DNA from: a virus
Lineage: Duplodnaviria > Caudoviricetes
IMG/VR virus record: IMGVR_UViG_3300037424_000434
Span: 128,001 to 192,000 of that record
Length of the DNA stretch: 64,000 nt
Reading direction: 5' to 3' (one strand)
Shown here: piece after piece, positions 1-64,000 of the stretch
Layout: every line of letters starts with the position of its first letter
Position numbering within the stretch: the stretch's first letter is position 1
Program-made: the position numbers and the translations under genes
Notes under the pieces: generated by a model
Told to the model about the DNA's origin: nothing
Databases searched by the model: none
Seen by the model: only the letters and a program-made list of their open reading frames with translations

Positions 1-765
1 GCTATTGACTGTTCCACAAATCCAGATTATCCAGCCGCTGATGCTGGTTGGTTATATAGAGTTTCGGTTGCCGGTAAGATAGGTGGGGCTAGTGGTATCA
101 ATGTGCAATCAGGCGATATGCTTATTTGTTTGGTTGATGCTACAGTATCAGGAGATCAAGCAACAGTTGGGGCTAACTGGAATATTATTCAGGCGAACAT
201 TGACGGGGCTGTTATCGGACCCGCTTCGGCTCAAGACAACTTTGTAGTCTTTTTTGATGGTGTATCAGGTAAATTAGTAAAAGATAATAACATACAATTA
301 ACGGGATCTAATACCGGCGATGTTACTATACCGACACCTAAATATTTTACTATTGTGGATCAGGTGATAACACAAAACACGGTTGCCGCTATATATGGTG
401 GTACCGGTATGACATCATATGTTATTGGTGATATCCTATATGCAAGTTCGGCCACAGCATTAAGTAAACTGGCTGATGTGGCAGTAGGTAACGTTCTTAT
501 TTCCGGGGGTATAGGGGTTGCCCCCTCATATGGGAAGGTCGGGTTGGCGACCCATGTTTCCGGGACTCTGGGAGTAGGTAACGGGGGTACTGGTGCGGTA
601 TCATTTACCACAAATGGCGTGTTATATGGGAATAGCACAAGTGCTTTACAGGTAACCGTTGCCGGTAGTCAATGGGATGCCACTTATTTGGTGGGAGAAA
701 TTCTTTCCATAAATTCTTCTGGTACTCCTACATGGACAAATATTATTGATGGTGGGGGATTCTGA
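1..765 (+). CDS. Tail fibre / virion structural protein, C-terminal part (5' truncated by window)
   Basis: Frame +1 is open from base 1 (AIDCSTNPDYPAADAGWLYRV...) into ORF 103..765. Gly/Thr/Val-rich with GGTG repeats typical of fibre proteins. Confidence 0.7.
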   Translation, partial: AIDCSTNPDYPAADAGWLYRVSVAGKIGGASGINVQSGDMLICLVDATVSGDQATVGANWNIIQANIDGAVIGPASAQDNFVVFFDGVSGKLVKDNNIQLTGSNTGDVTIPTPKYFTIVDQVITQNTVAAIYGGTGMTSYVIGDILYASSATALSKLADVAVGNVLISGGIGVAPSYGKVGLATHVSGTLGVGNGGTGAVSFTTNGVLYGNSTSALQVTVAGSQWDATYLVGEILSINSSGTPTWTNIIDGGGF

Positions 766-793
766 TATAGAAATAATATTTCAGGCTGTTATG

Positions 794-826
794 TACCCTC
801 TTGGTATTTGCCAAGGGGGTATTTTT
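794..826 (+). terminator. Rho-independent terminator
   Basis: 11-bp stem TACCCTCTTGG / CCAAGGGGGTA (one G-U pair), 6-nt loop, followed by TTTTT. Confidence 0.75.
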
Positions 827-827
827 G

Positions 828-835
828 TATAAATA
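828..835 (+). promoter_or_regulatory. T4-type late promoter TATAAATA
   Basis: Exact T4 gp55 consensus, intergenic, 42 nt upstream of the fibre gene start. A gp55 gene is present in the window. Confidence 0.75.
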
Positions 836-877
836 TAATTATAATCCTGTCTATATAGACAAAAAGGGGAAAGCCAT

Positions 878-3800
878 ATGGCAAATACGATCAAGGTCAA
901 ACGATCTGCGGTTCAAGGGAATGTTCCGACTACAGCTCAACTAGATTTAGGCGAAATCGCTATCAATACATATGATGGTAGAATGTTCGTAAAAAAAGAT
1001 GATGGTGCCGCATCAATTGTAACCCTTCTCGGTGATAGCAACGTTAATCATTTCACATTTGACATAACCCCAACCACGGTACCAACAATTGAAGGTACTC
1101 TTTCATGGGATGACACTTTTCATACATTAAAAGTTCAAGGAGATGTTTTGGTGTCCTCTCTTCAAGTTGGCCAAGAAGAGCGTACACGTGTATACAATGG
1201 CACAGGGTCAACTATTTTTGATGGTGAGGCTGTGCATATAATTGGTGGGAGTTCGGGTATTCCTTCGGTTACAAAATCTATCTCCAGCGATAGTACAGCA
1301 TCAACTGCCTGTGTGGGCGTGGCTACTCACGACATAGCAACAGGGACGACTGGTTTTGTGACCACACGGGGCCTTGTACACGATTATGATACCTCGACAT
1401 TTCCTGAAGGAAGTGTGTTGTATTTGTCTGACACCGTTTCGGGTGGGATGCAGATAGCAAAACCTCTTCCCCCTTCTTACACCATACCAATGGCGGTTGT
1501 TATTAGCAGTGCGGTGAATGGTATTATATATGTTGATATGAATAGACATACATCTACTGTTAGTATTATGGATACAGCACTCGCTTCGGCAGACCCAACG
1601 GGTTGGATCAATAATGACGGAATAACTTTGAGTTACGACAGTGCCGCAAGAACCGTAACATTGACTGGTGATCTTAGATATCAATATTATGGCCAAATTC
1701 TTGAACTAACATCTCCTTGGACTTCTACTGCTCACTCAGCCACAACAGGTGTTGCGTATTTCCTTCACTCATCAGATGGAGCAAATTTCACATGGACAAC
1801 AACTGCTTGGTCTTTTAAAAACGTGATGACCGCGTATGTTTGGTATGGAGCGACCGATAAGTATTGTTTGAGAGAACTTCATGGTGTAATGCCATGGCAG
1901 GTACACGAAGAGTTTCACAGTATTGCCGGAACATATAGAACAGGCGGGGGTACCTTGTCCGGATATATCCTTGACTCCGTTACCGCAACAAATCGTAGAC
2001 CAATTGTAGCAGAAACGTTTGTTAAAGACGAGGACAATAGAACAACTCTTCCGGTACTTAATAGTTCTCTCTATACAAAGCTAACCCAAACAGGAGCCGG
2101 GACCGCAGCCTTTACTGTAGAAACCGCAGAAATAGTTCCCTTATCTGGAAACCAACCTTATTGGAACGAATGGAATGGTTCTACGTGGCAGCAAACTTTA
2201 TTGACTGCAAATGATTATATGTCTGTGTGGGTGGTGGCAGTTCCTGTTACAAGCGATCTTGTTTCACAGAAATATAGATATCTATGGGTCCAAGGACAGT
2301 CAAGTGGAACATTGATAAGTCAACAGGCCAGTTTTCCGTCTGACGTTAACCTTGGTTCATTAACAACAACCGCCACTGAGTTTGTTTTTATAGCAAAAAT
2401 CATTATCAGATATACCGGGGGAGATTGGCGGATTATCAGTGTAGACAACATCACAGGCACCAAGGCAAGTTCGACCGCCTCTAGTTCCGGTGTATATTTG
2501 TCGCAGGTATATACTGATGCTACATTGTCCGGTGCTGGCACAATTGCAAGTCCCTTGTCAGTGGTAACTGCGCCCACCGCAACCACATTGACCTTGGCTG
2601 ACAGACAGACCGCAGGGACTCACTATCCAACATTCGCAGCCGTGGCTACGGGAAACCAATCAATATACACCGATGCCGGGATTACGTATGACCCAAGCTC
2701 CAACACACTATCAACGACCGGCATAACTTTATCTGGTACCTTGACTGCTGCGGTTTCCTTGGGTATAGGCACTGTCTCCCCACAAGGCGCATTTGAGGTT
2801 GCGGGTATCGTGGACACAAATGGGGCACATTTCACTGCGATTGGTCAGCGAGTTGACCCCATTGTAACAATAACAGGCGCTGGAGCCGGACCAACCCCCG
2901 CATTGGCATATGTATGTCAAGGTTTGTTGGTTAATATTGCGGGGAATGCTGCCGCAAATACCAATATATTCGAATGTCAAACCATTGGCGCAACAAAACT
3001 TGTTGTATCAGAGCGCGGATGGGTTGGGATTGGTACGAATGCCCCTTCTTCTGAGATAACAATAGATTCAAGTTCTCCCTACATCACGATACTCAACTCA
3101 GCAACTCTTGCATGTGGATTAAAATTCTATAATGATGTTTTTGATAAATGCAGCATTTTGCATTATGGGTCTGGGGTTGTTGGTCAACAAGGTGATATGG
3201 TTTTCCATTCAAACAGGATTACCGCATTTACGTTTGTTAATAACAACGTAAGCGAACTGTTTAGAGTTGATTATGACGGGACTGTTGGTATAGGTATTGC
3301 TTCCCCGGAAGCAATGTTGCATATTAACAGTACCACTTGGAGATCTGATACCCCCGGAACATCTCAGTTACTGCGGTTAGGGGATAATCCTTCGGGTGAA
3401 ATGTTTGGTTTGAGAATAAGTTCATCGGGAACACAAGACCTGAACATTGACAGGTATTATAGTTCTGTGTGGAGTTCTGCGGTAACCATATCAAGATTGA
3501 ATGGATATGTTGGCATAGGAACAATTTCTCCCTCAGTGGCAAAATTGCATGTGGATGGTGGATACGTACAATACAAAGGGTATAATAGTTCTCAGGCGAT
3601 ATATTCGGGGGCGGTCGCTGCATCGGTTGGTGGGTATTACTCAGTAAACTCCTATTACGCAAATAGTTTTCTGTTTACCCCTACATACACCACAGCGGGG
3701 GGTATGCACATCAGAAACACAGGTAACGTAGATTTTTGTGCTGATGATGGACTTACTATAGGTGGCGATTATATACCAACAACAAGACTTAGTATACTAG

Positions 3801-4741
3801 CGGCAACAGGTTATGTCGGTATCGGAAAAACTCCTATCAGTGCATTAGATGTTAACGGTGATATGAGAATTCCCTCCGCCAATTTTGTTTATTTAAAAGA
3901 GACAGGGATTGATAGTTATATAAATTATTGGAAATGGGAAGGTAGTATCTCTTCTGGTATGATGATCAGTAATACTGATCCTACTGGAGAGTTTTACATC
4001 CAAACAAATTCCACAACAGCTTTTACTATACTGAGTGACCAAAAGGTTGGTATCGGGACAACAACACCTATATCATTGCTCGAAGTACATGCTCCAAATA
4101 CTATCACGGGTGTATTGACCATTAGTGGGGGAAATTCTACCGTTGCAGCCATAGGAGAGATACATGCTAGATTAGATTTTGGACAAAATGATGGGTCAAT
4201 GACCAGCACTAACCGTATTGGGGGTAGTATTGCTCTCGTATCAGAAATAATAAATGGAGCATATGCAGGACTTGCCTTTTATACCGGACAACAAGGACGA
4301 GTTCCCGATGTTCTGGCGGAAGCGGTAAGGATAGATAATAATGGCAGCGTTGGTATAGGGACAACAACTCCTTCTTCTGTATTGGATGTTGCAGGGGATA
4401 TTAGAGTAAATTCATTGGTTAACATTGATGCCGATAGTATTACATTGGCGACAGTGACGCCGACAATGATAACATCATTTCCCGTGGCAACTTATGGTAG
4501 CGGAAAAATGATCATTCAGGCATACGACACTGTTACAGGGGAAAGACAGGTATCAGAATTGTTGGTGCTACATGATGGAGTCATAGCATCTGCAACAGAA
4601 TATGGCATATTGTACAGCGGAACCGCTTTGATATCAACATTCGATGTTGACATTAGTGGCGGCAACTTGAGAGTGTTGGCGACAGGAAGCACCGCAAACA
4701 GCACACAATACAAAATATCAGAAAGTTTGGTGGTGATATAA
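878..4741 (+). CDS. Long tail fibre protein (T4 gp37-like N-terminus)
   Basis: N-terminus IKVKRSAVQGNVPTTAQLDLGEIAINTYDGRMFVK resembles the T4 gp37 N-terminal motif. Multiple G-x-VGIGT-x-x-P fibre repeats. 1287 aa. Confidence 0.75.
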   Translation: MANTIKVKRSAVQGNVPTTAQLDLGEIAINTYDGRMFVKKDDGAASIVTLLGDSNVNHFTFDITPTTVPTIEGTLSWDDTFHTLKVQGDVLVSSLQVGQEERTRVYNGTGSTIFDGEAVHIIGGSSGIPSVTKSISSDSTASTACVGVATHDIATGTTGFVTTRGLVHDYDTSTFPEGSVLYLSDTVSGGMQIAKPLPPSYTIPMAVVISSAVNGIIYVDMNRHTSTVSIMDTALASADPTGWINNDGITLSYDSAARTVTLTGDLRYQYYGQILELTSPWTSTAHSATTGVAYFLHSSDGANFTWTTTAWSFKNVMTAYVWYGATDKYCLRELHGVMPWQVHEEFHSIAGTYRTGGGTLSGYILDSVTATNRRPIVAETFVKDEDNRTTLPVLNSSLYTKLTQTGAGTAAFTVETAEIVPLSGNQPYWNEWNGSTWQQTLLTANDYMSVWVVAVPVTSDLVSQKYRYLWVQGQSSGTLISQQASFPSDVNLGSLTTTATEFVFIAKIIIRYTGGDWRIISVDNITGTKASSTASSSGVYLSQVYTDATLSGAGTIASPLSVVTAPTATTLTLADRQTAGTHYPTFAAVATGNQSIYTDAGITYDPSSNTLSTTGITLSGTLTAAVSLGIGTVSPQGAFEVAGIVDTNGAHFTAIGQRVDPIVTITGAGAGPTPALAYVCQGLLVNIAGNAAANTNIFECQTIGATKLVVSERGWVGIGTNAPSSEITIDSSSPYITILNSATLACGLKFYNDVFDKCSILHYGSGVVGQQGDMVFHSNRITAFTFVNNNVSELFRVDYDGTVGIGIASPEAMLHINSTTWRSDTPGTSQLLRLGDNPSGEMFGLRISSSGTQDLNIDRYYSSVWSSAVTISRLNGYVGIGTISPSVAKLHVDGGYVQYKGYNSSQAIYSGAVAASVGGYYSVNSYYANSFLFTPTYTTAGGMHIRNTGNVDFCADDGLTIGGDYIPTTRLSILAATGYVGIGKTPISALDVNGDMRIPSANFVYLKETGIDSYINYWKWEGSISSGMMISNTDPTGEFYIQTNSTTAFTILSDQKVGIGTTTPISLLEVHAPNTITGVLTISGGNSTVAAIGEIHARLDFGQNDGSMTSTNRIGGSIALVSEIINGAYAGLAFYTGQQGRVPDVLAEAVRIDNNGSVGIGTTTPSSVLDVAGDIRVNSLVNIDADSITLATVTPTMITSFPVATYGSGKMIIQAYDTVTGERQVSELLVLHDGVIASATEYGILYSGTALISTFDVDISGGNLRVLATGSTANSTQYKISESLVVI

Positions 4742-5976
4742 TGGGGATTGCTTATAACACATCTATTGTTCGGGATGGTTTAGTGGTGTATTTTGATCTA
4801 AACAATACCTCAAAGTCATGGAAAGGCGCACCAGTAATAAACAGTCTATATACAGTTGTGCCACCATATACTCCATTTTCGCCGTGGACTGTTGGGGGTG
4901 TAAACACCGACGTCACAGGTACCTCGGACCAAGGACCGGTTAAAGAGTCAAAGACATGGAAATTCGAGAAAACAGGAACTTCTAGTCAATGGAATGGGTG
5001 GGAAGGTTCATATATAGGGCGTTTTACAGGGGTTGCCGGGGATACTTGGGGTGTAAGCTATTGGTATAAAACTAATTCATCTATTCTTTCGCAGTTTTCC
5101 GTGGGTCTTTTTTATACAGAAACTTGGGATAGAGCATATGATACCACTTTATTAGAATCAGTTAGTAATATAATACCAGATGGTCAATGGCATTATAATT
5201 ATTCGGTGGTGCAGATAAACGAAGATTACACCAATGCTGTTATTGTTGATGGCCCGAGTTGGCATTATAGTTCAAGCGCCGGTAGTGTATATATTAACGG
5301 TCTACAATGGAACAAAAACCCTTATGTCGCTCCCCATGCAGTTGGTACACGTGCATCCACAGAGGGTCTGGTTGATATAATGGGCAATGCTGTTGCTGAA
5401 TTATCCACGGCAGGATTTTATTATAACGGGGATCTTACGTTTAGTGGTGATACTCATGTAACATCTACATATAATAACACTGATTTGGATGGTGATCCAG
5501 TGTTCAGTGTGGAAATGGTGGTCAAAAGGACAGATATTTTTAATGGCGGCGGGTATTGGGGTCTTGCTGGAGATGCATCTCTTGCCGGTATTTCTGGCTA
5601 CACATCTGTTGCCAATAAGATAAGCATTGATTTATGGGGGACAGCCACTTTTCATTGTGGGATAGATTATCCATTGGATGAGTGGGTTCATGTTGTGTGG
5701 GCCAAAAATGCCAAACTATTTAATGTGAACACAGTAGTTATATATGTTAATGGGGTTGGGTATACAGCCGAGGATCTAACTGTGGCCAGAGGCACCTCCC
5801 ATACACCCGATTTGAACACTTCAATCAAAGGCATTACTATGGGCAAACTGTCCCCGGTAACAACAGGGTATTACGCTCCCGGAGAAATAGGGCTTATGAG
5901 AATATATAACAGAGCCTTGGGTTTAGATGAAGTACAGAAAAACTTTGAATCAATACGGGGGAGATATGGTATATGA
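4741..5976 (+). CDS. LamG/concanavalin A-like lectin domain virion protein
   Basis: N-terminal GLVVYFD motif; C-terminal WVHVVW...GEIGLMRIYNRAL...EVQKNF typical of the LamG_3 fold. Confidence 0.75.
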   Translation: MGIAYNTSIVRDGLVVYFDLNNTSKSWKGAPVINSLYTVVPPYTPFSPWTVGGVNTDVTGTSDQGPVKESKTWKFEKTGTSSQWNGWEGSYIGRFTGVAGDTWGVSYWYKTNSSILSQFSVGLFYTETWDRAYDTTLLESVSNIIPDGQWHYNYSVVQINEDYTNAVIVDGPSWHYSSSAGSVYINGLQWNKNPYVAPHAVGTRASTEGLVDIMGNAVAELSTAGFYYNGDLTFSGDTHVTSTYNNTDLDGDPVFSVEMVVKRTDIFNGGGYWGLAGDASLAGISGYTSVANKISIDLWGTATFHCGIDYPLDEWVHVVWAKNAKLFNVNTVVIYVNGVGYTAEDLTVARGTSHTPDLNTSIKGITMGKLSPVTTGYYAPGEIGLMRIYNRALGLDEVQKNFESIRGRYGI

Positions 5977-7169
5977 GCCTGATACACGGAAATAGTTCAT
6001 CTAGAAATGGCCTTGTTTTGTGTTATGATATGGGTAATACGGGTAAATCATGGAAAGGTGCTCCTACAACCAACTTGTTTTCTTCTCCGTTGGATATGTC
6101 CGATGTTTCATGGGCAATTAATAGTGTTGTTGTGGTTGGAGATAAAATTGAACTAATATCCGCAACCACCGCATCACATTACATATTTAGTGATTCGAGT
6201 TTAATAACGGGGACACAATACACACAATCAGTGCTAGCAAAAGCCGGAGAATTAACCATATTACAGATAGCACCATCAACTGGCTTTGGGGGTGTCGGTG
6301 GTTTTATAAATTATGATCTCATAAATGGTGTGATGAATATAACAGGAACTGGTATTGGTACAATAACTTATATGGGTGATGGGTGGTATCATTGCACATA
6401 TACAGAAACAAGCACGAGCACTGGCAGCGGTATGATGGTTTTCTGTTTAGCTCAGAATATTAATTCAACCCGGTTGGGGTCTTTTTCTGGGGCGGCAGGC
6501 GAAGGACTGTATTTAAAACAACCCCAAATAGAAGCAAATGAATTTGCCACCCCGTTTGTTGTTGGTAGCAGATCAACAACAAATAATTTAATTGACATAA
6601 CAGGGAACCATTCATTGACTTCTTCTAATATGCAATACAATGAAGATAATACTTTTGAGTTTACTGGGGTTAATAGTTTGGTTGTTTGTGGGATCGGGAA
6701 CGATTTCTTTCCGTTACCAGAGTTTGCGATGGAGTTTTGGTTTAGATGTGATGGGACAACACCAACAACAGGGACAGACAACGGCCTCTGTGGGTTTACG
6801 TATGGTATAGCGACAAAAGTTTCCCCGACATATATAACTTTTTATCTGGATGATGGAATTGCTTTTACTTCTGTAAGCTCCCCTAGCATTTATAATTTTC
6901 ATGATTCCTCGTGGCATCACTTGGTTGTACAGGCAAACAGCACAATGAAATATATGTATGTGGATGGGGTATTTGTCAATTCGTCTCCGGGGTCGTGGTC
7001 TGGTTCTACTCGATGGCCAACAAGCGGATGTTATATTGGACAAGACATTAACAACAGTTCGTTTCATTTTAGGGGATCTATTCCTATAACAAAGTTGTAT
7101 AATAGAATGCTTACTGTTGATGAAGTGAAACGGGGGTTTGAATCCACCCGAGGGAGGTTCGGTATATAA
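5973..7169 (+). CDS. LamG/concanavalin A-like lectin domain virion protein (paralog of upstream gene)
   Basis: GLVLCYDMGNTGKSWKGAP N-terminus shared with 4741..5976; WHHLVV...KLYNRML C-terminal LamG motif; ATGA overlap. Confidence 0.75.
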   Translation: MSLIHGNSSSRNGLVLCYDMGNTGKSWKGAPTTNLFSSPLDMSDVSWAINSVVVVGDKIELISATTASHYIFSDSSLITGTQYTQSVLAKAGELTILQIAPSTGFGGVGGFINYDLINGVMNITGTGIGTITYMGDGWYHCTYTETSTSTGSGMMVFCLAQNINSTRLGSFSGAAGEGLYLKQPQIEANEFATPFVVGSRSTTNNLIDITGNHSLTSSNMQYNEDNTFEFTGVNSLVVCGIGNDFFPLPEFAMEFWFRCDGTTPTTGTDNGLCGFTYGIATKVSPTYITFYLDDGIAFTSVSSPSIYNFHDSSWHHLVVQANSTMKYMYVDGVFVNSSPGSWSGSTRWPTSGCYIGQDINNSSFHFRGSIPITKLYNRMLTVDEVKRGFESTRGRFGI

Positions 7170-7191
7170 CTACTTGTGATTAAATATTTAA

Positions 7192-7199
7192 TATAAATA
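7192..7199 (+). promoter_or_regulatory. T4-type late promoter TATAAATA
   Basis: Exact consensus in the intergenic gap before 7237. Confidence 0.7.
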
Positions 7200-7236
7200 T
7201 AAGTACAATAAATCCATATGGGGAGAGTGAACCGTT

Positions 7237-8919
7237 ATGGCTAATGATAATAGATTCGTTGTTAAAAACGGGTTAGGGGCTCAGAATATCAACTTCACGA
7301 GTCCAGATACAATTAACAGTATACAAGTAACCATGCTTGATAGTGACACCCTTTCCGTAAGCGGTGATAGTGGACAATTGTTTTCTATCACAGACTCTCT
7401 TATTGGTACCATATTCGCAGTCAATGATATTTCCGGCATACCCTCTATAGAAGTGGATGATGATGGCACCATAAGGTTTGCTGAGACGGTTGGTAATGTT
7501 TTAATTGGTACTGCCATCGATAACGGAACAGATAAATTACAAGTCAACGGAACTATTTCTGCCACAACGTTTGTTGGGGCGGTTAGTGGTATAGCGACCG
7601 GCGCAGATCAATTGTATTATACGTCAATTGGGGATGATGTAAGTTATTATCTTCCTTTTGTTAATAGCTCCTCATCCGGATACAAAGATACGTATGTCGA
7701 TTCTGGAGTTACATATAATCCTTATACTAACACAGTAACGACATCCATCATACAATCCACCGGCAATGCTTATCTACAAGGCGCACAGACAGAGATTGGT
7801 ACGTCCACCACTCAAGGCATATTAAAGCTTTGGGGAGCAACACCGGGGGCATCCGCTCAAATCCATGTTTCTACAGGTAACCTACACATCAATGCTTTTT
7901 CTGCTTCAACCAGCATATATTTAAATTATTATACAGGATCTGGTGTTATTTTTGGTAACGGCGCTACTGGTTATGGTTCGATGGTTGCTGCTAATGGACA
8001 GTTTGTGTCAACCATAGTAACAGGCACTGCCCCTTTTGTGGTAGCATCAACAACGCTTGTATCTAATCTTAATGCCGATTATCTTGACAGTTTACACTCA
8101 ACATCTTTTCTTCGGAGTGATGCTGCTGCCACAAAAACCTCTGGGTCATTAACGTTTGATGATAATGTTTTTTTGGTATTGGGCACGGGAACTGACGTTG
8201 CACATGTGTGGAATGGGACTCATTATACAATGGATGTTGCTACTGGTAATATATATTATGACATAGGATCTTATTGGTATATAAGAGATAGAGATGCCGC
8301 AGATGCCGTAAGACTTACCTTTGATAGCGCAACAGGTAATATGACCATAACAGGTGTTATGACTGCTTCTTCTTTTAGTGGCAATGCTTCTAGCGCCACA
8401 CAAACATACTACACGAATACCCAAACCGATGGTTCGTATTATATTCCATTCGTAAATTCCAGTAGTTCTGGGTTTAGAGATGCCTATGTCGATGTTGGGA
8501 TATCATATAATCCTTCAACTAATGCATTAAGTGTGATTGGTGGCACAAACGCGGCATATATCGGCCTAAACAATACCTCACAAACATCTGGAAATGGATT
8601 GTCTTTATATGGTGGATACACTGTAGGTCAACCCACATATGGTATGATGTTTGCCGGAACCCCAACATTTGGCACCCATGGATCGGTTGTTGGTGATTGG
8701 GCGATGTACTTCAACGTGAATAATGGATCTGATCGTGGATGGATATTCAGGGATGTTTCTTCCGCTGTCAATGTTGCTTCTATCACAAACACTGGTATAG
8801 CAAACTTTGATGTGAGTGTTTCCACTAAAGCACAAATAGTACAAGACTCAACTAATGTTGATAAAGTTTCTTTGACATACAATGAGACAACAAACTCATT
8901 AGATTTTAATTTTATATAA
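7237..8919 (+). CDS. Tail fibre shaft-like protein
   Basis: Ser/Thr/Gly-rich; internal duplication YYxPFVNSSSSG; LNADxLD fibre motif; ends in DFNFI like 12783..14441. Confidence 0.65.
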   Translation: MANDNRFVVKNGLGAQNINFTSPDTINSIQVTMLDSDTLSVSGDSGQLFSITDSLIGTIFAVNDISGIPSIEVDDDGTIRFAETVGNVLIGTAIDNGTDKLQVNGTISATTFVGAVSGIATGADQLYYTSIGDDVSYYLPFVNSSSSGYKDTYVDSGVTYNPYTNTVTTSIIQSTGNAYLQGAQTEIGTSTTQGILKLWGATPGASAQIHVSTGNLHINAFSASTSIYLNYYTGSGVIFGNGATGYGSMVAANGQFVSTIVTGTAPFVVASTTLVSNLNADYLDSLHSTSFLRSDAAATKTSGSLTFDDNVFLVLGTGTDVAHVWNGTHYTMDVATGNIYYDIGSYWYIRDRDAADAVRLTFDSATGNMTITGVMTASSFSGNASSATQTYYTNTQTDGSYYIPFVNSSSSGFRDAYVDVGISYNPSTNALSVIGGTNAAYIGLNNTSQTSGNGLSLYGGYTVGQPTYGMMFAGTPTFGTHGSVVGDWAMYFNVNNGSDRGWIFRDVSSAVNVASITNTGIANFDVSVSTKAQIVQDSTNVDKVSLTYNETTNSLDFNFI

Positions 8920-8928
8920 GGTAACAAT

Positions 8929-11900
8929 ATGTCTTTGGTTGGTTGGTGGAAATTAGATGGGGATTTTGATGATTATTCTGTGTATGGAAATCACGGAACA
9001 ACTGTTGGTTCGTTCGCTGACGGGAAAATAGGGCAGTGTGTTAATTTTGCAAGCACCACAGGAAGTGTTATAGGTAACGTTGATACTTTAGGGTTGCCTA
9101 CAATGACCCAGAATTTGACCATCTCTTTTTGGGTATATCCAGATTCATTTCCAGTGTCACCCTCTAGACATGGAATCATGCAGACGGCATATGGTGCGGA
9201 ATTTGCTATTAACATCACTTCTATTGGGTCTGTTCAGTATTATAGTGGCACCTCTGGTGGACGGATCACACCATTTCAAGTAGTAACAGCTACTTCAATG
9301 TTAGAAGTAGGTAAATGGCAACACGTTACGGTGGTTAGAGATATAACAAACAAAACCATTGAGTTTTTTAAGAACGGGGTTAGTTTTGTGTCTCACACTT
9401 GGGCCTCTCCGTATTACCCAGCAGCACAGGCAGTAGGATATCCGTTAGTATTGGGGTGGTCGTATGTTGGGGCTCTGGTTGGAAAGCTAAATGATGTCAG
9501 AATATATGATCACGCAATGTCCTTGAGGGAAGTTAAAGAGTTAGCAAAAACCAAAATGTTGCATTACAAATTTAACGACTTTCAGGAACCAACCATAAAT
9601 GAGTTTGACGAAAGTGTTATGGTTAATAGCACATACGATGGGCCGGGTGATATCCAGATAGGTGAATTGGACGCATTTGGTGGAACGGATAATGTTGTGA
9701 GAAGGATCACAGGCAAGGTTCGGTTTGGAAATTCAGTCGGTGTTGACGTGGGGACATTATACCAAGGGTCCACTTATACTTTCTCTGTCTACTTAAGAAA
9801 GGTTCTGGGGGAAATCGAACCATCAGGGACATTTGAATTTGATATATGTGATTTAGTGGATGAAGTTAATTTTGCTGGGTCTTTGGTTGACAATTTAACA
9901 TACGATTGGAGAAGGTTTGCGGTTACTGCTTACCATGACACAAATATAGCCCATCATTTTACTGATATCGGTGAATATTTGGGGACAGGTGTGTGGGAGT
10001 GGTGTTGTGCTCAGATAGAAAACAAAGATCACGCAACCCCTTTTGTTAATATACATAATTCGAGGGATGGGGTTATTGGGGATTGTTCGGATTATGGCAG
10101 ACATGCATATTCTATTATAGACAACTCATATAGCTATAAAATAGACCACGTTGACCAGTATGGCACATGGTTGAAAATATTTAATCATGAATCCTTAATT
10201 AACACAAATTTGTTCGCGAGTGCCGCTGAGGCGTCGTATAATGATCCAAATAATCCAGAAAGCAACAAATTTTCTATTTTATCTCAGATACCAAGTTTTG
10301 TGCGAAAGGACGGTAAATATAAATTCAAATTATCATATCCAGACGTTGATGTGACGAATATTTGGTATCAAACAAATGATCCAAATATTGATGGGGTATA
10401 TGCGGTTTCTGGATATGAAGCAATTTCAATAGACTCGACTGTTCAAAGTTGGTACGGACTTGCTCGTAGTAGTGTCCCCACCACAACATATATGGATGGA
10501 TGTGATGGGGTGAGTTGGTGGTGGTCTGTTGGTCAGATAACCGCTTATGGGGGATCAAGTGGGGGCAATCCCGGCCCCGGCGTGGCGGTTAATAAAACCG
10601 AACTATATATTTGTGTGGAAAACACTTCGGCGTTTAACGCATTTCCTCAATGGGTTTCTGATGGCAAAACCGGGGGTGGCTGTTATAGATTTGATGGTAT
10701 TCATAGAATCGTTACTAACAGAATATTCATGGACACTAATATTCAAAGTTGGACAGCGGCAGCGTGGGTTAAGTTAGATGTTAATAATACGACACAAAGA
10801 TTGGTTGATTTTAATCTAGGTAACAACATTATTAGAGGAGGAACCACCAAGGCGCTTTTGTATATTAACGATGGGGTAAATGATGCTTATACTTATTCAA
10901 CCGGGGCAATGCCAGTAGGCGAATGGTTTCACCTCGCATTTGTTCTCAATACTGACACCATTAGATGTCAAATATATCTAAATGGATCACTGCATGGATC
11001 ATCTGCCAACTATGCAGGAACCGAAACCCCCGCAGGGTTTGTTAACTCAACCATCTTTGGTGACTGGGTACAAGGCCAATTAGATGATATTAGAATATAT
11101 GCAACAGATTTGTCCTCCGAGGATATTTTGGAGTTATACCAAACAAAGCAATCTTTGGATGATGTGGGTAACCTATATATGAATGAACTGGTAGAAAATA
11201 CGTATTGGGACGAGGGTATTGATAATACAAATCTCTTATATAACGGGGATGCTTCTGTTGGTGATAATTCAAATTTTTCTCCGCTGACATATTATTCACC
11301 GGAAAAATGTTTTACTTATACGTCAGCGTCTTCTCAATGGATAAGCAATTATTATATTCCTGTTATAGGGAATGGGGTTGATACGTTCGATCAGTATATG
11401 TTGTCTGGTTTCTTTAAGCAACCAACAGGAACTATGTCTAAGTTTTATTATATGATAGTGTGTTATGACAAAGACAAAAATTTTATAGATCATACTAGGG
11501 TGGCTTTTTATCCTAATACCCAGACAGTAACAACACAAACAATAAACAATGGGGATGAATATGTATATGTTGATGATCTAACAAACTGGTATGATGATGG
11601 ATTGGATGGGTATGTACACCAAAAAACATTTGCTTGTTGGCCTATAGGTGTTGCAGAATACCCCCCATTTACGTATTCGAGGCACGTTAATCTTGTTAGG
11701 TTTGTTGACAAGACACTGAATAGATTACGATTGAATACTGTGTGGAGCGGTGGAACCGTGCCTATCGGTTCTCCTGTGACAAATTCTTATTCAGGATCTA
11801 TTTATTCATATATCGCCGCATCTAATGCTCTTATGACACCTGATTGGGTTTATTATTCAGGATCTACTTATGCTTCTGCCCATATTGTGGGTATGAGAGC

Positions 11901-12783
11901 GGGTACCTCATATGTTAGAGTGGGTTGTTTGATTAATAGAGAGGCTGGCACCGAAACCTCTTATATGAAAGATATGAAATTATATAATATAACTAACCCC
12001 GGACAACACACAGACTTTCCCTTTAATCAGAATGTATTTTTGGATACAGGGGAAGTAGGGACAAATGAAATATCTGAGGTAGGGATAATGGATAGTTTAT
12101 TTGGATATTGGCCGTTAAACGGTACCGCCGAGGATTTTAGTTCCAATAAATATGATGGGGTTATATATGGACCAACCGTGTCTTATGGTCTAGGTGGGGC
12201 CAGTTGTTATAGCTTCAATGGTACTTCTGATTATATGGTAATAAATGATGTTATAGATTTGTCCAGTCAAGTTTTTACCATGTCTGTATGGTTCAACAAA
12301 AAAGGAGCAGGTGGTGCTTTTGAGTGTGTATTGCATAAAAGCGCAGACAATACCATAGGTAACAGCGACTTTTGGTTGGGAGTGAATTCTACTGACAACA
12401 TAACAGCTACCATTGGTGCAGGTACTGGTGTTGGTTTTGCCGCAGGAACAACAACAACCTTGGCGATTCTTGATACATGGTATCATGTGTGCGCTACATG
12501 GGATGGGGGTGTTGTTAGGGTGTATATAAACGGGATAGAAGAAATTACATATTCTCTCAATACTATAATGAATGTATCTGCTGTTACCAGAATAGGATCA
12601 TCTGACACAGGATCTACGTATCAGTTCAACGGGCTAGTGCAGGATGTTAGATTATACAATAAATGTCTCACGTTAGAGCAGGTTAATACGGTATATAAGT
12701 TATTGTCACCTCATACAACAAGTAAAATGCAATTAAATGACACCACTTTAGGGTTGTGTGGAGAAGTTAAGGAGATTTATTAA
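8929..12783 (+). CDS. Multi-LamG-domain tail adhesin
   Basis: Three LamG-like units (LVGWWKLDG...LNDVRIYD; WFHLAF...LDDIRIY; GYWPLNG...VQDVRLYN). 1284 aa. Confidence 0.75.
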   Translation: MSLVGWWKLDGDFDDYSVYGNHGTTVGSFADGKIGQCVNFASTTGSVIGNVDTLGLPTMTQNLTISFWVYPDSFPVSPSRHGIMQTAYGAEFAINITSIGSVQYYSGTSGGRITPFQVVTATSMLEVGKWQHVTVVRDITNKTIEFFKNGVSFVSHTWASPYYPAAQAVGYPLVLGWSYVGALVGKLNDVRIYDHAMSLREVKELAKTKMLHYKFNDFQEPTINEFDESVMVNSTYDGPGDIQIGELDAFGGTDNVVRRITGKVRFGNSVGVDVGTLYQGSTYTFSVYLRKVLGEIEPSGTFEFDICDLVDEVNFAGSLVDNLTYDWRRFAVTAYHDTNIAHHFTDIGEYLGTGVWEWCCAQIENKDHATPFVNIHNSRDGVIGDCSDYGRHAYSIIDNSYSYKIDHVDQYGTWLKIFNHESLINTNLFASAAEASYNDPNNPESNKFSILSQIPSFVRKDGKYKFKLSYPDVDVTNIWYQTNDPNIDGVYAVSGYEAISIDSTVQSWYGLARSSVPTTTYMDGCDGVSWWWSVGQITAYGGSSGGNPGPGVAVNKTELYICVENTSAFNAFPQWVSDGKTGGGCYRFDGIHRIVTNRIFMDTNIQSWTAAAWVKLDVNNTTQRLVDFNLGNNIIRGGTTKALLYINDGVNDAYTYSTGAMPVGEWFHLAFVLNTDTIRCQIYLNGSLHGSSANYAGTETPAGFVNSTIFGDWVQGQLDDIRIYATDLSSEDILELYQTKQSLDDVGNLYMNELVENTYWDEGIDNTNLLYNGDASVGDNSNFSPLTYYSPEKCFTYTSASSQWISNYYIPVIGNGVDTFDQYMLSGFFKQPTGTMSKFYYMIVCYDKDKNFIDHTRVAFYPNTQTVTTQTINNGDEYVYVDDLTNWYDDGLDGYVHQKTFACWPIGVAEYPPFTYSRHVNLVRFVDKTLNRLRLNTVWSGGTVPIGSPVTNSYSGSIYSYIAASNALMTPDWVYYSGSTYASAHIVGMRAGTSYVRVGCLINREAGTETSYMKDMKLYNITNPGQHTDFPFNQNVFLDTGEVGTNEISEVGIMDSLFGYWPLNGTAEDFSSNKYDGVIYGPTVSYGLGGASCYSFNGTSDYMVINDVIDLSSQVFTMSVWFNKKGAGGAFECVLHKSADNTIGNSDFWLGVNSTDNITATIGAGTGVGFAAGTTTTLAILDTWYHVCATWDGGVVRVYINGIEEITYSLNTIMNVSAVTRIGSSDTGSTYQFNGLVQDVRLYNKCLTLEQVNTVYKLLSPHTTSKMQLNDTTLGLCGEVKEIY

Positions 12784-14441
12784 TGGCAAAATTGTCCAGT
12801 ACAGAGGTATTCGGTACATTAAAAGTAAATTCAACCGCCACAATACTTGGGTCGGTCACGGCTTCTTCTTTTATAGGTGACGTGACGGGGAACGTGACAA
12901 GCGCAGATGCGATAAATGTTGTTGACGAAAGCGTTGATACCGCATGTTATCTTATATACACAACAAGCGCGACAGGAACATTGCAACCAAAATCAGGAAC
13001 AAATATTTTGTTTGATTCTGCTAGCGGGATACTGTATACAAGTACAGTGTCTGTTACGGGACAATTAAAATCAACTGTTGCAATAGGTACTGCTCCATTG
13101 ACGGTCACATCAACAACACTTGTATCTAATCTTAACGCCGATTATCTTGACAGTTTACACTCAACATCTTTTCTTCGGAGTGATGTAGATACAACTTTCA
13201 CGGGGCCTGCTCTTACCGTAAACAATAGCATTGTTCTAACCAATCCAAATAATACAGCAGCACTTATGTCGCTTAACTGGTTAAGTGATAACCCCAGAAT
13301 ATGCATTGGCGGAATTGGTACAGGTTCAGCCGGAACATTCAAAATCCAAGGCATCTCAGATACCGATAGGTTTACTGTTGATAGTACAGGTGGAGCCAAA
13401 GTATTTGGGATACTAACTGTTGGTAATTCGACAGCAAGTCATATTTATATGACGGATACTGATAACACAACTCGCGTTATACACTGCAATTCAAATCAAA
13501 TTGGTTTTTTAACCTCTACAGCCTCATGGGGTTCTTATTGTGACAACGCAGGCAACTGGATATCCGTTGGATACGTACAAGGTACCAAATTTGAAGCAAC
13601 AACAACCCCCGACAATAACACCCCCACAGCAAATACCTCTAAATTTGATGGTTATGGGATAATAGGCAACCGCACGGCAATATATGTCACAAATGCGGGG
13701 GGAGATATAAGATTGGGCACGGGGTCGGTTCACGGAGCAGCGACCACCGCATTGATTACAAGCACTGGCGTTACTATAACAGGAACCCAAGTGGTATCCT
13801 CTAATTCTTATCTACAAGGCGCACAGACAGAGATTGGTACGTCCACCACTCAAGGCATATTAAAGCTATGGGGAGCAACACCGGGGAAATACGCTCAAAT
13901 CCATGTTTCTACAGGTAACCTATATATTGACTCTGATTCCGTGGGTGCTTTGTATTTAAACTATATCAGGGGTGGTGCGATATATTTTGGTAATGGTGCC
14001 AGTGGCACTAATGCTAACGTTAGCTCGGCGGGAGTGTTTACTGGAACAGGGTTTGTTGGTCCATTGACTGGCACCGCTTCAGTAGCAACAACGGTCACTG
14101 TTGCTGATGAAAGCGCCGATACAACATGCTATCCTTTATATGTTACAGCGGCCACGGGAGATTTGGCACCAAAGTCTGGTTCTAATTTAACGTTTGATTC
14201 CAGTACGGGGCGATTAACAGCGGTTAGTTTAGGCGTCACAAATATTGTGACGAATAAAATAGTTAAATTCGGGGGTGTTATTCTCGACGACAGTATCATG
14301 TCGGATGACGGAACTACTGTATCGGTATCCGGTACCTTGCAGTCAAAAAAATACACTGGAACGGAGTCAACAGGAACAACAGCCAAATTTGAGATGGTGT
14401 GGAATGACACAGAAAATTCAATAGATTTTAATTTTATATAA
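12783..14441 (+). CDS. Tail fibre shaft-like protein (paralog of 7237..8919)
   Basis: Shares two near-identical DNA modules and the DFNFI C-terminus with 7237..8919; internal repeat xDESxDTxCY. Confidence 0.65.
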   Translation: MAKLSSTEVFGTLKVNSTATILGSVTASSFIGDVTGNVTSADAINVVDESVDTACYLIYTTSATGTLQPKSGTNILFDSASGILYTSTVSVTGQLKSTVAIGTAPLTVTSTTLVSNLNADYLDSLHSTSFLRSDVDTTFTGPALTVNNSIVLTNPNNTAALMSLNWLSDNPRICIGGIGTGSAGTFKIQGISDTDRFTVDSTGGAKVFGILTVGNSTASHIYMTDTDNTTRVIHCNSNQIGFLTSTASWGSYCDNAGNWISVGYVQGTKFEATTTPDNNTPTANTSKFDGYGIIGNRTAIYVTNAGGDIRLGTGSVHGAATTALITSTGVTITGTQVVSSNSYLQGAQTEIGTSTTQGILKLWGATPGKYAQIHVSTGNLYIDSDSVGALYLNYIRGGAIYFGNGASGTNANVSSAGVFTGTGFVGPLTGTASVATTVTVADESADTTCYPLYVTAATGDLAPKSGSNLTFDSSTGRLTAVSLGVTNIVTNKIVKFGGVILDDSIMSDDGTTVSVSGTLQSKKYTGTESTGTTAKFEMVWNDTENSIDFNFI

Positions 14442-14450
14442 GGACTATTA

Positions 14451-17400
14451 ATGGCGACAAAAGCGAGACTAAATGATGAGGGTTTATTGCTTTCTGGAGA
14501 AATCGATGAAAGGTTACCTAGTGTTACATCAAATCTAACCACACATTTCCCCTTTGATGATACGGTACAGTCATCGACCGGAAAAAATATTATTGACTAT
14601 TCGACATGGGTTATTGGTAGCTCTGGTTCACAAACGGGATTCACCCAGAATGGCGAAACTGGGTGCAATTCTATAATATATGACACCGATCCTTTTGGTA
14701 ATAACACTGCTATATGGAGATCTCTAAACAATGATGTAACGAGTGATGCCGATGGTGGATGGATTTCGTTATATTACGCTACAGATCCAACCCAAATGTA
14801 TAGATTTTCTGTTTGGATTCAAAGGAGAGTTTTGGGCAATGGAACATATTATTTTGGTTTATATGGTGGGGGAGCGCCGGTTCTGTACAGGTCTACAGGG
14901 GTAGAAAACACCAACCCCTATTTTAGGGTAGCTTCTGGTACAGAGATATTAGGTGACTGGTTTTTGGTGGTAGGTCACGTGTGGCCTGCTGGTTCGGGTA
15001 CAGGAGACATGCATGTTGACACTGGTGTATACACCAAAGAAGGAGTTAAACTTTCTTCTGCGACCGACTATGTTTCTCAAGCAGGAACAACTTCGTTGCG
15101 CTCTAGATCATATTTATATTATTCAACCGACCCAACAACAGAACAATTGTGGGTTTATCCGAGAATGGATTTGTGTGACGGGTCAGAGCCTACTATTCAA
15201 GATCTTATTACAGGGTCTAATGGGGACGGCAGTATATCCAATCCAACTACCAATGATAATAATACCATAACACAGAATGGGTTATCAGTAGAAGAATTAA
15301 CAGATAATATAATCCCACTTTCAGTAAACAGAACATTTAGTGGTGGGAACACTCACGGAACTTTTTCCACGGGTACAACGTATAACAATAATGTACCATA
15401 TGTTATCGGAACAATTGATAATATAACAGACAATATAGTAACGCTTGTGACAGTTGATCACCCTCTTTATACGTATGATGTTGTTCATCCAACAACAACG
15501 GGAGGTGGATTAACAGCCAATACTGATTATTTCATAAAAAGATTGACCACAAATTCATTTACAATACATGAATACAACGCTTCACAGGACGGAAGTCAGG
15601 GATATGTTGTTGCCGGTGGGGGATTCAAAGTACATGAATCAATTTGGTCTGATACAAGAGTTTCGATCAACGCAACTAGTTTTCCGACAACATGGGCGGG
15701 TTCAGCGCATAAATCGAATATGGGTTTGGTCAAAGAGATCATTCCCAGAGGATTTAATTTCAACGGCCAATATTATGATCATTTAAGATTGCATACCGAG
15801 CATCGTAAACCAGAAGGACAGACCGTGAACTATATGGCGTATGGAGTTTTGACTCCAGTAACAGTGGGATTGGCTTATTCGTGGAGTTTTTGGGCGAGAG
15901 CGGCCACACCTGAATCTATTGGTGGTACTATTTGGTTGAATCTATACACTGCTGGGTCTTATTGGACAGGAGGTGGTGTGAGCATGACATTAACAGATGA
16001 ATGGCAACAATATCGTCTTGAAGGACTAATTGCTCCCGCGACAGGGGTGACCCTTATGTATTTTCCTTCAGCCCCGGCATACAACACTGTTGATATCGCA
16101 TGTCTCCAATGTGAGCAAAAAACTTTTTCAACATCTTTTGTTGATGGATCTAGAGCTGAAGGAGATTTTCAGTTAACCAATGTTTTGAATCCTAACAAGG
16201 GGACCGTTGTTGTTGACGTAACTTTTCACGAAGACAACACCGTGAACGGGTTACAGGGAGCGGATCAATATTGTTTTGGTAATGGCGTTGATTGGGATAC
16301 AGCAAATTGTTTTCAGTTTCATGATACGGATTGGTGGTACATAAGAGACAATGCCAATACTATATATAACCTGACTATGTATAATGAGATAATCAGAAAT
16401 GAACGAGTGCAAGTTGCTCTTGTTTATGATGACACTGATGGTACTATGGATATTTATAGAAATGGCATATTGAATACTTCTGGTGCAAAAATGACCGGGT
16501 TTATAGGAAAACTTGGCTCTTTGGGTACTAATTGGACACATTCAGGGGTCAACACGTTAACCACCTATAAAATGTGCCAAACGATTCATGGTCTAAGTTT
16601 TTATGATGAGCCATTAACATCCACTCAGATAAAAAGTTTATATGATGGGTTTTCTATCTCACAGGAAGGTAACGTCATAGAAGATGGAGTGAAAGAAAGA
16701 CCTTTGACCCCAGTGGATGGATATTTCTTTCCATTTGGTTTTGATGCAAAAGATGAGCGTGAAACCTTTGATGCATATGAGCAGACTAATGTTGTCTATG
16801 AAGATGGTGCTGTATTTATTGGTACCGGAACCGTAAACGAATATGTATATCCAACGTTTAACATCGCTGCTGCATCCGGGGGTTGGTTGCATTGGGGAGC
16901 GACCGGAAGTAGTGGGTCTTATGGGCAGAACACAGCTCCTCGGTATATATTCAATCCATATCAACCATACTCTCATTGGATCACAAACGCTATTGCGGCT
17001 ACTGGGAATTATTTGTTATATCAAGCTCCTGCTGTGGGTGATACCGATAGATCATTACAGTTGATTTGTTGTAGAAGTGATTTTGGTGTGATAGATGAGA
17101 GTGTTACCTTTCCAGCATGGAATGCTGCGTCCGGGGGCATTCCTAGTGGTACATGGACATCAATAAATCATCTTGGTAATGGGTTTTATTTATGTAAAGC
17201 CGAAGGTATACAACAAAATGGAACGAATGACTTGGTGGGGGTATATGTAAAACCCGGTTATACAGTGTATTATACACAAGTTCAGCTTGAACAAACGGCA
17301 TATTCAACACCCTTTGTTGACGGGACAAGAGGGGAAGGATCTCTCCTCCTCCCATATGAAGTGGTTGATTGTAAGACAGATTTTACCGTCTATGGGTTCT

Positions 17401-17900
17401 GGAAACCCCCAGTGTATGCGGATGGGGTGTATAGACCATGTATTACAAGAAATATACCAAATGCGGATAGTTTATATAATAGAATTTTAATCATGGGCGC
17501 GGGAACGTATTCTAGTAGGCTTGCATGTTGGCATGGATCTAACGGGGTGGATGAATCGTTGGTATATGCGCCTACGGAGATACCGGTGGTGGCAGGAGAA
17601 TGGAATTTTTTTGCACTGGTTAGATCCAGCACCATGATGTATCTATACATAGGCAATTCTGGTGGATTTGGTGTGGGTACTTCAGTCACAGCATATCAGT
17701 TAGATGGAGATGAAACAGGGCAGTATTGGCATATAGGAGAATATTCTAATCATGAATCCAATGCTTTTCATAGGGATTACTGTTTTGTTCAAAGAGCGTT
17801 ATCATCTATTGAAATAGAAACGATATTCAGGACTCGCATGAGAAGCACAGATAATGAGATAAATATAAGTAATCAGGTAATCGAAGGAGTAACGTTGTAA
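14451..17900 (+). CDS. Multi-domain tail adhesin with LamG/carbohydrate-binding-like modules
   Basis: Trp/Tyr-rich beta-sandwich-like segments; repeated QxEQxxxxTxFVDGxR motif; LamG-like WNFFALVR...FVQRALS C-terminus. Confidence 0.6.
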   Translation: MATKARLNDEGLLLSGEIDERLPSVTSNLTTHFPFDDTVQSSTGKNIIDYSTWVIGSSGSQTGFTQNGETGCNSIIYDTDPFGNNTAIWRSLNNDVTSDADGGWISLYYATDPTQMYRFSVWIQRRVLGNGTYYFGLYGGGAPVLYRSTGVENTNPYFRVASGTEILGDWFLVVGHVWPAGSGTGDMHVDTGVYTKEGVKLSSATDYVSQAGTTSLRSRSYLYYSTDPTTEQLWVYPRMDLCDGSEPTIQDLITGSNGDGSISNPTTNDNNTITQNGLSVEELTDNIIPLSVNRTFSGGNTHGTFSTGTTYNNNVPYVIGTIDNITDNIVTLVTVDHPLYTYDVVHPTTTGGGLTANTDYFIKRLTTNSFTIHEYNASQDGSQGYVVAGGGFKVHESIWSDTRVSINATSFPTTWAGSAHKSNMGLVKEIIPRGFNFNGQYYDHLRLHTEHRKPEGQTVNYMAYGVLTPVTVGLAYSWSFWARAATPESIGGTIWLNLYTAGSYWTGGGVSMTLTDEWQQYRLEGLIAPATGVTLMYFPSAPAYNTVDIACLQCEQKTFSTSFVDGSRAEGDFQLTNVLNPNKGTVVVDVTFHEDNTVNGLQGADQYCFGNGVDWDTANCFQFHDTDWWYIRDNANTIYNLTMYNEIIRNERVQVALVYDDTDGTMDIYRNGILNTSGAKMTGFIGKLGSLGTNWTHSGVNTLTTYKMCQTIHGLSFYDEPLTSTQIKSLYDGFSISQEGNVIEDGVKERPLTPVDGYFFPFGFDAKDERETFDAYEQTNVVYEDGAVFIGTGTVNEYVYPTFNIAAASGGWLHWGATGSSGSYGQNTAPRYIFNPYQPYSHWITNAIAATGNYLLYQAPAVGDTDRSLQLICCRSDFGVIDESVTFPAWNAASGGIPSGTWTSINHLGNGFYLCKAEGIQQNGTNDLVGVYVKPGYTVYYTQVQLEQTAYSTPFVDGTRGEGSLLLPYEVVDCKTDFTVYGFWKPPVYADGVYRPCITRNIPNADSLYNRILIMGAGTYSSRLACWHGSNGVDESLVYAPTEIPVVAGEWNFFALVRSSTMMYLYIGNSGGFGVGTSVTAYQLDGDETGQYWHIGEYSNHESNAFHRDYCFVQRALSSIEIETIFRTRMRSTDNEINISNQVIEGVTL

Positions 17901-19075
17901 TGGGCAAATTAAGAGGTGGAACGACCATAGGTGGGCACATTGCTTCTCATTATGGGAATTTATCTGACCAGTTGGCTTTACTTGAACGCATAACAACGAT
18001 CAGCCAGTCAACATATGTGGGTACAGGTGCGGGTAACACGACAGCCACAGGGGTGGACAATACGTTTGTTGGATATGGTGTTGGTACAGGTCTTACCACG
18101 GGCGGTCAGAACGTATGCATTGGTACCAGTGCTGGCGCTGCTATCGGGGCATCAAGAAGAAATGTTATAATAGGAGTTGAGGCAGGTAGTGCTTTGGCAG
18201 CCGCAGACTATTCTGTTATAATAGGATATCAAGCCGCCAATATATTAAATCCTACTCTAGGACAGTCAATATATATTGGATACGGTGCTGGTATAGCAAA
18301 CGTTACAGGGGAGCGTAACTGCTTCGTTGGATATGAAACAGGGTATACCACAACGGTAGGATATAATACATTTCTGGGTAATAATGCTGGTAGAGAGAAT
18401 ACAACAGGAACACCAAATGTATATGTAGGATATTGTGCAGGTGAACATAACACAACAGGGGCGCGTAACACCTACATTGGGTATACTGCTGGAGCTAGTC
18501 TTACTGTGGGATCAGGTGACGATGGAGTTTTGGTTGGATATAACTCCGGGGTTGCGTTAACAACGGGGTCAAAAAATGTTTGTATTGGATCATATGCCGG
18601 TGATAATATAACTTCAGGGGGATATAATATATGTATTGGGTATCAAGCGCGTCCATTATCGGCAACAACCACAAATCAATGTATAATAGGTGGCACAGAC
18701 GAGAATGTTGTCAAAGTCGGTATTGGAGGACAAAATAATCCAACAGAATCCCTAGATGTTATTGGTGGTATAAAATTCACAGCGTCTATGACAGAAGGGG
18801 TGTATGATCTTACGGGTACTGCCTTAAATCCAGACTATGGAACAGTTCAATCCAAAACATTAACCGGAGCAACCACCTTTACTGATAGCTTAACTACAGG
18901 AAAAAGCATGACGTTATCGACAACAGGGGCTTCCGCTTATGTTTTAACGTGGCCTACTATGACATGGGTTACTAATACAGGAAATACCGCACCAACCATC
19001 ACAGCCAAAGACACATTTGTTTTCTGGAAGATAGGTACGACCTTGTACGGAGCCTATGTGGGGAGTTATGTATAA
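17900..19075 (+). CDS. Tail fibre protein with NxFxGxxAG (YadA-head-like) repeats
   Basis: Many ~14-aa N-[TV]-x-[IV]-G-x-x-AG repeats; C-terminal WPTMTW...FVFWKIGTTLYG fibre tip domain. Confidence 0.65.
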   Translation: MGKLRGGTTIGGHIASHYGNLSDQLALLERITTISQSTYVGTGAGNTTATGVDNTFVGYGVGTGLTTGGQNVCIGTSAGAAIGASRRNVIIGVEAGSALAAADYSVIIGYQAANILNPTLGQSIYIGYGAGIANVTGERNCFVGYETGYTTTVGYNTFLGNNAGRENTTGTPNVYVGYCAGEHNTTGARNTYIGYTAGASLTVGSGDDGVLVGYNSGVALTTGSKNVCIGSYAGDNITSGGYNICIGYQARPLSATTTNQCIIGGTDENVVKVGIGGQNNPTESLDVIGGIKFTASMTEGVYDLTGTALNPDYGTVQSKTLTGATTFTDSLTTGKSMTLSTTGASAYVLTWPTMTWVTNTGNTAPTITAKDTFVFWKIGTTLYGAYVGSYV

Positions 19076-19977
19076 TGTTATCTACTAGGTTTAAAATGGG
19101 GAGCAACAAATCTCCCATTGAAATTTCGGGAGATTTGTTATGGACATTAGATAATCCAAATGCTTATTCAACCCCTGTCAATGATTGGTTTGGGTTTTCG
19201 GTTGGTATAAGTGAATCATATGCGATTGTTGGTGCATATACAGAAGATGATGCCGGGGGCACCGAGTCAGGAAAAGCTTATATATTCGATAATACTACAG
19301 GAGCATTATTATGGACGTTAAATAATCCAAATGCGTATTCAACCTCTACAGGAGATTGGTTCGGTTCTTCGGTTGGTATAAGTGAAACATATGCAATTGT
19401 TGGTGCCTATACAGAAGATGATGCTGGCGGTACTAATTCGGGTAAAGCTTATATCTTTAATCCTGCTACTGGATCATTATTATGGACGTTAAACGATCCA
19501 AATGCTTACGGTACCTCTGCTGGTGATTGGTTTGGGTATTCGGTTGCTATAAGTGAATCATATGCAATTGTTGGGGCATATTTTGAAGACGATGCCGGGG
19601 GCACCGAGTCAGGAAAAGCTTATATATTTAATCCAGCTACAGGAGCATTATTATGGACATTAGACAATCCAAATGCTTATGACACGTCTTCTTACGATTA
19701 CTTTGGTTATTCGGTTGGTATAAGTGAATCATATGCAATTGTTAGTGCATATGGTGAAGATGAGGGGGCAGATGAAGATTCAGGAAAAGCTTATATATTT
19801 AATCCAGCTACAGGAGCATTATTATGGACATTAGATAATCCAAATGCGTATTCAACCTCTACAGGAGACTGGTTCGGTTCTTCAGTTGGTATAAGCGAAT
19901 CACATGCAATTGTTGGGGCAAAGTTTGAAGATGATGCTGGGGGTACCGACTCAGGAAAAGCTTACATATTTATATAA
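19075..19977 (+). CDS. FG-GAP (integrin-alpha-type beta-propeller) repeat protein
   Basis: Five 57-aa repeats with FGxSV...AIVGA...SGKAYIF, the FG-GAP signature; 171-bp DNA periodicity. Confidence 0.85.
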   Translation: MLSTRFKMGSNKSPIEISGDLLWTLDNPNAYSTPVNDWFGFSVGISESYAIVGAYTEDDAGGTESGKAYIFDNTTGALLWTLNNPNAYSTSTGDWFGSSVGISETYAIVGAYTEDDAGGTNSGKAYIFNPATGSLLWTLNDPNAYGTSAGDWFGYSVAISESYAIVGAYFEDDAGGTESGKAYIFNPATGALLWTLDNPNAYDTSSYDYFGYSVGISESYAIVSAYGEDEGADEDSGKAYIFNPATGALLWTLDNPNAYSTSTGDWFGSSVGISESHAIVGAKFEDDAGGTDSGKAYIFI

Positions 19978-19996
19978 AAAGGAGAAAATAAAAACA

Positions 19997-20632
19997 ATGT
20001 TATATGCAAAGATAAAAAATGGGTTGATTGAAAAATTTCCCTATACAATACAAAATTTAAGAGAAGATTATCCCAATGTTTCGTTTCCAGCCAAACCTGC
20101 GAGAGACATACTCGCTGAATACAATATGGTTGAAATTGCACAAGAAGAGATGCCATTGTTTGACCCGTTTACCCAGTATGTGGTTAGTTCGAACGAGCCG
20201 GTATATGTTGGGGATCGCTGGGTAATGGGCAAATCTGTCATAGACAAAACTCCCGAACAGGTGGCACAGCAAGTAAAAGGGGCCAGCACTGGTATGGTAA
20301 GTAAAGCGTGGACCAGCGCGCTTGAAGCTGGTTATGATAACGGTGAATTTGTTATGCAGTGTGATAAACAAGATTATGAAATGATGAATGATGGGCTTAG
20401 TTTGTTTTTGGTCACTTCTGTAGACCAAGGGGGAGCGGGTGGTTTGGATCAAACAACCACTATAGTCAGAGACAAAAATAATATCGGGCACGAAATGACG
20501 ATTGAAGCTGCTTTGAATTTGGCATTAGAGATGAAGATATATTATTGGAGACTGTGGTCTCGAAAAGGGATGTATCGCGATGCCCTTAACGCATGTACCA
20601 CAAGAGAAGAGATGGATTTGGTTGTATTCTAA
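19997..20632 (+). CDS. Putative tail fibre assembly/chaperone protein
   Basis: Start reassigned to the ATG after AGGAG. Last gene of the fibre cluster; C-terminal RDKNNIGHEMT...ALNACTTREEMDLVVF resembles DUF4376-type fibre assembly proteins. Confidence 0.5.
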   Translation: MLYAKIKNGLIEKFPYTIQNLREDYPNVSFPAKPARDILAEYNMVEIAQEEMPLFDPFTQYVVSSNEPVYVGDRWVMGKSVIDKTPEQVAQQVKGASTGMVSKAWTSALEAGYDNGEFVMQCDKQDYEMMNDGLSLFLVTSVDQGGAGGLDQTTTIVRDKNNIGHEMTIEAALNLALEMKIYYWRLWSRKGMYRDALNACTTREEMDLVVF

Positions 20633-20649
20633 TACAAAGTTTCTTTTTG

Positions 20650-20657
20650 TATAAATA
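20650..20657 (+). promoter_or_regulatory. T4-type late promoter TATAAATA
   Basis: Exact consensus upstream of the tail-completion operon. Confidence 0.7.
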
Positions 20658-20686
20658 CAATGAGTACATTATGTTGGGGGATATTC

Positions 20687-21274
20687 ATGCCAAATGCAAG
20701 CATAAAGTCGTTGGCTCAAAAGACAGGAAAATCTATAGCCGAAGTTGAGGCCAAATGGCGCGAAGCAAAGAAGGCCGCTGAAGGAGAAAAATCCAAGGGC
20801 GATGATGCTTTTTATGGCACAGCAATGATCATACTGAAACGGAAACTTGGAATCAAGGAGAGTCGTATGAAATTTGGCGATTACGTTAAGCCAACACTAA
20901 ACGAAGAAAAATTTAATGGACATATGGTAGCAGATAAAAAAACACTAGCTCTCATCAAACTTTTCCAAGGAAAAGAGAAAATCAAAGATCATAAAGATAT
21001 TCATTCATTGGCCGAGAAGCTTGGGATAAAAGAGCCAAGCGAACTTGAGGAAGTAGTGTATGCCATGCTTCAATCGTTTTGGTCAAAAGGACGTGCTATG
21101 GAAAAGGGTATGAACTTTAAATTAAATGATGAAGAAGTAAAGATGGGCGTCGAGGTTGAGATGGAGCATACTGATAATGAATTAATTGCTTATCGTATCG
21201 CATTGGATCATCTAGCGGAGTGTTCTGACTATTATACAAGATTAGCAAAGATGGAAATGGGATGTAAAGACTAA
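20687..21274 (+). CDS. Hypothetical protein with DUF5661-like C-terminal domain
   Basis: MGVEVEMEHTD...IALDHLAECSDYYTRLAKME motif; start placed after GGGGA. Confidence 0.6.
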   Translation: MPNASIKSLAQKTGKSIAEVEAKWREAKKAAEGEKSKGDDAFYGTAMIILKRKLGIKESRMKFGDYVKPTLNEEKFNGHMVADKKTLALIKLFQGKEKIKDHKDIHSLAEKLGIKEPSELEEVVYAMLQSFWSKGRAMEKGMNFKLNDEEVKMGVEVEMEHTDNELIAYRIALDHLAECSDYYTRLAKMEMGCKD

Positions 21275-22119
21275 TGAACAGACAGCATTACTTTTACAAT
21301 GCAATGCGCAAAACCATTGTCCAGTTCTTGGATTTGTTCAATGATCTGGTTATCGCTCGATATACCCAAGAGGGTGAGGTTATTAAATATGTTAAGGTGC
21401 CCCTGAAGTTTGCACCAAAAACCAAACAATGGTATTGGACAGAGTTGAGAAATGCGGAAGATCGTCGGGACCAAGTGTTGCCCATGATTGCAGTGGAACT
21501 TGAAAGTGTTGAATATGCAAAAGAGCGACAGGTTAATCGTAATCACAAAATAACAGCCGCCAATGATGGAGCAACAGGATATAGATATTATAATCCCGTT
21601 CCCTATGATTTCACTTTTAGCGTTCAGATTGCTGCTGAATATATGGTGGATATAACACAGATAGTGGAACAAATCTTTCCATTCTTTACCCCAGAAGCCT
21701 ATATAAGAATCACCATACCAGAATTAAACATTTCTGGTGCGGGGGTCGGTGGTGCCGATGGTGTCGATAATCTTGATTTAAAGGTTGTATATGAATCATC
21801 CCAGAAGAATGCTACTGTTGAGATAGATGAGGCAAACTTTCGGGTATTACTGTGGACCCTAACATTCAAAGTTCAAGGTTACCTATTCTCTCCAATAGAA
21901 GAGACAAAATCGATCCATACAATTGGTATCAACTATTTTCTTAATGAGGTTGGGTTTGACAATCGTCTTGATGATATTAACAATTTAATAGGTGAGGTTG
22001 GACATTCTGCTGTACAAGGGGTTGTATCGACAACATTAACACCCCAAGATATTATTGATTTGGTTCAGGTTGATGACGACGTTAGAGAGATGTACAAATA
22101 CGAACATTATGAGCAATAA
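21274..22119 (+). CDS. gp15: Tail sheath stabilizer / tail terminator (T4 gp15-like)
   Basis: YFYNAMRKTIVQFLDLFNDL...VPLKFAPK...PVPYDFTFSVQI...QIVEQIFPFFTP motifs. Confidence 0.85.
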   Translation: MNRQHYFYNAMRKTIVQFLDLFNDLVIARYTQEGEVIKYVKVPLKFAPKTKQWYWTELRNAEDRRDQVLPMIAVELESVEYAKERQVNRNHKITAANDGATGYRYYNPVPYDFTFSVQIAAEYMVDITQIVEQIFPFFTPEAYIRITIPELNISGAGVGGADGVDNLDLKVVYESSQKNATVEIDEANFRVLLWTLTFKVQGYLFSPIEETKSIHTIGINYFLNEVGFDNRLDDINNLIGEVGHSAVQGVVSTTLTPQDIIDLVQVDDDVREMYKYEHYEQ

Positions 22120-22623
22120 ATGACAGTTAATAATTTAGCAAAAGCTACCTCCAATAATTTTGAATTAATATTCCCCAAGATACCCACTGAGAGTAGTTTG
22201 GGTGCGATGGAAGGATTGACATTAAATATACATACAACCGTAATACCGTCTATGACATTGGAAACCACTGATATAAACTGGCAAGGCGGGGTTGCTCATT
22301 ATGAAATTGGAACATTAACGTTTGAGCCATGGTATGTAAATTTTACAATAGATTCGAATTATGATAACTGGAAGAAGTTATATAAATGGATAACTTTTAT
22401 AAATAATAATAAGGATAGATTTGGTAGACCACGAGACGAATACAAGGTTGATGCGGTGCTTCGTGTTCTCAACAATTTCAGACAAGAAGTAATGATAATA
22501 GATATACGTAACGTTTGGATAAATATGTTGGGTGAAATAACATTAACCTACCGAGAAGGGGACCAAAACTTAGATTCACAAGCAAATTTCATATATGATA
22601 GATATGAAGTAAGAGATATCTAA
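22120..22623 (+). CDS. gp3: Tail tube terminator (T4 gp3-like)
   Basis: NNFELIFP...VIPSMTL...LTFEPWYVNFTIDSNYDNWKKLYKWI; gp3/gp19-fold size and position. Confidence 0.7.
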   Translation: MTVNNLAKATSNNFELIFPKIPTESSLGAMEGLTLNIHTTVIPSMTLETTDINWQGGVAHYEIGTLTFEPWYVNFTIDSNYDNWKKLYKWITFINNNKDRFGRPRDEYKVDAVLRVLNNFRQEVMIIDIRNVWINMLGEITLTYREGDQNLDSQANFIYDRYEVRDI

Positions 22624-22645
22624 TATAAGGAGGAACACAGTATTA

Positions 22646-22674
22646 TTTACGTTTTATTGCAAATGGTGTACGAT
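22646..22674 (+). promoter_or_regulatory. Putative sigma70-type promoter of the first Hef-like gene
   Basis: TTTACG-17 nt-TACGAT, with ATGGTG just before the -10 box as in the gp47 promoter. Confidence 0.45.
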
Positions 22675-22692
22675 ATATGAAAGGGGTATACA

Positions 22693-24327
22693 ATGAAATT
22701 AACAGATGATACTATAGAAAAATATGATATCTACATCACAACAAACGGCAAATATCGTTCTCGTGTACAAAAAAGAACTTATACCTTATTAATATGTGAG
22801 GAATGTGGGGAAGATTTTTTGGGTATAGATGAGAAAAGAAAATTTTGTACAAAAAAATGTTCAGCAAATAACGAAAATGTATCACTGAAACGTGCAAAAA
22901 CAAATATAATTAAATATGGATGTTCCGAACCTCTATCCAATCATGACATAAGAGAAAAGGCAAAAGATACAAAAAATATAAAATATGGCGATGAAAATTT
23001 TGTGAATCCACAAAAAGCATTGAGAACAAAAATAAAAAAATATGGCGATTTTGAATCTATTACAGAAAAAACAAAATCAACGAAACTGGAAATATATGAT
23101 GACGAATATTACACCAATCCTAACAAGAGAATAGAAACTTTAATAGAACGATATGATGTAAAAGATTCTTTCTCCATAAAAGGTGTATCAGAAAAAATAA
23201 AAGAAAGATTGTTAGATAATTATGGAGTTGATAATTTTTTTAAATCAAATCTTTTTATAGAACAAAAGAAAAAGCTAATATCAGAAGAACGAAATATACG
23301 ATATCAGAGAATATATAAAGAATTTTCTGACGAAAAGTATACAATATTAACCAGTATATATGAATATATACTGACAGGCGGTCTTGTCATAGCAAAATGT
23401 CCAAAAGGACATATTCAAGAATATTATATAAGCAATTGGAACAAAGGATGTAGATGTGGTAAGTGTTTTGGGAATGTTTCAAAAACCGAAATAGAGATTT
23501 CCGACTTTGTTAAAAGCTTGGATGTTCATGTGATATCGAATGATAGAACAATAATTTCTCCACTTGAATTGGATATAGTTATACCAGAAAAGAAAATAGC
23601 AATCGAATATTGTGGTTTATATTGGCACAGTGAAGAACTTGGTAAAAGTAAAGGATATCATTTACATAAATTGGAAAAATGCAAAGAAAAAGATTATCAA
23701 TTAATTACTGTTTTTGAGAATGAATGGATTAATACCAAAGACATAGTTAAATCTATAATAAAAACAAAATTGGGCAAATTGGATTATAAAATACACGCAA
23801 GACAATGTGTGATAAAAGAAACCTCTTTTGCCGAAAAAAAAATTTTCTTGGGCGATAACCATTTACAAGGGGATTGTGTATCAAAATACAATATGGGATT
23901 ATATTTTAAAGATGAACTGGTTTCATTGTTAACTATAGGAAAATCCAGATTTGATAATAAATATGATTATGAGATATTAAGATTCTGTAATAAATTGAAT
24001 ACATCTATTTCTGGTTCATTTTCTAAGTTATTTTCTCATTTCAAGAAAAACATTGGTAGTGGATATATTGTTACATATTCTGATAGAAGATATTTTGATG
24101 GAATGATTTATGCAAATAATGGTTTTATATTTGAGAAATACACAGAACCAAATTATTGGTATAGCAAAGGGTATAACCTATATAACAGAATGGTATTCCA
24201 AAAACACAAACTAAAAAATAAATTATCATCTTATAACGATAATTTGACGGAAAAAGAAAATATGGAAAAAGATAAATACTATAGAATATGGGATTGCGGG
24301 AATTACAAATATTCCATAGTAATTTAA
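22693..24327 (+). CDS. Hef-like free-standing homing endonuclease with C-terminal GNAT-like domain
   Basis: SKTEIEI...ELDIVIPEKKIAIEYCGLYWHS PD-(D/E)XK/Vsr-like core, then ARQC...NHLQG...LRFC...TYSDRRY...RIWDCGN. Lys-rich and more AT-rich than its flanks. Confidence 0.75.
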   Translation: MKLTDDTIEKYDIYITTNGKYRSRVQKRTYTLLICEECGEDFLGIDEKRKFCTKKCSANNENVSLKRAKTNIIKYGCSEPLSNHDIREKAKDTKNIKYGDENFVNPQKALRTKIKKYGDFESITEKTKSTKLEIYDDEYYTNPNKRIETLIERYDVKDSFSIKGVSEKIKERLLDNYGVDNFFKSNLFIEQKKKLISEERNIRYQRIYKEFSDEKYTILTSIYEYILTGGLVIAKCPKGHIQEYYISNWNKGCRCGKCFGNVSKTEIEISDFVKSLDVHVISNDRTIISPLELDIVIPEKKIAIEYCGLYWHSEELGKSKGYHLHKLEKCKEKDYQLITVFENEWINTKDIVKSIIKTKLGKLDYKIHARQCVIKETSFAEKKIFLGDNHLQGDCVSKYNMGLYFKDELVSLLTIGKSRFDNKYDYEILRFCNKLNTSISGSFSKLFSHFKKNIGSGYIVTYSDRRYFDGMIYANNGFIFEKYTEPNYWYSKGYNLYNRMVFQKHKLKNKLSSYNDNLTEKENMEKDKYYRIWDCGNYKYSIVI

Positions 24328-24341
24328 GGAGGAACAACAGT

Positions 24342-26567
24342 ATGGCTTTTTATTTGTCTCCACTTGTAGACGTTAACGAAATTGATTTGTCTACAACCAT
24401 TGGTGCCGTTGCTACAAGTATCGGAGTAATTGCCCTCAGAGATACCTACAAGGGCGCGGAGAAGAAACAAACCCTCGTCACAGATGAACAAGATTTAATC
24501 AAGGCATTCGGGGAACCTGATAACTCTTCTTATGAAGATATTTTGTCGGCTACGGGTTTTCTTAAATATGGAAATAAACTGTACGCGACACGAGTGTTGC
24601 CGGGGGATGCAACGTTTGCTGGCTTGACCATTCCGGTAGGCTCTGGGCTAACAGTTGATATCGATACAACCGCAGACGGTGTTGGTACCGTACTTGGTGC
24701 AATTACTGCCGGTGGTACAGGATACAGTGATGGTCTTGCAGAAGCAACCACGGGTGGAACAGGAACTGGGTTAACCGTAGATATCACAACTTCCGCTGGT
24801 GTTGTGACAGTTGTTACGCTTAATGCGGGTGGTAGTGGATACACTGCCGCTGATGTTCTTACTGTGGCAAGTGGAAACGCAGATGCGACTTTTGTTGTGA
24901 CATCCATCGCCGATGGTGTGGTAACAGCAGTGTCTATGGCAAGCTCTGGTACGGGATATACTGATGGACAGGTTGTGCCTGTTCTTGGCGGTACTGGCAC
25001 AGGACTTACTGTGGAGATTACAGACGGTAACGCTGATGGTATACCCGAGTCAGTGGCTGTTTCGACAGGTGGTTCTGGTTATGCTGCTATAGTGTCACTG
25101 GCAACATTTTCTGGTGGAAATGCTTTCTCTGCTCTTGATTTGGGTTTTCCAACTCAGACCATGGCAGACCTTCCAAGCGAAGATCCCGATGATTTTGGTA
25201 ATGACGTGACCGTAACAACCGCAGGCGATCAAATGTGGGTTATTGCGGCGTCTCGCGGAGCATGGGGGAACAATGTTCGTGTTGCATTCCTTGATTACGC
25301 CACTCAGCGCACAATGATTGATGGTTCTGCTGGGGCATATGTTGCAGGTGGGTCATACGAACAATTTGCTTCACAGGATAATGCTCTGGAGTCAACCACT
25401 GATTTTTTGGTGATGGTCCAAGAAAAACCGCAAAGAAAAAATACATGGGTAACAAGAGAAACATTTAATGTGTCAACCGATCCTAATGCGCTCGATGATA
25501 CTGGTGGTAAGAGATATGCTGAAGACGTGATCAACCAGTCTTCTAATATCATTCGCGTGGCTCTTGGTGGTGTTGTTGAAGGCGAAGCTTTTGATGCATC
25601 CTTAGCACAGGATGGATGGTATACATTGGTTGGCGGTACTAGTGGTACATATGTAGCACTAGAACAAGATGCTGAAGTTATCGCAGCATATCGTTTATAT
25701 GAAGACCCGGAAACAGTTGACATCAATCTCATCATTGATTCAAATAAATCAGAAACAGTTAAGGCTGATCTGGTAGCTCTATGCGAGTCAAGGCTTGATT
25801 GTATGTTGATTGCTGACGTACCCAAAGCTATTGTTGTTAACAACAAAGGCAATGAGACCACAGACATTCGTGATTGGAGAAATGGAACTGGTTCTTATAC
25901 AACAACAAACTTTAATCAAAATTCTTCATATGCTGCTGTTTACGGTAACTGGTTGGAAGTGTATGATAAGTACAATCAGAAGTATAGGTGGATTCCATCC
26001 TCTGGGTATATTGCAGGAGTGTATGCAAAAACCGATGATGTACGTGACCCTTGGTATGCCCCTGCGGGACTAAACCGCGCAGTTCTTACACAGGTTCGCA
26101 GACTTGCATGGAACCCCAAAATGGGTAACAGAGACATTCTGTACAGTAACGGAATCAACCCAATCGTATCTTTTTCCGGTGAAGGAAAGGTTGTTTGGGG
26201 CCAAAAGACAATGCTTGCAAAGTCTTCCGCATTTGATCGAGTTAATGTTCGCAGATTGTTTATGGTTCTTGAAAAAGCGATCAGCACTTCAGCGAAATAC
26301 TTTTTGTTCGAGCCCAATGATTCGGCAACGAGAGTTCTGTTGAAATCAATGATTGATCCGTTCTTGCGTGATATTCAGTCAAGACGCGGAATATATGAAT
26401 TCAAGGTTATCTGTGATGAAAGCAATAACACAGATGAGAGAATTGATAGAAATGAACTATGGTGTGATATTCTTATCAAACCTACTCGTTCCGCTGAGTT
26501 CATTGTCCTGAATTTCGTTGCAACAAAAACGGGAGCTTCGTTTGAAGAAGCTGTTAATGCGATATAA
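24342..26567 (+). CDS. gp18: Tail sheath protein
   Basis: LSPLVDVNEIDLS N-terminus; PWYAPAGLNR, INPIVSF, WGQKT, FDRVNVRRLF motifs; start after AGGAGG. Confidence 0.95.
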   Translation: MAFYLSPLVDVNEIDLSTTIGAVATSIGVIALRDTYKGAEKKQTLVTDEQDLIKAFGEPDNSSYEDILSATGFLKYGNKLYATRVLPGDATFAGLTIPVGSGLTVDIDTTADGVGTVLGAITAGGTGYSDGLAEATTGGTGTGLTVDITTSAGVVTVVTLNAGGSGYTAADVLTVASGNADATFVVTSIADGVVTAVSMASSGTGYTDGQVVPVLGGTGTGLTVEITDGNADGIPESVAVSTGGSGYAAIVSLATFSGGNAFSALDLGFPTQTMADLPSEDPDDFGNDVTVTTAGDQMWVIAASRGAWGNNVRVAFLDYATQRTMIDGSAGAYVAGGSYEQFASQDNALESTTDFLVMVQEKPQRKNTWVTRETFNVSTDPNALDDTGGKRYAEDVINQSSNIIRVALGGVVEGEAFDASLAQDGWYTLVGGTSGTYVALEQDAEVIAAYRLYEDPETVDINLIIDSNKSETVKADLVALCESRLDCMLIADVPKAIVVNNKGNETTDIRDWRNGTGSYTTTNFNQNSSYAAVYGNWLEVYDKYNQKYRWIPSSGYIAGVYAKTDDVRDPWYAPAGLNRAVLTQVRRLAWNPKMGNRDILYSNGINPIVSFSGEGKVVWGQKTMLAKSSAFDRVNVRRLFMVLEKAISTSAKYFLFEPNDSATRVLLKSMIDPFLRDIQSRRGIYEFKVICDESNNTDERIDRNELWCDILIKPTRSAEFIVLNFVATKTGASFEEAVNAI

Positions 26568-26613
26568 AGAAGGTTATGTAATTATATAGAATGGGACACC
26601 ATTGGCCGATGCT

Positions 26614-26639
26614 GAGTCAACTTACCCTTTAGTTGACTC
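26614..26639 (+). promoter_or_regulatory. Stem-loop upstream of the second Hef-like gene
   Basis: Perfect 9-bp inverted repeat GAGTCAACT / AGTTGACTC with an 8-nt loop TACCCTTT. Confidence 0.55.
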
Positions 26640-26669
26640 TAACCATTTAATATAATATAAAGGGGTATT

Positions 26670-28199
26670 ATGAATAAATGTATTGTGTGCGAAGCAGAGA
26701 CAAACAAAAAAAGAAAATTTTGTTCGATAAAATGTGGTTCCATTTATACCAACGAAAAGAGAAGACGTGATAGAAAGGCCCTTTTGGATACTGCAATCAT
26801 ATATGACAGGAATAAGACGGTTTCTTTAATCAAAGAATATCACAAAAAAAGTATTATATCAAAAAATAACATTACACAGAGTTTATACAAAGTTGATGTA
26901 AATTTGATACCATCAATAGAATATCATACACAATACATAAAAAACAGAAAATTCAAAGAAAAGTATTATCATATATTAAATAATTTGTCATGTATCCCAG
27001 AATGTAGAGAGTGTGGTTCTTTGTTGGATGTTAATTTTGTGACAATTGAACAAGGATACCAATCTTTGTTGTGCAAAAAGTGTTCACAGCTAGAATTAAA
27101 CAAAAAAACCAGTGACACTCACAAGACAAATAAACGAACAAAAAATTTTGAACTATATAAAAAGACATTAAGTGATGAATTCATTATAACAACAAACAAA
27201 AACGATTTTATTGAAACCGGTGAATTATCTTATATACACAGAGAATGTGGTAAGGCATTTTCACGAAAATTAGCATATCATAATGGGTGCCCTTATTGCT
27301 CCAAACAAGGAATATCCAAATGGGAAAAAGAGGTAAACAATTTTATTGAATCTCTTGATGTGGCGACAACATGTAACAAAAAGTTATTAAAAGATGAAAC
27401 TCAGCAGGGCAACAAAGGCAATCGCGAAATTGATATCTATGTCCCCTCATATGAATTAGGTATCGAGTGTAATGGAAATTATACTCATACGGAAAATAGT
27501 GGGGGGAAAGACAGAAGTTATCATCTACACAAAACAGAAAAATCGTTAGAATTGGGTGTAAAGTTAATTCATATTCTGGAATCAGAATGGATACTCAAAA
27601 ACGAAATAGTTAAGTCGATAATTTCAAACAAATTACACAAATCAACAAACATTATATATGCAAGGAAATGTGTAATAAAAGAAGTTAGTGTAAACGACAA
27701 AAATGAATTCTTAGAACAAAACCATTTACAAGGAAAAGATAATTCCAAAATAAGATTAGGTTTATGTTATAATGATAAATTAGTATCAATTATGACATTT
27801 GGTTCAAGAAGGATAACAGGAAAAACAACGTTTGAATTATTGAGGTATTGTAACATATTGAATACTAATGTAGTTGGTGGTGCTTCGAAGTTGTTTAAAA
27901 TGTTTTTGAATAATTTTTGGGATGGACAAGAAATACATACATATGCTGACAGAAGATATAGCACAGGTGATTTGTATGATAAATTGGGATTTACTTTATC
28001 ACATATAAGCCCACCTAATTACTGGTATTGCCATAAAAAAGATTTATATACAATATTTCACAGATCTATTTTCATGAAACATAAATTGGAAAAGAGGTTG
28101 GATATATTTAACCCTGACACAACGGAATGGGATAACATGCAAGTAAATGGATATGATAGGATCTGGGATTGTGGTAATTATGTTTTTTGTTATAAATAG
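26670..28199 (+). CDS. Hef-like free-standing homing endonuclease (paralog of 22693..24327)
   Basis: SKWEKEV...EIDIYVPSYELGIECNGNYTH core; ARKC...NHLQG...LRYC...YADRRY...RIWDCGN tail; N-terminal CxxC clusters. Confidence 0.75.
   Translation: MNKCIVCEAETNKKRKFCSIKCGSIYTNEKRRRDRKALLDTAIIYDRNKTVSLIKEYHKKSIISKNNITQSLYKVDVNLIPSIEYHTQYIKNRKFKEKYYHILNNLSCIPECRECGSLLDVNFVTIEQGYQSLLCKKCSQLELNKKTSDTHKTNKRTKNFELYKKTLSDEFIITTNKNDFIETGELSYIHRECGKAFSRKLAYHNGCPYCSKQGISKWEKEVNNFIESLDVATTCNKKLLKDETQQGNKGNREIDIYVPSYELGIECNGNYTHTENSGGKDRSYHLHKTEKSLELGVKLIHILESEWILKNEIVKSIISNKLHKSTNIIYARKCVIKEVSVNDKNEFLEQNHLQGKDNSKIRLGLCYNDKLVSIMTFGSRRITGKTTFELLRYCNILNTNVVGGASKLFKMFLNNFWDGQEIHTYADRRYSTGDLYDKLGFTLSHISPPNYWYCHKKDLYTIFHRSIFMKHKLEKRLDIFNPDTTEWDNMQVNGYDRIWDCGNYVFCYK
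28191..28198 (+). promoter_or_regulatory. T4-type late promoter for gp19, overlapping the last codons of the Hef-like gene
   Basis: TAT AAA TAG encodes Y-K-stop and also spells TATAAATA, 55 nt before gp19. Confidence 0.65.
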
Positions 28200-28253
28200 A
28201 TATAACAGTTAATATGGGGGAGGAAACAGCCCCTACATTTAGGAGGAAAACAA

Positions 28254-28808
28254 ATGGCTTTTAACATTGACGCAATGACAGATAGATATACTGATTTTAT
28301 GCGTAATTATTTGTTCTATTGCAAAATAGTACAAGCACCCGCAGGGATTCTTGGTGGGGCACTACAAAACAATCACCCATATCTTGTAACATCCGCTAAC
28401 CTTCCAACCACAACGATTGGTCATGCTGAAGCGGCGTTTCAGGGGAATACTTATAGAGTTGGAACAACAACCGAGTTTGAGGATTATACCGTTACATTTC
28501 GTGCCGATGTAAATCATGACCTCAGACGTGAATTCCTTAGATGGGCTAATATTATACATAACCCAATCACAAACGTTCACGGTACTCCTACTAGTTATCA
28601 TGGAAAAATGGCATTGGATCATATTGGACCAGACGGACAAGTTAAAATGAAGTACAATTTTATAAAGATATGGCCGAAAGTTGTCGGTGAAATCGCACTT
28701 GAACATACAAGCAAAGATTTTTCGACATTTCCTGTCACATTTTCATATCAGTACCATTATGCTGATAGCGTTAATGGGGTAACTGCTGACCCAACCGGGA
28801 CCGTTTAA
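28254..28808 (+). CDS. gp19: Tail tube protein
   Basis: SANLPTTTIG...FQG...GTTTEFEDYTVTF...IWPKVVGEIAL...FPVTFSYQY; directly after the sheath gene. Confidence 0.85.
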   Translation: MAFNIDAMTDRYTDFMRNYLFYCKIVQAPAGILGGALQNNHPYLVTSANLPTTTIGHAEAAFQGNTYRVGTTTEFEDYTVTFRADVNHDLRREFLRWANIIHNPITNVHGTPTSYHGKMALDHIGPDGQVKMKYNFIKIWPKVVGEIALEHTSKDFSTFPVTFSYQYHYADSVNGVTADPTGTV

Positions 28809-28836
28809 TTAGTTAAAATATTTGTGGAGGTACTCG

Positions 28837-29664
28837 ATGAGTAGCCAAAAATTTGTGTCGGAAACACCGCAGGACCGTGAAAAAAGATTGGCTGAGAAGA
28901 AACCAATAGCGGAAACATTAGTTGCCATTGATATAAAATCATATATTAATGTATACGAATTTAGCACAGTATTACCGGGAAATGGTCAAACTGTAAAATT
29001 TAAACCTGTAACCACAGGTCAGATGAAAAAATTGTTAGCTTATGAACAATCTGATTCTCCCATGGAAATGGAAAAGGCATTGGATTCGTTGATAGAGGAG
29101 TGTGTAATTTCGCCTGACTTTGACATTAACAAACTGTATTTACAAGACCGTTTCTTTTTGTTGCTTCAGATAAGAAGCAAAACAAAAGGCGATAGATATG
29201 ACTTCACATGGAAATGTCCCATATGTGAATTAGATCAACCGGCCAGTGCCAAAATCAGTGACATGGATATTGTGTCGGCGTTGAACACAACAACAGTTAT
29301 TGATATAAATGATTCTCTTAAAGCAGAATTTGGGTTCCCGACTAGAGGTATTCAACGAGAGGCCGTTGCTATAGCAGAATCCCTCAAAGGAATAACCGAG
29401 GCCGAAAGAATGTTTGAGATAGGTGTTTACACGTATGCGTTATGTATGACCACCTTTACCACTCCAGCCGGGAAAGTGGTACCGACATTAGAGGATAAAT
29501 ATATTGTGCTGAACAGCGAAAAAAGTGAGGTGCTTTCGTCTATTCAGAAATGGATGGAAGAGAACGACTTTGGGGTTGAGTTTTTACAGAAAGTTGGTTG
29601 CGCGAACCCTTCATGTGAATTCACTCATACCATGGAGATTCCATATACAAATTTTTTCGGCTAA
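28837..29664 (+). CDS. gp26: Baseplate hub assembly protein (T4 gp26-like)
   Basis: VKFKPVTTGQMKKLL...DRFFLLLQIRSKTKG...CPIC; ends with the NFFG motif typical of the family. Confidence 0.75.
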   Translation: MSSQKFVSETPQDREKRLAEKKPIAETLVAIDIKSYINVYEFSTVLPGNGQTVKFKPVTTGQMKKLLAYEQSDSPMEMEKALDSLIEECVISPDFDINKLYLQDRFFLLLQIRSKTKGDRYDFTWKCPICELDQPASAKISDMDIVSALNTTTVIDINDSLKAEFGFPTRGIQREAVAIAESLKGITEAERMFEIGVYTYALCMTTFTTPAGKVVPTLEDKYIVLNSEKSEVLSSIQKWMEENDFGVEFLQKVGCANPSCEFTHTMEIPYTNFFG

Positions 29665-29852
29665 TGTTTGTTCTGTGTAGTGACTGCGATTTGGATAGTA
29701 TAATCGGGGAGCAATATTTTCTGGCACGTAGAGCAAACATCTCGTTTTCGGATAGCCAAAATCTTGCTGATTTTGAGAGAGTCATATTAGTTGGGATGAC
29801 TTCTAAAGACTTGAAAGAAGAAGCTGATATGTATAACAACATTGGTAGATAA
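29664..29852 (+). CDS. gp51: Baseplate hub assembly catalyst (T4 gp51-like)
   Basis: 62 aa, TAATG-coupled to gp26; QYFLARRANISFSD..L.DFERVI pattern. Confidence 0.6.
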   Translation: MFVLCSDCDLDSIIGEQYFLARRANISFSDSQNLADFERVILVGMTSKDLKEEADMYNNIGR

Positions 29853-29890
29853 TAAATTTCTTGGAAGGATTGACTTCCAATGAGACTCAC

Positions 29891-29930
29891 AAAGGGTCTG
29901 GGGTGATAAATAATCCCAGACCCTTTTGTT
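29891..29930 (+). terminator. Rho-independent terminator with GATAAATA in its loop
   Basis: 12-bp perfect stem AAAGGGTCTGGG / CCCAGACCCTTT followed by a T-rich tail; loop contains GATAAATA (29905-29912). Confidence 0.75.
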
Positions 29931-29943
29931 TTAGGAGAACGCA

Positions 29944-31881
29944 ATGGCAAAGAATAAACCAACCACAACTGAAAGTATTGACCTTATGAGAAGAGATCTT
30001 AAGGAAGAGCTAAAAAAGATGAACACATTCCTTAAAGCCGCGAGTAATGAAGAAAGCCGCGCAGTTCTTCTTGCCGAAATTGCTGAGATGACAAAAAAAC
30101 TTGCCAACATGGAAAAGAAACAAGAGGAGGTTGTGAAAGAAGAGATTAAGAAATCCGAGCCATTACACAAAACAATAAAGATGATGGCCGATGATATTGG
30201 GCGAAACACCGCCATATCACGGACAGCACAACAAACATTAACCGATATGTTTCATGGAAACAGGGAGCTCGTTGATATCTACAAGAAAGATTCGAGTATG
30301 GGGCAAGAGTTGGTCAATGTTGCTATACGAGATATGGCCAAAGCAATGTCAACCTCTCAGAGGTTACCTATAGAACTTGTCGAGAAGCAGATACGAGCCA
30401 CCATAGAGGTTTCTGAGGCAATGAAAGATTCTCAGCAGGTAATGTATTCAATGAACAAGTCGTTGAAGAATATGGCACATTCAATTCAACATAATCTAAA
30501 AAAATGGCCAGTTCTTGGTCGGTTTTTTTCTGATGCTATGATGGAGCATTACAAAACTATTGCAGGGGATATTCAAGACATATTCAAAGAACATATGTCC
30601 GATATATTAAAACCTATTGAGATATTGATTGGTCCTTTCAAGGCACTGTTTAAGATAGGGGGTATATTATTTAAATTACTACAAAACCCAAAACCAACAA
30701 TGGCCGAAACAAGAACAGCTCGTTGGCAAAATATTATTGATCGCAGAATGCTTCGGATAGATGATACTCTTGCGAAAGGGTTTAGTATAAACCAAAGACA
30801 ACTCGACTTGGCCGAAGATGCAGAAAAAGCTTCTAAGCGACATAGTATTGGAGACAAAAAAGGTCCGATGTTTTGGATTGCCAGTATTCTTGGATTGGTG
30901 TCTGGTGCTATCGTTGGATTATTGGGTGGGGTTCAGGTACAAGCATTGGGTTTCCTTAATAAACATGTATTAAAATTGGGTCAACGATTTGAAGGACTGT
31001 TCAAAGGGTTGGATAAAGTCATATCTATCATTATGCGCCCTATAATTTGGTTGAAAGGTAAAATATTAAAAGAAATAGAAGGGTTTATGGGTCTTGTGGG
31101 TGCTATTGGGAAGAGATTTAAGTCAATTGGAAAGATAGCAGAGGTTGTCAAGGGACTGTTTGGTCAGTTTGGTGGTGGGTTCGTGAAAGGATTTCTCCGA
31201 GGTCTAAAATGGATAGCGTGGCCGATCACATTGCTCATGACTGTCATTGATGCGGTCAAGGGGTTTGTTCGGGGATTTGAATCACAGGGCGGCGGTTCGG
31301 GTGGTATAATTAGTGGGTTGGTGCAGGGTCTGGGGGAGGCTGTTAAGGGATTTCTTTATCTTCCGGTAAAACTGTTTGGGTGGATCACTGATTATGTTCT
31401 GGGCCTATTTGATATACAAATTAAAGGGGGTGCCGCCGATGGAATATTTAAGGTCATAGATATGATTTTTGGGGGTATTGAGTTTACTATGCACACTATA
31501 TACAATGGTATAGTGGGGTTGATGGCCGAAATGATAGCTCCATTTTCTGACACTCTGGCAGATGAGGTTAGGGGAATGAAGACTGGTACCGGGTTGAATG
31601 CTGACCCAACAAAACAGAAAGCAATAGCAAACAGAACGGCGTCGGCTAACGCCCCAGCACAAGCCAAGGCAAACGCTGAGGCAAAAACACAACAACAACA
31701 AAAAGATGTGATGAACATGCAAAGCTCTCATACAAGCAATTCATTTGATAAAACGATCAATGAGATGGGGAACAAAATTTCTTCGTCCATACAGGTCATA
31801 AATAAAACAGCAACAATGATTCCTACAGCCCCGGAAGAAACCTATTTGGCGCTCATGGGCAATGCAATAGGAGGAGCGTAA
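29944..31881 (+). CDS. Tape-measure / baseplate hub protein (T4 gp29-like)
   Basis: Helical, coiled-coil N-terminus with Gly/Phe/Leu-rich amphipathic segments; located between gp51 and the gp48-like gene. Confidence 0.55.
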   Translation: MAKNKPTTTESIDLMRRDLKEELKKMNTFLKAASNEESRAVLLAEIAEMTKKLANMEKKQEEVVKEEIKKSEPLHKTIKMMADDIGRNTAISRTAQQTLTDMFHGNRELVDIYKKDSSMGQELVNVAIRDMAKAMSTSQRLPIELVEKQIRATIEVSEAMKDSQQVMYSMNKSLKNMAHSIQHNLKKWPVLGRFFSDAMMEHYKTIAGDIQDIFKEHMSDILKPIEILIGPFKALFKIGGILFKLLQNPKPTMAETRTARWQNIIDRRMLRIDDTLAKGFSINQRQLDLAEDAEKASKRHSIGDKKGPMFWIASILGLVSGAIVGLLGGVQVQALGFLNKHVLKLGQRFEGLFKGLDKVISIIMRPIIWLKGKILKEIEGFMGLVGAIGKRFKSIGKIAEVVKGLFGQFGGGFVKGFLRGLKWIAWPITLLMTVIDAVKGFVRGFESQGGGSGGIISGLVQGLGEAVKGFLYLPVKLFGWITDYVLGLFDIQIKGGAADGIFKVIDMIFGGIEFTMHTIYNGIVGLMAEMIAPFSDTLADEVRGMKTGTGLNADPTKQKAIANRTASANAPAQAKANAEAKTQQQQKDVMNMQSSHTSNSFDKTINEMGNKISSSIQVINKTATMIPTAPEETYLALMGNAIGGA

Positions 31882-32621
31882 TGGCCGTAAGACAATACCC
31901 ACCCAAAGGGGTTCATGACAATGCATTTAATGAGGGGTCGGATACTCTCTGGTTGTGGGTTCAACCGAAGAAGATAATAACAATAAACCGATGGAACACT
32001 CGTGGACCACAGGCAATCACAACATCCATAGCAACAGATCAAGACACGTATAAACTTTTAATGCCAACCACTTATTCAACCTCTCAGAATCATGGATGGG
32101 ATAAGTTTGAGACAGTTGGTTCGAAAGTAAGTGAACTCGTGACCGAAGTAACCCATGCATCACATAACGTGGTCGGGATACATGGGAGTTCTGCCAAAGC
32201 CGATGCTCCTTTAATGTATACTGATTCTGATAGAAGAGAGTGGGTATTTGAGTTTCAGTTTATCGTACACTCTGACGCATACCAAGATGTGTGGTTGCCT
32301 ATCCAAGAGTTTCTTCGAATGTCAGCACCTTCTGCCGCAACTGGAAATTCTGTTACAGAAAATGTCAACATTAGCATTCCTTATGTTTTCAGTTTACAGA
32401 CCAAAACCGGGAATGGATTTAATGTGCCCGTATTGTCGGTAAAGGATGCCGTTATAACATCCATACAACCGAAGTACGAACAACCATATATTTCGGGATA
32501 TCCTTCAAAAGCCGAAATGACCATAACGTTTAAGGATCTAAATGTGCTTTTTTCTGATTCCTATAAAACAGATGAGACAAGGAACACCATACCTATCACA
32601 ATAAGAGAAAATGGGATATAA
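31881..32621 (+). CDS. Baseplate tail-tube junction protein (T4 gp48/gp54-like)
   Basis: YTDSDRREWVFEFQF...AVITSIQPKY...AEMTITFKDL tube-fold pattern. Confidence 0.6.
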   Translation: MAVRQYPPKGVHDNAFNEGSDTLWLWVQPKKIITINRWNTRGPQAITTSIATDQDTYKLLMPTTYSTSQNHGWDKFETVGSKVSELVTEVTHASHNVVGIHGSSAKADAPLMYTDSDRREWVFEFQFIVHSDAYQDVWLPIQEFLRMSAPSAATGNSVTENVNISIPYVFSLQTKTGNGFNVPVLSVKDAVITSIQPKYEQPYISGYPSKAEMTITFKDLNVLFSDSYKTDETRNTIPITIRENGI

Positions 32622-32651
32622 TTTACCGTAACAAACAACCTGTTGGAGGTT

Positions 32652-33017
32652 ATGATGGCAGTTAAAAGAGATACTACATTTACGAGAAAGCTCCCACAAA
32701 CATCGATGCTTAGATTGTATAATATTCTAATAGATGATAATGGGGATAGGTTTTGTAACATAACAAGAACATACCAAACAAACCCTGAATTACAGAGACA
32801 AGACATATATGAGATATATACCGTTGAGGAAGAAGATTGGTGGGATACTATCTCTTTTAGGTTCTATGAGACTCCTTATTTGTGGTGGATAGCGCCGGTT
32901 ATTAACAATATAACAAACCCATTTGAGACACTTGAGGTGGGATCGCAGTTAAAAATCTTGAGATATTCCTATATCCCCCAAATATTCGAAGACTTGTCTG
33001 TTATAGAGGAGTTATAA
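32652..33017 (+). CDS. gp53: Baseplate wedge protein with LysM-like motif (T4 gp53-like)
   Basis: YTVEEEDWWDTISFRFYETPYLWWI...NNITNPF; start after GGAGG. Confidence 0.75.
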   Translation: MMAVKRDTTFTRKLPQTSMLRLYNILIDDNGDRFCNITRTYQTNPELQRQDIYEIYTVEEEDWWDTISFRFYETPYLWWIAPVINNITNPFETLEVGSQLKILRYSYIPQIFEDLSVIEEL

Positions 33018-34264
33018 TGCTTAATGTAGAAGAAATATTGGGAGTAAAAATATATACCAACAACGGGGATTATATTATTGGTTCAGATGCAATAGAAACC
33101 TTGTATTTTATTGAGGATATCTATAGTACCTCTATCATGGGGAAGATAAAGTTTATTGACACTATCGGATTGCTCGAATTTGGTCCAATAAACGGCAATG
33201 AACGATTTGAGATAAAATTCGGCAACACGGAAAATGATAAATATTATAATACAATTAATTTGTATGGATATAAAATAAAAAGTATTATACCTTCCAGTAA
33301 CACCTCAGTTACTACTGGTAGTTTTATTGAAATGATATTGGTGGATGATACCTTTGCCAAGTTTCATAACAGAAATTGGAGTAAAGCGTGGGTTGATTCA
33401 TATATCCATGATATAGTGGAAGATATAGCAACAAATCATGTTGGGGTTTCGTTTAAACAGATAGAAAAAACCAAAGAAAAGATATCACAGTTTGATACTC
33501 ATCTCAAAACACCAGCAGAAGGTATTCAGTGGCTATCTGAGAGATGTAGCAGCAGTGTACACGGCCAAGCTGGACATTTATTGTATCCATTCAATGACCC
33601 AGATTCTACTGGATACAAGTATAATTTCGTATCATTAGAAACTCTTTTGAGACAAACAAAATTGATGGACCCCGTAGGGGACCGTAATTTGTATGTGTTC
33701 AGTGACAGGAACGAGCAATACCAAAACAAGATATTAAATTATTCCATGTCACATGTTGATTATGCAACATTGAGAACCCTCGCGGGGGCGGTATATCATG
33801 GATTTGATATTAACAGAAAAAAATTGCTTAAGAGAGAATTCACTTACAAAGAAGCAGTGAGTAGATTTACGATTCTTGGTAAGAAAACATTATTTACCAA
33901 CACAATAACACCAGATCATCATATGACAAAGATCGAAACATATGGCAATGAGAATATGATAGATAATTTATGGTTCAGTAGGTGGATAAAACAATACTGT
34001 CTACAACAAACCATTACCCTAAGCGTTGCTGGTAGCGAAAAAAGACATGCCGGGGGGATGATCAAAATTGAATGGCCTAGCACTGATTCCGTGCAAGGCA
34101 TAATCAACAAACAAATGAACGGGAAATATTTGATAAAATCAGTGACCCATTACTTTTCGAAAGATTTTATGCCAGCATATCAACAAAAATTAGTATGTAT
34201 TAAGAATGGATATCAGGATTCTGATAACTCCACTCTCATCAAATCTGTGAACACTAACATATAA
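33017..34264 (+). CDS. Baseplate hub protein (T4 gp27-like)
   Basis: 415 aa, directly upstream of gp5; C-terminal AGGMIKIEW...GKYLIKSVTHYF typical of gp27/GPD hubs. Confidence 0.6.
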   Translation: MLNVEEILGVKIYTNNGDYIIGSDAIETLYFIEDIYSTSIMGKIKFIDTIGLLEFGPINGNERFEIKFGNTENDKYYNTINLYGYKIKSIIPSSNTSVTTGSFIEMILVDDTFAKFHNRNWSKAWVDSYIHDIVEDIATNHVGVSFKQIEKTKEKISQFDTHLKTPAEGIQWLSERCSSSVHGQAGHLLYPFNDPDSTGYKYNFVSLETLLRQTKLMDPVGDRNLYVFSDRNEQYQNKILNYSMSHVDYATLRTLAGAVYHGFDINRKKLLKREFTYKEAVSRFTILGKKTLFTNTITPDHHMTKIETYGNENMIDNLWFSRWIKQYCLQQTITLSVAGSEKRHAGGMIKIEWPSTDSVQGIINKQMNGKYLIKSVTHYFSKDFMPAYQQKLVCIKNGYQDSDNSTLIKSVNTNI

Positions 34265-34272
34265 GGATTATT

Positions 34273-35514
34273 ATGATCAAGCAAAGTGTGGATAATATAA
34301 TACCAAAGATAACCACTTTAACGGGTATATATCGTGGGGTGGTCGAGAACAATGTTGATCCCCAAAAAATGGGGAGATGCCAGATACGGGTATGGGGGTT
34401 GCATGACGAGCTAAAAGAGGCGTCAAGAATAGAGGGCATTCCAACCGCTAGTCTGCCGTGGTCTGAGCCATGTTTGGGGCTTCTGGAAGGGTCTGTGACT
34501 GGAGCTGGGCTGTTTTCCGTACCATTGCAAGGGTCTCATGTATTTCTCTTCTTTGAGGGGGGTAATTGGAACGCTCCAAGATATTTTGCCACCGCGCCGG
34601 GCCTGCCAACAGAAGCCCCCGACACATCCAAGGGGTTTAATGATCCAGAAGGTAAGTATCCACGTTCTGATAGATTAAATGAGCCTGATTTTCATAGACT
34701 TGCTCGTGGAGAAATAACCGGTACAATAGTTGAACACAAAAACGAAAACCTTGATCTTGGTGTAACCAAAGCAGATACTAGCACGTGGGATGAACCAGAA
34801 TCAGCATATGCCGCGACATACCCTAACAATATAGTTCTTTCCACCCACAGAGGTATATTGATAGAACTTGATAACACAGCGGGAAAGGAGAGGATTCATT
34901 TATACCATCCATCGAATACCTATATCGAAATAGATGTTGAGGGTAATGTGGTTTTCAAAAACGAAGGAAACAAATTTGAGATAACAAAGGGTGATAGAAA
35001 TAAACACATATTTGCCGACGATAACGAAACTATCGATATCGATAAGACAAAAAAAATCGGATCAAACGAGACTGTTGATGTTGGATTGAACAGAACAACA
35101 ACTATTGGTACTAATGAATCTCTTGATATTGGGAGCAACGAAACAGTCGTTGTTGGAATAGATGCAACCAAGAATGTTGGTAATAACTTGGTTGTAACGG
35201 TAGGAACTAATTCTACAAAAACTGTTGGGGCAAATGAACAGATAGATATTACAGGTAACCTAACAGAAACCATTGGGGGTAACTCTACAAAAACTGTTGG
35301 GGCAAATGAACAGATAGACATTACAGGTAACCTAACAGAAACGGTTGGATCTGGGTGGACCATAATAGTCTCGGGACAGGCGATTATTAACGCCACGGGG
35401 GACGTGGAAGTTGTTGCGGGGGGGTCTGCTAGTGTAACTTCTACAGGACCAGCAACAGTACAAGGATCTATTGGTGTGCTGAAAGGTACCTCCAACACGT
35501 TCACGGTGTCCTAA
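34273..35514 (+). CDS. gp5: Baseplate central spike protein, no lysozyme domain
   Basis: N-terminal OB fold (GVVENNVDPQKMGRCQIRVWG...LPWS), ERIHLYHPS motif and 8-residue beta-helix repeats. Confidence 0.85.
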   Translation: MIKQSVDNIIPKITTLTGIYRGVVENNVDPQKMGRCQIRVWGLHDELKEASRIEGIPTASLPWSEPCLGLLEGSVTGAGLFSVPLQGSHVFLFFEGGNWNAPRYFATAPGLPTEAPDTSKGFNDPEGKYPRSDRLNEPDFHRLARGEITGTIVEHKNENLDLGVTKADTSTWDEPESAYAATYPNNIVLSTHRGILIELDNTAGKERIHLYHPSNTYIEIDVEGNVVFKNEGNKFEITKGDRNKHIFADDNETIDIDKTKKIGSNETVDVGLNRTTTIGTNESLDIGSNETVVVGIDATKNVGNNLVVTVGTNSTKTVGANEQIDITGNLTETIGGNSTKTVGANEQIDITGNLTETVGSGWTIIVSGQAIINATGDVEVVAGGSASVTSTGPATVQGSIGVLKGTSNTFTVS

Positions 35515-35819
35515 TGTCCGATATATTGAAGGTGGGAGATAATGGAAGCGGGATTTGTTATTCTCACGATAGCCCTGTGGTTGTTACGGGGGTATTGGTT
35601 GAGGGGTTTGATGGGTTTGGTATGAATGGTATTTTGGTTTCCGGTGATGGCCATACAGTAAACCTTACCTGTGGACACACAGGTACTTTGATTGCTTCTG
35701 TTAGTGATATGACATGTAATGGTGTTCCTGTGGGCAAACAAGGGGATTCTTGGACCGATGGCACGGGCACAACAACAGGCACAATAACAAACACAAGCGG
35801 CGGGATTACGGAGGGATAA
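35514..35819 (+). CDS. Spike tip protein (gp5.4/PAAR-like)
   Basis: 101 aa; KVGD, CYSH, NGILVSGDG, CGH, NGVPVGKQGD repeats typical of PAAR folds; follows gp5. Confidence 0.7.
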   Translation: MSDILKVGDNGSGICYSHDSPVVVTGVLVEGFDGFGMNGILVSGDGHTVNLTCGHTGTLIASVSDMTCNGVPVGKQGDSWTDGTGTTTGTITNTSGGITEG

Positions 35820-36620
35820 ATGGCACTGCCTAGTTTTCCAACAAATTTAAATGACTTACAATCAGGTACTGTGGGCCGTATGGCGGCGACTTTATCCAAG
35901 ATACAGGTGGCAAAGGTGTTGTTTGATCAGCAAATTTCTGGGGTAGACAATTACCTGAAGGGTCTGTCTGAATTACCGGGATTGCCTGATTTACCTTCTA
36001 TACCGGGAATAAGCGCCCAAGTTACCGTTGTCCAACAACAGGTGTCGGCTAAACTATTAGAGTTGGACGAGATAAGCCAGATAGGAGGGTCTTGTTTGGC
36101 CGGTCCAATGGCGGCTTTGACGGCAATGACCAGTGATGGGTTTGGTTTGGTCAGTAATGCATTAGAGGGGTTTAATGCTGTATTGAATATGCCCTCAGAA
36201 ATGATGGGGATATATGGATTGTATGCCCGTGCGCGTAATATGATCGGAGCGTTGGGCGTGGATAAACTTGTTGCCGCCGCTCTGGGTCAATTGGGATGTT
36301 TGAGTGATAGTTCCATGATAGCCGATACGACAGCCGAACTTGCACAAATCATGAATGCGTTTGGAATGGACGGTACTGGACAAATCACAGACGAATCATT
36401 TCAAGCAAAAATGGCAGGAGATTTGAGTGCTTCGGGTGCAATGCATGGCATAGACCCGGCATTTACGACAAACATGTCTAATGGACTGGGTGAGATGGGG
36501 AAACAGGCAAATATTATGACACAACAAGCAACAGCCAAAGCGCAAGAAGTATTAGCGGGTATTAAGGAGAACGCAAAGTTGGCGATACAGAAAAAACCTT
36601 CACCCCCGGCACTCTGGTGA
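35820..36620 (+). CDS. Hypothetical protein in the baseplate cluster
   Basis: 266-aa ORF with an RBS, abutting its neighbours; no recognisable motif. Confidence 0.7.
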   Translation: MALPSFPTNLNDLQSGTVGRMAATLSKIQVAKVLFDQQISGVDNYLKGLSELPGLPDLPSIPGISAQVTVVQQQVSAKLLELDEISQIGGSCLAGPMAALTAMTSDGFGLVSNALEGFNAVLNMPSEMMGIYGLYARARNMIGALGVDKLVAAALGQLGCLSDSSMIADTTAELAQIMNAFGMDGTGQITDESFQAKMAGDLSASGAMHGIDPAFTTNMSNGLGEMGKQANIMTQQATAKAQEVLAGIKENAKLAIQKKPSPPALW

Positions 36621-36631
36621 TGACATTTTTT

Positions 36632-36639
36632 GATAAATA
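36632..36639 (+). promoter_or_regulatory. Late promoter variant GATAAATA
   Basis: NATAAATA 14 nt before the gp25 start; the same variant recurs at 29905, 42190 and 43899. Confidence 0.55.
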
Positions 36640-36653
36640 TTACTGAGGTAATT

Positions 36654-37040
36654 ATGGCAATAAAAACATGGAAAGACATAGACGGCGCATTGAATCGTAA
36701 AAACAGCGGTGACATTGTGGATATGGTGGGGTTTGATGCTATTAATAATTCATTAATTAACATATTCACAACATTCCAAGGGGAGCGAAGAATGCTCCCA
36801 GAGTTCGCGCTGCCCATATATACTTTGCTGTTCGAGCAGATTGACAATCAATCGGCTAATGTGTTGGCTGAGCTGATAATACAGGCAGTGAATATATGGG
36901 AGCCTAGAATAGTGGTGACAGGCGTAGAGATTGATACTAGACCAGACGAAAATACGTATATAGTGACGCTGAACTACACTGTTATAGGAAACACCAAAGA
37001 ACAAATACAATCATTCGAAACAGTATTGAGGGTTATATAA
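36654..37040 (+). CDS. gp25: Baseplate wedge / sheath polymerisation initiator
   Basis: WKDID...AINNSLINIFTTFQGERRMLPEF...WEPRI motifs. Confidence 0.9.
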   Translation: MAIKTWKDIDGALNRKNSGDIVDMVGFDAINNSLINIFTTFQGERRMLPEFALPIYTLLFEQIDNQSANVLAELIIQAVNIWEPRIVVTGVEIDTRPDENTYIVTLNYTVIGNTKEQIQSFETVLRVI

Positions 37041-39286
37041 TGGCTGATAAACAATTAATACCGAACTATGTAGACGCTGATTTCGATACAATGAAAACTC
37101 GTCTAAAGACTTTGTTACAACAGGTTGATAACTTTCAGGACTATGATTTCGAGGGTGCTAATATAACGGTTCTTCTTGAATTAATGGCTTATGTTGGTGA
37201 TCTTAATACATTCTATACAAATAGATTAGCACAGAATATCCACACAGAAACCGCTGATATATATGAAGTAGTTCACTCGTTGGTTAGACAGCAAGGATAT
37301 TCTCCCACTGGGTATGTTTCTTCTGAGGTTGTTGTTACCATACGAGTGAGACAACAAGACGATGATCAACTGGTTACATATTTTTCTGAGGGAAACCAGC
37401 TATATATTCCTAGGTGGTTTAAAGTTAATACGGGATTATCCGATGATGCCGGTAATATAATATATTACTGTATGTCCGAGGACTTCACATTTGATGTTAC
37501 GTTGGCTGACATAAAAACTGACTATGACACTGATCTCAGTATCAATTATAACTATGTGGAATTTGATGTTACCCTGAAACAAGGCGAACCTCTACAGGCA
37601 CCCCTTGAATATACTGGTAGGGATATAATCTCAAATCAAATAATATTGCCTTTTGATAACTGGGATATGGGTCTTTATCCATACGAGGATACCAAAGAAT
37701 CTTTGTTGGTTACTGTTGGGTCTAACGAAACTGCTTGGGTGAGAGTGTCTGATTTCTTCGATGAACTATCCGGTCTCAGCGAAGAAAACAATGCATACAT
37801 TTTATCCTATGACAAATACAAAAGGGCAGCATTGTCTTTTTCTAGCACACGAAATATACCAAGCGTTGATGATGACATTAAAGTTTATTTAATAAAATCT
37901 CTTGGCACTGATGGTGTAATTGCGAGAAATACTTTCACGGCAACCAACAAGCCAGACATCGACACTATTCTTGGTGCAGTTGAGGTGCCTTTTTTGACCA
38001 ACATCTCCTCCGCAACAACCATACCGTTGGATAGGTATACTGTTGTTAATACATCGGATTCTGTTGGTGGATCTAATCCACCGGATATCGATGAATTAAA
38101 GGTTGGTGGTGCTGCTTATTCCCACTCACAACTTAGAAACGTCACAAAAGCAGATTATATAGGCAACCTTAACTCTAGAGGAGATATCACGGTATCCAAT
38201 GTGTGGGGGGAGCAAGAACAAAACCCCGGCGTGTTGACATCGACCTATTACAATAGAGCTTATATATCAGCCATACCAACCGAATGGGCTACTGGTACCC
38301 ACAATAACATTAATCTGAAAGAGGTTGTGCCAAATACCGATTTTTCTGGTACGATATCAACGATCTTGGCTTATCCGACGAATTATGCAGAGGATCGTCC
38401 AGTGTTTTCAGTTTTTGACGTGGACACATTTTCCAATGGTGAGATAATCGCGAGTGGAATATATACCAACAGAGCCGTTGATACTGATGGAGCTGGTATC
38501 GGGATGACGGTTGATATTACCATATACAATCAAGTATTAGTGTCTATTACGGTGAATAACTATGGTACGGGCTATGAGATTGGAGATACTGTTGTAGTAT
38601 ATGAAGGGACCACTGGTGGTTGGTCTAACGGGACAGGATCATATGTGGCAACAATTGATTCGTTTGAGTCTGATATCTTCAGCCCAGCATGGACATCTCA
38701 ACTCCTAGCATACCTAGAGCCTCGTAGAATGTTAGGTATATGGGAAGAGTTTATTCTTCCCGAGGTAATCTATTTCCGATTTGATTTTGGGTTAAAAGTA
38801 AAGAGAAGCTATAGCTGGACGGTTGTCAAAGAAGCGATAAAGAACAAGCTGATTTATTATTTCAGAAATAACAATAAATCTTTTGGCGAAACAGTAGATT
38901 TTAGAGAGGTAACCGAATACATATTGGATTTGGGGAATGTCTCACCGACCGACACCTTTTCTATGGTCAGAGGTATTCAGAGTTTGGTGGTGAGAGATGT
39001 TTTGATTCACCGTGATCCGGTTGTGGTAGCTTCAATCGACAATCAACCCGATTGTGAGGGTCTGGGTGGTACATGGACCGGATCGTGTTCTATCATCCCC
39101 GACGAGATGTATATCTTCCCAGATAACGTATATAATTATTATCCACGGTTTGTGGATACTGGGTATTTTAGGACAACCCGCAGTACAGTTGATGATGTAT
39201 ACAATATAATTCAACCTATTAAATTGGGTCACAACCAATTTCCGTTTTTGGCCGCTGATTGTTGTGTGTTCGTAAACGAAGGATAA
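37040..39286 (+). CDS. gp6: Baseplate wedge protein
   Basis: DFDTMKTRL...FQDYDFEGANITVLLELMAYVGDLNTFY...QGYSP, and SQLRNVTKADY. Confidence 0.9.
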   Translation: MADKQLIPNYVDADFDTMKTRLKTLLQQVDNFQDYDFEGANITVLLELMAYVGDLNTFYTNRLAQNIHTETADIYEVVHSLVRQQGYSPTGYVSSEVVVTIRVRQQDDDQLVTYFSEGNQLYIPRWFKVNTGLSDDAGNIIYYCMSEDFTFDVTLADIKTDYDTDLSINYNYVEFDVTLKQGEPLQAPLEYTGRDIISNQIILPFDNWDMGLYPYEDTKESLLVTVGSNETAWVRVSDFFDELSGLSEENNAYILSYDKYKRAALSFSSTRNIPSVDDDIKVYLIKSLGTDGVIARNTFTATNKPDIDTILGAVEVPFLTNISSATTIPLDRYTVVNTSDSVGGSNPPDIDELKVGGAAYSHSQLRNVTKADYIGNLNSRGDITVSNVWGEQEQNPGVLTSTYYNRAYISAIPTEWATGTHNNINLKEVVPNTDFSGTISTILAYPTNYAEDRPVFSVFDVDTFSNGEIIASGIYTNRAVDTDGAGIGMTVDITIYNQVLVSITVNNYGTGYEIGDTVVVYEGTTGGWSNGTGSYVATIDSFESDIFSPAWTSQLLAYLEPRRMLGIWEEFILPEVIYFRFDFGLKVKRSYSWTVVKEAIKNKLIYYFRNNNKSFGETVDFREVTEYILDLGNVSPTDTFSMVRGIQSLVVRDVLIHRDPVVVASIDNQPDCEGLGGTWTGSCSIIPDEMYIFPDNVYNYYPRFVDTGYFRTTRSTVDDVYNIIQPIKLGHNQFPFLAADCCVFVNEG

Positions 39287-39289
39287 GAC

Positions 39290-42187
39290 ATGTCTAGATT
39301 TTCAGATTCTCCATATTTTTTGTTAAAGGATTTTGTTGGCGAAATAACAGCCACTGAAACCGCAGTACTGTCTGTGGAGCAATATAATCAGTGGCCAGAT
39401 GTGGTATTTACTGATATAATATTTGTTGGGGGAGCACAATACCCCGAGACAAGCAATCAATTTGAAAATACCATAGACAAGTATGTAGATTTTGATATAA
39501 ACACTGACTATGCTCAGAAATTTGAATCAGATGCTGTTGTGTGGAATGCCATTCTTGATCTTAATGCTGTTTCCTATTATTCAGATGACACTCTTCCTTC
39601 TGTTGGTATTCTTAGAGGCGGGGATTCATGGGGATCAATAGTTGTTGATGGTGGGAAGTTTATAGACATATACGCCAAACTAGACAATATTGGGTTTGTT
39701 CCCGTTAGATTAAAACCAGTGGCAGAGATTCCCCGAGAAAAAAAATATTTTCGCTTTGATTTTGTTGAGATTAACACTCTGTTGTATGATGGAACTGTTG
39801 TGGTATATAATTCCGATCTGCCAGCGGACGAACCCTATTTTGATAGTAGTTATGTCAGTATTCAGACTATGGATTATATGTATGATATCACCCCTCCTAG
39901 CTGGCGTGATCTTACTATAGATGATATATTGAACAATGGTACTGAGATGTATTTTAGAAAAGACAGTGCTTTTCATGACTGGCTGAATATCGTATCTAAT
40001 GGATACTATCTAGAAAATTATAACGTGGAAGTTGATTCCAGAAATTATGTCAATACGGACAAAAGTTTTATATATTTTGGTGATATATACCCAACAGCAA
40101 AAGATTCTATAGGTGATCCTAATAGATATCACATAGTATTTAATGGCATGAAGGACTGGGTTCAGTCAGCACTTCCTTCTAACAACAGAACAGATAATCT
40201 AGTTGAATTTCTGGATACCCATTTCGACCAAGTATACTCAGAGGGATATCAGTTGCTTAAAGATGTTTGGTCCCTGAGAGATGGCAGAGAATGCAATAAC
40301 AAGTTCCTTGGGTATATACCAACCTTTTATGGAATAGAAAAGGACGATGATATTCCCTCATGGTTCAGTGATAGATATAGAGAATATGCATCAGAGCTTG
40401 TGTGGTTGATGAAACGCAAAGGAACATACGCCGCAATGTACATTATATATGAATTGATGTGTGGCAATTCACCAAACATATTTAATGTGTTGGAGAGGTG
40501 GCACAGTGATCCTCATGTAGACCCAACTGAATACGAAGACCACATATACACCGAACTGTATGGAAAAGAGAATCCAGATGGTTCGTTGGGGGCAGGGGAT
40601 TTTTGGTATGCAAAGTTTAATACTGTAGCATACCCCCAAGGATATTTGGCTTCTGATAACAAGATATTATCTCCGTATTACCGAGTGGATCTTGACCTAA
40701 GCGTCCAGCCAGTAACGACATTTGAGATATTGCCGGAGGATATAGCAAAGGCGTTATACAAGAATTGGGAGCTCCAAAGACCTGTTAACAGACAAGCCGA
40801 GTATAATCTGATATATGCTCCATATTGTGACATATCAGGCAAGTCATATACTTTATATGAAGATGGTTACGCACCCCAAAGCGTAACTTACTCTCCTTCT
40901 AATTTGGTGTTTGATGAGAATAATTATATACACATTCAGAGAGTTCTTACTCCTAACTGGACGGTTGAACATGGATTGAACACCACCGAGGTTATTGTTA
41001 CTGTTTATGATTCAAATCTAGAGGAAGTAGCTCCAACAACCACGAAAATAGTATCGGATAATGTAGTATCTTTGACCTTTGGTGTTAGTGTTATTGGTAT
41101 AGTTGTGGTATCTAGAGCCATTAATACACATTCGCCTTTTGATGCTATTGCGTGGAAGATCCATCATGGCTTGGCTAGAAACGAATCCGTTCACCAAGTA
41201 ATAGATTCTTCAAACATGGTATATCAGCCAACAGAATCTTATATAGAGGATTCTAATACATTGGTTATATCTAATGCGGAGTCTGGAAGTGTCACCCATA
41301 TTAAAGCGGGGTTATCGATAGGTGACACCTATGACAGTGATGATGACGGAATAGAAGACAGTGTTTTGACATCTGATGTTTGGATGTTTAATGATGTGTG
41401 GGTGTCGGGTGATACGACAAATAAAGTAACGACATATGTCTATGAAGGGGTTGAGTATATCGCATGGGTGATAAATCACCCATTACCTGTAAACATTTTC
41501 CAAGTTAACTGTTTTAATGCGGCCAACGAGTATGTTATTCCTCGAAATATTTTAGTAGGCGAAAATTCTGATATCGATTTAACACCACAAGTGGTTGTTC
41601 TGTGGGCCGAAAATGTTATAGAAAATGATCCAAGTGATTACTTTGGGTTTGCTGCTATCACAAAAATAGGTAACCTAGGATCTTTTTATGGAGGTGTGCC
41701 TGTTAATTTAGACGGTGATCCATTGCCTGTTGAATGGAGACTCACCATAGAAAATGAGACAGATATATTTACTTTCTTGACAGAGGGAAGTAGTGAGGCT
41801 CTTGCATTGATCGGGGATGGTACGAAAACAATTCATTATCATGATCCATTGAATCCCTCCAACCCGCTGCCTTATGTATATGGTACCACTGATATACAGG
41901 AAACCAGTGGGGGGTGGTATTATTATACATTTACTGTGTCCAATGAAGCAAAAAAACAGTTAAACGAAGAGGGGTATATGATTCGTTCGATCGAGTTGGT
42001 TAATACCATGGTTACACGAATCGATATGCAAAGAATAATGTATAGTAAGATAAGCGGAATATATAAACCATATGGGGTTAATTTTGTGGGACATTATAGA
42101 ATATTTGGCGGCGATTTGGGTGCTGTCTTGTTGGATCATAAATATAACGTACTATTGGATACATTCGGTGAACCGTTGTATGCATAA
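39290..42187 (+). CDS. Baseplate wedge initiator (T4 gp7-like, tentative)
   Basis: 965 aa following gp6; LVWLMKRKGTYAAM...YRVDLDL segment resembles the gp7/tail-P2-I-like region. Confidence 0.5.
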   Translation: MSRFSDSPYFLLKDFVGEITATETAVLSVEQYNQWPDVVFTDIIFVGGAQYPETSNQFENTIDKYVDFDINTDYAQKFESDAVVWNAILDLNAVSYYSDDTLPSVGILRGGDSWGSIVVDGGKFIDIYAKLDNIGFVPVRLKPVAEIPREKKYFRFDFVEINTLLYDGTVVVYNSDLPADEPYFDSSYVSIQTMDYMYDITPPSWRDLTIDDILNNGTEMYFRKDSAFHDWLNIVSNGYYLENYNVEVDSRNYVNTDKSFIYFGDIYPTAKDSIGDPNRYHIVFNGMKDWVQSALPSNNRTDNLVEFLDTHFDQVYSEGYQLLKDVWSLRDGRECNNKFLGYIPTFYGIEKDDDIPSWFSDRYREYASELVWLMKRKGTYAAMYIIYELMCGNSPNIFNVLERWHSDPHVDPTEYEDHIYTELYGKENPDGSLGAGDFWYAKFNTVAYPQGYLASDNKILSPYYRVDLDLSVQPVTTFEILPEDIAKALYKNWELQRPVNRQAEYNLIYAPYCDISGKSYTLYEDGYAPQSVTYSPSNLVFDENNYIHIQRVLTPNWTVEHGLNTTEVIVTVYDSNLEEVAPTTTKIVSDNVVSLTFGVSVIGIVVVSRAINTHSPFDAIAWKIHHGLARNESVHQVIDSSNMVYQPTESYIEDSNTLVISNAESGSVTHIKAGLSIGDTYDSDDDGIEDSVLTSDVWMFNDVWVSGDTTNKVTTYVYEGVEYIAWVINHPLPVNIFQVNCFNAANEYVIPRNILVGENSDIDLTPQVVVLWAENVIENDPSDYFGFAAITKIGNLGSFYGGVPVNLDGDPLPVEWRLTIENETDIFTFLTEGSSEALALIGDGTKTIHYHDPLNPSNPLPYVYGTTDIQETSGGWYYYTFTVSNEAKKQLNEEGYMIRSIELVNTMVTRIDMQRIMYSKISGIYKPYGVNFVGHYRIFGGDLGAVLLDHKYNVLLDTFGEPLYA

Positions 42188-42189
42188 TT

Positions 42190-42197
42190 GATAAATA
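42190..42197 (+). promoter_or_regulatory. Late promoter variant GATAAATA
   Basis: Intergenic, 18 nt upstream of the 42216 start. Confidence 0.55.
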
Positions 42198-42215
42198 TAG
42201 TAAAGGAGTAACCAA

Positions 42216-43880
42216 ATGTCAAGATTTTTTGAATATGACGCACCCAGCCTCATTGATGGGACAGAAAAAGTAGTTATATACCAAAATGGTGCCACGAAAA
42301 GTGCCACCATTAGCAGCATTGTATCGCCCAATACGCTCGTGGGGTTATCTGATACTGTTATAGCATATAAACAGTGGTTGGATGTTACCGATTCAGCATC
42401 TTTTTGGCCTGATATAGTTTTCGGCTCTTGGACGGGTTCCGCATACAGAACAGATTTGGGTGATTTGAAACTACGTAATCTTGCTTTACCATGGGCAGCG
42501 GGATTCCGGCCTACTCATTTTAGGGTGCATTTTGAAGTTGACGTCCCTACCACTACAGTGTCCCTTGTTATCAAGGATACTGCCAATCATGCCATGTTTA
42601 ATACTGACATTTATAATGCAGTGTCTGGTCAGGTATATGAGCTAAATACCAGTTATTATTTGGATATATTTGAGTTCTATGCTTACGGTAGTGCAGGTAC
42701 TGATCTTACCGTTACAAAAATTGAATTTTTGTATGGTGCCGAGGTGTCAGACGGTCAGTATTTTGGTGAAGTTCATTGGCTTGATACCAGTATGGTATTT
42801 AATGGGACCGCTTACGACGTAACAGGCACCGATCCGTATATCACTGTTAGAACTATCGGCGATGAGCTTACAAATTGGGCAACGGGGTACAGGCCTCCAA
42901 AAGTGAAGGTGACCTTCACAACAGCTCAACCTTCTGTATCCCTTGTTTTGACTACCGATAACGAGGGTACCATTCTCAATCAAGCGAATGCGGTCAGTGG
43001 ACAGGAATACTTGCTTGATTGGTCTTCTGGTGATAATTTATATTACATCGATTTTTTGGGTCTCGTTGCTACTGATAGTGTAGAAGCCATTGAGTTTATT
43101 GGCCCTTCGACGGCTGATGTTGAGCAATATGGGCTAATCTCGTTTGATTACGGAACAGGGCTATGGAGGGGAACGACAGATGGGATTAAAAAGCTAAAAA
43201 TTGATTCTGATGCTATGGTTTACGAACCCCAATTATCTATTCGTGGCAGTTTGGAACAAAGTGTTCCTGTAATCAGGATGAAAGAGCCATTTACAATAAG
43301 TGAAGGGGTTATCGGGGTTGATGATGTTGTATGGGAGATTGATAATAGGGGGAGACAAACCATTACAAATCGTTCTAGCTGGGGACCAACACTTACGATT
43401 AATGATTACAATCCAAATGGAAACACTGTATTTGAAATTAATAGAAGGGAACCTGCTGCGCTTACTGGTGACTTTATAACTTTTATCCAATATACAACAC
43501 CATCATCCGCCGTTGAAAAGTTTAAGGTGACTAGTGAAGGTATAGTACGGGCTAATGGATATCGGTATATGAGTGCAGTAACGGTAAATCTTGGTACAGT
43601 CACAGGCTCTTTCAGTGTTGATATGGATTTACAGAATGAGCGGTATTTCAAAGTTCAGACAGGAGTTTCAGGTACTATTACCATTCTAAACCCCCCACAG
43701 GACGCAATGGCTTTGGTGTTGGATGTTACGACAACCGCTGACGTAACATTAACCATAACCAATTCATTGCCTGTAACCGTTGATTTACTGTCAGGTAAGA
43801 AGTATAGACTAATTATCACAATGTATGATGATGGTTCTTATCCATCATATTGGGTTAAATCTGCGGAGATAGGGGTTTGA
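42216..43880 (+). CDS. Putative virion structural protein
   Basis: 554 aa, beta-rich composition, two related internal segments (WAAGFRP / WATGYRP), preceded by a late promoter. Confidence 0.55.
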   Translation: MSRFFEYDAPSLIDGTEKVVIYQNGATKSATISSIVSPNTLVGLSDTVIAYKQWLDVTDSASFWPDIVFGSWTGSAYRTDLGDLKLRNLALPWAAGFRPTHFRVHFEVDVPTTTVSLVIKDTANHAMFNTDIYNAVSGQVYELNTSYYLDIFEFYAYGSAGTDLTVTKIEFLYGAEVSDGQYFGEVHWLDTSMVFNGTAYDVTGTDPYITVRTIGDELTNWATGYRPPKVKVTFTTAQPSVSLVLTTDNEGTILNQANAVSGQEYLLDWSSGDNLYYIDFLGLVATDSVEAIEFIGPSTADVEQYGLISFDYGTGLWRGTTDGIKKLKIDSDAMVYEPQLSIRGSLEQSVPVIRMKEPFTISEGVIGVDDVVWEIDNRGRQTITNRSSWGPTLTINDYNPNGNTVFEINRREPAALTGDFITFIQYTTPSSAVEKFKVTSEGIVRANGYRYMSAVTVNLGTVTGSFSVDMDLQNERYFKVQTGVSGTITILNPPQDAMALVLDVTTTADVTLTITNSLPVTVDLLSGKKYRLIITMYDDGSYPSYWVKSAEIGV

Positions 43881-43898
43881 TGTATTACTGTGATAATT

Positions 43899-43906
43899 GA
43901 TAAATA
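43899..43906 (+). promoter_or_regulatory. Late promoter variant GATAAATA
   Basis: Intergenic, upstream of 43931. Confidence 0.55.
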
Positions 43907-43930
43907 ATATAGAAGGACAATGGAGTAATT

Positions 43931-45454
43931 ATGGCTAGAAGACATTATTGGCAGTTTCTTGTTACAGATGAAGGTAATCCTATAGAGAATGCCGATATTA
44001 CTATAACCAGTGCAGGCACAGACACCCCGGTTTTCGTGTATACCTCGGAATCCGGTGGTGCTGGTACTGCCACAGCCCCCCAAGTAACGACCAGTAGAAA
44101 GGGATATTTTGAGTTTTGGGTGGGAGATACTACCGAAGGCATTGGGTATCCGTATACCACAAAATTCAAAATAGCGTGGTATTCTGCCGGTGTTAGTGCT
44201 GGATATATAGATTATGTTGATGTGTTTTCCACTTCTGTAGCAGAAGTTGATTTGGCCAGTGTAGATACTGGTAGAAATAAAGCGGTCTCGAATTTCTTGG
44301 CTAAGGGCTGGGAAGATCATTCGAATTCGGTGCTTTATACAAACGGGGTTACTACAATTCATGGCATGTTGGCGATGAATTTAAGTGATAACACTAACAT
44401 CGATTACAACAGACTTATAAGCAATGAGTATGCATATAAATGGGATACTCACGCCGATGCTGTTATGGCGGATTCCCCTCATGGGATAAGTGGTGTTGAT
44501 GAAACCATTACGGAGGCAACAAAAAACAAAACAGTAAGCAATACCCTCGCATATGGGTGGGAACAACACCGAACAAACACGGCCCTTGACGAACATGCCC
44601 AATATTCTCTTGTTGACGGGACACGAAAATATACTGCTGGGGTTGGATACGCCAATGGGTCGATAGTTTCAGGTGTTGGTGTTGATGATTTCGTTACCAA
44701 AGCGTATGTAACAGCCATATCCAACCCGTTTGACCAAGATTTGAATACAACGGATTTTGTGACATTTGCTGGAGTTACTGTTGCAGGAACTATTCTGGGT
44801 AACGGTAGTCTACTGACAAATATAACATTTGACCAATTATTTGATGCCAATATAGTCACACCCTCAGACGGAGATATCTTAGAATATCAATCCGGGTATT
44901 GGGTGAACACACAACCAACACTAAGTTCACTGACAGATACAACAATATCAGCTCCCGCTGACTATCAAGTTCTTAGTTATTCAAGTGGCTCATGGGTGAA
45001 TGGATCAAAGATTAATCAAAATCTAATGACAACCAACTCCCCCGTATTTGCGAACTTGACTATTACTAATACACTTACAGCATCAGTATTTAGTGCTTCG
45101 ACCAGTATAGGCACCGTGAATTTGGTGGTATCCGGTGATATTACCGCACCAACATTGCCGTTGAAATATAAAACACTGGAAATCGGGGATTGGAATATGG
45201 ATGTAACAGCTAATGTGTCGGTTTTACATGGATTAACTCTTGCTAACATTAGAACTGTGGAGGGTGTTATAAGGAATGATACCGCTGTCGGAACATATGT
45301 CATTGGAGGGAGCGATACAACAAACCACTCTTGGGTTGCTGTGATGGATGGGACTAGTGTGTACTTGACGAGACTGGCCGGTGGTGGTTTCGATAATGGT
45401 GACTTTGATTCTGTTGGATACAATCGTGGTTGGATTACTATTGGATACGTATAA
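43931..45454 (+). CDS. Putative tail/fibre-associated structural protein
   Basis: Internal repeats (NKxVSNxLAxGWExH); DEHAQYSLVDGTR motif shared with 46502..48898. Confidence 0.55.
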   Translation: MARRHYWQFLVTDEGNPIENADITITSAGTDTPVFVYTSESGGAGTATAPQVTTSRKGYFEFWVGDTTEGIGYPYTTKFKIAWYSAGVSAGYIDYVDVFSTSVAEVDLASVDTGRNKAVSNFLAKGWEDHSNSVLYTNGVTTIHGMLAMNLSDNTNIDYNRLISNEYAYKWDTHADAVMADSPHGISGVDETITEATKNKTVSNTLAYGWEQHRTNTALDEHAQYSLVDGTRKYTAGVGYANGSIVSGVGVDDFVTKAYVTAISNPFDQDLNTTDFVTFAGVTVAGTILGNGSLLTNITFDQLFDANIVTPSDGDILEYQSGYWVNTQPTLSSLTDTTISAPADYQVLSYSSGSWVNGSKINQNLMTTNSPVFANLTITNTLTASVFSASTSIGTVNLVVSGDITAPTLPLKYKTLEIGDWNMDVTANVSVLHGLTLANIRTVEGVIRNDTAVGTYVIGGSDTTNHSWVAVMDGTSVYLTRLAGGGFDNGDFDSVGYNRGWITIGYV

Positions 45455-45475
45455 TAATTATATTGGAGTTCGTAA

Positions 45476-45847
45476 ATGAGACTGTATAGGTATTTGGCAT
45501 TATCAAGCACGGATGAAGGGGTAAGCACCTTTCGTGCCTTGAAATTGGATTTGGTTGAGGAAGAAACTGGCAACACTGCTTTGGTCAAAAGAATGAGCGA
45601 AGACTTTGCATTAGATGACACCGCTATACAGTTATTAGAGAGAGCCAATGCAGAGCTAAAAAAGATGTATAGAGGTAAGTTGAAGTTTGATTTCTGCACA
45701 GAAAACCAAGGGTTTACTCCCGATGAAGTTAGGATTGAAATAAAAAAAGTTCGTCAGTTGAAAGAAAAGTGGTTCAAATTTAATGATGAGCTTTCGAGTA
45801 TTCAAATAGATTTTGAGGACAAGCTCAAACAAGGTTTACAAAAGTAA
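45476..45847 (+). CDS. Hypothetical protein
   Basis: 123-aa ORF with a GGAG RBS; no recognisable motif. Confidence 0.65.
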   Translation: MRLYRYLALSSTDEGVSTFRALKLDLVEEETGNTALVKRMSEDFALDDTAIQLLERANAELKKMYRGKLKFDFCTENQGFTPDEVRIEIKKVRQLKEKWFKFNDELSSIQIDFEDKLKQGLQK

Positions 45848-45901
45848 GTTTTAATGATACTATATATCTCAGATAATACTATATTTGTACGGAGAAGGTA
45901 T

Positions 45902-46486
45902 ATGGGGTCAACAGAAAACAATGAATTGGATATAGAAGAGATTGATATAGAAGAGATTGATATAGAAGAGATTGATATAGAAGAGATTGATATAGAAGAG
46001 ATTGATATAGAAGAGATTGATATAGAAGACGAAGTGGTTATGGACGAGAAGGCGCTGTATTACGTGAGGAACAAAGATCTCATCCCCGAAATGGAAAAGC
46101 TGGCCGCTAAAGGTGTTATGTCTGAAGAACTTGGAAGAATGCTATTATTAATAGCAAAAAATCTTTCCAATAAAGGGAATTTTATAAATTATACATGGAA
46201 AGAAGACATGGTACAAGAAGCCGCGTTGACTTGTTGTAAATATTTAAAAAACTTTGATCTTAAAAAATCAAATAACCCCTTTTCATACATAACAACAATA
46301 TGTACTCATGCTTTTGTTAATTATATCAATAAACAGAGAAAGCACTCAGATATCAAAGATACATGTTTCAATGGAAAAGACCACATGTCAGACAGCGAAT
46401 TTGGATTTACAGTAAAAGCTATAGATTACACTTCAATGGCACCTGTCACTGAAAAGAAAAAGAAAAAGAAGAAAACTGATAGTTAA
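45902..46486 (+). CDS. gp55: Late transcription sigma factor
   Basis: YYVRNKDL...LIAKNLSNKGNFINYTWKEDMVQEA...NFD...NPFSYITTICTHAFVNYINKQRK matches the T4 gp55 pattern. Confidence 0.9.
   Translation: MGSTENNELDIEEIDIEEIDIEEIDIEEIDIEEIDIEEIDIEDEVVMDEKALYYVRNKDLIPEMEKLAAKGVMSEELGRMLLLIAKNLSNKGNFINYTWKEDMVQEAALTCCKYLKNFDLKKSNNPFSYITTICTHAFVNYINKQRKHSDIKDTCFNGKDHMSDSEFGFTVKAIDYTSMAPVTEKKKKKKKTDS
45929..46029 (+). repeat. Perfect in-frame 15-bp tandem repeat (GATATAGAAGAGATT x6 plus partial) encoding DIEEI
   Basis: Six identical copies at 45929-46018 plus GATATAGAAGA. Confidence 0.95.
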
Positions 46487-46501
46487 ATTGGAGGACGATT
46501 A

Positions 46502-48898
46502 ATGGCTGTAAATAGAATATTTGGTGCAATAGCACAATCAGGTGGTACTGTCGGTGCCCTTGATAGTATTAATAGTTCATCAATATCAACTAATGATATG
46601 GCAATAGTAAAGGATAACACCTTAAATGCCATTCATTACTATGTCTACAGTGGTTCATCCACAACAACAGCATCACTGCCAAAGGTGATAGCACCCGTTG
46701 ACGTGGGTGTTGGGTCCGGTAGATGGTTGTTGGTGTCGGAAAGTTATTTCACTGAAAATCTGACGGTTGATACGGGTAAATATATACTGTCTAATGATCT
46801 ATATGGATTTGATGCTGCTTTGAAACTGGGATATACTCCCGGTAACGTGGCGTTGACTATATCAGATACTACAATAGCGGCAAGTCTTCCAATAACAACC
46901 ACTAGTTCTATAACATCAACGTTGCCCACAGGAACAGCTCCGATCACAACGTCAAGTACAACTCTGTGTACTGGGTTAAATGCAGAATTTTTTAATGGTA
47001 TAACATCAACAAATGTGAGTTTGTTGAATGATAACACCAACAAGTACAGCGTTATTCCACGGGTGACAGATAGTGTGTTAATAGTTCCTATTGCGGATGC
47101 AGACTTTACGACAAAAGTATATGTCGATGATCTGGTTTCGGGTGCATTTGATGGAACAATTTATAGTTTATTGGATGGTACCAGACCCTACACAGGGGTA
47201 CCGATCCTCGATGTTGCGCTGGACGCTGTAGCATCTATAACAGATTCTCGTCATTTGTCTACAAAGGGTTATGTTGACTCTGTTGTCATAACTAGCCATA
47301 GTGGATTGACTAATTTATCAGCGGATGATCATGCTCATTATATTTTGGTTGATGGTACCAGACCCTACACAGGGGTACCGATCCTCGATGTAGCATTAAA
47401 CGAAATAACCTCTATTACCGATGTTAGACATCTCGCCTCAAAGGGATATGTCGATGATCTAGTGTCAGGTGTTTCTACTGTTGCTCACTCTTCATTGACA
47501 GGATTGTCTAGTGATGATCACACTCAATATTCCCTTGTCAACGGGACAAGACCCTATCTGGGAGTCGTTGGTGGGGTAGATCCAATATTTGACAGTAACT
47601 TCGTCACCAAATCATATTCCGATTTCTACACAAATAGAGTATTATTATCATCCACAGATGCATTTTATGACTTTCTTCAGGATAAGATAGAAACAAATCC
47701 CGCTGTAGGGGTAACCACTATCTATGATGGCACCAACACTGGCGTTATTGTAGAGAAAACAAGCGAATTAGCTGGTACGGTGGCAGATGTTACTGTAGCC
47801 AATGGCGGAACCACAGCATTGTTTTTTGTGCGAGATAGCAAAGACGTTGGGTATCCAAACACCTTTCTTGATGTGACCAATGGTGGTATATTTGATAATC
47901 TTGGGGTGTCAGGAACAGATCTAACAGAAACTCAATTATACCCTGTTTCTGATACCAACCCCGGCGCTGGGGATGCGGAGGTGCGTATCAGAAATGTCAT
48001 CGGTGATGTCGAGTATATGGAAATTGTTGATGGCGGTGCCGGTCTTATTGCCGCAGATGATTGGTATTCGTTCACTCTGGTGGGGGATTATACAACAATT
48101 TCAACATGGGAAGCGCAGGTGGTGTCTGGTACAATTGTTGCGGTCAGAAGAAATACCACAGGATTCAATGCCGGTGTTGGTGTTGGATACACATATGCCC
48201 TAGATGTTACGTATATAGAGGGTATATCAGGGATATTTGTGTTGAGACCTTATATCGTGGGGACTATTGCTGGGTTTACTGTGCCAACATATGGAGATGG
48301 ATACACTTCTGCTTCCTATAATCTGACAGAGGCGACAAAAGCATCTTATACCATAACAGGGTATGGAACAGCGGGATCTTTGGGTGATTTAGACGTAACG
48401 TTTATCAATCCCGTATCAGAGAAATTAAAATATTCACATTTTAAGTCAACAACAACTCCTGTTGATTTGTATATAAGCGGATACACTGTCACGGCTGGGG
48501 CCAATATTTCGGGTATCTCATTTGATAGTTGGGGTCATATTGTTGAGATAACAGAGGCATCAGCACAACCGGCGTGGGAACTCAAAACAGGAACGGATTT
48601 TGAGATAGAATACAGCAAGAGCTATTTTGTTGACCCAAGTGCTGCGGCAAGGATTATCACCCTTCCCTATACCGTAGTTAGAGCACCTGTGATAGGTGAT
48701 TTCTTTATTATAGACAATCATACCAAAGATGCATCGTTGTATAATTTAACGATACAAGCACATGCCGGTGATGGTGGTTCACTTAATTTGTTGGTGGAGG
48801 GTGTTGCGTCACAGGATGTTGTGATTGACGTTGATGGGGCCAGAGTTATTATGACATACGTGGATGGTACATATGGTTGGAGATATAAAGTAATATAA
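46502..48898 (+). CDS. Putative tail fibre / structural protein
   Basis: Repeated DDHxxY-x-LVDGTRPY-x-G and KxYVD motifs; identical 41-bp duplication at 47174-47214 and 47351-47391. Confidence 0.6.
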   Translation: MAVNRIFGAIAQSGGTVGALDSINSSSISTNDMAIVKDNTLNAIHYYVYSGSSTTTASLPKVIAPVDVGVGSGRWLLVSESYFTENLTVDTGKYILSNDLYGFDAALKLGYTPGNVALTISDTTIAASLPITTTSSITSTLPTGTAPITTSSTTLCTGLNAEFFNGITSTNVSLLNDNTNKYSVIPRVTDSVLIVPIADADFTTKVYVDDLVSGAFDGTIYSLLDGTRPYTGVPILDVALDAVASITDSRHLSTKGYVDSVVITSHSGLTNLSADDHAHYILVDGTRPYTGVPILDVALNEITSITDVRHLASKGYVDDLVSGVSTVAHSSLTGLSSDDHTQYSLVNGTRPYLGVVGGVDPIFDSNFVTKSYSDFYTNRVLLSSTDAFYDFLQDKIETNPAVGVTTIYDGTNTGVIVEKTSELAGTVADVTVANGGTTALFFVRDSKDVGYPNTFLDVTNGGIFDNLGVSGTDLTETQLYPVSDTNPGAGDAEVRIRNVIGDVEYMEIVDGGAGLIAADDWYSFTLVGDYTTISTWEAQVVSGTIVAVRRNTTGFNAGVGVGYTYALDVTYIEGISGIFVLRPYIVGTIAGFTVPTYGDGYTSASYNLTEATKASYTITGYGTAGSLGDLDVTFINPVSEKLKYSHFKSTTTPVDLYISGYTVTAGANISGISFDSWGHIVEITEASAQPAWELKTGTDFEIEYSKSYFVDPSAAARIITLPYTVVRAPVIGDFFIIDNHTKDASLYNLTIQAHAGDGGSLNLLVEGVASQDVVIDVDGARVIMTYVDGTYGWRYKVI

Positions 48899-48910
48899 GG
48901 GAGAACAATA

Positions 48911-50404
48911 ATGGCTAATATTTCGGACAACGGTGATCTAACACTAAATTCAAGAGATTTATCAGCAGGTATTATAGGTGCCCATCCAACATTCATTGAT
49001 AATTTGGATGGTACCTTTGATATTGGTGCATGTGAGGTTTTGTTGTATGATAACAGCACTCATAATGGATATTTGAGGAAATACAGTATTAGTGCTGTTG
49101 CTGGGGCGGGCACAACTATCGATGCCACCAACTATTTAGTGGTTGATTATAACGCAGGGTCTCCTCAGTACCAGATCACAACTAATGTGAGTTTGATAAA
49201 CGAATCCGATGTCATTCCAGTGGTGACACTGTATAATGATACTAATCTTGATTTGCATCCAATAGAATGGGACGCTCTTGGTCAAGGGCTTAGTAACAAA
49301 TTACACACTCGCATTGTCAAGACAGCTCGTTTTGGATGGGAATCTGGACTAGCTTTGGGGGAGTCTGCCACGAGGATTGTTACAATATCTACCGGGGTTA
49401 TGTGGGTGGGTGCAGTAAAAAGCACAGTATCAGCGTTTGATTCATCTACCGGGATTTGGATATTCTGGTATAAACTTGCGGGGGTTTGGACAAAAAACGA
49501 AACAACAACCCAGTACAATAACACTCAATATCAGGGTGCAACGGATTTGGTTGCTTTAACAACTAATAACTATGGGGTCAATTGGGTATTCGTTGATGTT
49601 GATGGGGACGCGGGGTATGTATTGGGAGACGACTCGTATGCAACGTTAAGTGAGGCTAATGCGGCACAACCACCGGGAGATCTGCCTCCTGAGTTTTTGC
49701 CTAACGGGTTCTTGGTGGGGAAGATAGTAGTATTGAAGAATGCTACCGTTGCGACCCAGATAGATAGTGCATTTACACATACATTTGTGGGCACCAGATC
49801 GACAAGCCACAATAACATGAGTGGGCTTCAGGGTGGTATAGTGGATGAATATTATCACATGACCAACACTAACCACACCAACTTGGTGGGTGATTTGTGG
49901 ACTGATATTCCTTTTTCGCTGACCTCAGCCAACACACCCGGAGCAGACGCTACATATACAGCGATTGGTGGGGGGAATTATGGATATTGTTGGCGTCTCC
50001 CCGCTTCGGGTGATCCAACATTAACATTTGAAGTACAGTTGCCACACACATATAAGGCGGGTTCTGATTTAAAGCCACATTTCCATTGGTTCGTCGATGC
50101 CGTAGCGACGGATCAATTTGTCATGATATTGAGATATACCATATGGAATGTTGGTGTTGCGCCTGTGTCAGGAACTTTGACAGCAACCGTGCCTTTTACA
50201 TCAGTGGCTTATCAAGAAGTCATTACAGGGTTCGGGACGATATCCGGTACAGGGATAGTCGAAAGTACCATAATCTCATGTGAGGTTGCACGGCTGGCCA
50301 CGTCAGACGCAAATGACACATACGCGGATATCATATACTTGTTAAGCTCTGATTTCCACATTCAACTGGATAAGAGAGGTAGTACCACGGAAATTCCGGT
50401 ATAA
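48911..50404 (+). CDS. Putative virion structural protein
   Basis: HNNMSGLQGG...YYHMT fibre-type motif; QLPHTYKAGSDLKPHFHW C-terminal domain. Confidence 0.55.
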   Translation: MANISDNGDLTLNSRDLSAGIIGAHPTFIDNLDGTFDIGACEVLLYDNSTHNGYLRKYSISAVAGAGTTIDATNYLVVDYNAGSPQYQITTNVSLINESDVIPVVTLYNDTNLDLHPIEWDALGQGLSNKLHTRIVKTARFGWESGLALGESATRIVTISTGVMWVGAVKSTVSAFDSSTGIWIFWYKLAGVWTKNETTTQYNNTQYQGATDLVALTTNNYGVNWVFVDVDGDAGYVLGDDSYATLSEANAAQPPGDLPPEFLPNGFLVGKIVVLKNATVATQIDSAFTHTFVGTRSTSHNNMSGLQGGIVDEYYHMTNTNHTNLVGDLWTDIPFSLTSANTPGADATYTAIGGGNYGYCWRLPASGDPTLTFEVQLPHTYKAGSDLKPHFHWFVDAVATDQFVMILRYTIWNVGVAPVSGTLTATVPFTSVAYQEVITGFGTISGTGIVESTIISCEVARLATSDANDTYADIIYLLSSDFHIQLDKRGSTTEIPV

Positions 50405-50406
50405 CG

Positions 50407-50435
50407 TTTACATATCACTTGGTATGGTGTATACT
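50407..50435 (+). promoter_or_regulatory. Sigma70-type promoter for gp47
   Basis: TTTACA-17 nt-TATACT. Confidence 0.65.
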
Positions 50436-50467
50436 CCCTTGTATTAACGTATATAGGGAGTATTTTC
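50431..50467 (+). promoter_or_regulatory. Hairpin sequestering the gp47 Shine-Dalgarno (terminator-like)
   Basis: Perfect 9-bp inverted repeat ATACTCCCT / AGGGAGTAT; the 3' arm is the SD and is followed by TTTC. Confidence 0.6.
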
Positions 50468-51496
50468 TTGAAAAGAATATTAGTAACAGACACCCATTTG
50501 GGGTGTAAAAAAGCAAGTGACTTTTATCTAGAATTGGTCTTTGGTTTATTCGAGGATATAGGAGTTTATGCTCAGGACAAGGGGATAAAAGAACTTGTCC
50601 ATCTTGGTGATTTCTTCGACAACCGCAAAAGCATGTCTCTCAAAACACTATTTTATGCCAATCAAATTGGACTGAACCTAAAGCGATTCGATAAATCCTA
50701 TTTTATTCTAGGTAACCATGATCTTTTTTACAAAGATCGATATCTGCCAAACTCTTCCCAGTTATTCGAGCATATGAATCATATTGATGTCATATATGAG
50801 CCAACAAAAATTGGTAATTGTGTGCTTGTTCCATGGGTTGTTGAGGGGGAAGAGGGTGGGAGTTTTGGGGACTTCCTACAGGCAACAGATGCTAGGTTTT
50901 GTCTTGGTCATTGGGAAATCAATGGAGCCAAAATGAATGTCGCCGGAACGGTAGCAGAGAACAGTCAATGGAACTTCGGTGATTTTCGGAAGTTTGAAAA
51001 AACTATTTCTGGGCACTTCCACACAAAAGGGGTATATAATCACAATGTTGAGTATATAGGATCTCCTTTTCACATGGATTTCAATGACAGTGGTCCTAGG
51101 GGCTGGTATGTATTTGATGATGAAACAGGGGATCTTGAGTTTGTAGAATGGAGAAAATCCCCCAAGTATATTAAATGGACCGCTTTGCCTGACAATATTG
51201 TAAGTGGTGAATTTACGGGACATGTGGTGAAGGTTATCTTTGCAGAGGATTTTGGCACAACAGCCAACAATCAGATTATCGCGGATGTACAAAGCACTAA
51301 TCCCCATCAAATATTTGTCGAATATGCGTTTAGTCAGGGAATGACAACGGGCACCCGAGAAGAGGAGACTGTTGTGTTGATGGACGCCAAGGATGTACAT
51401 CAACATTTTATCGATAAAAGTGATGTTCCAACTCATTTAAACAAAAAGGTAATGGCGAAAATAGTCGAACAAATGTACGGAGAGCTAGGCGGTTGA
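50468..51496 (+). CDS. gp47: Recombination endonuclease subunit (Mre11/SbcD-like)
   Basis: Metallophosphoesterase motifs TDTHLG, HLGDFFD, GNHD, GHWE, SGHFH, YIGSP. Confidence 0.92.
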   Translation: MKRILVTDTHLGCKKASDFYLELVFGLFEDIGVYAQDKGIKELVHLGDFFDNRKSMSLKTLFYANQIGLNLKRFDKSYFILGNHDLFYKDRYLPNSSQLFEHMNHIDVIYEPTKIGNCVLVPWVVEGEEGGSFGDFLQATDARFCLGHWEINGAKMNVAGTVAENSQWNFGDFRKFEKTISGHFHTKGVYNHNVEYIGSPFHMDFNDSGPRGWYVFDDETGDLEFVEWRKSPKYIKWTALPDNIVSGEFTGHVVKVIFAEDFGTTANNQIIADVQSTNPHQIFVEYAFSQGMTTGTREEETVVLMDAKDVHQHFIDKSDVPTHLNKKVMAKIVEQMYGELGG

Positions 51497-51499
51497 CAT

Positions 51500-52087
51500 A
51501 TGATAGACTATATATGTTCTATAAATTCTTACGATAATGGCTTGCTCCGAGAGGAGATAGCCCCTCCAGTAACCCAAACCCTAGGGGTGAAACCAGAAGG
51601 TGACCGCGTAAGGGTTGCCATACATCGGAGGACCGAACCATCATACTATAATAATATGGAGGTTCAGGGCGCACCATTTGTCGAACAAGTGGTTTTTGAG
51701 TTGGTGAGGTTTTGTACTCAGAGCTGGATAGAAGATTATGTCGAAAATGGGGTATCTAAGGGGAGATATCACATAATATACACCTATTCCCTTGTGCCCG
51801 AGGGCACAAGGATCGAAGATAGTGCAATGCCTAACCATAGATATGATAGGTATGGATATTCAAATACCAATCCTTTCGGGAAAATAGACGAGGGGGAGTT
51901 GAGATATCGACTTGGTGTTATTGAGAGCACCCTCCAAGAGATGAACAAAAAACCTATACTTGATCGACAAGAATTTGAGCAGATAAAGACCCGATTTAGA
52001 GGTTTGGAACAAACAGAAATAGATATACCAAAAAGATTGAGGGAATTTGATTTTTTTGAAAATGATATTAACTTTAACGTGGAGTAG
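51500..52087 (+). CDS. Hypothetical protein
   Basis: 195-aa ORF tightly packed after gp47. Confidence 0.65.
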   Translation: MIDYICSINSYDNGLLREEIAPPVTQTLGVKPEGDRVRVAIHRRTEPSYYNNMEVQGAPFVEQVVFELVRFCTQSWIEDYVENGVSKGRYHIIYTYSLVPEGTRIEDSAMPNHRYDRYGYSNTNPFGKIDEGELRYRLGVIESTLQEMNKKPILDRQEFEQIKTRFRGLEQTEIDIPKRLREFDFFENDINFNVE

Positions 52088-52089
52088 AT

Positions 52090-52443
52090 ATGATACAAGC
52101 AGATATGATAATAGAATGTGATGTGTGTGGAAGCACAGAAGGTGTTCAGTGTGAGATTATGATGAAAGGGTCCAGAGTTGATCGAGTATATCATCTTTGC
52201 CCCGAACACTGGGTTGAGGTGTATAGAGAATGTATTGAAAGTTTTCTGGACCACAACCCATATAAAGTGAACTCTTTTATAAAAAATGCCGCCGACAGCT
52301 TAATTATCAAACAAAGACATTTGGATAAATTGGGAGACATTACAACGGATGACGGTGTTGTTGATCTGAATATATTTGCTCCACGTACAGTTAGAATTTT
52401 GCGTACATTTGACGTAGATGCGGGGGATGAAACGAATGAGTAA
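52090..52443 (+). CDS. Hypothetical protein with putative Zn site
   Basis: CDVC...HLCPEH; GGAG RBS. Confidence 0.65.
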   Translation: MIQADMIIECDVCGSTEGVQCEIMMKGSRVDRVYHLCPEHWVEVYRECIESFLDHNPYKVNSFIKNAADSLIIKQRHLDKLGDITTDDGVVDLNIFAPRTVRILRTFDVDAGDETNE

Positions 52444-52660
52444 AATACAGGTTGATAAAATTGAACTGAAAAACTTTTTTTCCTATGGAAATGCGTGGCA
52501 GACCATTGATCTACATGAAGGGGTAAACATTGTTTTGGGGCATGATGTTGACAAGGAACGGTCCAACGGCGCGGGGAAGTGTGTTAGGGGTAACACCGAA
52601 GTCTGTATTGAATTCGATGACCCTGAAACCGAAAGATTGTTCTTAGAGTCTATTGAATAA
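52436..52660 (+). CDS. gp46: gp46 N-terminal fragment (48 aa, to Walker A GK) fused to a 26-aa split-intein N-fragment
   Basis: IELKNFFSYGN...NIVLG...SNGAGK is the SbcC/Rad50 N-terminus. It is followed by CVRGNTEV (intein block A, Cys at 52580) and then a stop. Confidence 0.9.
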   Translation: MSKIQVDKIELKNFFSYGNAWQTIDLHEGVNIVLGHDVDKERSNGAGKCVRGNTEVCIEFDDPETERLFLESIE

Positions 52661-52697
52661 TTATAATTATTTTGTTTACCTGAACCATTGTAGTCTG

Positions 52698-52705
52698 TAT
52701 AAATA
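52698..52705 (+). promoter_or_regulatory. T4-type late promoter of the intervening endonuclease gene
   Basis: Exact TATAAATA; the same TATAAATACTTG context occurs at 60035. Confidence 0.7.
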
Positions 52706-52734
52706 CTTGTAATACAATGGAAGAGGTAAGTATT

Positions 52735-53793
52735 ATGACAAAACGATTAAGTCCGTTTTCACAGGAATTTTGGATTCAGAAGGGTATGTCACCGGAGGAA
52801 GCCGACTATAAGAGAAACAGTTTCAGACCAATACGAAAAGAGTATTGGTTGGAAAAGGGTTATTCTTACGAAGATGCTGAGAAAAAGGCTATTCAAACGA
52901 AAATTGATAATAACAAAAAAGGGGCACTATCTTCTTCACAAAGAGATTCGGTGGAATTGAGAAAATCCAGTCCAAGGTGTGTTGAGTATTGGATGGAAAG
53001 GGGCTACTCTCACGAAGATGCTAAGACCGAGGTTTCTAATCAACAGTCAACCTTCTCATTAGACAAATGTGTAGAGAAGCATGGCGAAGAAGACGGTAAA
53101 ATTATATGGCAAAAAAGACAGGATAAATGGCAAGATACTCTCAATACAAAGTCGGATAAAGAACTTGAAAGTATAAACGAAAGAAAGGGTAATTGCGTAA
53201 ACTTTGCATATCTAATGAATAAGTTTGATGGCGATAAAGATAAGGTCAGATTATTTGTGGAAAGTAGAGGAATAAAATTATTTAATACAGTAGATGAACT
53301 AAAAGATTATGTGAAAGAATGTATTAATGACAATCCTGAGAGAAGATATCTATCACGGGATAGGTTCTGTATAAAACATAATATATCAAGACTTCAATGT
53401 GATTATTTGGGCATAAAACCCAAAGATGTGTTGAAAGGTGTGTTGAAGAAAGGGTCATATAAAGTTAGAGGGAAATATAACCAGACACATATGAGAACAG
53501 AAGACGGTTTGTTGAGAAGTTTACAGGAGATGTATTTCTATGATATACTGAAAGAAAATGATATAAAGTTTGAGATGGATGAGAACTACCCCAATTCATC
53601 TTTTAGATATGACTTTTATCTGATAGACTTTGATGTATATATTGAGATATGCCCGTTATATGGACAGGTCGGACAGGAATTATACACAGAAAGGATGGAT
53701 AAAAAGCAAGAACTGTTCAGTTTCGTGAAATTATCCAAATCCAAGGAATTTGAGGTTTATATAAGGAGGTTATTAGATGAAAACAACTGTTAA
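52735..53793 (+). CDS. Free-standing putative homing endonuclease between the split-intein halves
   Basis: N-terminal repeats [EF]-[YF]-W-x-x-[KR]-G-x-S-x-E-[ED]-A; C-terminal RSLQE...RYDFYL...YIEI PD-(D/E)XK/Vsr-like nuclease motif. Start placed after GAGGT; 52717 is an alternative. Confidence 0.7.
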   Translation: MTKRLSPFSQEFWIQKGMSPEEADYKRNSFRPIRKEYWLEKGYSYEDAEKKAIQTKIDNNKKGALSSSQRDSVELRKSSPRCVEYWMERGYSHEDAKTEVSNQQSTFSLDKCVEKHGEEDGKIIWQKRQDKWQDTLNTKSDKELESINERKGNCVNFAYLMNKFDGDKDKVRLFVESRGIKLFNTVDELKDYVKECINDNPERRYLSRDRFCIKHNISRLQCDYLGIKPKDVLKGVLKKGSYKVRGKYNQTHMRTEDGLLRSLQEMYFYDILKENDIKFEMDENYPNSSFRYDFYLIDFDVYIEICPLYGQVGQELYTERMDKKQELFSFVKLSKSKEFEVYIRRLLDENNC

Positions 53794-56224
53794 ACAAATA
53801 TATGATTTTTATAAAAAACACCCAAAACATATAGGGAAAGTAAAAACACTGACACCCTTCGGGATGAAGACCATTCAGGGCGCCGACATAACCGCATACA
53901 ATAGTGAGATTATTTCAATATCAACAGACAGTAAATTATTGGAATGTTCGCCTAATCATAGAGTGAGATTCAACAACAAATGGGTACATGTCGTTGATTT
54001 GAGGTTGGGTGACTTGATTGATACCGTTGATGGTTCTGAAAGTGTTAATGGTATATCAAAGTTGGACTTAAGAGAAGACTTATATGACTTTCAGGTAGAA
54101 GAAGTTCATCAATATTACACCAACGGTATACTGTCACACAACTCATCATTTCTAGAGGCGATTCCCTTTGCTATATTCGGCCAAACAGGGAAGGGGGTTC
54201 CTTTAAATAAGATCATTAACTGGAAAAACGGAAAAGCGGCAGAGACACGTCTTCATTTCCGAAAAGATGGGATCAAATACGAACTTCAAAGGGGAATAAA
54301 ACCCGGAATATTAGAACTTATTAAAGATGGATCAAATGTACCCAAGTTGTCTGATAAGAGGATATTTCAACAAGAGATAGAAACTGATCTTATTGGGATG
54401 GACTTTAGAGCAGCGCAGGCTATCCATTTCCAGAACGCAAACAATATGATTTCTATGTTCAATACCCCAAAAGCCGATAAACGAAAATTTATCGAGAAAT
54501 TCTTTAATCTAGAGGTGTATTCTCAATTAAATGAACTGGCTAACTCGAAGCTGCGTGGGATAGAGCTAAAACGCTCCGAATTGGATTCAGAGCGTTCTTT
54601 TAAACAAAAGAGGGCGGTAGAACTTGAAGATGAAATAAGACGTTGTATTGCACCAAACATTGAGGACTATGAGCTATCTGTTGTTGCAGCAGAAGCCGCA
54701 TTGAATGATTTTCGTTCATCAAACAAAGAAGCTTTGTTGTATAATGAAACCACTCTCAGCGAACAGTTCGAAAGTGTTCGCGCCACTGTTGAGGTGAAGC
54801 GAAAAGAACTTGACGTGTTAAGAGGTAAAATAAAGGCCATTGAGTTGGAATTAAGGGGTTTAGAGGTACAAAAAGCATCTTTAACCAAGCGTGTTATTGA
54901 TATCGGGGATTTGAGTGCCCAGAGAGACAAGTTAAACCGATTAAGAGACGGGCTTGTTCTCATAGGGAACCTTGATATTCAAGCAGATGAGCACCGAAAA
55001 GCATTGGCCGCTCACTCACTTGACAAGGATATTATTGAAAAGAAAAAAACCGAACTACAGACTGAGATGAGGTTGGTGGAGAAAGAGATTCGTAAATGGC
55101 AGAGCACTAATATATTAGAGGATTCTGACTGCCCGACCTGTTTTCAGAAATCAAATCCCGAGCACATTAAAGTACATGTTGATACACAGGTACAATTCTA
55201 TACCACCAAGTTCAACGAATTACAGGTTGAGCTTGAAACCCAGCTCGTTACACTCAGGGATGTTGTCGAAAAACTCACAAAAGCTCGTGAGGCTTTGACG
55301 CTGGTCGAAGATAAAAATTCCAAGAAAGTCGTTATTGAAAAGAGGATAGCAGAGTTATCAAATGTTTCGGAAAAAGAGGCAGAGTTAGTATCTATTAATA
55401 TTCAATTAACGGAATGTGATAGTAAATTGACTGTTCTGTCGGCCAGCCATGCAACAGAAAATGGGTCAATACCCTTATTAGAAGCATCAGTTCTGAGGGC
55501 AAATTCTTTGGTTGAAGAGACTCAAAAGATGTTGGATACATATCGACGAGTTAGTGCTGAATATGTTAGAATGGTTGAGAAGGTCGAGTCGGAGAAAAAA
55601 ATTCTAGCATCACAGAAAGAAATCGCCGAGAGAATCAAACTGGACCAAGAAGTTCGCATAGCCAGCAAAGCACAACTTGAGCTAGAACTTGCTGGATGGG
55701 ATGCTCAGTACAAAAAACTTGATACAATGAAGGATTATTTGTCCTACATCAAAGAAACCTTGAAGGATGAGAATGTTAAACAGTATGCTATCAGTAACAT
55801 TGTCCCGTTTGTGCAGAAACAGACCAATCATTACCTCGCAGAGACAGGCCATAATTATTATATTGAGCTAGACAATTGGCTGGAGGGAACAATTAAGGGA
55901 TTCGGTGTTGGGGAGAGCGATTTTGGTAATATGTCTGGTGGGGAAGGTAAGAGCATAGATCTGGCGTTGAAATTCGCTATGATGGATGTAGCCAGAAGCC
56001 AAGCAGGATCTTATCTGGATATTTTGGTTCTGGATGAGTTATTGGACAGTTCCATTGATAGTTTTGGTCTGGAAAGAACCATTGACATAGTTCGGCTAAA
56101 ACAAAGAGAGGATTTATTAAAAGTTTTTGTTGTTTCTCATAGGGACGAGATTGGCGCGTTTGATTTTGACCATACATATAACGTGGTCAAAGAGAATGGG
56201 TTTTCTGCTATATCGGTGGTCTGA
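53777..56224 (+). CDS. gp46: 122-aa split-intein C-fragment fused to the remainder of gp46 (SbcC/Rad50-like ATPase)
   Basis: Intein block B LECSPNH and blocks F/G LYDFQV...ILSHN|S (Asn ends at 54142). The C-extein has SSFLEAI, a coiled coil, CPTC hook, MSGGE signature, ILVLDE Walker B and VVSH. Confidence 0.92.
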   Translation: MKTTVKQIYDFYKKHPKHIGKVKTLTPFGMKTIQGADITAYNSEIISISTDSKLLECSPNHRVRFNNKWVHVVDLRLGDLIDTVDGSESVNGISKLDLREDLYDFQVEEVHQYYTNGILSHNSSFLEAIPFAIFGQTGKGVPLNKIINWKNGKAAETRLHFRKDGIKYELQRGIKPGILELIKDGSNVPKLSDKRIFQQEIETDLIGMDFRAAQAIHFQNANNMISMFNTPKADKRKFIEKFFNLEVYSQLNELANSKLRGIELKRSELDSERSFKQKRAVELEDEIRRCIAPNIEDYELSVVAAEAALNDFRSSNKEALLYNETTLSEQFESVRATVEVKRKELDVLRGKIKAIELELRGLEVQKASLTKRVIDIGDLSAQRDKLNRLRDGLVLIGNLDIQADEHRKALAAHSLDKDIIEKKKTELQTEMRLVEKEIRKWQSTNILEDSDCPTCFQKSNPEHIKVHVDTQVQFYTTKFNELQVELETQLVTLRDVVEKLTKAREALTLVEDKNSKKVVIEKRIAELSNVSEKEAELVSINIQLTECDSKLTVLSASHATENGSIPLLEASVLRANSLVEETQKMLDTYRRVSAEYVRMVEKVESEKKILASQKEIAERIKLDQEVRIASKAQLELELAGWDAQYKKLDTMKDYLSYIKETLKDENVKQYAISNIVPFVQKQTNHYLAETGHNYYIELDNWLEGTIKGFGVGESDFGNMSGGEGKSIDLALKFAMMDVARSQAGSYLDILVLDELLDSSIDSFGLERTIDIVRLKQREDLLKVFVVSHRDEIGAFDFDHTYNVVKENGFSAISVV

Positions 56225-56607
56225 TGGATCATTGTCACTATTGGAACAATAAACGAGTATGTATAGGGTTTGATTGTGACATATGTGATTATGCCAAAGA
56301 GTATCACAGGAAGAATTCTACATGTTTTTCTGCCCGTAAAATAGGATATGGTGGGGGGAAAAATTGCGGTGTATGCACCATCTGCTCTCATAGAGTATGT
56401 GTATACACACAAAAGCCATGTGTTCAATGTGAAGAATGTTTTGAGCCGTTCGGCATGGAGCAATGTGAATCATGCACAAACTTTGACCAAGAAGATGTTT
56501 TGTGGGTTAAACACAAAGATTGTAGATATGAAAGAAGGGCCGATTATGTCAGGGTACAGCGATATTGGGACGAAAATGAGTTAGACGAGGATCTGTTTAG
56601 TGTATGA
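56224..56607 (+). CDS. Cys-rich hypothetical protein
   Basis: 15 Cys in 127 aa, two CxxCxxC motifs; TGATG-coupled to gp46. Confidence 0.6.
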   Translation: MDHCHYWNNKRVCIGFDCDICDYAKEYHRKNSTCFSARKIGYGGGKNCGVCTICSHRVCVYTQKPCVQCEECFEPFGMEQCESCTNFDQEDVLWVKHKDCRYERRADYVRVQRYWDENELDEDLFSV

Positions 56608-57012
56608 AATGTGTGGTAGCTGGTAGCAGAAAGATAGATGATTATCGGATACTGGATTGTTTGTTTACAACACACTTCTGGCGTGATAAGATAGTGGAAA
56701 TAGTATCAGGGGGGGGCTAAAGGGGTTGATCGATTGGGAGAAATTTTAGCGGAATCAAGAGGATTGAAGTGCTCATTGTTCCCCGCAGATTGGGAAAAGT
56801 ATGGGAGAAAAGCGGGATATTTGCGCAACGATCAAATGGCAAGATATACCGATGTTGCGATAATTTTGTGGGATGGCCAGAGTCGTGGTACAAAGCATAT
56901 GATTGATTTGATGATGAAATACGACAAGCCATGTGACATACATATCATCAAAAATGGAATATTAGATAAACCCAACCATTTTGAAGAGAGCTTGTTTTGG
57001 GTGTGGGAGTAA
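56604..57012 (+). pseudogene. SLOG-superfamily (YspA/DUF2493-like) gene frameshifted at a G8 tract
   Basis: MKCVVAGSR...EIVSGG in one frame continues as AKGVDRLGE...AGYLRNDQMA...WDGQSRGTKHMI in the +1 frame. The break is at G8 (56709-56716). Confidence 0.8.
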
Positions 57013-57123
57013 ATAGCATCAAAAGTGTGGGGATATTGATTACCATAAAAGAAGGAATCCGATGTTAATAGTGATATCGGTATATATTTACATTAATCAA
57101 CAATAAAAGAGAGGAATTAAAGC

Positions 57124-57597
57124 ATGGCGAGTCGATTTGAAGAAGCAACAAGTGATGTGGTAGCGCAAGTAAACGAGGTTGTTAGGACCAAGTTTCCCAG
57201 CCTCAGTGGATGTCTTATTGAGGTTGTGATGGACACAAAAAAGCGCAAATCGGGGGGTAAATATAGTCTAGTCAAGCTGGACAAGGCATCCCCTATCATC
57301 AAGCATATTTCGGCGGATAATACCAATGAGTTTGGTTTGGATTATATTTTATACATCGACCAGAAGGTATATAACGAGTTGAGCGAATCTGACCGTATCC
57401 GTCTCATTTCTCATGGTCTTTATCATTCTGACGTGGATTTTGAAAAAGAAAATCCATATGCTTGTCGTAAACCAACGGTACAGACGTTCTGCGAAGAAAT
57501 TCACGACAATGAGGACGACCCTCGTTGGGCGGAACGTCTTGATCTGATCGCGGAGGGTGTGTATGAGCGCGAGGCCGAAGCCAATGGGGAAGCATAA
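57124..57597 (+). CDS. Phage metallopeptidase-like protein with degenerate motif
   Basis: DYILYID...W/Y...RLISHGLYH pattern of putative phage metallopeptidases, with HExxH altered to HGLYH. Confidence 0.55.
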   Translation: MASRFEEATSDVVAQVNEVVRTKFPSLSGCLIEVVMDTKKRKSGGKYSLVKLDKASPIIKHISADNTNEFGLDYILYIDQKVYNELSESDRIRLISHGLYHSDVDFEKENPYACRKPTVQTFCEEIHDNEDDPRWAERLDLIAEGVYEREAEANGEA

Positions 57598-58045
57598 AGA
57601 CGACGAGGATGTTGAACGAGCAAAATACATGCTCACACCAGAAGACTTTGATGGGGGGTTCCATAACGTGGAACCTCCCGCAGAGTTCTATGCAGAAGAA
57701 GAGAAGAAAGCATCTGAAGCAGAAACCTTTATTGGTATGGATGACAGTTTCAACGGTATCCCACACAAAACTGACAGGGTACAAGTAGTATTTTCTCCCG
57801 AGGAGTTGGTGATTTTGACCCAAGTTTTGGAGAATTATTCCACCCATATAATAGGGGTGGAATATGTGTACGAAGAACTTGGATACGACGAAATATATCA
57901 ACACCAAACACTTGTACGCGGACTAAGAGATGTTGTCAATGACACATTAGAGCATTACATAAAAGTTAGACCCTATAGCCCTTTTATTGTTCCATGGGTT
58001 AATCGAATAGGTAAAGGAAAAATCCGCAACAAAGGGCAGAAATGA
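57584..58045 (+). CDS. Hypothetical protein
   Basis: Acidic ORF; start reassigned to MGKHKD. Confidence 0.55.
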   Translation: MGKHKDDEDVERAKYMLTPEDFDGGFHNVEPPAEFYAEEEKKASEAETFIGMDDSFNGIPHKTDRVQVVFSPEELVILTQVLENYSTHIIGVEYVYEELGYDEIYQHQTLVRGLRDVVNDTLEHYIKVRPYSPFIVPWVNRIGKGKIRNKGQK

Positions 58046-58254
58046 TGTTTGGTTGTAGATTTGGGTTTCATAAATTTGTGCCATATAGATACAACTGGGT
58101 AGAATATATGCCTACCCAGCAAAACCCTAGGTTCAGTAAAGAAGGGGCAGAGATTTTGTCGCATGTATATTGTACTGTGTGTGGTGAGATTCGGGAGGTG
58201 ATGAATGTTGAGGGAAAAATGGTTAAATACGTCAGACCTGCGAAGAGCGTTTGA
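58042..58254 (+). CDS. Small hypothetical protein, possible Zn ribbon
   Basis: CRFGFHKF...CTVCG; ATGA overlap with the upstream gene. Confidence 0.55.
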   Translation: MMFGCRFGFHKFVPYRYNWVEYMPTQQNPRFSKEGAEILSHVYCTVCGEIREVMNVEGKMVKYVRPAKSV

Positions 58255-58777
58255 GTATGCAAACGCAACAGGGAAGGGGTTTTCGCGAATATTGTTTTTG
58301 TGTCCTAAAGGCTCAGGAAAGACTACCGCTTTGTTTGAAATTTTTTTACAAACCCCTGACTCGGTGTTTCTTACACCCTATGGAAGTCATTTAAATCATT
58401 TACGTCAGCGGGCTGATAGAATAGAATATGGCCGAGGATCTAACCTGAAACCAATGTATGATATATTACCGTTCACCAATACAAGTCCTTTGGGTAGGGG
58501 ACATAGACCGATTTCCTGTGTGTTTATAGATGATTTGGATCGATGTATACATTCTTTTATAGCGTCGTATCAACACCTAGTATCCAATATAACATCAACC
58601 AACAGTTCCAGACGGGGTATAATGGCAACCATGACTCCCAGAGAAGACAGGAACATAAACTATCAGGGGTTTTTTGACTATATCAAGCGCCCCTTTTCCC
58701 CTGATCAAGATTCGTCCATTGACAAAAAGGATTTTTACAGAACAGACCATTTTGAGGGAGACTTGTTTAAAGTATGA
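58205..58777 (+). CDS. Small P-loop NTPase-like protein
   Basis: Walker A-like CPKGSGKTT and Walker B-like CVFIDD. Confidence 0.55.
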   Translation: MLREKWLNTSDLRRAFEYANATGKGFSRILFLCPKGSGKTTALFEIFLQTPDSVFLTPYGSHLNHLRQRADRIEYGRGSNLKPMYDILPFTNTSPLGRGHRPISCVFIDDLDRCIHSFIASYQHLVSNITSTNSSRRGIMATMTPREDRNINYQGFFDYIKRPFSPDQDSSIDKKDFYRTDHFEGDLFKV

Positions 58778-59160
58778 ACGATAAAAGAACAGATGGGGTG
58801 GATTATGAATATAATGTTCCACCCAACAAGTCCGAGGATACACTAACAGCGTCTTGTATTAGCTACTTACGGGACAAAGGATTGACCGTATACAAAGCAA
58901 CCAATCCTTTAGTTATATACGAAGACAGAATTATCAACATGCAGACCTTTTTGATGTTGCGTGGTGATATAAACGAGGCTATGGATGAGGTGTATGAGAA
59001 AATTGTAATCAAAAATCCAAAAATAGTGTTGGTCCATTCAGTCAAACAAACATATAATTTTATATCAAAAGATGTTGCTGTGAAATCAAATCTGTCTTTT
59101 GATGATTCCTGTGTGGATGAATATAGATATATTAGATATGGAGTAATTGAAAATGAGTAA
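58774..59160 (+). CDS. Hypothetical protein
   Basis: 128 aa, ATGA overlap. Confidence 0.6.
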   Translation: MNDKRTDGVDYEYNVPPNKSEDTLTASCISYLRDKGLTVYKATNPLVIYEDRIINMQTFLMLRGDINEAMDEVYEKIVIKNPKIVLVHSVKQTYNFISKDVAVKSNLSFDDSCVDEYRYIRYGVIENE

Positions 59161-59662
59161 ACCATTAACAGAAGGATCAACTATGGGTGGAATGTCACCA
59201 AAGAAACAAGATAGTGCATTTTCAATGCGACCACCTATGCCACGACTAATGACCCCAAAAACGAAAATGTCATTGCGCGAACAAGATTGGTTGGAATTCT
59301 CTGATCGTGTAGCCAAACATTTGAGAGAATACACCGTTCCTCAATATGGAGATAAGCCCGATGACGAAATATCAAGATATTCGGTGGAGGTTTGTGTTGA
59401 AGCTGTTGCGAAATATGCAAAACGTTACGACAAGCAAAGCAGACAGGGACAACAGGAGCTGGATTTTGTGAAAATGGCACATTATGCTCAATGTGCATGG
59501 GAGAAGTACAACAAAATCCCGGTAATACACGCTGCATATAAACTAATCCCGTATGACACAAAATGGACAGAAGAGGATGTAGCAAAGAATAGTGGTATGG
59601 AATATATCGGAAAGTTCACCTTCAACGGTGCGGTAAAATATGTATACAAGGAGTTAGTATGA
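59153..59662 (+). CDS. Conserved-looking phage hypothetical protein
   Basis: YTVPQYGDKPDD...DFVKMAHYAQ motif, reminiscent of DUF3310-like helical phage proteins. Confidence 0.55.
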   Translation: MSKPLTEGSTMGGMSPKKQDSAFSMRPPMPRLMTPKTKMSLREQDWLEFSDRVAKHLREYTVPQYGDKPDDEISRYSVEVCVEAVAKYAKRYDKQSRQGQQELDFVKMAHYAQCAWEKYNKIPVIHAAYKLIPYDTKWTEEDVAKNSGMEYIGKFTFNGAVKYVYKELV

Positions 59663-60015
59663 GCGAAAGCGAGAGTCAATTTCAAAAATTTTTAGAAGAA
59701 GACCTAATTGAAGAAGTTGTATTTGAAATGGTCAATGAAAATCCCAGTAATCATGGGAAGGGATTTCGAACATATAAAATCACCCCATACTGGAAACCAG
59801 ACATGGCCCCAGAAGGGTTTTCGGATTTTTATTTTGAGACAGATATATACTGGTCGCCCTTTGAAACCGAATATTTTGATCAACTGGATCATTATACTCA
59901 TGGCGCGGCCTATGCTTTTATTGGATATGATCACGACGAGGAGGTCAAAAAGTTCGAAATCGATTGTAAAAAAGTATATGATGAGGAAATTTCGCCCATA
60001 TCCGGCGACGAATAG
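59659..60015 (+). CDS. Hypothetical acidic protein
   Basis: 118 aa, AGGAG RBS, ATGA overlap. Confidence 0.65.
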   Translation: MSESESQFQKFLEEDLIEEVVFEMVNENPSNHGKGFRTYKITPYWKPDMAPEGFSDFYFETDIYWSPFETEYFDQLDHYTHGAAYAFIGYDHDEEVKKFEIDCKKVYDEEISPISGDE

Positions 60016-60034
60016 AGGATTGTAAAATATATAA

Positions 60035-60086
60035 TATAAATACTTGGGAATAGTTGGTTTACAAATGTGTTAATATTTATTATAAT
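60035..60086 (+). promoter_or_regulatory. Tandem late (TATAAATA) and sigma70-type (TTTACA-17-TATAAT) promoters for uvsX
   Basis: TATAAATA at 60035-60042; TTTACA at 60058-60063; TATAAT at 60081-60086. Confidence 0.7.
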
Positions 60087-60110
60087 AAGTAAAAAAATGT
60101 GAGGTAGAAT

Positions 60111-61220
60111 ATGTCCAATACGTTTGATTTAATTAAAGAAAAACTGGAAAAGGCGGCAAAAGGCGATAGGATGATGATTCTAAGTGAATCAGAAAATGCC
60201 GCGCCGATAGTGTATATACCAACAGAAGCATACGACCTGAACAGAATCCTGTCAGGCTCATTGTACCACGGGGTTGCAAGTCGAACCCATACCCTATTAG
60301 TGGGACCAGAAGCATCTGGTAAATCTTCCTTTATGTGTCTTAATCTCGCAGCCGCCCAAAAAATGGGTTATACCCCCGTTGTTATTGATGCCGAGGGAGC
60401 ATGGACAAAAAAGTTCTGTGAACGATGGGGTATTGATACCACAAGAGCGTTTATAATTTCTACTCCATGGGTAGAAGAAATTATGATAGAGCTTGCTAAG
60501 ATCATTGATGAGGGTTGGACTAGATTGGCTATTGCGTTTGATTCCATTGGTGCGGTTGAGTCACTTAAGATGATCGACGATGTTACCGGCAAGGGGAAGC
60601 GGGGAGAAGTTGTTGCCGATCAGGGAGGGTTGCAGAAGAAAATCAAACGTCTTATGAAAATGTTGGTTGATATCACCAAGCGCCAAGACTCTGTTTCTTA
60701 TTCTGCTGGACATTACTATGGTAACCCAACAGGATATGGAGAACCAGAAAAGATCGGTGGGGGATTTTACCCGAGACTCGCCGCAGATTACATCATAACT
60801 CTGAAAAAAGCTCTTATCCACGAAAACCCCACAGCAAAAACTGCGGCAGAAAAAGGGGATGTCGTTGGTACCAGAATATATGCTGCAACGATAAAAAATA
60901 GATACGCACCACCCTTTCAGGAGGCAGTGTTTGAAATCTCATATCATAATGGTGTACAACGATTGGCTGGTATCATTGATGTAGCCAAAGAAATGGGTAT
61001 TATTGATCAATCAGGCGCATGGTATACAGTTCCATGTCTGGGGATAAAATCCCAAGGCCAAGGTAACCTAGAAAAAGACCTCGAAAATGTTGATATCCAA
61101 CCCCTGTTTGATGAGATTGAAAAAATTCTGGAAGGTAGAGGATACAGCAGTGCTAAAGATGAATTGAAGGTTTTGGCTGATGTTGTTGATGGGGTGACAC
61201 CCACAGAAGTGCTATCATGA
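60111..61220 (+). CDS. uvsX: RecA-like recombinase
   Basis: LNRILSGS, Walker A GPEASGKS, IDAEG, FDSIG, IGGG, KNRYAPPF, QSGAWY motifs. Confidence 0.9.
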   Translation: MSNTFDLIKEKLEKAAKGDRMMILSESENAAPIVYIPTEAYDLNRILSGSLYHGVASRTHTLLVGPEASGKSSFMCLNLAAAQKMGYTPVVIDAEGAWTKKFCERWGIDTTRAFIISTPWVEEIMIELAKIIDEGWTRLAIAFDSIGAVESLKMIDDVTGKGKRGEVVADQGGLQKKIKRLMKMLVDITKRQDSVSYSAGHYYGNPTGYGEPEKIGGGFYPRLAADYIITLKKALIHENPTAKTAAEKGDVVGTRIYAATIKNRYAPPFQEAVFEISYHNGVQRLAGIIDVAKEMGIIDQSGAWYTVPCLGIKSQGQGNLEKDLENVDIQPLFDEIEKILEGRGYSSAKDELKVLADVVDGVTPTEVLS

Positions 61221-61402
61221 CCTCAGAAGAAAGAAGTGATGCACTTGAGTTGATAGCTCGGCGGTTAGAATCAAAAAATAGATCAAAGAAATCTGAAGAG
61301 GTTCTTCGTGAATTGTATGAACTTGTCGATGATTATAATGCTTTTATACGAGATATGGACGTGAGATTCGACAAGATATTGATACGGGTGGAGAATCTAT
61401 GA
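61217..61402 (+). CDS. Small hypothetical coiled-coil protein
   Basis: 61 aa, ATGA overlaps at both ends. Confidence 0.6.
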   Translation: MTSEERSDALELIARRLESKNRSKKSEEVLRELYELVDDYNAFIRDMDVRFDKILIRVENL

Positions 61403-61626
61403 ACATACAAGAATTTCGATTACTACCACAATATAAGGATATGTCGCGAACCAATGGTTTAAAAGTAGGTGATAAATTCCTGACTGGCGCAAGAGTATTA
61501 AACCAAGTTGACAGCAAACACGTCAATGACATGATTACATACTATGTTGTGATACAAGTTCAAACAAATGGTAATATTAGTTATAAACAAGAGATGGAGA
61601 GATTAACCGGACAAGAGGAGGAGTAA
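61399..61626 (+). CDS. Small hypothetical protein
   Basis: 75 aa, GGAG RBS. Confidence 0.6.
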   Translation: MNIQEFRLLPQYKDMSRTNGLKVGDKFLTGARVLNQVDSKHVNDMITYYVVIQVQTNGNISYKQEMERLTGQEEE

Positions 61627-61630
61627 CTAG

Positions 61631-61960
61631 ATGGTGGCAATACAGGTGTTTGTAATAAGTTATGAAACAAAGGTTTCGACGTTCAAGGCGTATTTGTTGG
61701 CAGAGTCAAAAGCGGATGCAATGTCTTATCTTAAAGCAGAGATGGGAGACCAAGAGGGATTTAGAATCAACAATTTTGAGTCCCGAGAAGAAATACACGC
61801 AATCACTACTCAAGTATTAGACAAGATTCGTGGACCAAAACAGGAAGCAAAAGTTGTGGAGAATGTTAAGTTGCTTTGCCCGTGGTGTGAGTCAACCGAT
61901 TATTTGTCGAATCATGCATTAAAGATGCATATAGTTAAAGCACACAAAAAGGAGAAGTAA
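61631..61960 (+). CDS. Hypothetical protein with C-terminal C2H2 zinc finger
   Basis: CPWC-x9-L-x2-H-x4-H (CPWCESTDYLSNHALKMHIVKAH). Confidence 0.7.
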   Translation: MVAIQVFVISYETKVSTFKAYLLAESKADAMSYLKAEMGDQEGFRINNFESREEIHAITTQVLDKIRGPKQEAKVVENVKLLCPWCESTDYLSNHALKMHIVKAHKKEK

Positions 61961-62037
61961 TGGAACCGGGACGGGTTGATATTGGGAACTTGCCGAAAAA
62001 CAAAGCAGAAGAATATATCAAAAAAGGATTATATTGA
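61960..62037 (+). CDS. 25-aa micro-ORF with a T4 gp20 portal-like motif
   Basis: MEPGRVDIGNLPKNKAEEYIKKGLY; AAGGAG RBS; TAATG overlap upstream and TGATG overlap downstream. Not in the supplied ORF track. Confidence 0.65.
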   Translation: MEPGRVDIGNLPKNKAEEYIKKGLY

Positions 62038-62888
62038 TGAAGATATCCGTTAATAACATTGATTCCTTGTTGAGAGTTGAACTTAGCAAAATTGCTAGTA
62101 TTGTCGATATTGATGATGCTAGCAATGGTCTTTTTCTTATATGGACCAATGCAGACGAAAAGGAGATGTTTGACAGGCAGACCCACCTGATCACAACTGC
62201 TATCAACAAAAAGATGCCTATCATTATTTTTGACAAATATCAAACCATGGACCCGGATGAAATATCGTTTATGATGAAGTCAGGGGTTTTTCTGTGGGAA
62301 CCTGCTGTGGCTGATAGGATGTTCTTTTCATTTCAGCCTGTTTGGGGTAGGTTGCGGTTAACACCCCAAGACATTCCATGGGACTTTGATTCGGAAAAAA
62401 GACCCATAGATCTCGCGTATATGTCATCGATGATACAAAAAATGCCCACGTTCAAAAAATACTTCGCTCCCATCGCAGAGATTGGCGAATTTAGAGTTTA
62501 CTATTTCGACAAGATTGGGAGCGAGAACATTAACAGAAAGATAGAAGAAATCGGTGTTACAGTGGGGCCTCAGACCAATATCAACAAAACAAAAATGACG
62601 CTTTTACTGGGAACCGATCAAGATTATAGAGTTGGCAGACTTGACCCCAAATTATTTGAGTATCTTGAGGCTGGTATAGTTCCAATGTTACCCGTGGAGC
62701 ATAGATGGTATCATAGTGTTTTTAGAGATTTGACCGTTGATGGCGAAGATCAAATCGAATATTTTCTCCGAACAGTTGACAGGATAGGCTTTGGGTCAGT
62801 CTATGAGATATACCAGAACATCAACGACAACTTACCCGAAGCGGATGTGATTAATGTGGCAAAGAGAATAAAGACCTTTTTTGAATAA
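62037..62888 (+). CDS. Putative GT-B glycosyltransferase (T4 beta-glucosyltransferase-like C-terminal half)
   Basis: RPIDLAY...TLLLGTDQDY...RLDPKLFEYLEAGIVPML resembles the GT-B nucleotide-sugar-binding region. Confidence 0.5.
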   Translation: MKISVNNIDSLLRVELSKIASIVDIDDASNGLFLIWTNADEKEMFDRQTHLITTAINKKMPIIIFDKYQTMDPDEISFMMKSGVFLWEPAVADRMFFSFQPVWGRLRLTPQDIPWDFDSEKRPIDLAYMSSMIQKMPTFKKYFAPIAEIGEFRVYYFDKIGSENINRKIEEIGVTVGPQTNINKTKMTLLLGTDQDYRVGRLDPKLFEYLEAGIVPMLPVEHRWYHSVFRDLTVDGEDQIEYFLRTVDRIGFGSVYEIYQNINDNLPEADVINVAKRIKTFFE

Positions 62889-62891
62889 AAC

Positions 62892-62919
62892 AAAAGCCCC
62901 TAGAAGATTAGGGGCTTTT
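62892..62919. terminator. Bidirectional Rho-independent terminator
   Basis: AAAAGCCCCTA-gaagat-TAGGGGCTTTT. Confidence 0.85.
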
Positions 62920-62967
62920 AATTTGATAACCTAAATACCTAAAATCAAAAGATTTTTCGCTTTTTTG

Positions 62968-62996
62968 TTTACATCAAAGACAAAGTATGTCATGCT
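62968..62996 (+). promoter_or_regulatory. Putative sigma70-type (early) promoter
   Basis: TTTACA-17 nt-CATGCT with a TGn extension, directly after the terminator. Confidence 0.5.
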
Positions 62997-63037
62997 TGTA
63001 TATGTTACAATTGCGAATAAAAGGAAAAGGTGATTTT

Positions 63038-63346
63038 ATGGAATTTAAGTACACGGACAAAGGCACGTGTTTGATTGAGATAAACACGAGTGTGTATATG
63101 TCGTTCGGTGATGCAGAAGAAATTCGATTTGTCCATGTTAAGTATTCAACTCCCCACACTTCGATATCACGGATGTTTCCTATACCGCTATCAAAACTAC
63201 CAAAGGACTGTACCACATCTTTTGGCAAAAAGAACATCAAACAGATTAGAGAGCTATTGCAAAAATTTTCTGTTGGCGGTACTCTGGACAGAAAACATCT
63301 AAAGAAAATCGGAGACGCTATAAATCGTGCAGAAAAAAGTAAATGA
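63038..63346 (+). CDS. Hypothetical basic protein
   Basis: 102 aa from the ATG after AAGGTGA. Confidence 0.6.
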   Translation: MEFKYTDKGTCLIEINTSVYMSFGDAEEIRFVHVKYSTPHTSISRMFPIPLSKLPKDCTTSFGKKNIKQIRELLQKFSVGGTLDRKHLKKIGDAINRAEKSK

Positions 63347-63560
63347 TTGTTTGTATATCAGACCCTCCATTGAAAGCATTGACCTTGCAAAAGAAATATG
63401 CGACACTCACCTATTTCTCACAACACATATCACAATGTTGAGTGTGAGAAATTTCCTAGTAATCATGCATGACCCAAACCATAGATGTTTTGTTTGTAAA
63501 CAGATCCATACCGCAAACAAAACAGAAAAAATTCTTTTTTAAAGTAACCTGTATTTTTTG

Positions 63561-63589
63561 TTGACAGGGCAGGATTTTGGTGTTATGGT
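63561..63589 (+). promoter_or_regulatory. Strong sigma70-type early promoter
   Basis: TTGACA-17 nt-TATGGT with a TGn extended -10 and an upstream T-tract. Confidence 0.75.
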
Positions 63590-63629
63590 GTAGTTGTGGT
63601 TAACGAAATCCCAAACAAAAGGACAAAAA

Positions 63630-63761
63630 ATGAAAGCATTTTCTGGTGAACTTGGCCAAGGTCGCAAGGTCTCTTCTGAGTATGAAAAAGAATTAGCTCT
63701 TATCAAAGAGATGAAAGCTAAAGGGGAAACCCCCTACAGAAACCTTGTTCACGTGGTCTAA
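63630..63761 (+). CDS. 43-aa hypothetical protein
   Basis: [43 protein letters not shown]; AAGGA RBS; first ORF after the promoter. Confidence 0.55.
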
Positions 63762-63776
63762 GAAAGGACTAATGTA

Positions 63777-64000
63777 ATGAATCGTTGGAACACAAATAAC
63801 ATGCAGGTGTCGCGTCCAGAACCTTTTCGGGTTGAAGTTCTCGATGAAGAAATGGATACCAAGGTCATTAATGATTTTCTCTTAAAGTTTGGTCGTGATC
63901 TGGTAGCAGAAGCCCGACAAGGAAACCAAGATCCGGTTATCGGGCGTGATGATGAGATTCGCCGGGTAGTTCGTATTCTGTCACGAAAAACAAAAAACAA
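63777..64000 (+). CDS. clpB: ClpB-like AAA+ chaperone, 5' part (runs off the window), lacking the Clp N-domain
   Basis: Translation ...[41 protein letters not shown] is the start of Clp/Hsp100 NBD1. AAAGGA RBS. Not in the supplied ORF track. Confidence 0.85.

Follow-up and report, generated by a model that had tools for sequence, protein, structure and literature searches.

The window analysed in this study, a stretch of 64,000 nt, corresponds to bases 128001–192000 of a 235,765-bp IMG/VR virus record, the genome of an uncultured T4-like phage (39 % G+C, estimated 98 % complete). Its plus strand harbours a gene for a gp55-type late sigma factor (Table 1), flanked on either side by tail-fibre-like genes and followed some 4–6 kb downstream by gp47 and gp46. 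A second gp55-type gene is absent from the genome, so that the gene is single-copy; as the only one in a genome that is 98 % complete, this copy, which bears the tandem array described below, must work. The protein matches PHROG 234 (E-value 5.7e-35), T4 gp55 in PDB 7d7c_F (E-value 2.9e-13) and Pfam Sigma70_r2, the latter at 28.4 bits against a cut-off of 24. In an AlphaFold2 model built on a 54-sequence alignment, the four helices of the core reach pLDDT values above 90, and a Foldseek search with this model returned 7d7c_F as the top and sole significant match (target-normalised TM 0.71, rmsd 1.3 A, 108 columns, 36 % identity). Residues E70, D74 and E77 in H3 of T4 gp55 contact the clamp helices of RNA polymerase (PMC7892883), and two of these three acidic residues are kept here, with D102 aligning to E70 and E106 to D74, and L109 standing opposite E77. 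Both D102 and E106 are invariant in alignment A1, as is D102 in alignment A3.

Table 1. Features of the late sigma factor locus, in window positions
Feature	Position	Strand	Basis or remark
Sigma70-type promoter with extended −10 (TTTACA, 17 nt, TGnTACTAT)	45835..45863	+	Consensus scan, 9 of 12 with TG
Shine–Dalgarno site GGAGAAGG, serving ATG 45902	45891..45898	+	Anti-SD duplex −6.6 kcal/mol
gp55-type late sigma factor gene, 194 codons + stop	45902..46486	+	Only one in genome
N-terminal leader, residues 1–52, net charge −25, no predicted secondary structure	45902..46057	+	Leader statistics, AlphaFold2
Perfect tandem array of a 15-bp unit (6.7 copies), translated as (DIEEI)x6-DIE	45929..46029	+	Tandem Repeats Finder, reading, translation
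Alternative in-frame ATG (MDEK), unlikely main start	46040..46042	+	SD energy −1.0 kcal/mol
Sigma region-2-like core, helices at residues 57–70, 75–89, 100–117 and 126–162	46058..46387	+	AlphaFold2 and fold match
C-terminal poly-lysine run (K x7) after the conserved AIDYT motif	46454..46474	+	In most close homologues

The T4 late promoter motif, TATAAATA, occurs 49 times in the genome, and 18 of these occurrences (37 %) precede an ORF of at least 100 aa in sense, at an upstream distance of 60 nt or less; in this crude test, six AT-rich control octamers give values of 3–24 %. At its other end, the sigma protein shows no evident likeness to the acidic-hydrophobic motif by which T4 gp55 binds the sliding clamp. 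The lysine-encoding stretch at the 3′ end of the gene is also flagged by Tandem Repeats Finder, as AAAAGA x3.2. Members of this gp55 subfamily share a conserved C-terminal AIDYT(V/S)M, after which come five to eight lysines (window 46410–46483), with P0034, P0044 and P0050 displaying long acidic C-terminal tails in place of the poly-lysine end.

The tandem array and its copy number

Near the 5′ end of the sigma gene lies a tandem array with a period of 15 and 6.7 copies, which Tandem Repeats Finder reports with 100 % matches and no indels. Direct reading of the sequence agrees with this and gives GATATAGAAGAGATT as the unit. In the sigma frame the array encodes L-(DIEEI)x6-DIED, such that the product from ATG 45902 consists of a short head, L-(DIEEI)x6-DIED-EVV-MDEK and then the conserved core. 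Both other forward frames contain a stop in every unit (TAG and TGA), and the array is open in the sigma frame only. An array this perfect is beyond chance, and no second array of the unit exists anywhere in the 235,765-bp genome. With its perfect head-to-tail units and frame-keeping length, it has the make-up of an in-frame VNTR. The sequence-only reading, which had described six identical 15-bp units that keep the frame within a gp55-type late sigma gene, is therefore upheld on the repeat, and equally on the gene by the PHROG, Pfam, PDB and fold matches. The perfect identity of the units marks the array as young: it is a real, recent in-frame expansion within the translated leader of the sole gp55-type sigma gene, and its cause was presumably slippage or unequal recombination.

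Much of the negative charge of the leader comes with the array. Once the six full units are subtracted, a leader of approximately 22 residues with a net charge of about −7 is left, which is within the normal range of the family. Residues 1–56 harbour neither helix nor strand in the AlphaFold2 model (pLDDT 50–73), and the leader is thus predicted to be disordered.

The copy number of the array was checked by k-mer depth in the independent k=31 contigs of Logan for two sediment runs: X1, the probable source run, and X2, a run from a different study. As must happen with k=31, these contigs break at the array. In X1, the flanking contigs display depths of 18.7 and 18.8, and the loop falls into unitigs of 11 and 4 k-mers, precisely the division expected from the assembled phase. 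The depths of these loop unitigs, 85 and 65, correspond to multiplicities of 4.55 and 3.48 relative to the flanks, where six full units should give 5 and 4, and five units 4 and 3. The k-mer depths in X1 thus support the presence of the array with 5–6 units. In X2, the array loop is found at a depth of 3.8 together with an identical right flank at a depth of 2, which is too thin for a count of units. A further contig of X1, 376 nt in length and of low depth (3.1x), matches 41 nt of the array (window 45994–46034) with four differences; its flanks are unrelated and rich in lysine codons, indicating another sequence in the sample with a related DIEE-type stretch.

Short in-frame arrays are found elsewhere in this phage genome as well, namely (EAPVVEEVV)x4.7, (PE)x22, PE/PDQK, (TATDT)x4.3 and a 12-bp unit x3.9, and suggest a genome-wide habit of making low-complexity linkers via slippage. 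Perfect or near-perfect in-frame arrays lie outside the window at G000:C1 56244–56370, 83624–83755, 216632–216733, 223451–223515 and 3418–3464. Repeats of longer period also occur: within the window, a degenerate 171-bp repeat of 4.9 copies at 80 % identity (19138–19972) and a 72-bp repeat of 1.9 copies at 96 % (35208–35342), and outside it another 171-bp array (G000:C1 48848–50010).

Promoter, start codon and translation of the leader

The sigma gene possesses a putative promoter of its own (Table 1), from which an RNA start near 45870 would be expected. Four of the five relatives aligned, the syntenic L001, L002, L011 and L012, have kept the −35 hexamer, the spacing of 17 nt and a −10 element of the form TAnnAT (alignment A2). 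The first ATG of the ORF, at 45854, falls inside this promoter; with an RNA start around 45870 it lies upstream of the transcript, leaving 45902 as the first AUG. The Shine–Dalgarno site of ATG 45902, with an anti-SD energy of −6.6 kcal/mol, compares well with the median of −5.9 kcal/mol for the first ATGs of 150 long ORFs in this genome, and is stronger than that of 96 % of 826 internal ATGs. A GGAG(G) occupies the same place in L001 and L013. The energies for the MDEK ATG at 46040 (−1.0 kcal/mol) and for ATG 45854 (−0.9 kcal/mol) are both like those of internal ATGs.

In alignments with the closest homologues (78–81 % identity), the array is bordered on both sides by residues that run collinear with coding leader sequence in these proteins. 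The head reads M-G-S-T-E-N-N-E here and M-S-S-N-E-T-E-E in P0004, and the E-V-V immediately before MDEK aligns with a coding E-V-V in P0002–P0004. This collinearity indicates that the array was inserted mid-way in an ancestral coding leader. Translation thus almost certainly starts at ATG 45902 and not at MDEK 46040, and a gene with its own promoter and this start would place the tail on every sigma molecule. The acidic N-terminal tail proposed from sequence by the first reading, translated from ATG 45902, accordingly stands as most likely.

Other roles for the array at the level of RNA or decoding were considered and rejected. RNA folding of 45870–46060 reveals no structure beyond that of shuffled sequences (z 0.01), and lends no support to the array as a structured RNA or leader element. 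Codon usage likewise gives no support to a rare-codon ramp, since the long ORFs of the phage make common use of each of the five codons in the unit, with ATA accounting for 40 % of isoleucine codons; the phage also encodes a tRNA-Ile(UAU). Pausing at Shine–Dalgarno-like sites within the unit was likewise rejected, given that the stretch before 46040, which includes the last units, reaches only −1.0 kcal/mol. The tRNA-Ile(UAU) gene belongs to a cluster of 27 tRNA genes identified by ARAGORN outside the window (G000:C1 196973–210709), a region that also contains a tmRNA gene with the tag AEDNFALAA.

Charged leaders among gp55-type homologues

Fifty-six close metagenomic homologues of the sigma protein were found, with identities of 50–81 % and lengths mostly of 145–170 residues. 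Their conserved core begins at a YYVRNKDL motif; the leader that precedes this motif is typically short (median 11 residues) and mildly acidic, with a net negative charge in 72 % of cases (n=57). No other part of the family varies as much as this leader, which spans 0–27 residues in most members. A distant set of 148 further gp55-type proteins was drawn from a search of 1.84 billion cluster representatives, and the core was located by HMM in all 205 proteins. Neither the 57 close nor the 148 distant homologues contain the repeat. At the DNA level, no near or distant relatives were found among GenBank phages, and the matches to GenBank phage proteins all start at residue 45 or later of the sigma protein. 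An exact 26-mer of the array has no counterpart in IMG/VR, and a near-identical relative was found neither in GenBank phages, IMG/VR and the JGI metagenomes nor among the close metagenomic homologues. Two candidates were discarded. The 26-mer search in the JGI metagenomes gave a single match (L010), where DIEEIDIED occurs by chance in a bacterial-type protein of 535 aa that is unrelated. P0065 (1156 residues) was picked up by its match to the tail, but it is not a sigma factor; it is unrelated and contains a long (V/M)DVEE repeat.

Long leaders are nonetheless present in the family, with 22 of the 205 proteins possessing at least 45 residues before the core, and the strongly charged examples are of two kinds, either acidic/aliphatic or lysine-rich and basic. 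The acidic/aliphatic kind includes P0114 (68 aa, −22), P0158 (66 aa, −16), P0184 (51 aa, −11), P0195 (56 aa, −10) and P0102 (57 aa, −7), and several of these leaders display I/V-D/E patterns that resemble DIEEI. Amongst the close homologues, P0046 carries an unrelated, non-repetitive leader of 53–54 aa and −20 behind a strong Shine–Dalgarno site. P0046, P0114, P0158, P0184 and P0195 fall in different 50 %-identity clusters, and acidic/aliphatic leaders of 50–68 residues recur in at least four other lineages. For L013, L015, L016 and L017, inspection of the DNA reveals no well-placed alternative start before the conserved core, and their acidic leaders must therefore be translated. In L016 and L017 the sigma gene is directly followed by Mre11-like (Metallophos) and Rad50-like (AAA_23/SMC_N) genes, and in L015 a 50-residue ORF lies between the sigma gene and its Mre11-like and Rad50-like genes.

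The basic leaders reach net charges of +24 (P0201), +20 (P0153) and +16 (P0143 and P0173). Together with P0165, these four proteins possess lysine-rich, histone-H1-like leaders of 60–180 residues, some of which are visibly repetitive (AKK/VKK); the C-termini of gp55-type sigmas with lysine-rich leaders are acidic, or neutral in one weaker case (P0148). There is a degree of pairing between the two ends of these proteins, in that the four most acidic leaders all occur with basic C-termini, and the basic leaders with acidic or neutral ones. Across the set, the charges of leader and C-terminus correlate with a Spearman coefficient of −0.34, falling to −0.14 (p 0.09) when close relatives are dropped. 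Long acidic leaders have arisen independently elsewhere, and the repeat itself is absent from every one of them. The recurrence of such leaders argues that acidity at this position may be useful.

Possible roles of the tail and comparison with known systems

The explanation preferred here, to which we give about an even chance, is that the array encodes a functional polyanionic tail produced by slippage; by analogy, it could plausibly act in the manner of region 1.1 of sigma70 or of the delta tail in Bacillus. Slippage or unequal recombination would have expanded the 15-bp unit in the leader of the sole late sigma, and transcription from the gene's own host-sigma70-type promoter, with translation from ATG 45902, would ensure that all sigma carries the product. 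The tail would then constitute a flexible polyanionic appendage, anchored next to the region-2 domain at the clamp helices, where it might compete electrostatically with nucleic acid for the basic DNA channel of the polymerase; alternatively, or additionally, it might mask the poly-lysine C-terminus of the sigma itself. Non-specific or premature engagement of DNA could thereby be damped, and the opening of late promoters shaped, as occurs with region 1.1 and the delta tail. We infer this electrostatic mechanism by analogy with those two systems.

A serious rival, possible if somewhat unlikely, is that the tail is a neutral passenger, i.e. a translated slippage accident in a permissive, disordered leader, with no selected role and probably destined to contract or degenerate. 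This genome alone has the repeat, whose perfect identity marks it as young and perhaps transient, and the hypervariable length of the leader speaks of weak constraint. The other in-frame arrays of the genome could similarly reflect a general tendency to slippage rather than a special device, and the pairing of N- and C-terminal charge is weak once close relatives are removed. In addition, the N-terminal region of T4 gp55 is disordered, poorly conserved and often absent amongst homologues (PMC7892883), an observation compatible with a permissive site and equally with a regulatory one that has been overlooked. Set against a neutral origin is the non-random nature of the long leaders, which across independent lineages are either strongly acidic/aliphatic or strongly lysine-rich. 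Furthermore, the composition of the unit (Asp, Glu and Ile) matches that of the acidic tails without repeats in P0184, P0195 and P0102, and in a single-copy gene that is essential to a T4-type life cycle a harmful addition of 30 residues and −18 would be purged.

The first reading had gone further and suggested a rheostat, in which variants in unit number within the population tune the timing of late transcription or the affinity for the polymerase. This proposal, which is a subset of the functional tail and not exclusive of it, appears doubtful. Copy-number variation would find its substrate in perfect units whose length is a multiple of three, and the multiplicities in X1 fall between those for five and six units, as a mixture could produce; however, by our estimate (approximately 23x reads) they are also within about one Poisson SD of a pure 6- or 5-unit population. 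Translation from the MDEK ATG, which would make the array an untranslated leader or a DNA or RNA element (iterons or structured RNA), is very unlikely. Its product of 148 residues would match the usual family length of 145–160, and the alignment to PHROG 234 begins only at residue 63 of the sigma protein. This ATG nevertheless lacks the typical Shine–Dalgarno site seen at ATG 45902, the residues preceding it align with coding residues of close homologues, and the array is open only in the sigma frame; an RNA element would find no support in folding, nor a DNA element in a unit that occurs nowhere else in the genome. That the array or its copy number was made by the assembler, a concern already voiced in the sequence-only reading, is scarcely credible: a perfect 101-bp repeat of short period is hard for short-read assemblers, and the Logan contigs do break there, but loop depths in X1 that fit 5–6 units, a loop that splits as the assembled phase predicts, and the same loop with an identical right flank in the run of a second study indicate that it is not an artefact.

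Returning to the functional polyanionic tail, a broader version can be entertained, albeit as a long shot. According to this, gp55-type sigmas would possess a repeatedly evolved, charged N-terminal module that auto-regulates engagement with DNA or the clamp, being acidic where the C-terminus is basic and lysine-rich where the C-terminus is acidic, and its length here, and with it the timing of late genes, would be heritably variable via a slippage-prone repeat.

The gene family is well known, T4 late transcription being a textbook system and gp55 a minimal sigma that recognises only an 8-bp promoter. By comparison, a gp55 tail built from a repeat, and the repeated appearance of charged N-terminal tails among gp55 relatives, appear to be new, with neither found described in the searchable literature, and a search on in-frame repeats in phage genes likewise yielded nothing specific. 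An N-terminus that has been dismissed as disordered and dispensable seems to have grown, here and in several unrelated lineages, into a polyanionic or polycationic tail of 50–70 residues, which suggests that this minimal sigma is subject to a further level of regulation that has gone unstudied. A tail made of identical 5-residue units also offers a ready-made series, from zero to n units, in which a charged disordered tail can be set against promoter opening. Should copy number vary in nature, the array would count among the rare examples of a developmental clock that a phage adjusts through repeat slippage.

In comparison with T4 gp55 (PDB 7D7C/7D7D), the protein shares the region-2-like four-helix core, the lack of a region 4 and the small size. 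The two proteins differ at both ends: in the alignment, the core motif of T4 gp55 is located near residue 8–10, after a leader of only a few residues, whilst the leader here is repeat-built, extends to 52 residues and has a net charge of −25; and T4 gp55 ends in its clamp-binding motif, where this protein has AIDYT and poly-lysine. As with region 1.1 of sigma70, the tail is N-terminal on a sigma factor, strongly acidic and tethered beside region 2. Region 1.1, however, folds as a helical domain and has a Pfam family to itself, and neither the whole protein nor residues 1–56 (E-value up to 10) yielded a Pfam match to Sigma70_r1_1, nor does the tail have predicted secondary structure. The comparison drawn by the sequence-only reading is thus reasonable as analogy and fails as homology, the tail being at most an analogue of region 1.1. 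A DNA mimic of the pentapeptide-repeat beta-helix type was also rejected, for want of any Pfam match or any strand in the AlphaFold2 model; I-D-I-E-E fits the A(D/N)LXX pattern superficially, and seven units would amount to less than two beta-helix coils. In sigma70, region 1.1 lies within the downstream DNA channel and departs from it when the open complex forms (PMC2988021), and a flexible tail of 52 residues on a region-2 domain could reach this channel.

A further parallel is provided by the Bacillus subtilis delta subunit, the C-terminal region of which is disordered with a net charge of −47 (PMC7749165), and which together with HelD has been implicated in the recycling of RNA polymerase (PMC7749165, PMC2966349). 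Both tails are disordered, repetitive and polyanionic, that of delta being borne by an accessory protein bound to the polymerase. The resemblance ends there, as delta is a different, cellular protein with its tail at the other terminus, and the tail contains no perfect repeat at the DNA level. Lastly, the array resembles bacterial in-frame VNTR or contingency loci in its perfect units, in a unit length divisible by three and in its position inside a coding region. Copy-number polymorphism is the defining property of such loci. The array described here resides in the gene for a phage transcription factor and not in one for a surface protein.

Follow-up and report, generated by a model that had tools for sequence, protein, structure and literature searches.

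A 25-codon micro-ORF of a T4-like phage matches the portal clip tip of another clade: probable capture of a foreign gene fragment

At a junction of two tightly packed genes, an uncultured T4-like phage contains a 25-codon micro-ORF whose core resembles the clip tip of the portal protein gp20, in a version that differs from the phage's own. According to our preferred reading, to which we assign a probability of roughly 0.55, this is a captured fragment of a foreign portal gene, without selected peptide function, at a recombination-prone junction. The window, i.e. the whole stretch of 64,000 nucleotides that was analyzed, comprises bases 128001-192000 of a 235,765-bp virus record with an estimated completeness of 98%; positions refer to the window unless another reference is given. 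We call the record a T4-like phage because it contains a T4-type portal, and the true portal of the phage is a 525-aa ORF (L001:1282-2859).

The micro-ORF belongs to a packed operon in the order uvsX-like recombinase, 61-aa, 75-aa and 109-aa genes, micro-ORF, and 283-aa gene. The features to which the text refers are the following.

60035-60042, plus strand: candidate promoter of the six-gene uvsX operon, T4-late-like TATAAATA (consensus match only)
60058-60086, plus strand: candidate promoter of the same operon, sigma-70-like (11/12 consensus match only)
61631-61960, plus strand: upstream 109-aa gene with a C-terminal CxxC...HxxxH zinc-finger-like end; 69-84% identity in relatives
61950-61954, plus strand: Shine-Dalgarno sequence AGGAG of the micro-ORF, within the 3' end of the 109-aa gene and five bases 5' of the ATG
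61960-62037, plus strand: micro-ORF of 25 codons (stop included in the coordinates), read from the sequence; product MEPGRVDIGNLPKNKAEEYIKKGLY
61975-62024, plus strand: portal-gene-derived core of 50 nt, V6 to K22, equivalent to T4 gp20 287-303 at the clip tip; the local DNA alignment to metagenomic gp20 genes ends at these borders
62024-62028, plus strand: AAGGA, likely ribosome site of the 283-aa gene (presumed role), eight bases 5' of the ATG at 62037
62037-62888, plus strand: downstream 283-aa gene, conserved; directly 3' of the 109-aa gene in all relatives that have both
62891-62920, strand not assigned: GC-rich hairpin 3' of the stop of the 283-aa gene, likely the operon terminator

Of the seven matches to TATAAATA on the plus strand of the window, six (at 828, 7192, 20650, 28191, 52698 and 60035) lie within about 80 nt 5' of the start of an ORF on that strand. 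This placement fits T4-type late promoters, as expected; the total number of occurrences in the window, 11, is not above the shuffled expectation. The 283-aa protein has at least 28 metagenomic homologs with 37-61% identity, all of which, where checked, occur in a uvsX-to-Clp-ATPase neighborhood, and Pfam and PHROG searches returned no family match for it. A blastn search of positions 60100-63400 against cultured phages in the 'distant' mode gave no match.

Direct reading of 61960-62037 on the plus strand agrees with the initial annotation, which had described a 25-aa ORF with a good Shine-Dalgarno sequence and stop/start overlaps on both sides. The stop codon TAA of the 109-aa gene (61958-61960) and the ATG of the micro-ORF share one base (A); in the same way, the final A of the TGA (62035-62037) is also the first base of the start codon of the 283-aa gene. 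[quoted passage not shown] As the 283-aa frame is already open from 61978, a -1 frameshift that would fuse the micro-ORF peptide to the 283-aa protein at AAAAAAG was considered; it was rejected as unsupported, the canonical heptamer being in the wrong frame.

Several features of the record outside the window were noticed along the way. Two fragments of 35-36 codons (G000:C1:43948-44055 and 67893-67997), where rough gene calling gave no gene, share about 77% identity with portions of full-length genes close by, i.e. a GDIHGC-motif gene at 44919-45638 and a gene at 68847-69155. The large-terminase region (G000:C1:119783-122906) is split into at least two ORFs with intein-like end motifs (CVAGDT..., ...GILSHN), and an intein C-terminal-like relic is located at 22593-22703 of G000:C1.

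Is the similarity to portal proteins real? Single-sequence scores are marginal. The Pfam profile Portal_T4 (PF07230), which spans 433 positions and has a curated cut-off of 22.9 bits, aligns its positions 211-227 to residues 6-22 of the micro-ORF with 13.8 bits (E 0.024), i.e. below this cut-off. The PHROG portal family phrog_213 matches with E 0.013, and phrog_23805, a family of 72 positions, with E 0.003. The latter family recognizes the clip of the resident portal too (E 1.2e-5), and it may be made up of fragments of split portals or of clip proteins that stand alone in cultured phages. A tblastn search with the peptide against 50,697 phage records matched 556 of them, at E about 0.1 and with Caulobacter phage Cr30 as the top match; all among the matches listed fall on the portal gene. 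A phmmer search of PDB sequences returned no match at E up to 10. These low scores are what would speak for a chance resemblance; this explanation and an assembly artefact, taken together, we regard as very improbable.

Stronger evidence comes from comparisons within the genome and among portals. When the peptide is compared with its own 236-kb genome by tblastn, the best non-self match is the motif RIDTGNMPKDKAMKYVEK of the phage's own gp20 (E 1.2e-4, 10/18 identical), and the next match has an E of 0.48. An HMM of the clip region was built solely from portals that a homology search with the resident portal had retrieved; with this own-clade model, the micro-ORF scores 15.1 bits (maximum in 21 residue-shuffled genomes, 10.9 bits), and in this genome only the portal scores higher. 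A mixed-clade HMM gives 24.7 bits versus a maximum of 11.2, a score that is inflated since half of the members were fetched with a pattern from the micro-ORF itself; for this reason we rely on the own-clade model. The micro-ORF contains the clip-tip motif (I/V)D(V/T)GN(L/M)PxxKAxxY in the form VDIGNLPKNKAEEY, and its eleven-residue core GNLPKNKAEEY is found exactly in 25 metagenome contigs, while GNLPKNKAE occurs in at least 120 viral contigs; the exact back-translated pattern of DIGNLPKNKAEEY had no match in viral contigs. The closest portal, from a metagenomic sequence (L023), shares 15 of 17 amino acids and 41 of 51 nucleotides with the core. By these sequence comparisons, a chance resemblance appears effectively excluded for the portal match, and the gp20 motif that the initial annotation had recognized in the micro-protein is confirmed. 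An artefact, for its part, would need both flanks to be joined correctly on one contig.

The portal type of the core points to a source outside this phage. The tip of its own portal is of the IDTGNMPKDKAMKY type, whereas the micro-ORF carries the DVGNLPKNKAEEY type of another clade, a type frequently found in cyanophage, Caulobacter phage Cr30 and many marine contigs. The own-clade portals listed (the nearest 120, with identities as low as 51%) nearly always have the tip IDTG[NSAQ]MP[KRM][DE]KA and never one of the GNLPKNKAEEY type. We therefore regard the snippet as foreign. A recent duplication of the own portal gene was considered and rejected, because the DNA similarity does not exceed the level that the shared residues already impose and the motif is that of a different clade. 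The initial annotation had also suggested that the peptide times the phage's own packaging, and the foreign-clade motif argues against this.

At the DNA level, similarity to portal genes does not extend beyond 61975-62024. The nucleotide identity of 41/51 does not exceed what the shared amino acids imply, so that it neither names a donor nor allows selection to be deduced from synonymous differences. Since only two of the 17 residues differ from real portals, the insert would be either recent or constrained. For the N-terminal residues MEPGR, an alignment to the portal segment 'RAPER' with a 12-nt deletion matches 7-9 of 15 nt, versus 0-3 for contiguous portal sequence; this weakly supports a derivation of MEPGR from that segment.

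The distribution of the micro-ORF bears most directly on its interpretation. Homologs of both flanking genes led to 11 syntenic loci from seven distinct lineages, in which the stop of the 109-aa-type gene is 0-10 nt from the start of the 283-aa-type gene. The micro-ORF is absent from all 11 of these junctions; a further relative (L002) has neither the micro-ORF nor the 283-aa gene. Because the related loci join the flanking genes directly, we interpret the micro-ORF as a lineage-specific insertion of 64-77 nt between the 109-aa and 283-aa genes, whose borders are blurred by short flanking repeats (ATG; CAAAAA(A)GGA). Most relatives read AAGAAG where this phage has AAGGAG. The search was extended to stand-alone copies of the core motif, for which the initial annotation had proposed a tBLASTn survey, and none is clear among 145 other occurrences fetched from viral and metagenome contigs. 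These are in frames of portal length or in frames cut by a contig end, with one exception: in L101 (IMGVR_UViG_3300021197_001310) the motif lies in a stop-to-stop frame of 336 residues, 105 residues from the frame start and with a contig end nearby, and its portal gene may be interrupted upstream. The view that the micro-ORF is 'not a random remnant' finds no support in this distribution. Nor do the homologous loci contain decaying copies, which had been named as an outcome that would speak against function; they simply lack the ORF. Judged by an intact frame in related genomes, the micro-ORF does not qualify as a conserved gene.

From these observations we propose the following model. During co-infection, 50 nt that encode the clip tip in a T4-type portal gene of the DVGNLPKNKAEEY clade would have been copied as the core of the insert and captured, presumably as filler or microhomology-joined DNA, beside a gene that often recombines. 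The insert would have been placed between the ribosome site of the 283-aa gene and its start codon. From such a position it follows that the frame starts with a strong Shine-Dalgarno sequence and an ATG and ends on the downstream ATG; the micro-ORF would be translatable because it took over the ribosome site of the downstream gene. Ribosomes probably translate the micro-ORF and then reach the 283-aa gene by coupling. The peptide would be a tolerated by-product without selected activity of its own, and the tidy overlaps would reflect the need to keep the 283-aa gene expressed: if survival of the insert depended on downstream expression, no further cause is needed for the neat start and stop.

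The capture of a foreign fragment is favored by the 11 related loci without the ORF, by the confinement of portal DNA similarity to the core, by the foreign-clade motif with its 15/17 identity to a portal of another clade, by the lack of a clear stand-alone copy among the 145 motif matches, and by the flanking short repeats, which are expected for microhomology joining. Furthermore, the neighboring gene is mosaic. In two of the relatives (L007 and L156) the zinc-finger-like protein is 99% identical while the adjacent 283-aa protein is only 72% identical, from which we infer breakpoints within the 283-aa gene and a mosaic structure of this gene across related phages. The presence of stray gene fragments, inteins or intein relics and homing-endonuclease-like genes in the same genome points in the same direction. 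Three observations count against the capture model, namely that the fragment comprises exactly the tip that contacts the terminase together with most of an experimentally inhibitory peptide, that the frame is intact while most relatives are without the AAGGAG site, and that the core departs from real portals at only two of 17 residues. The striking location is in part a detection bias, because a fragment of 17 residues would be recognizable only if it came from the most conserved segment.

The same layout could be explained if translation itself mattered and not its product. As a cis-acting leader, the micro-ORF would feed the 283-aa gene by termination and reinitiation, tuned together with a hairpin at 62091-62126. 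We consider this explanation quite unlikely. It would account for the one-base overlaps at both ends, and the insert has parted the 283-aa gene from its ancestral ribosome site. The hairpin begins after the first 54 nt of the 283-aa gene, has 16 bp, is followed by the T-run GGTCTTTTTC and is predicted to be stable (-19.3 kcal/mol, z -4.4); no comparable palindrome was seen in those 5' ends of 283-aa-type genes of relatives that were read. Intragenic attenuation or RNA processing would be possible roles for this hairpin. On the other hand, a leader function leaves the portal derivation of the sequence unexplained, and the AAGGA eight bases 5' of the downstream ATG could serve the 283-aa gene without any coupling. 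A structured RNA element within the insert was considered as well and rejected, as the insert and ORF region shows no significant structure (z 0.08).

We next consider whether the peptide could act on the machinery from which its sequence derives. In T4, the clip of gp20 comprises residues 279-358 and is exposed outside the capsid, where both the packaging ATPase gp17 and the neck attach to it (Sun et al. 2015, PMC4493910). According to the same paper, N291, M292, R295 and K296 at the clip tip are probable gp17 contacts, and alanine pairs at N291/M292 and R295/K296 abolish packaging; the statement in the initial annotation that this segment is implicated in terminase docking is thus correct. 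The paper also cites a report that packaging is inhibited by a gp17-binding peptide made of 24 gp20 residues, 288-311 (Lin, Rao and Black 1999, J Mol Biol 289:249). We aligned the phage's own portal to the solved T4-type portal chain 9lu6, in which the motif is YVDTGNMPARKAAEHM and includes N291, M292, R295 and K296; when this alignment is chained with that of the micro-ORF to the own gp20, D7-K22 correspond to portal positions 288-303. By alignment, residues 6-22 correspond to T4 gp20 287-303 and cover 16 of the 24 positions of the peptide 288-311. In comparison with the T4 tip, N291 and K296 are kept, M292 is replaced by L, and R295 by N.

Based on these correspondences, the putative 25-mer might be a decoy that offers the tip G-N-L-P-K-N-K-A-E-E-Y to the large terminase and competes with the portals of proheads. 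Such a decoy would block the packaging of co-infecting T4-like phages with this motif, while the phage's own diverged portal-terminase pair would be spared. We rate this as unlikely, if worth consideration. In its favor are the published inhibition by gp20 288-311 and the essential pairs N291/M292 and R295/K296 (PMC4493910, the peptide as cited in that paper), the alignment of the micro-ORF to portal positions 287-303, and a tip that matches a foreign clade and not the own portal. The strong Shine-Dalgarno sequence (AAGGAG versus AAGAAG in most relatives), the intact frame, and an operon with sigma-70-like and late-like promoter motifs are also consistent with it. However, the micro-ORF is a singleton, absent from the 11 related junctions and without a clear stand-alone copy elsewhere, and of the 24 residues in the published peptide it represents only 16. 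Stated in full, the hypothesis is that a lytic T4-like phage made a 50-nt portal snippet of a rival clade into a translated 25-residue decoy directed at the rival's terminase docking site, sabotaging the rival's packaging in co-infection as a natural counterpart of the gp20 288-311 inhibitor; in this form we hold it to be rather doubtful.

The clip also binds the neck protein gp13 (PMC4493910), and Avs4 sensors recognize phage portal monomers (bioRxiv 10.1101/2025.11.14.688446). Hence, a putative blocker or decoy could be directed at the neck protein or at an Avs4-type host portal sensor instead of the terminase. To this we give very little credence: the micro-ORF is a singleton in this case as well, and by triggering an abortive-infection sensor, a decoy would be detrimental to the phage.

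The captured fragment and an active peptide would be instructive in different ways. If the insert is only a scar, it is a clean case of a foreign gene fragment captured at an operon junction, and indicates that an insert survives when the translation of the next gene is preserved; it also cautions against deducing function from a highly conserved motif in a micro-ORF alone. If the peptide is active, it would represent a natural, gene-encoded inhibitor of the portal-terminase interaction and a minimal, testable peptide for the docking interface, and phages would be able to build anti-phage weapons from tiny pieces of a competitor's structural genes. Our literature searches did not find a natural stand-alone mimic of the portal clip.

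Among known systems, the synthetic T4 gp20 peptide 288-311 is one of the closest. The micro-ORF peptide at least looks like it, with any action being putative: the two overlap in the clip-tip segment, including the equivalents of N291, M292, R295 and K296, and are of similar length (24 versus 25 residues). The T4 peptide is synthetic and cognate to T4 gp17, whereas the micro-ORF peptide is encoded in a genome; furthermore, unlike gp20 288-311, the latter aligns only to 287-303, has unrelated ends (MEPGR and GLY) and carries the tip of a clade other than that of its own phage. In relation to the T4-type portal gp20 (PF07230, PHROG 213), the 17-residue motif is up to 15/17 identical. The portal architecture extends over about 500 residues, and the 25 residues of the micro-ORF lack wing, stem, crown and most of the clip; because of this and of the score below the Pfam cut-off, we do not classify it as a portal.

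Small proteins that interfere with packaging are known from phage satellites. SaPI Ppi and PICI Rpp have been proposed or shown to block the DNA packaging of competitors via the terminase; their target is the small terminase subunit, they do not mimic a portal, and they are encoded by conserved satellite genes. In contrast to these conserved genes, the micro-ORF is a singleton insert in a lytic phage.
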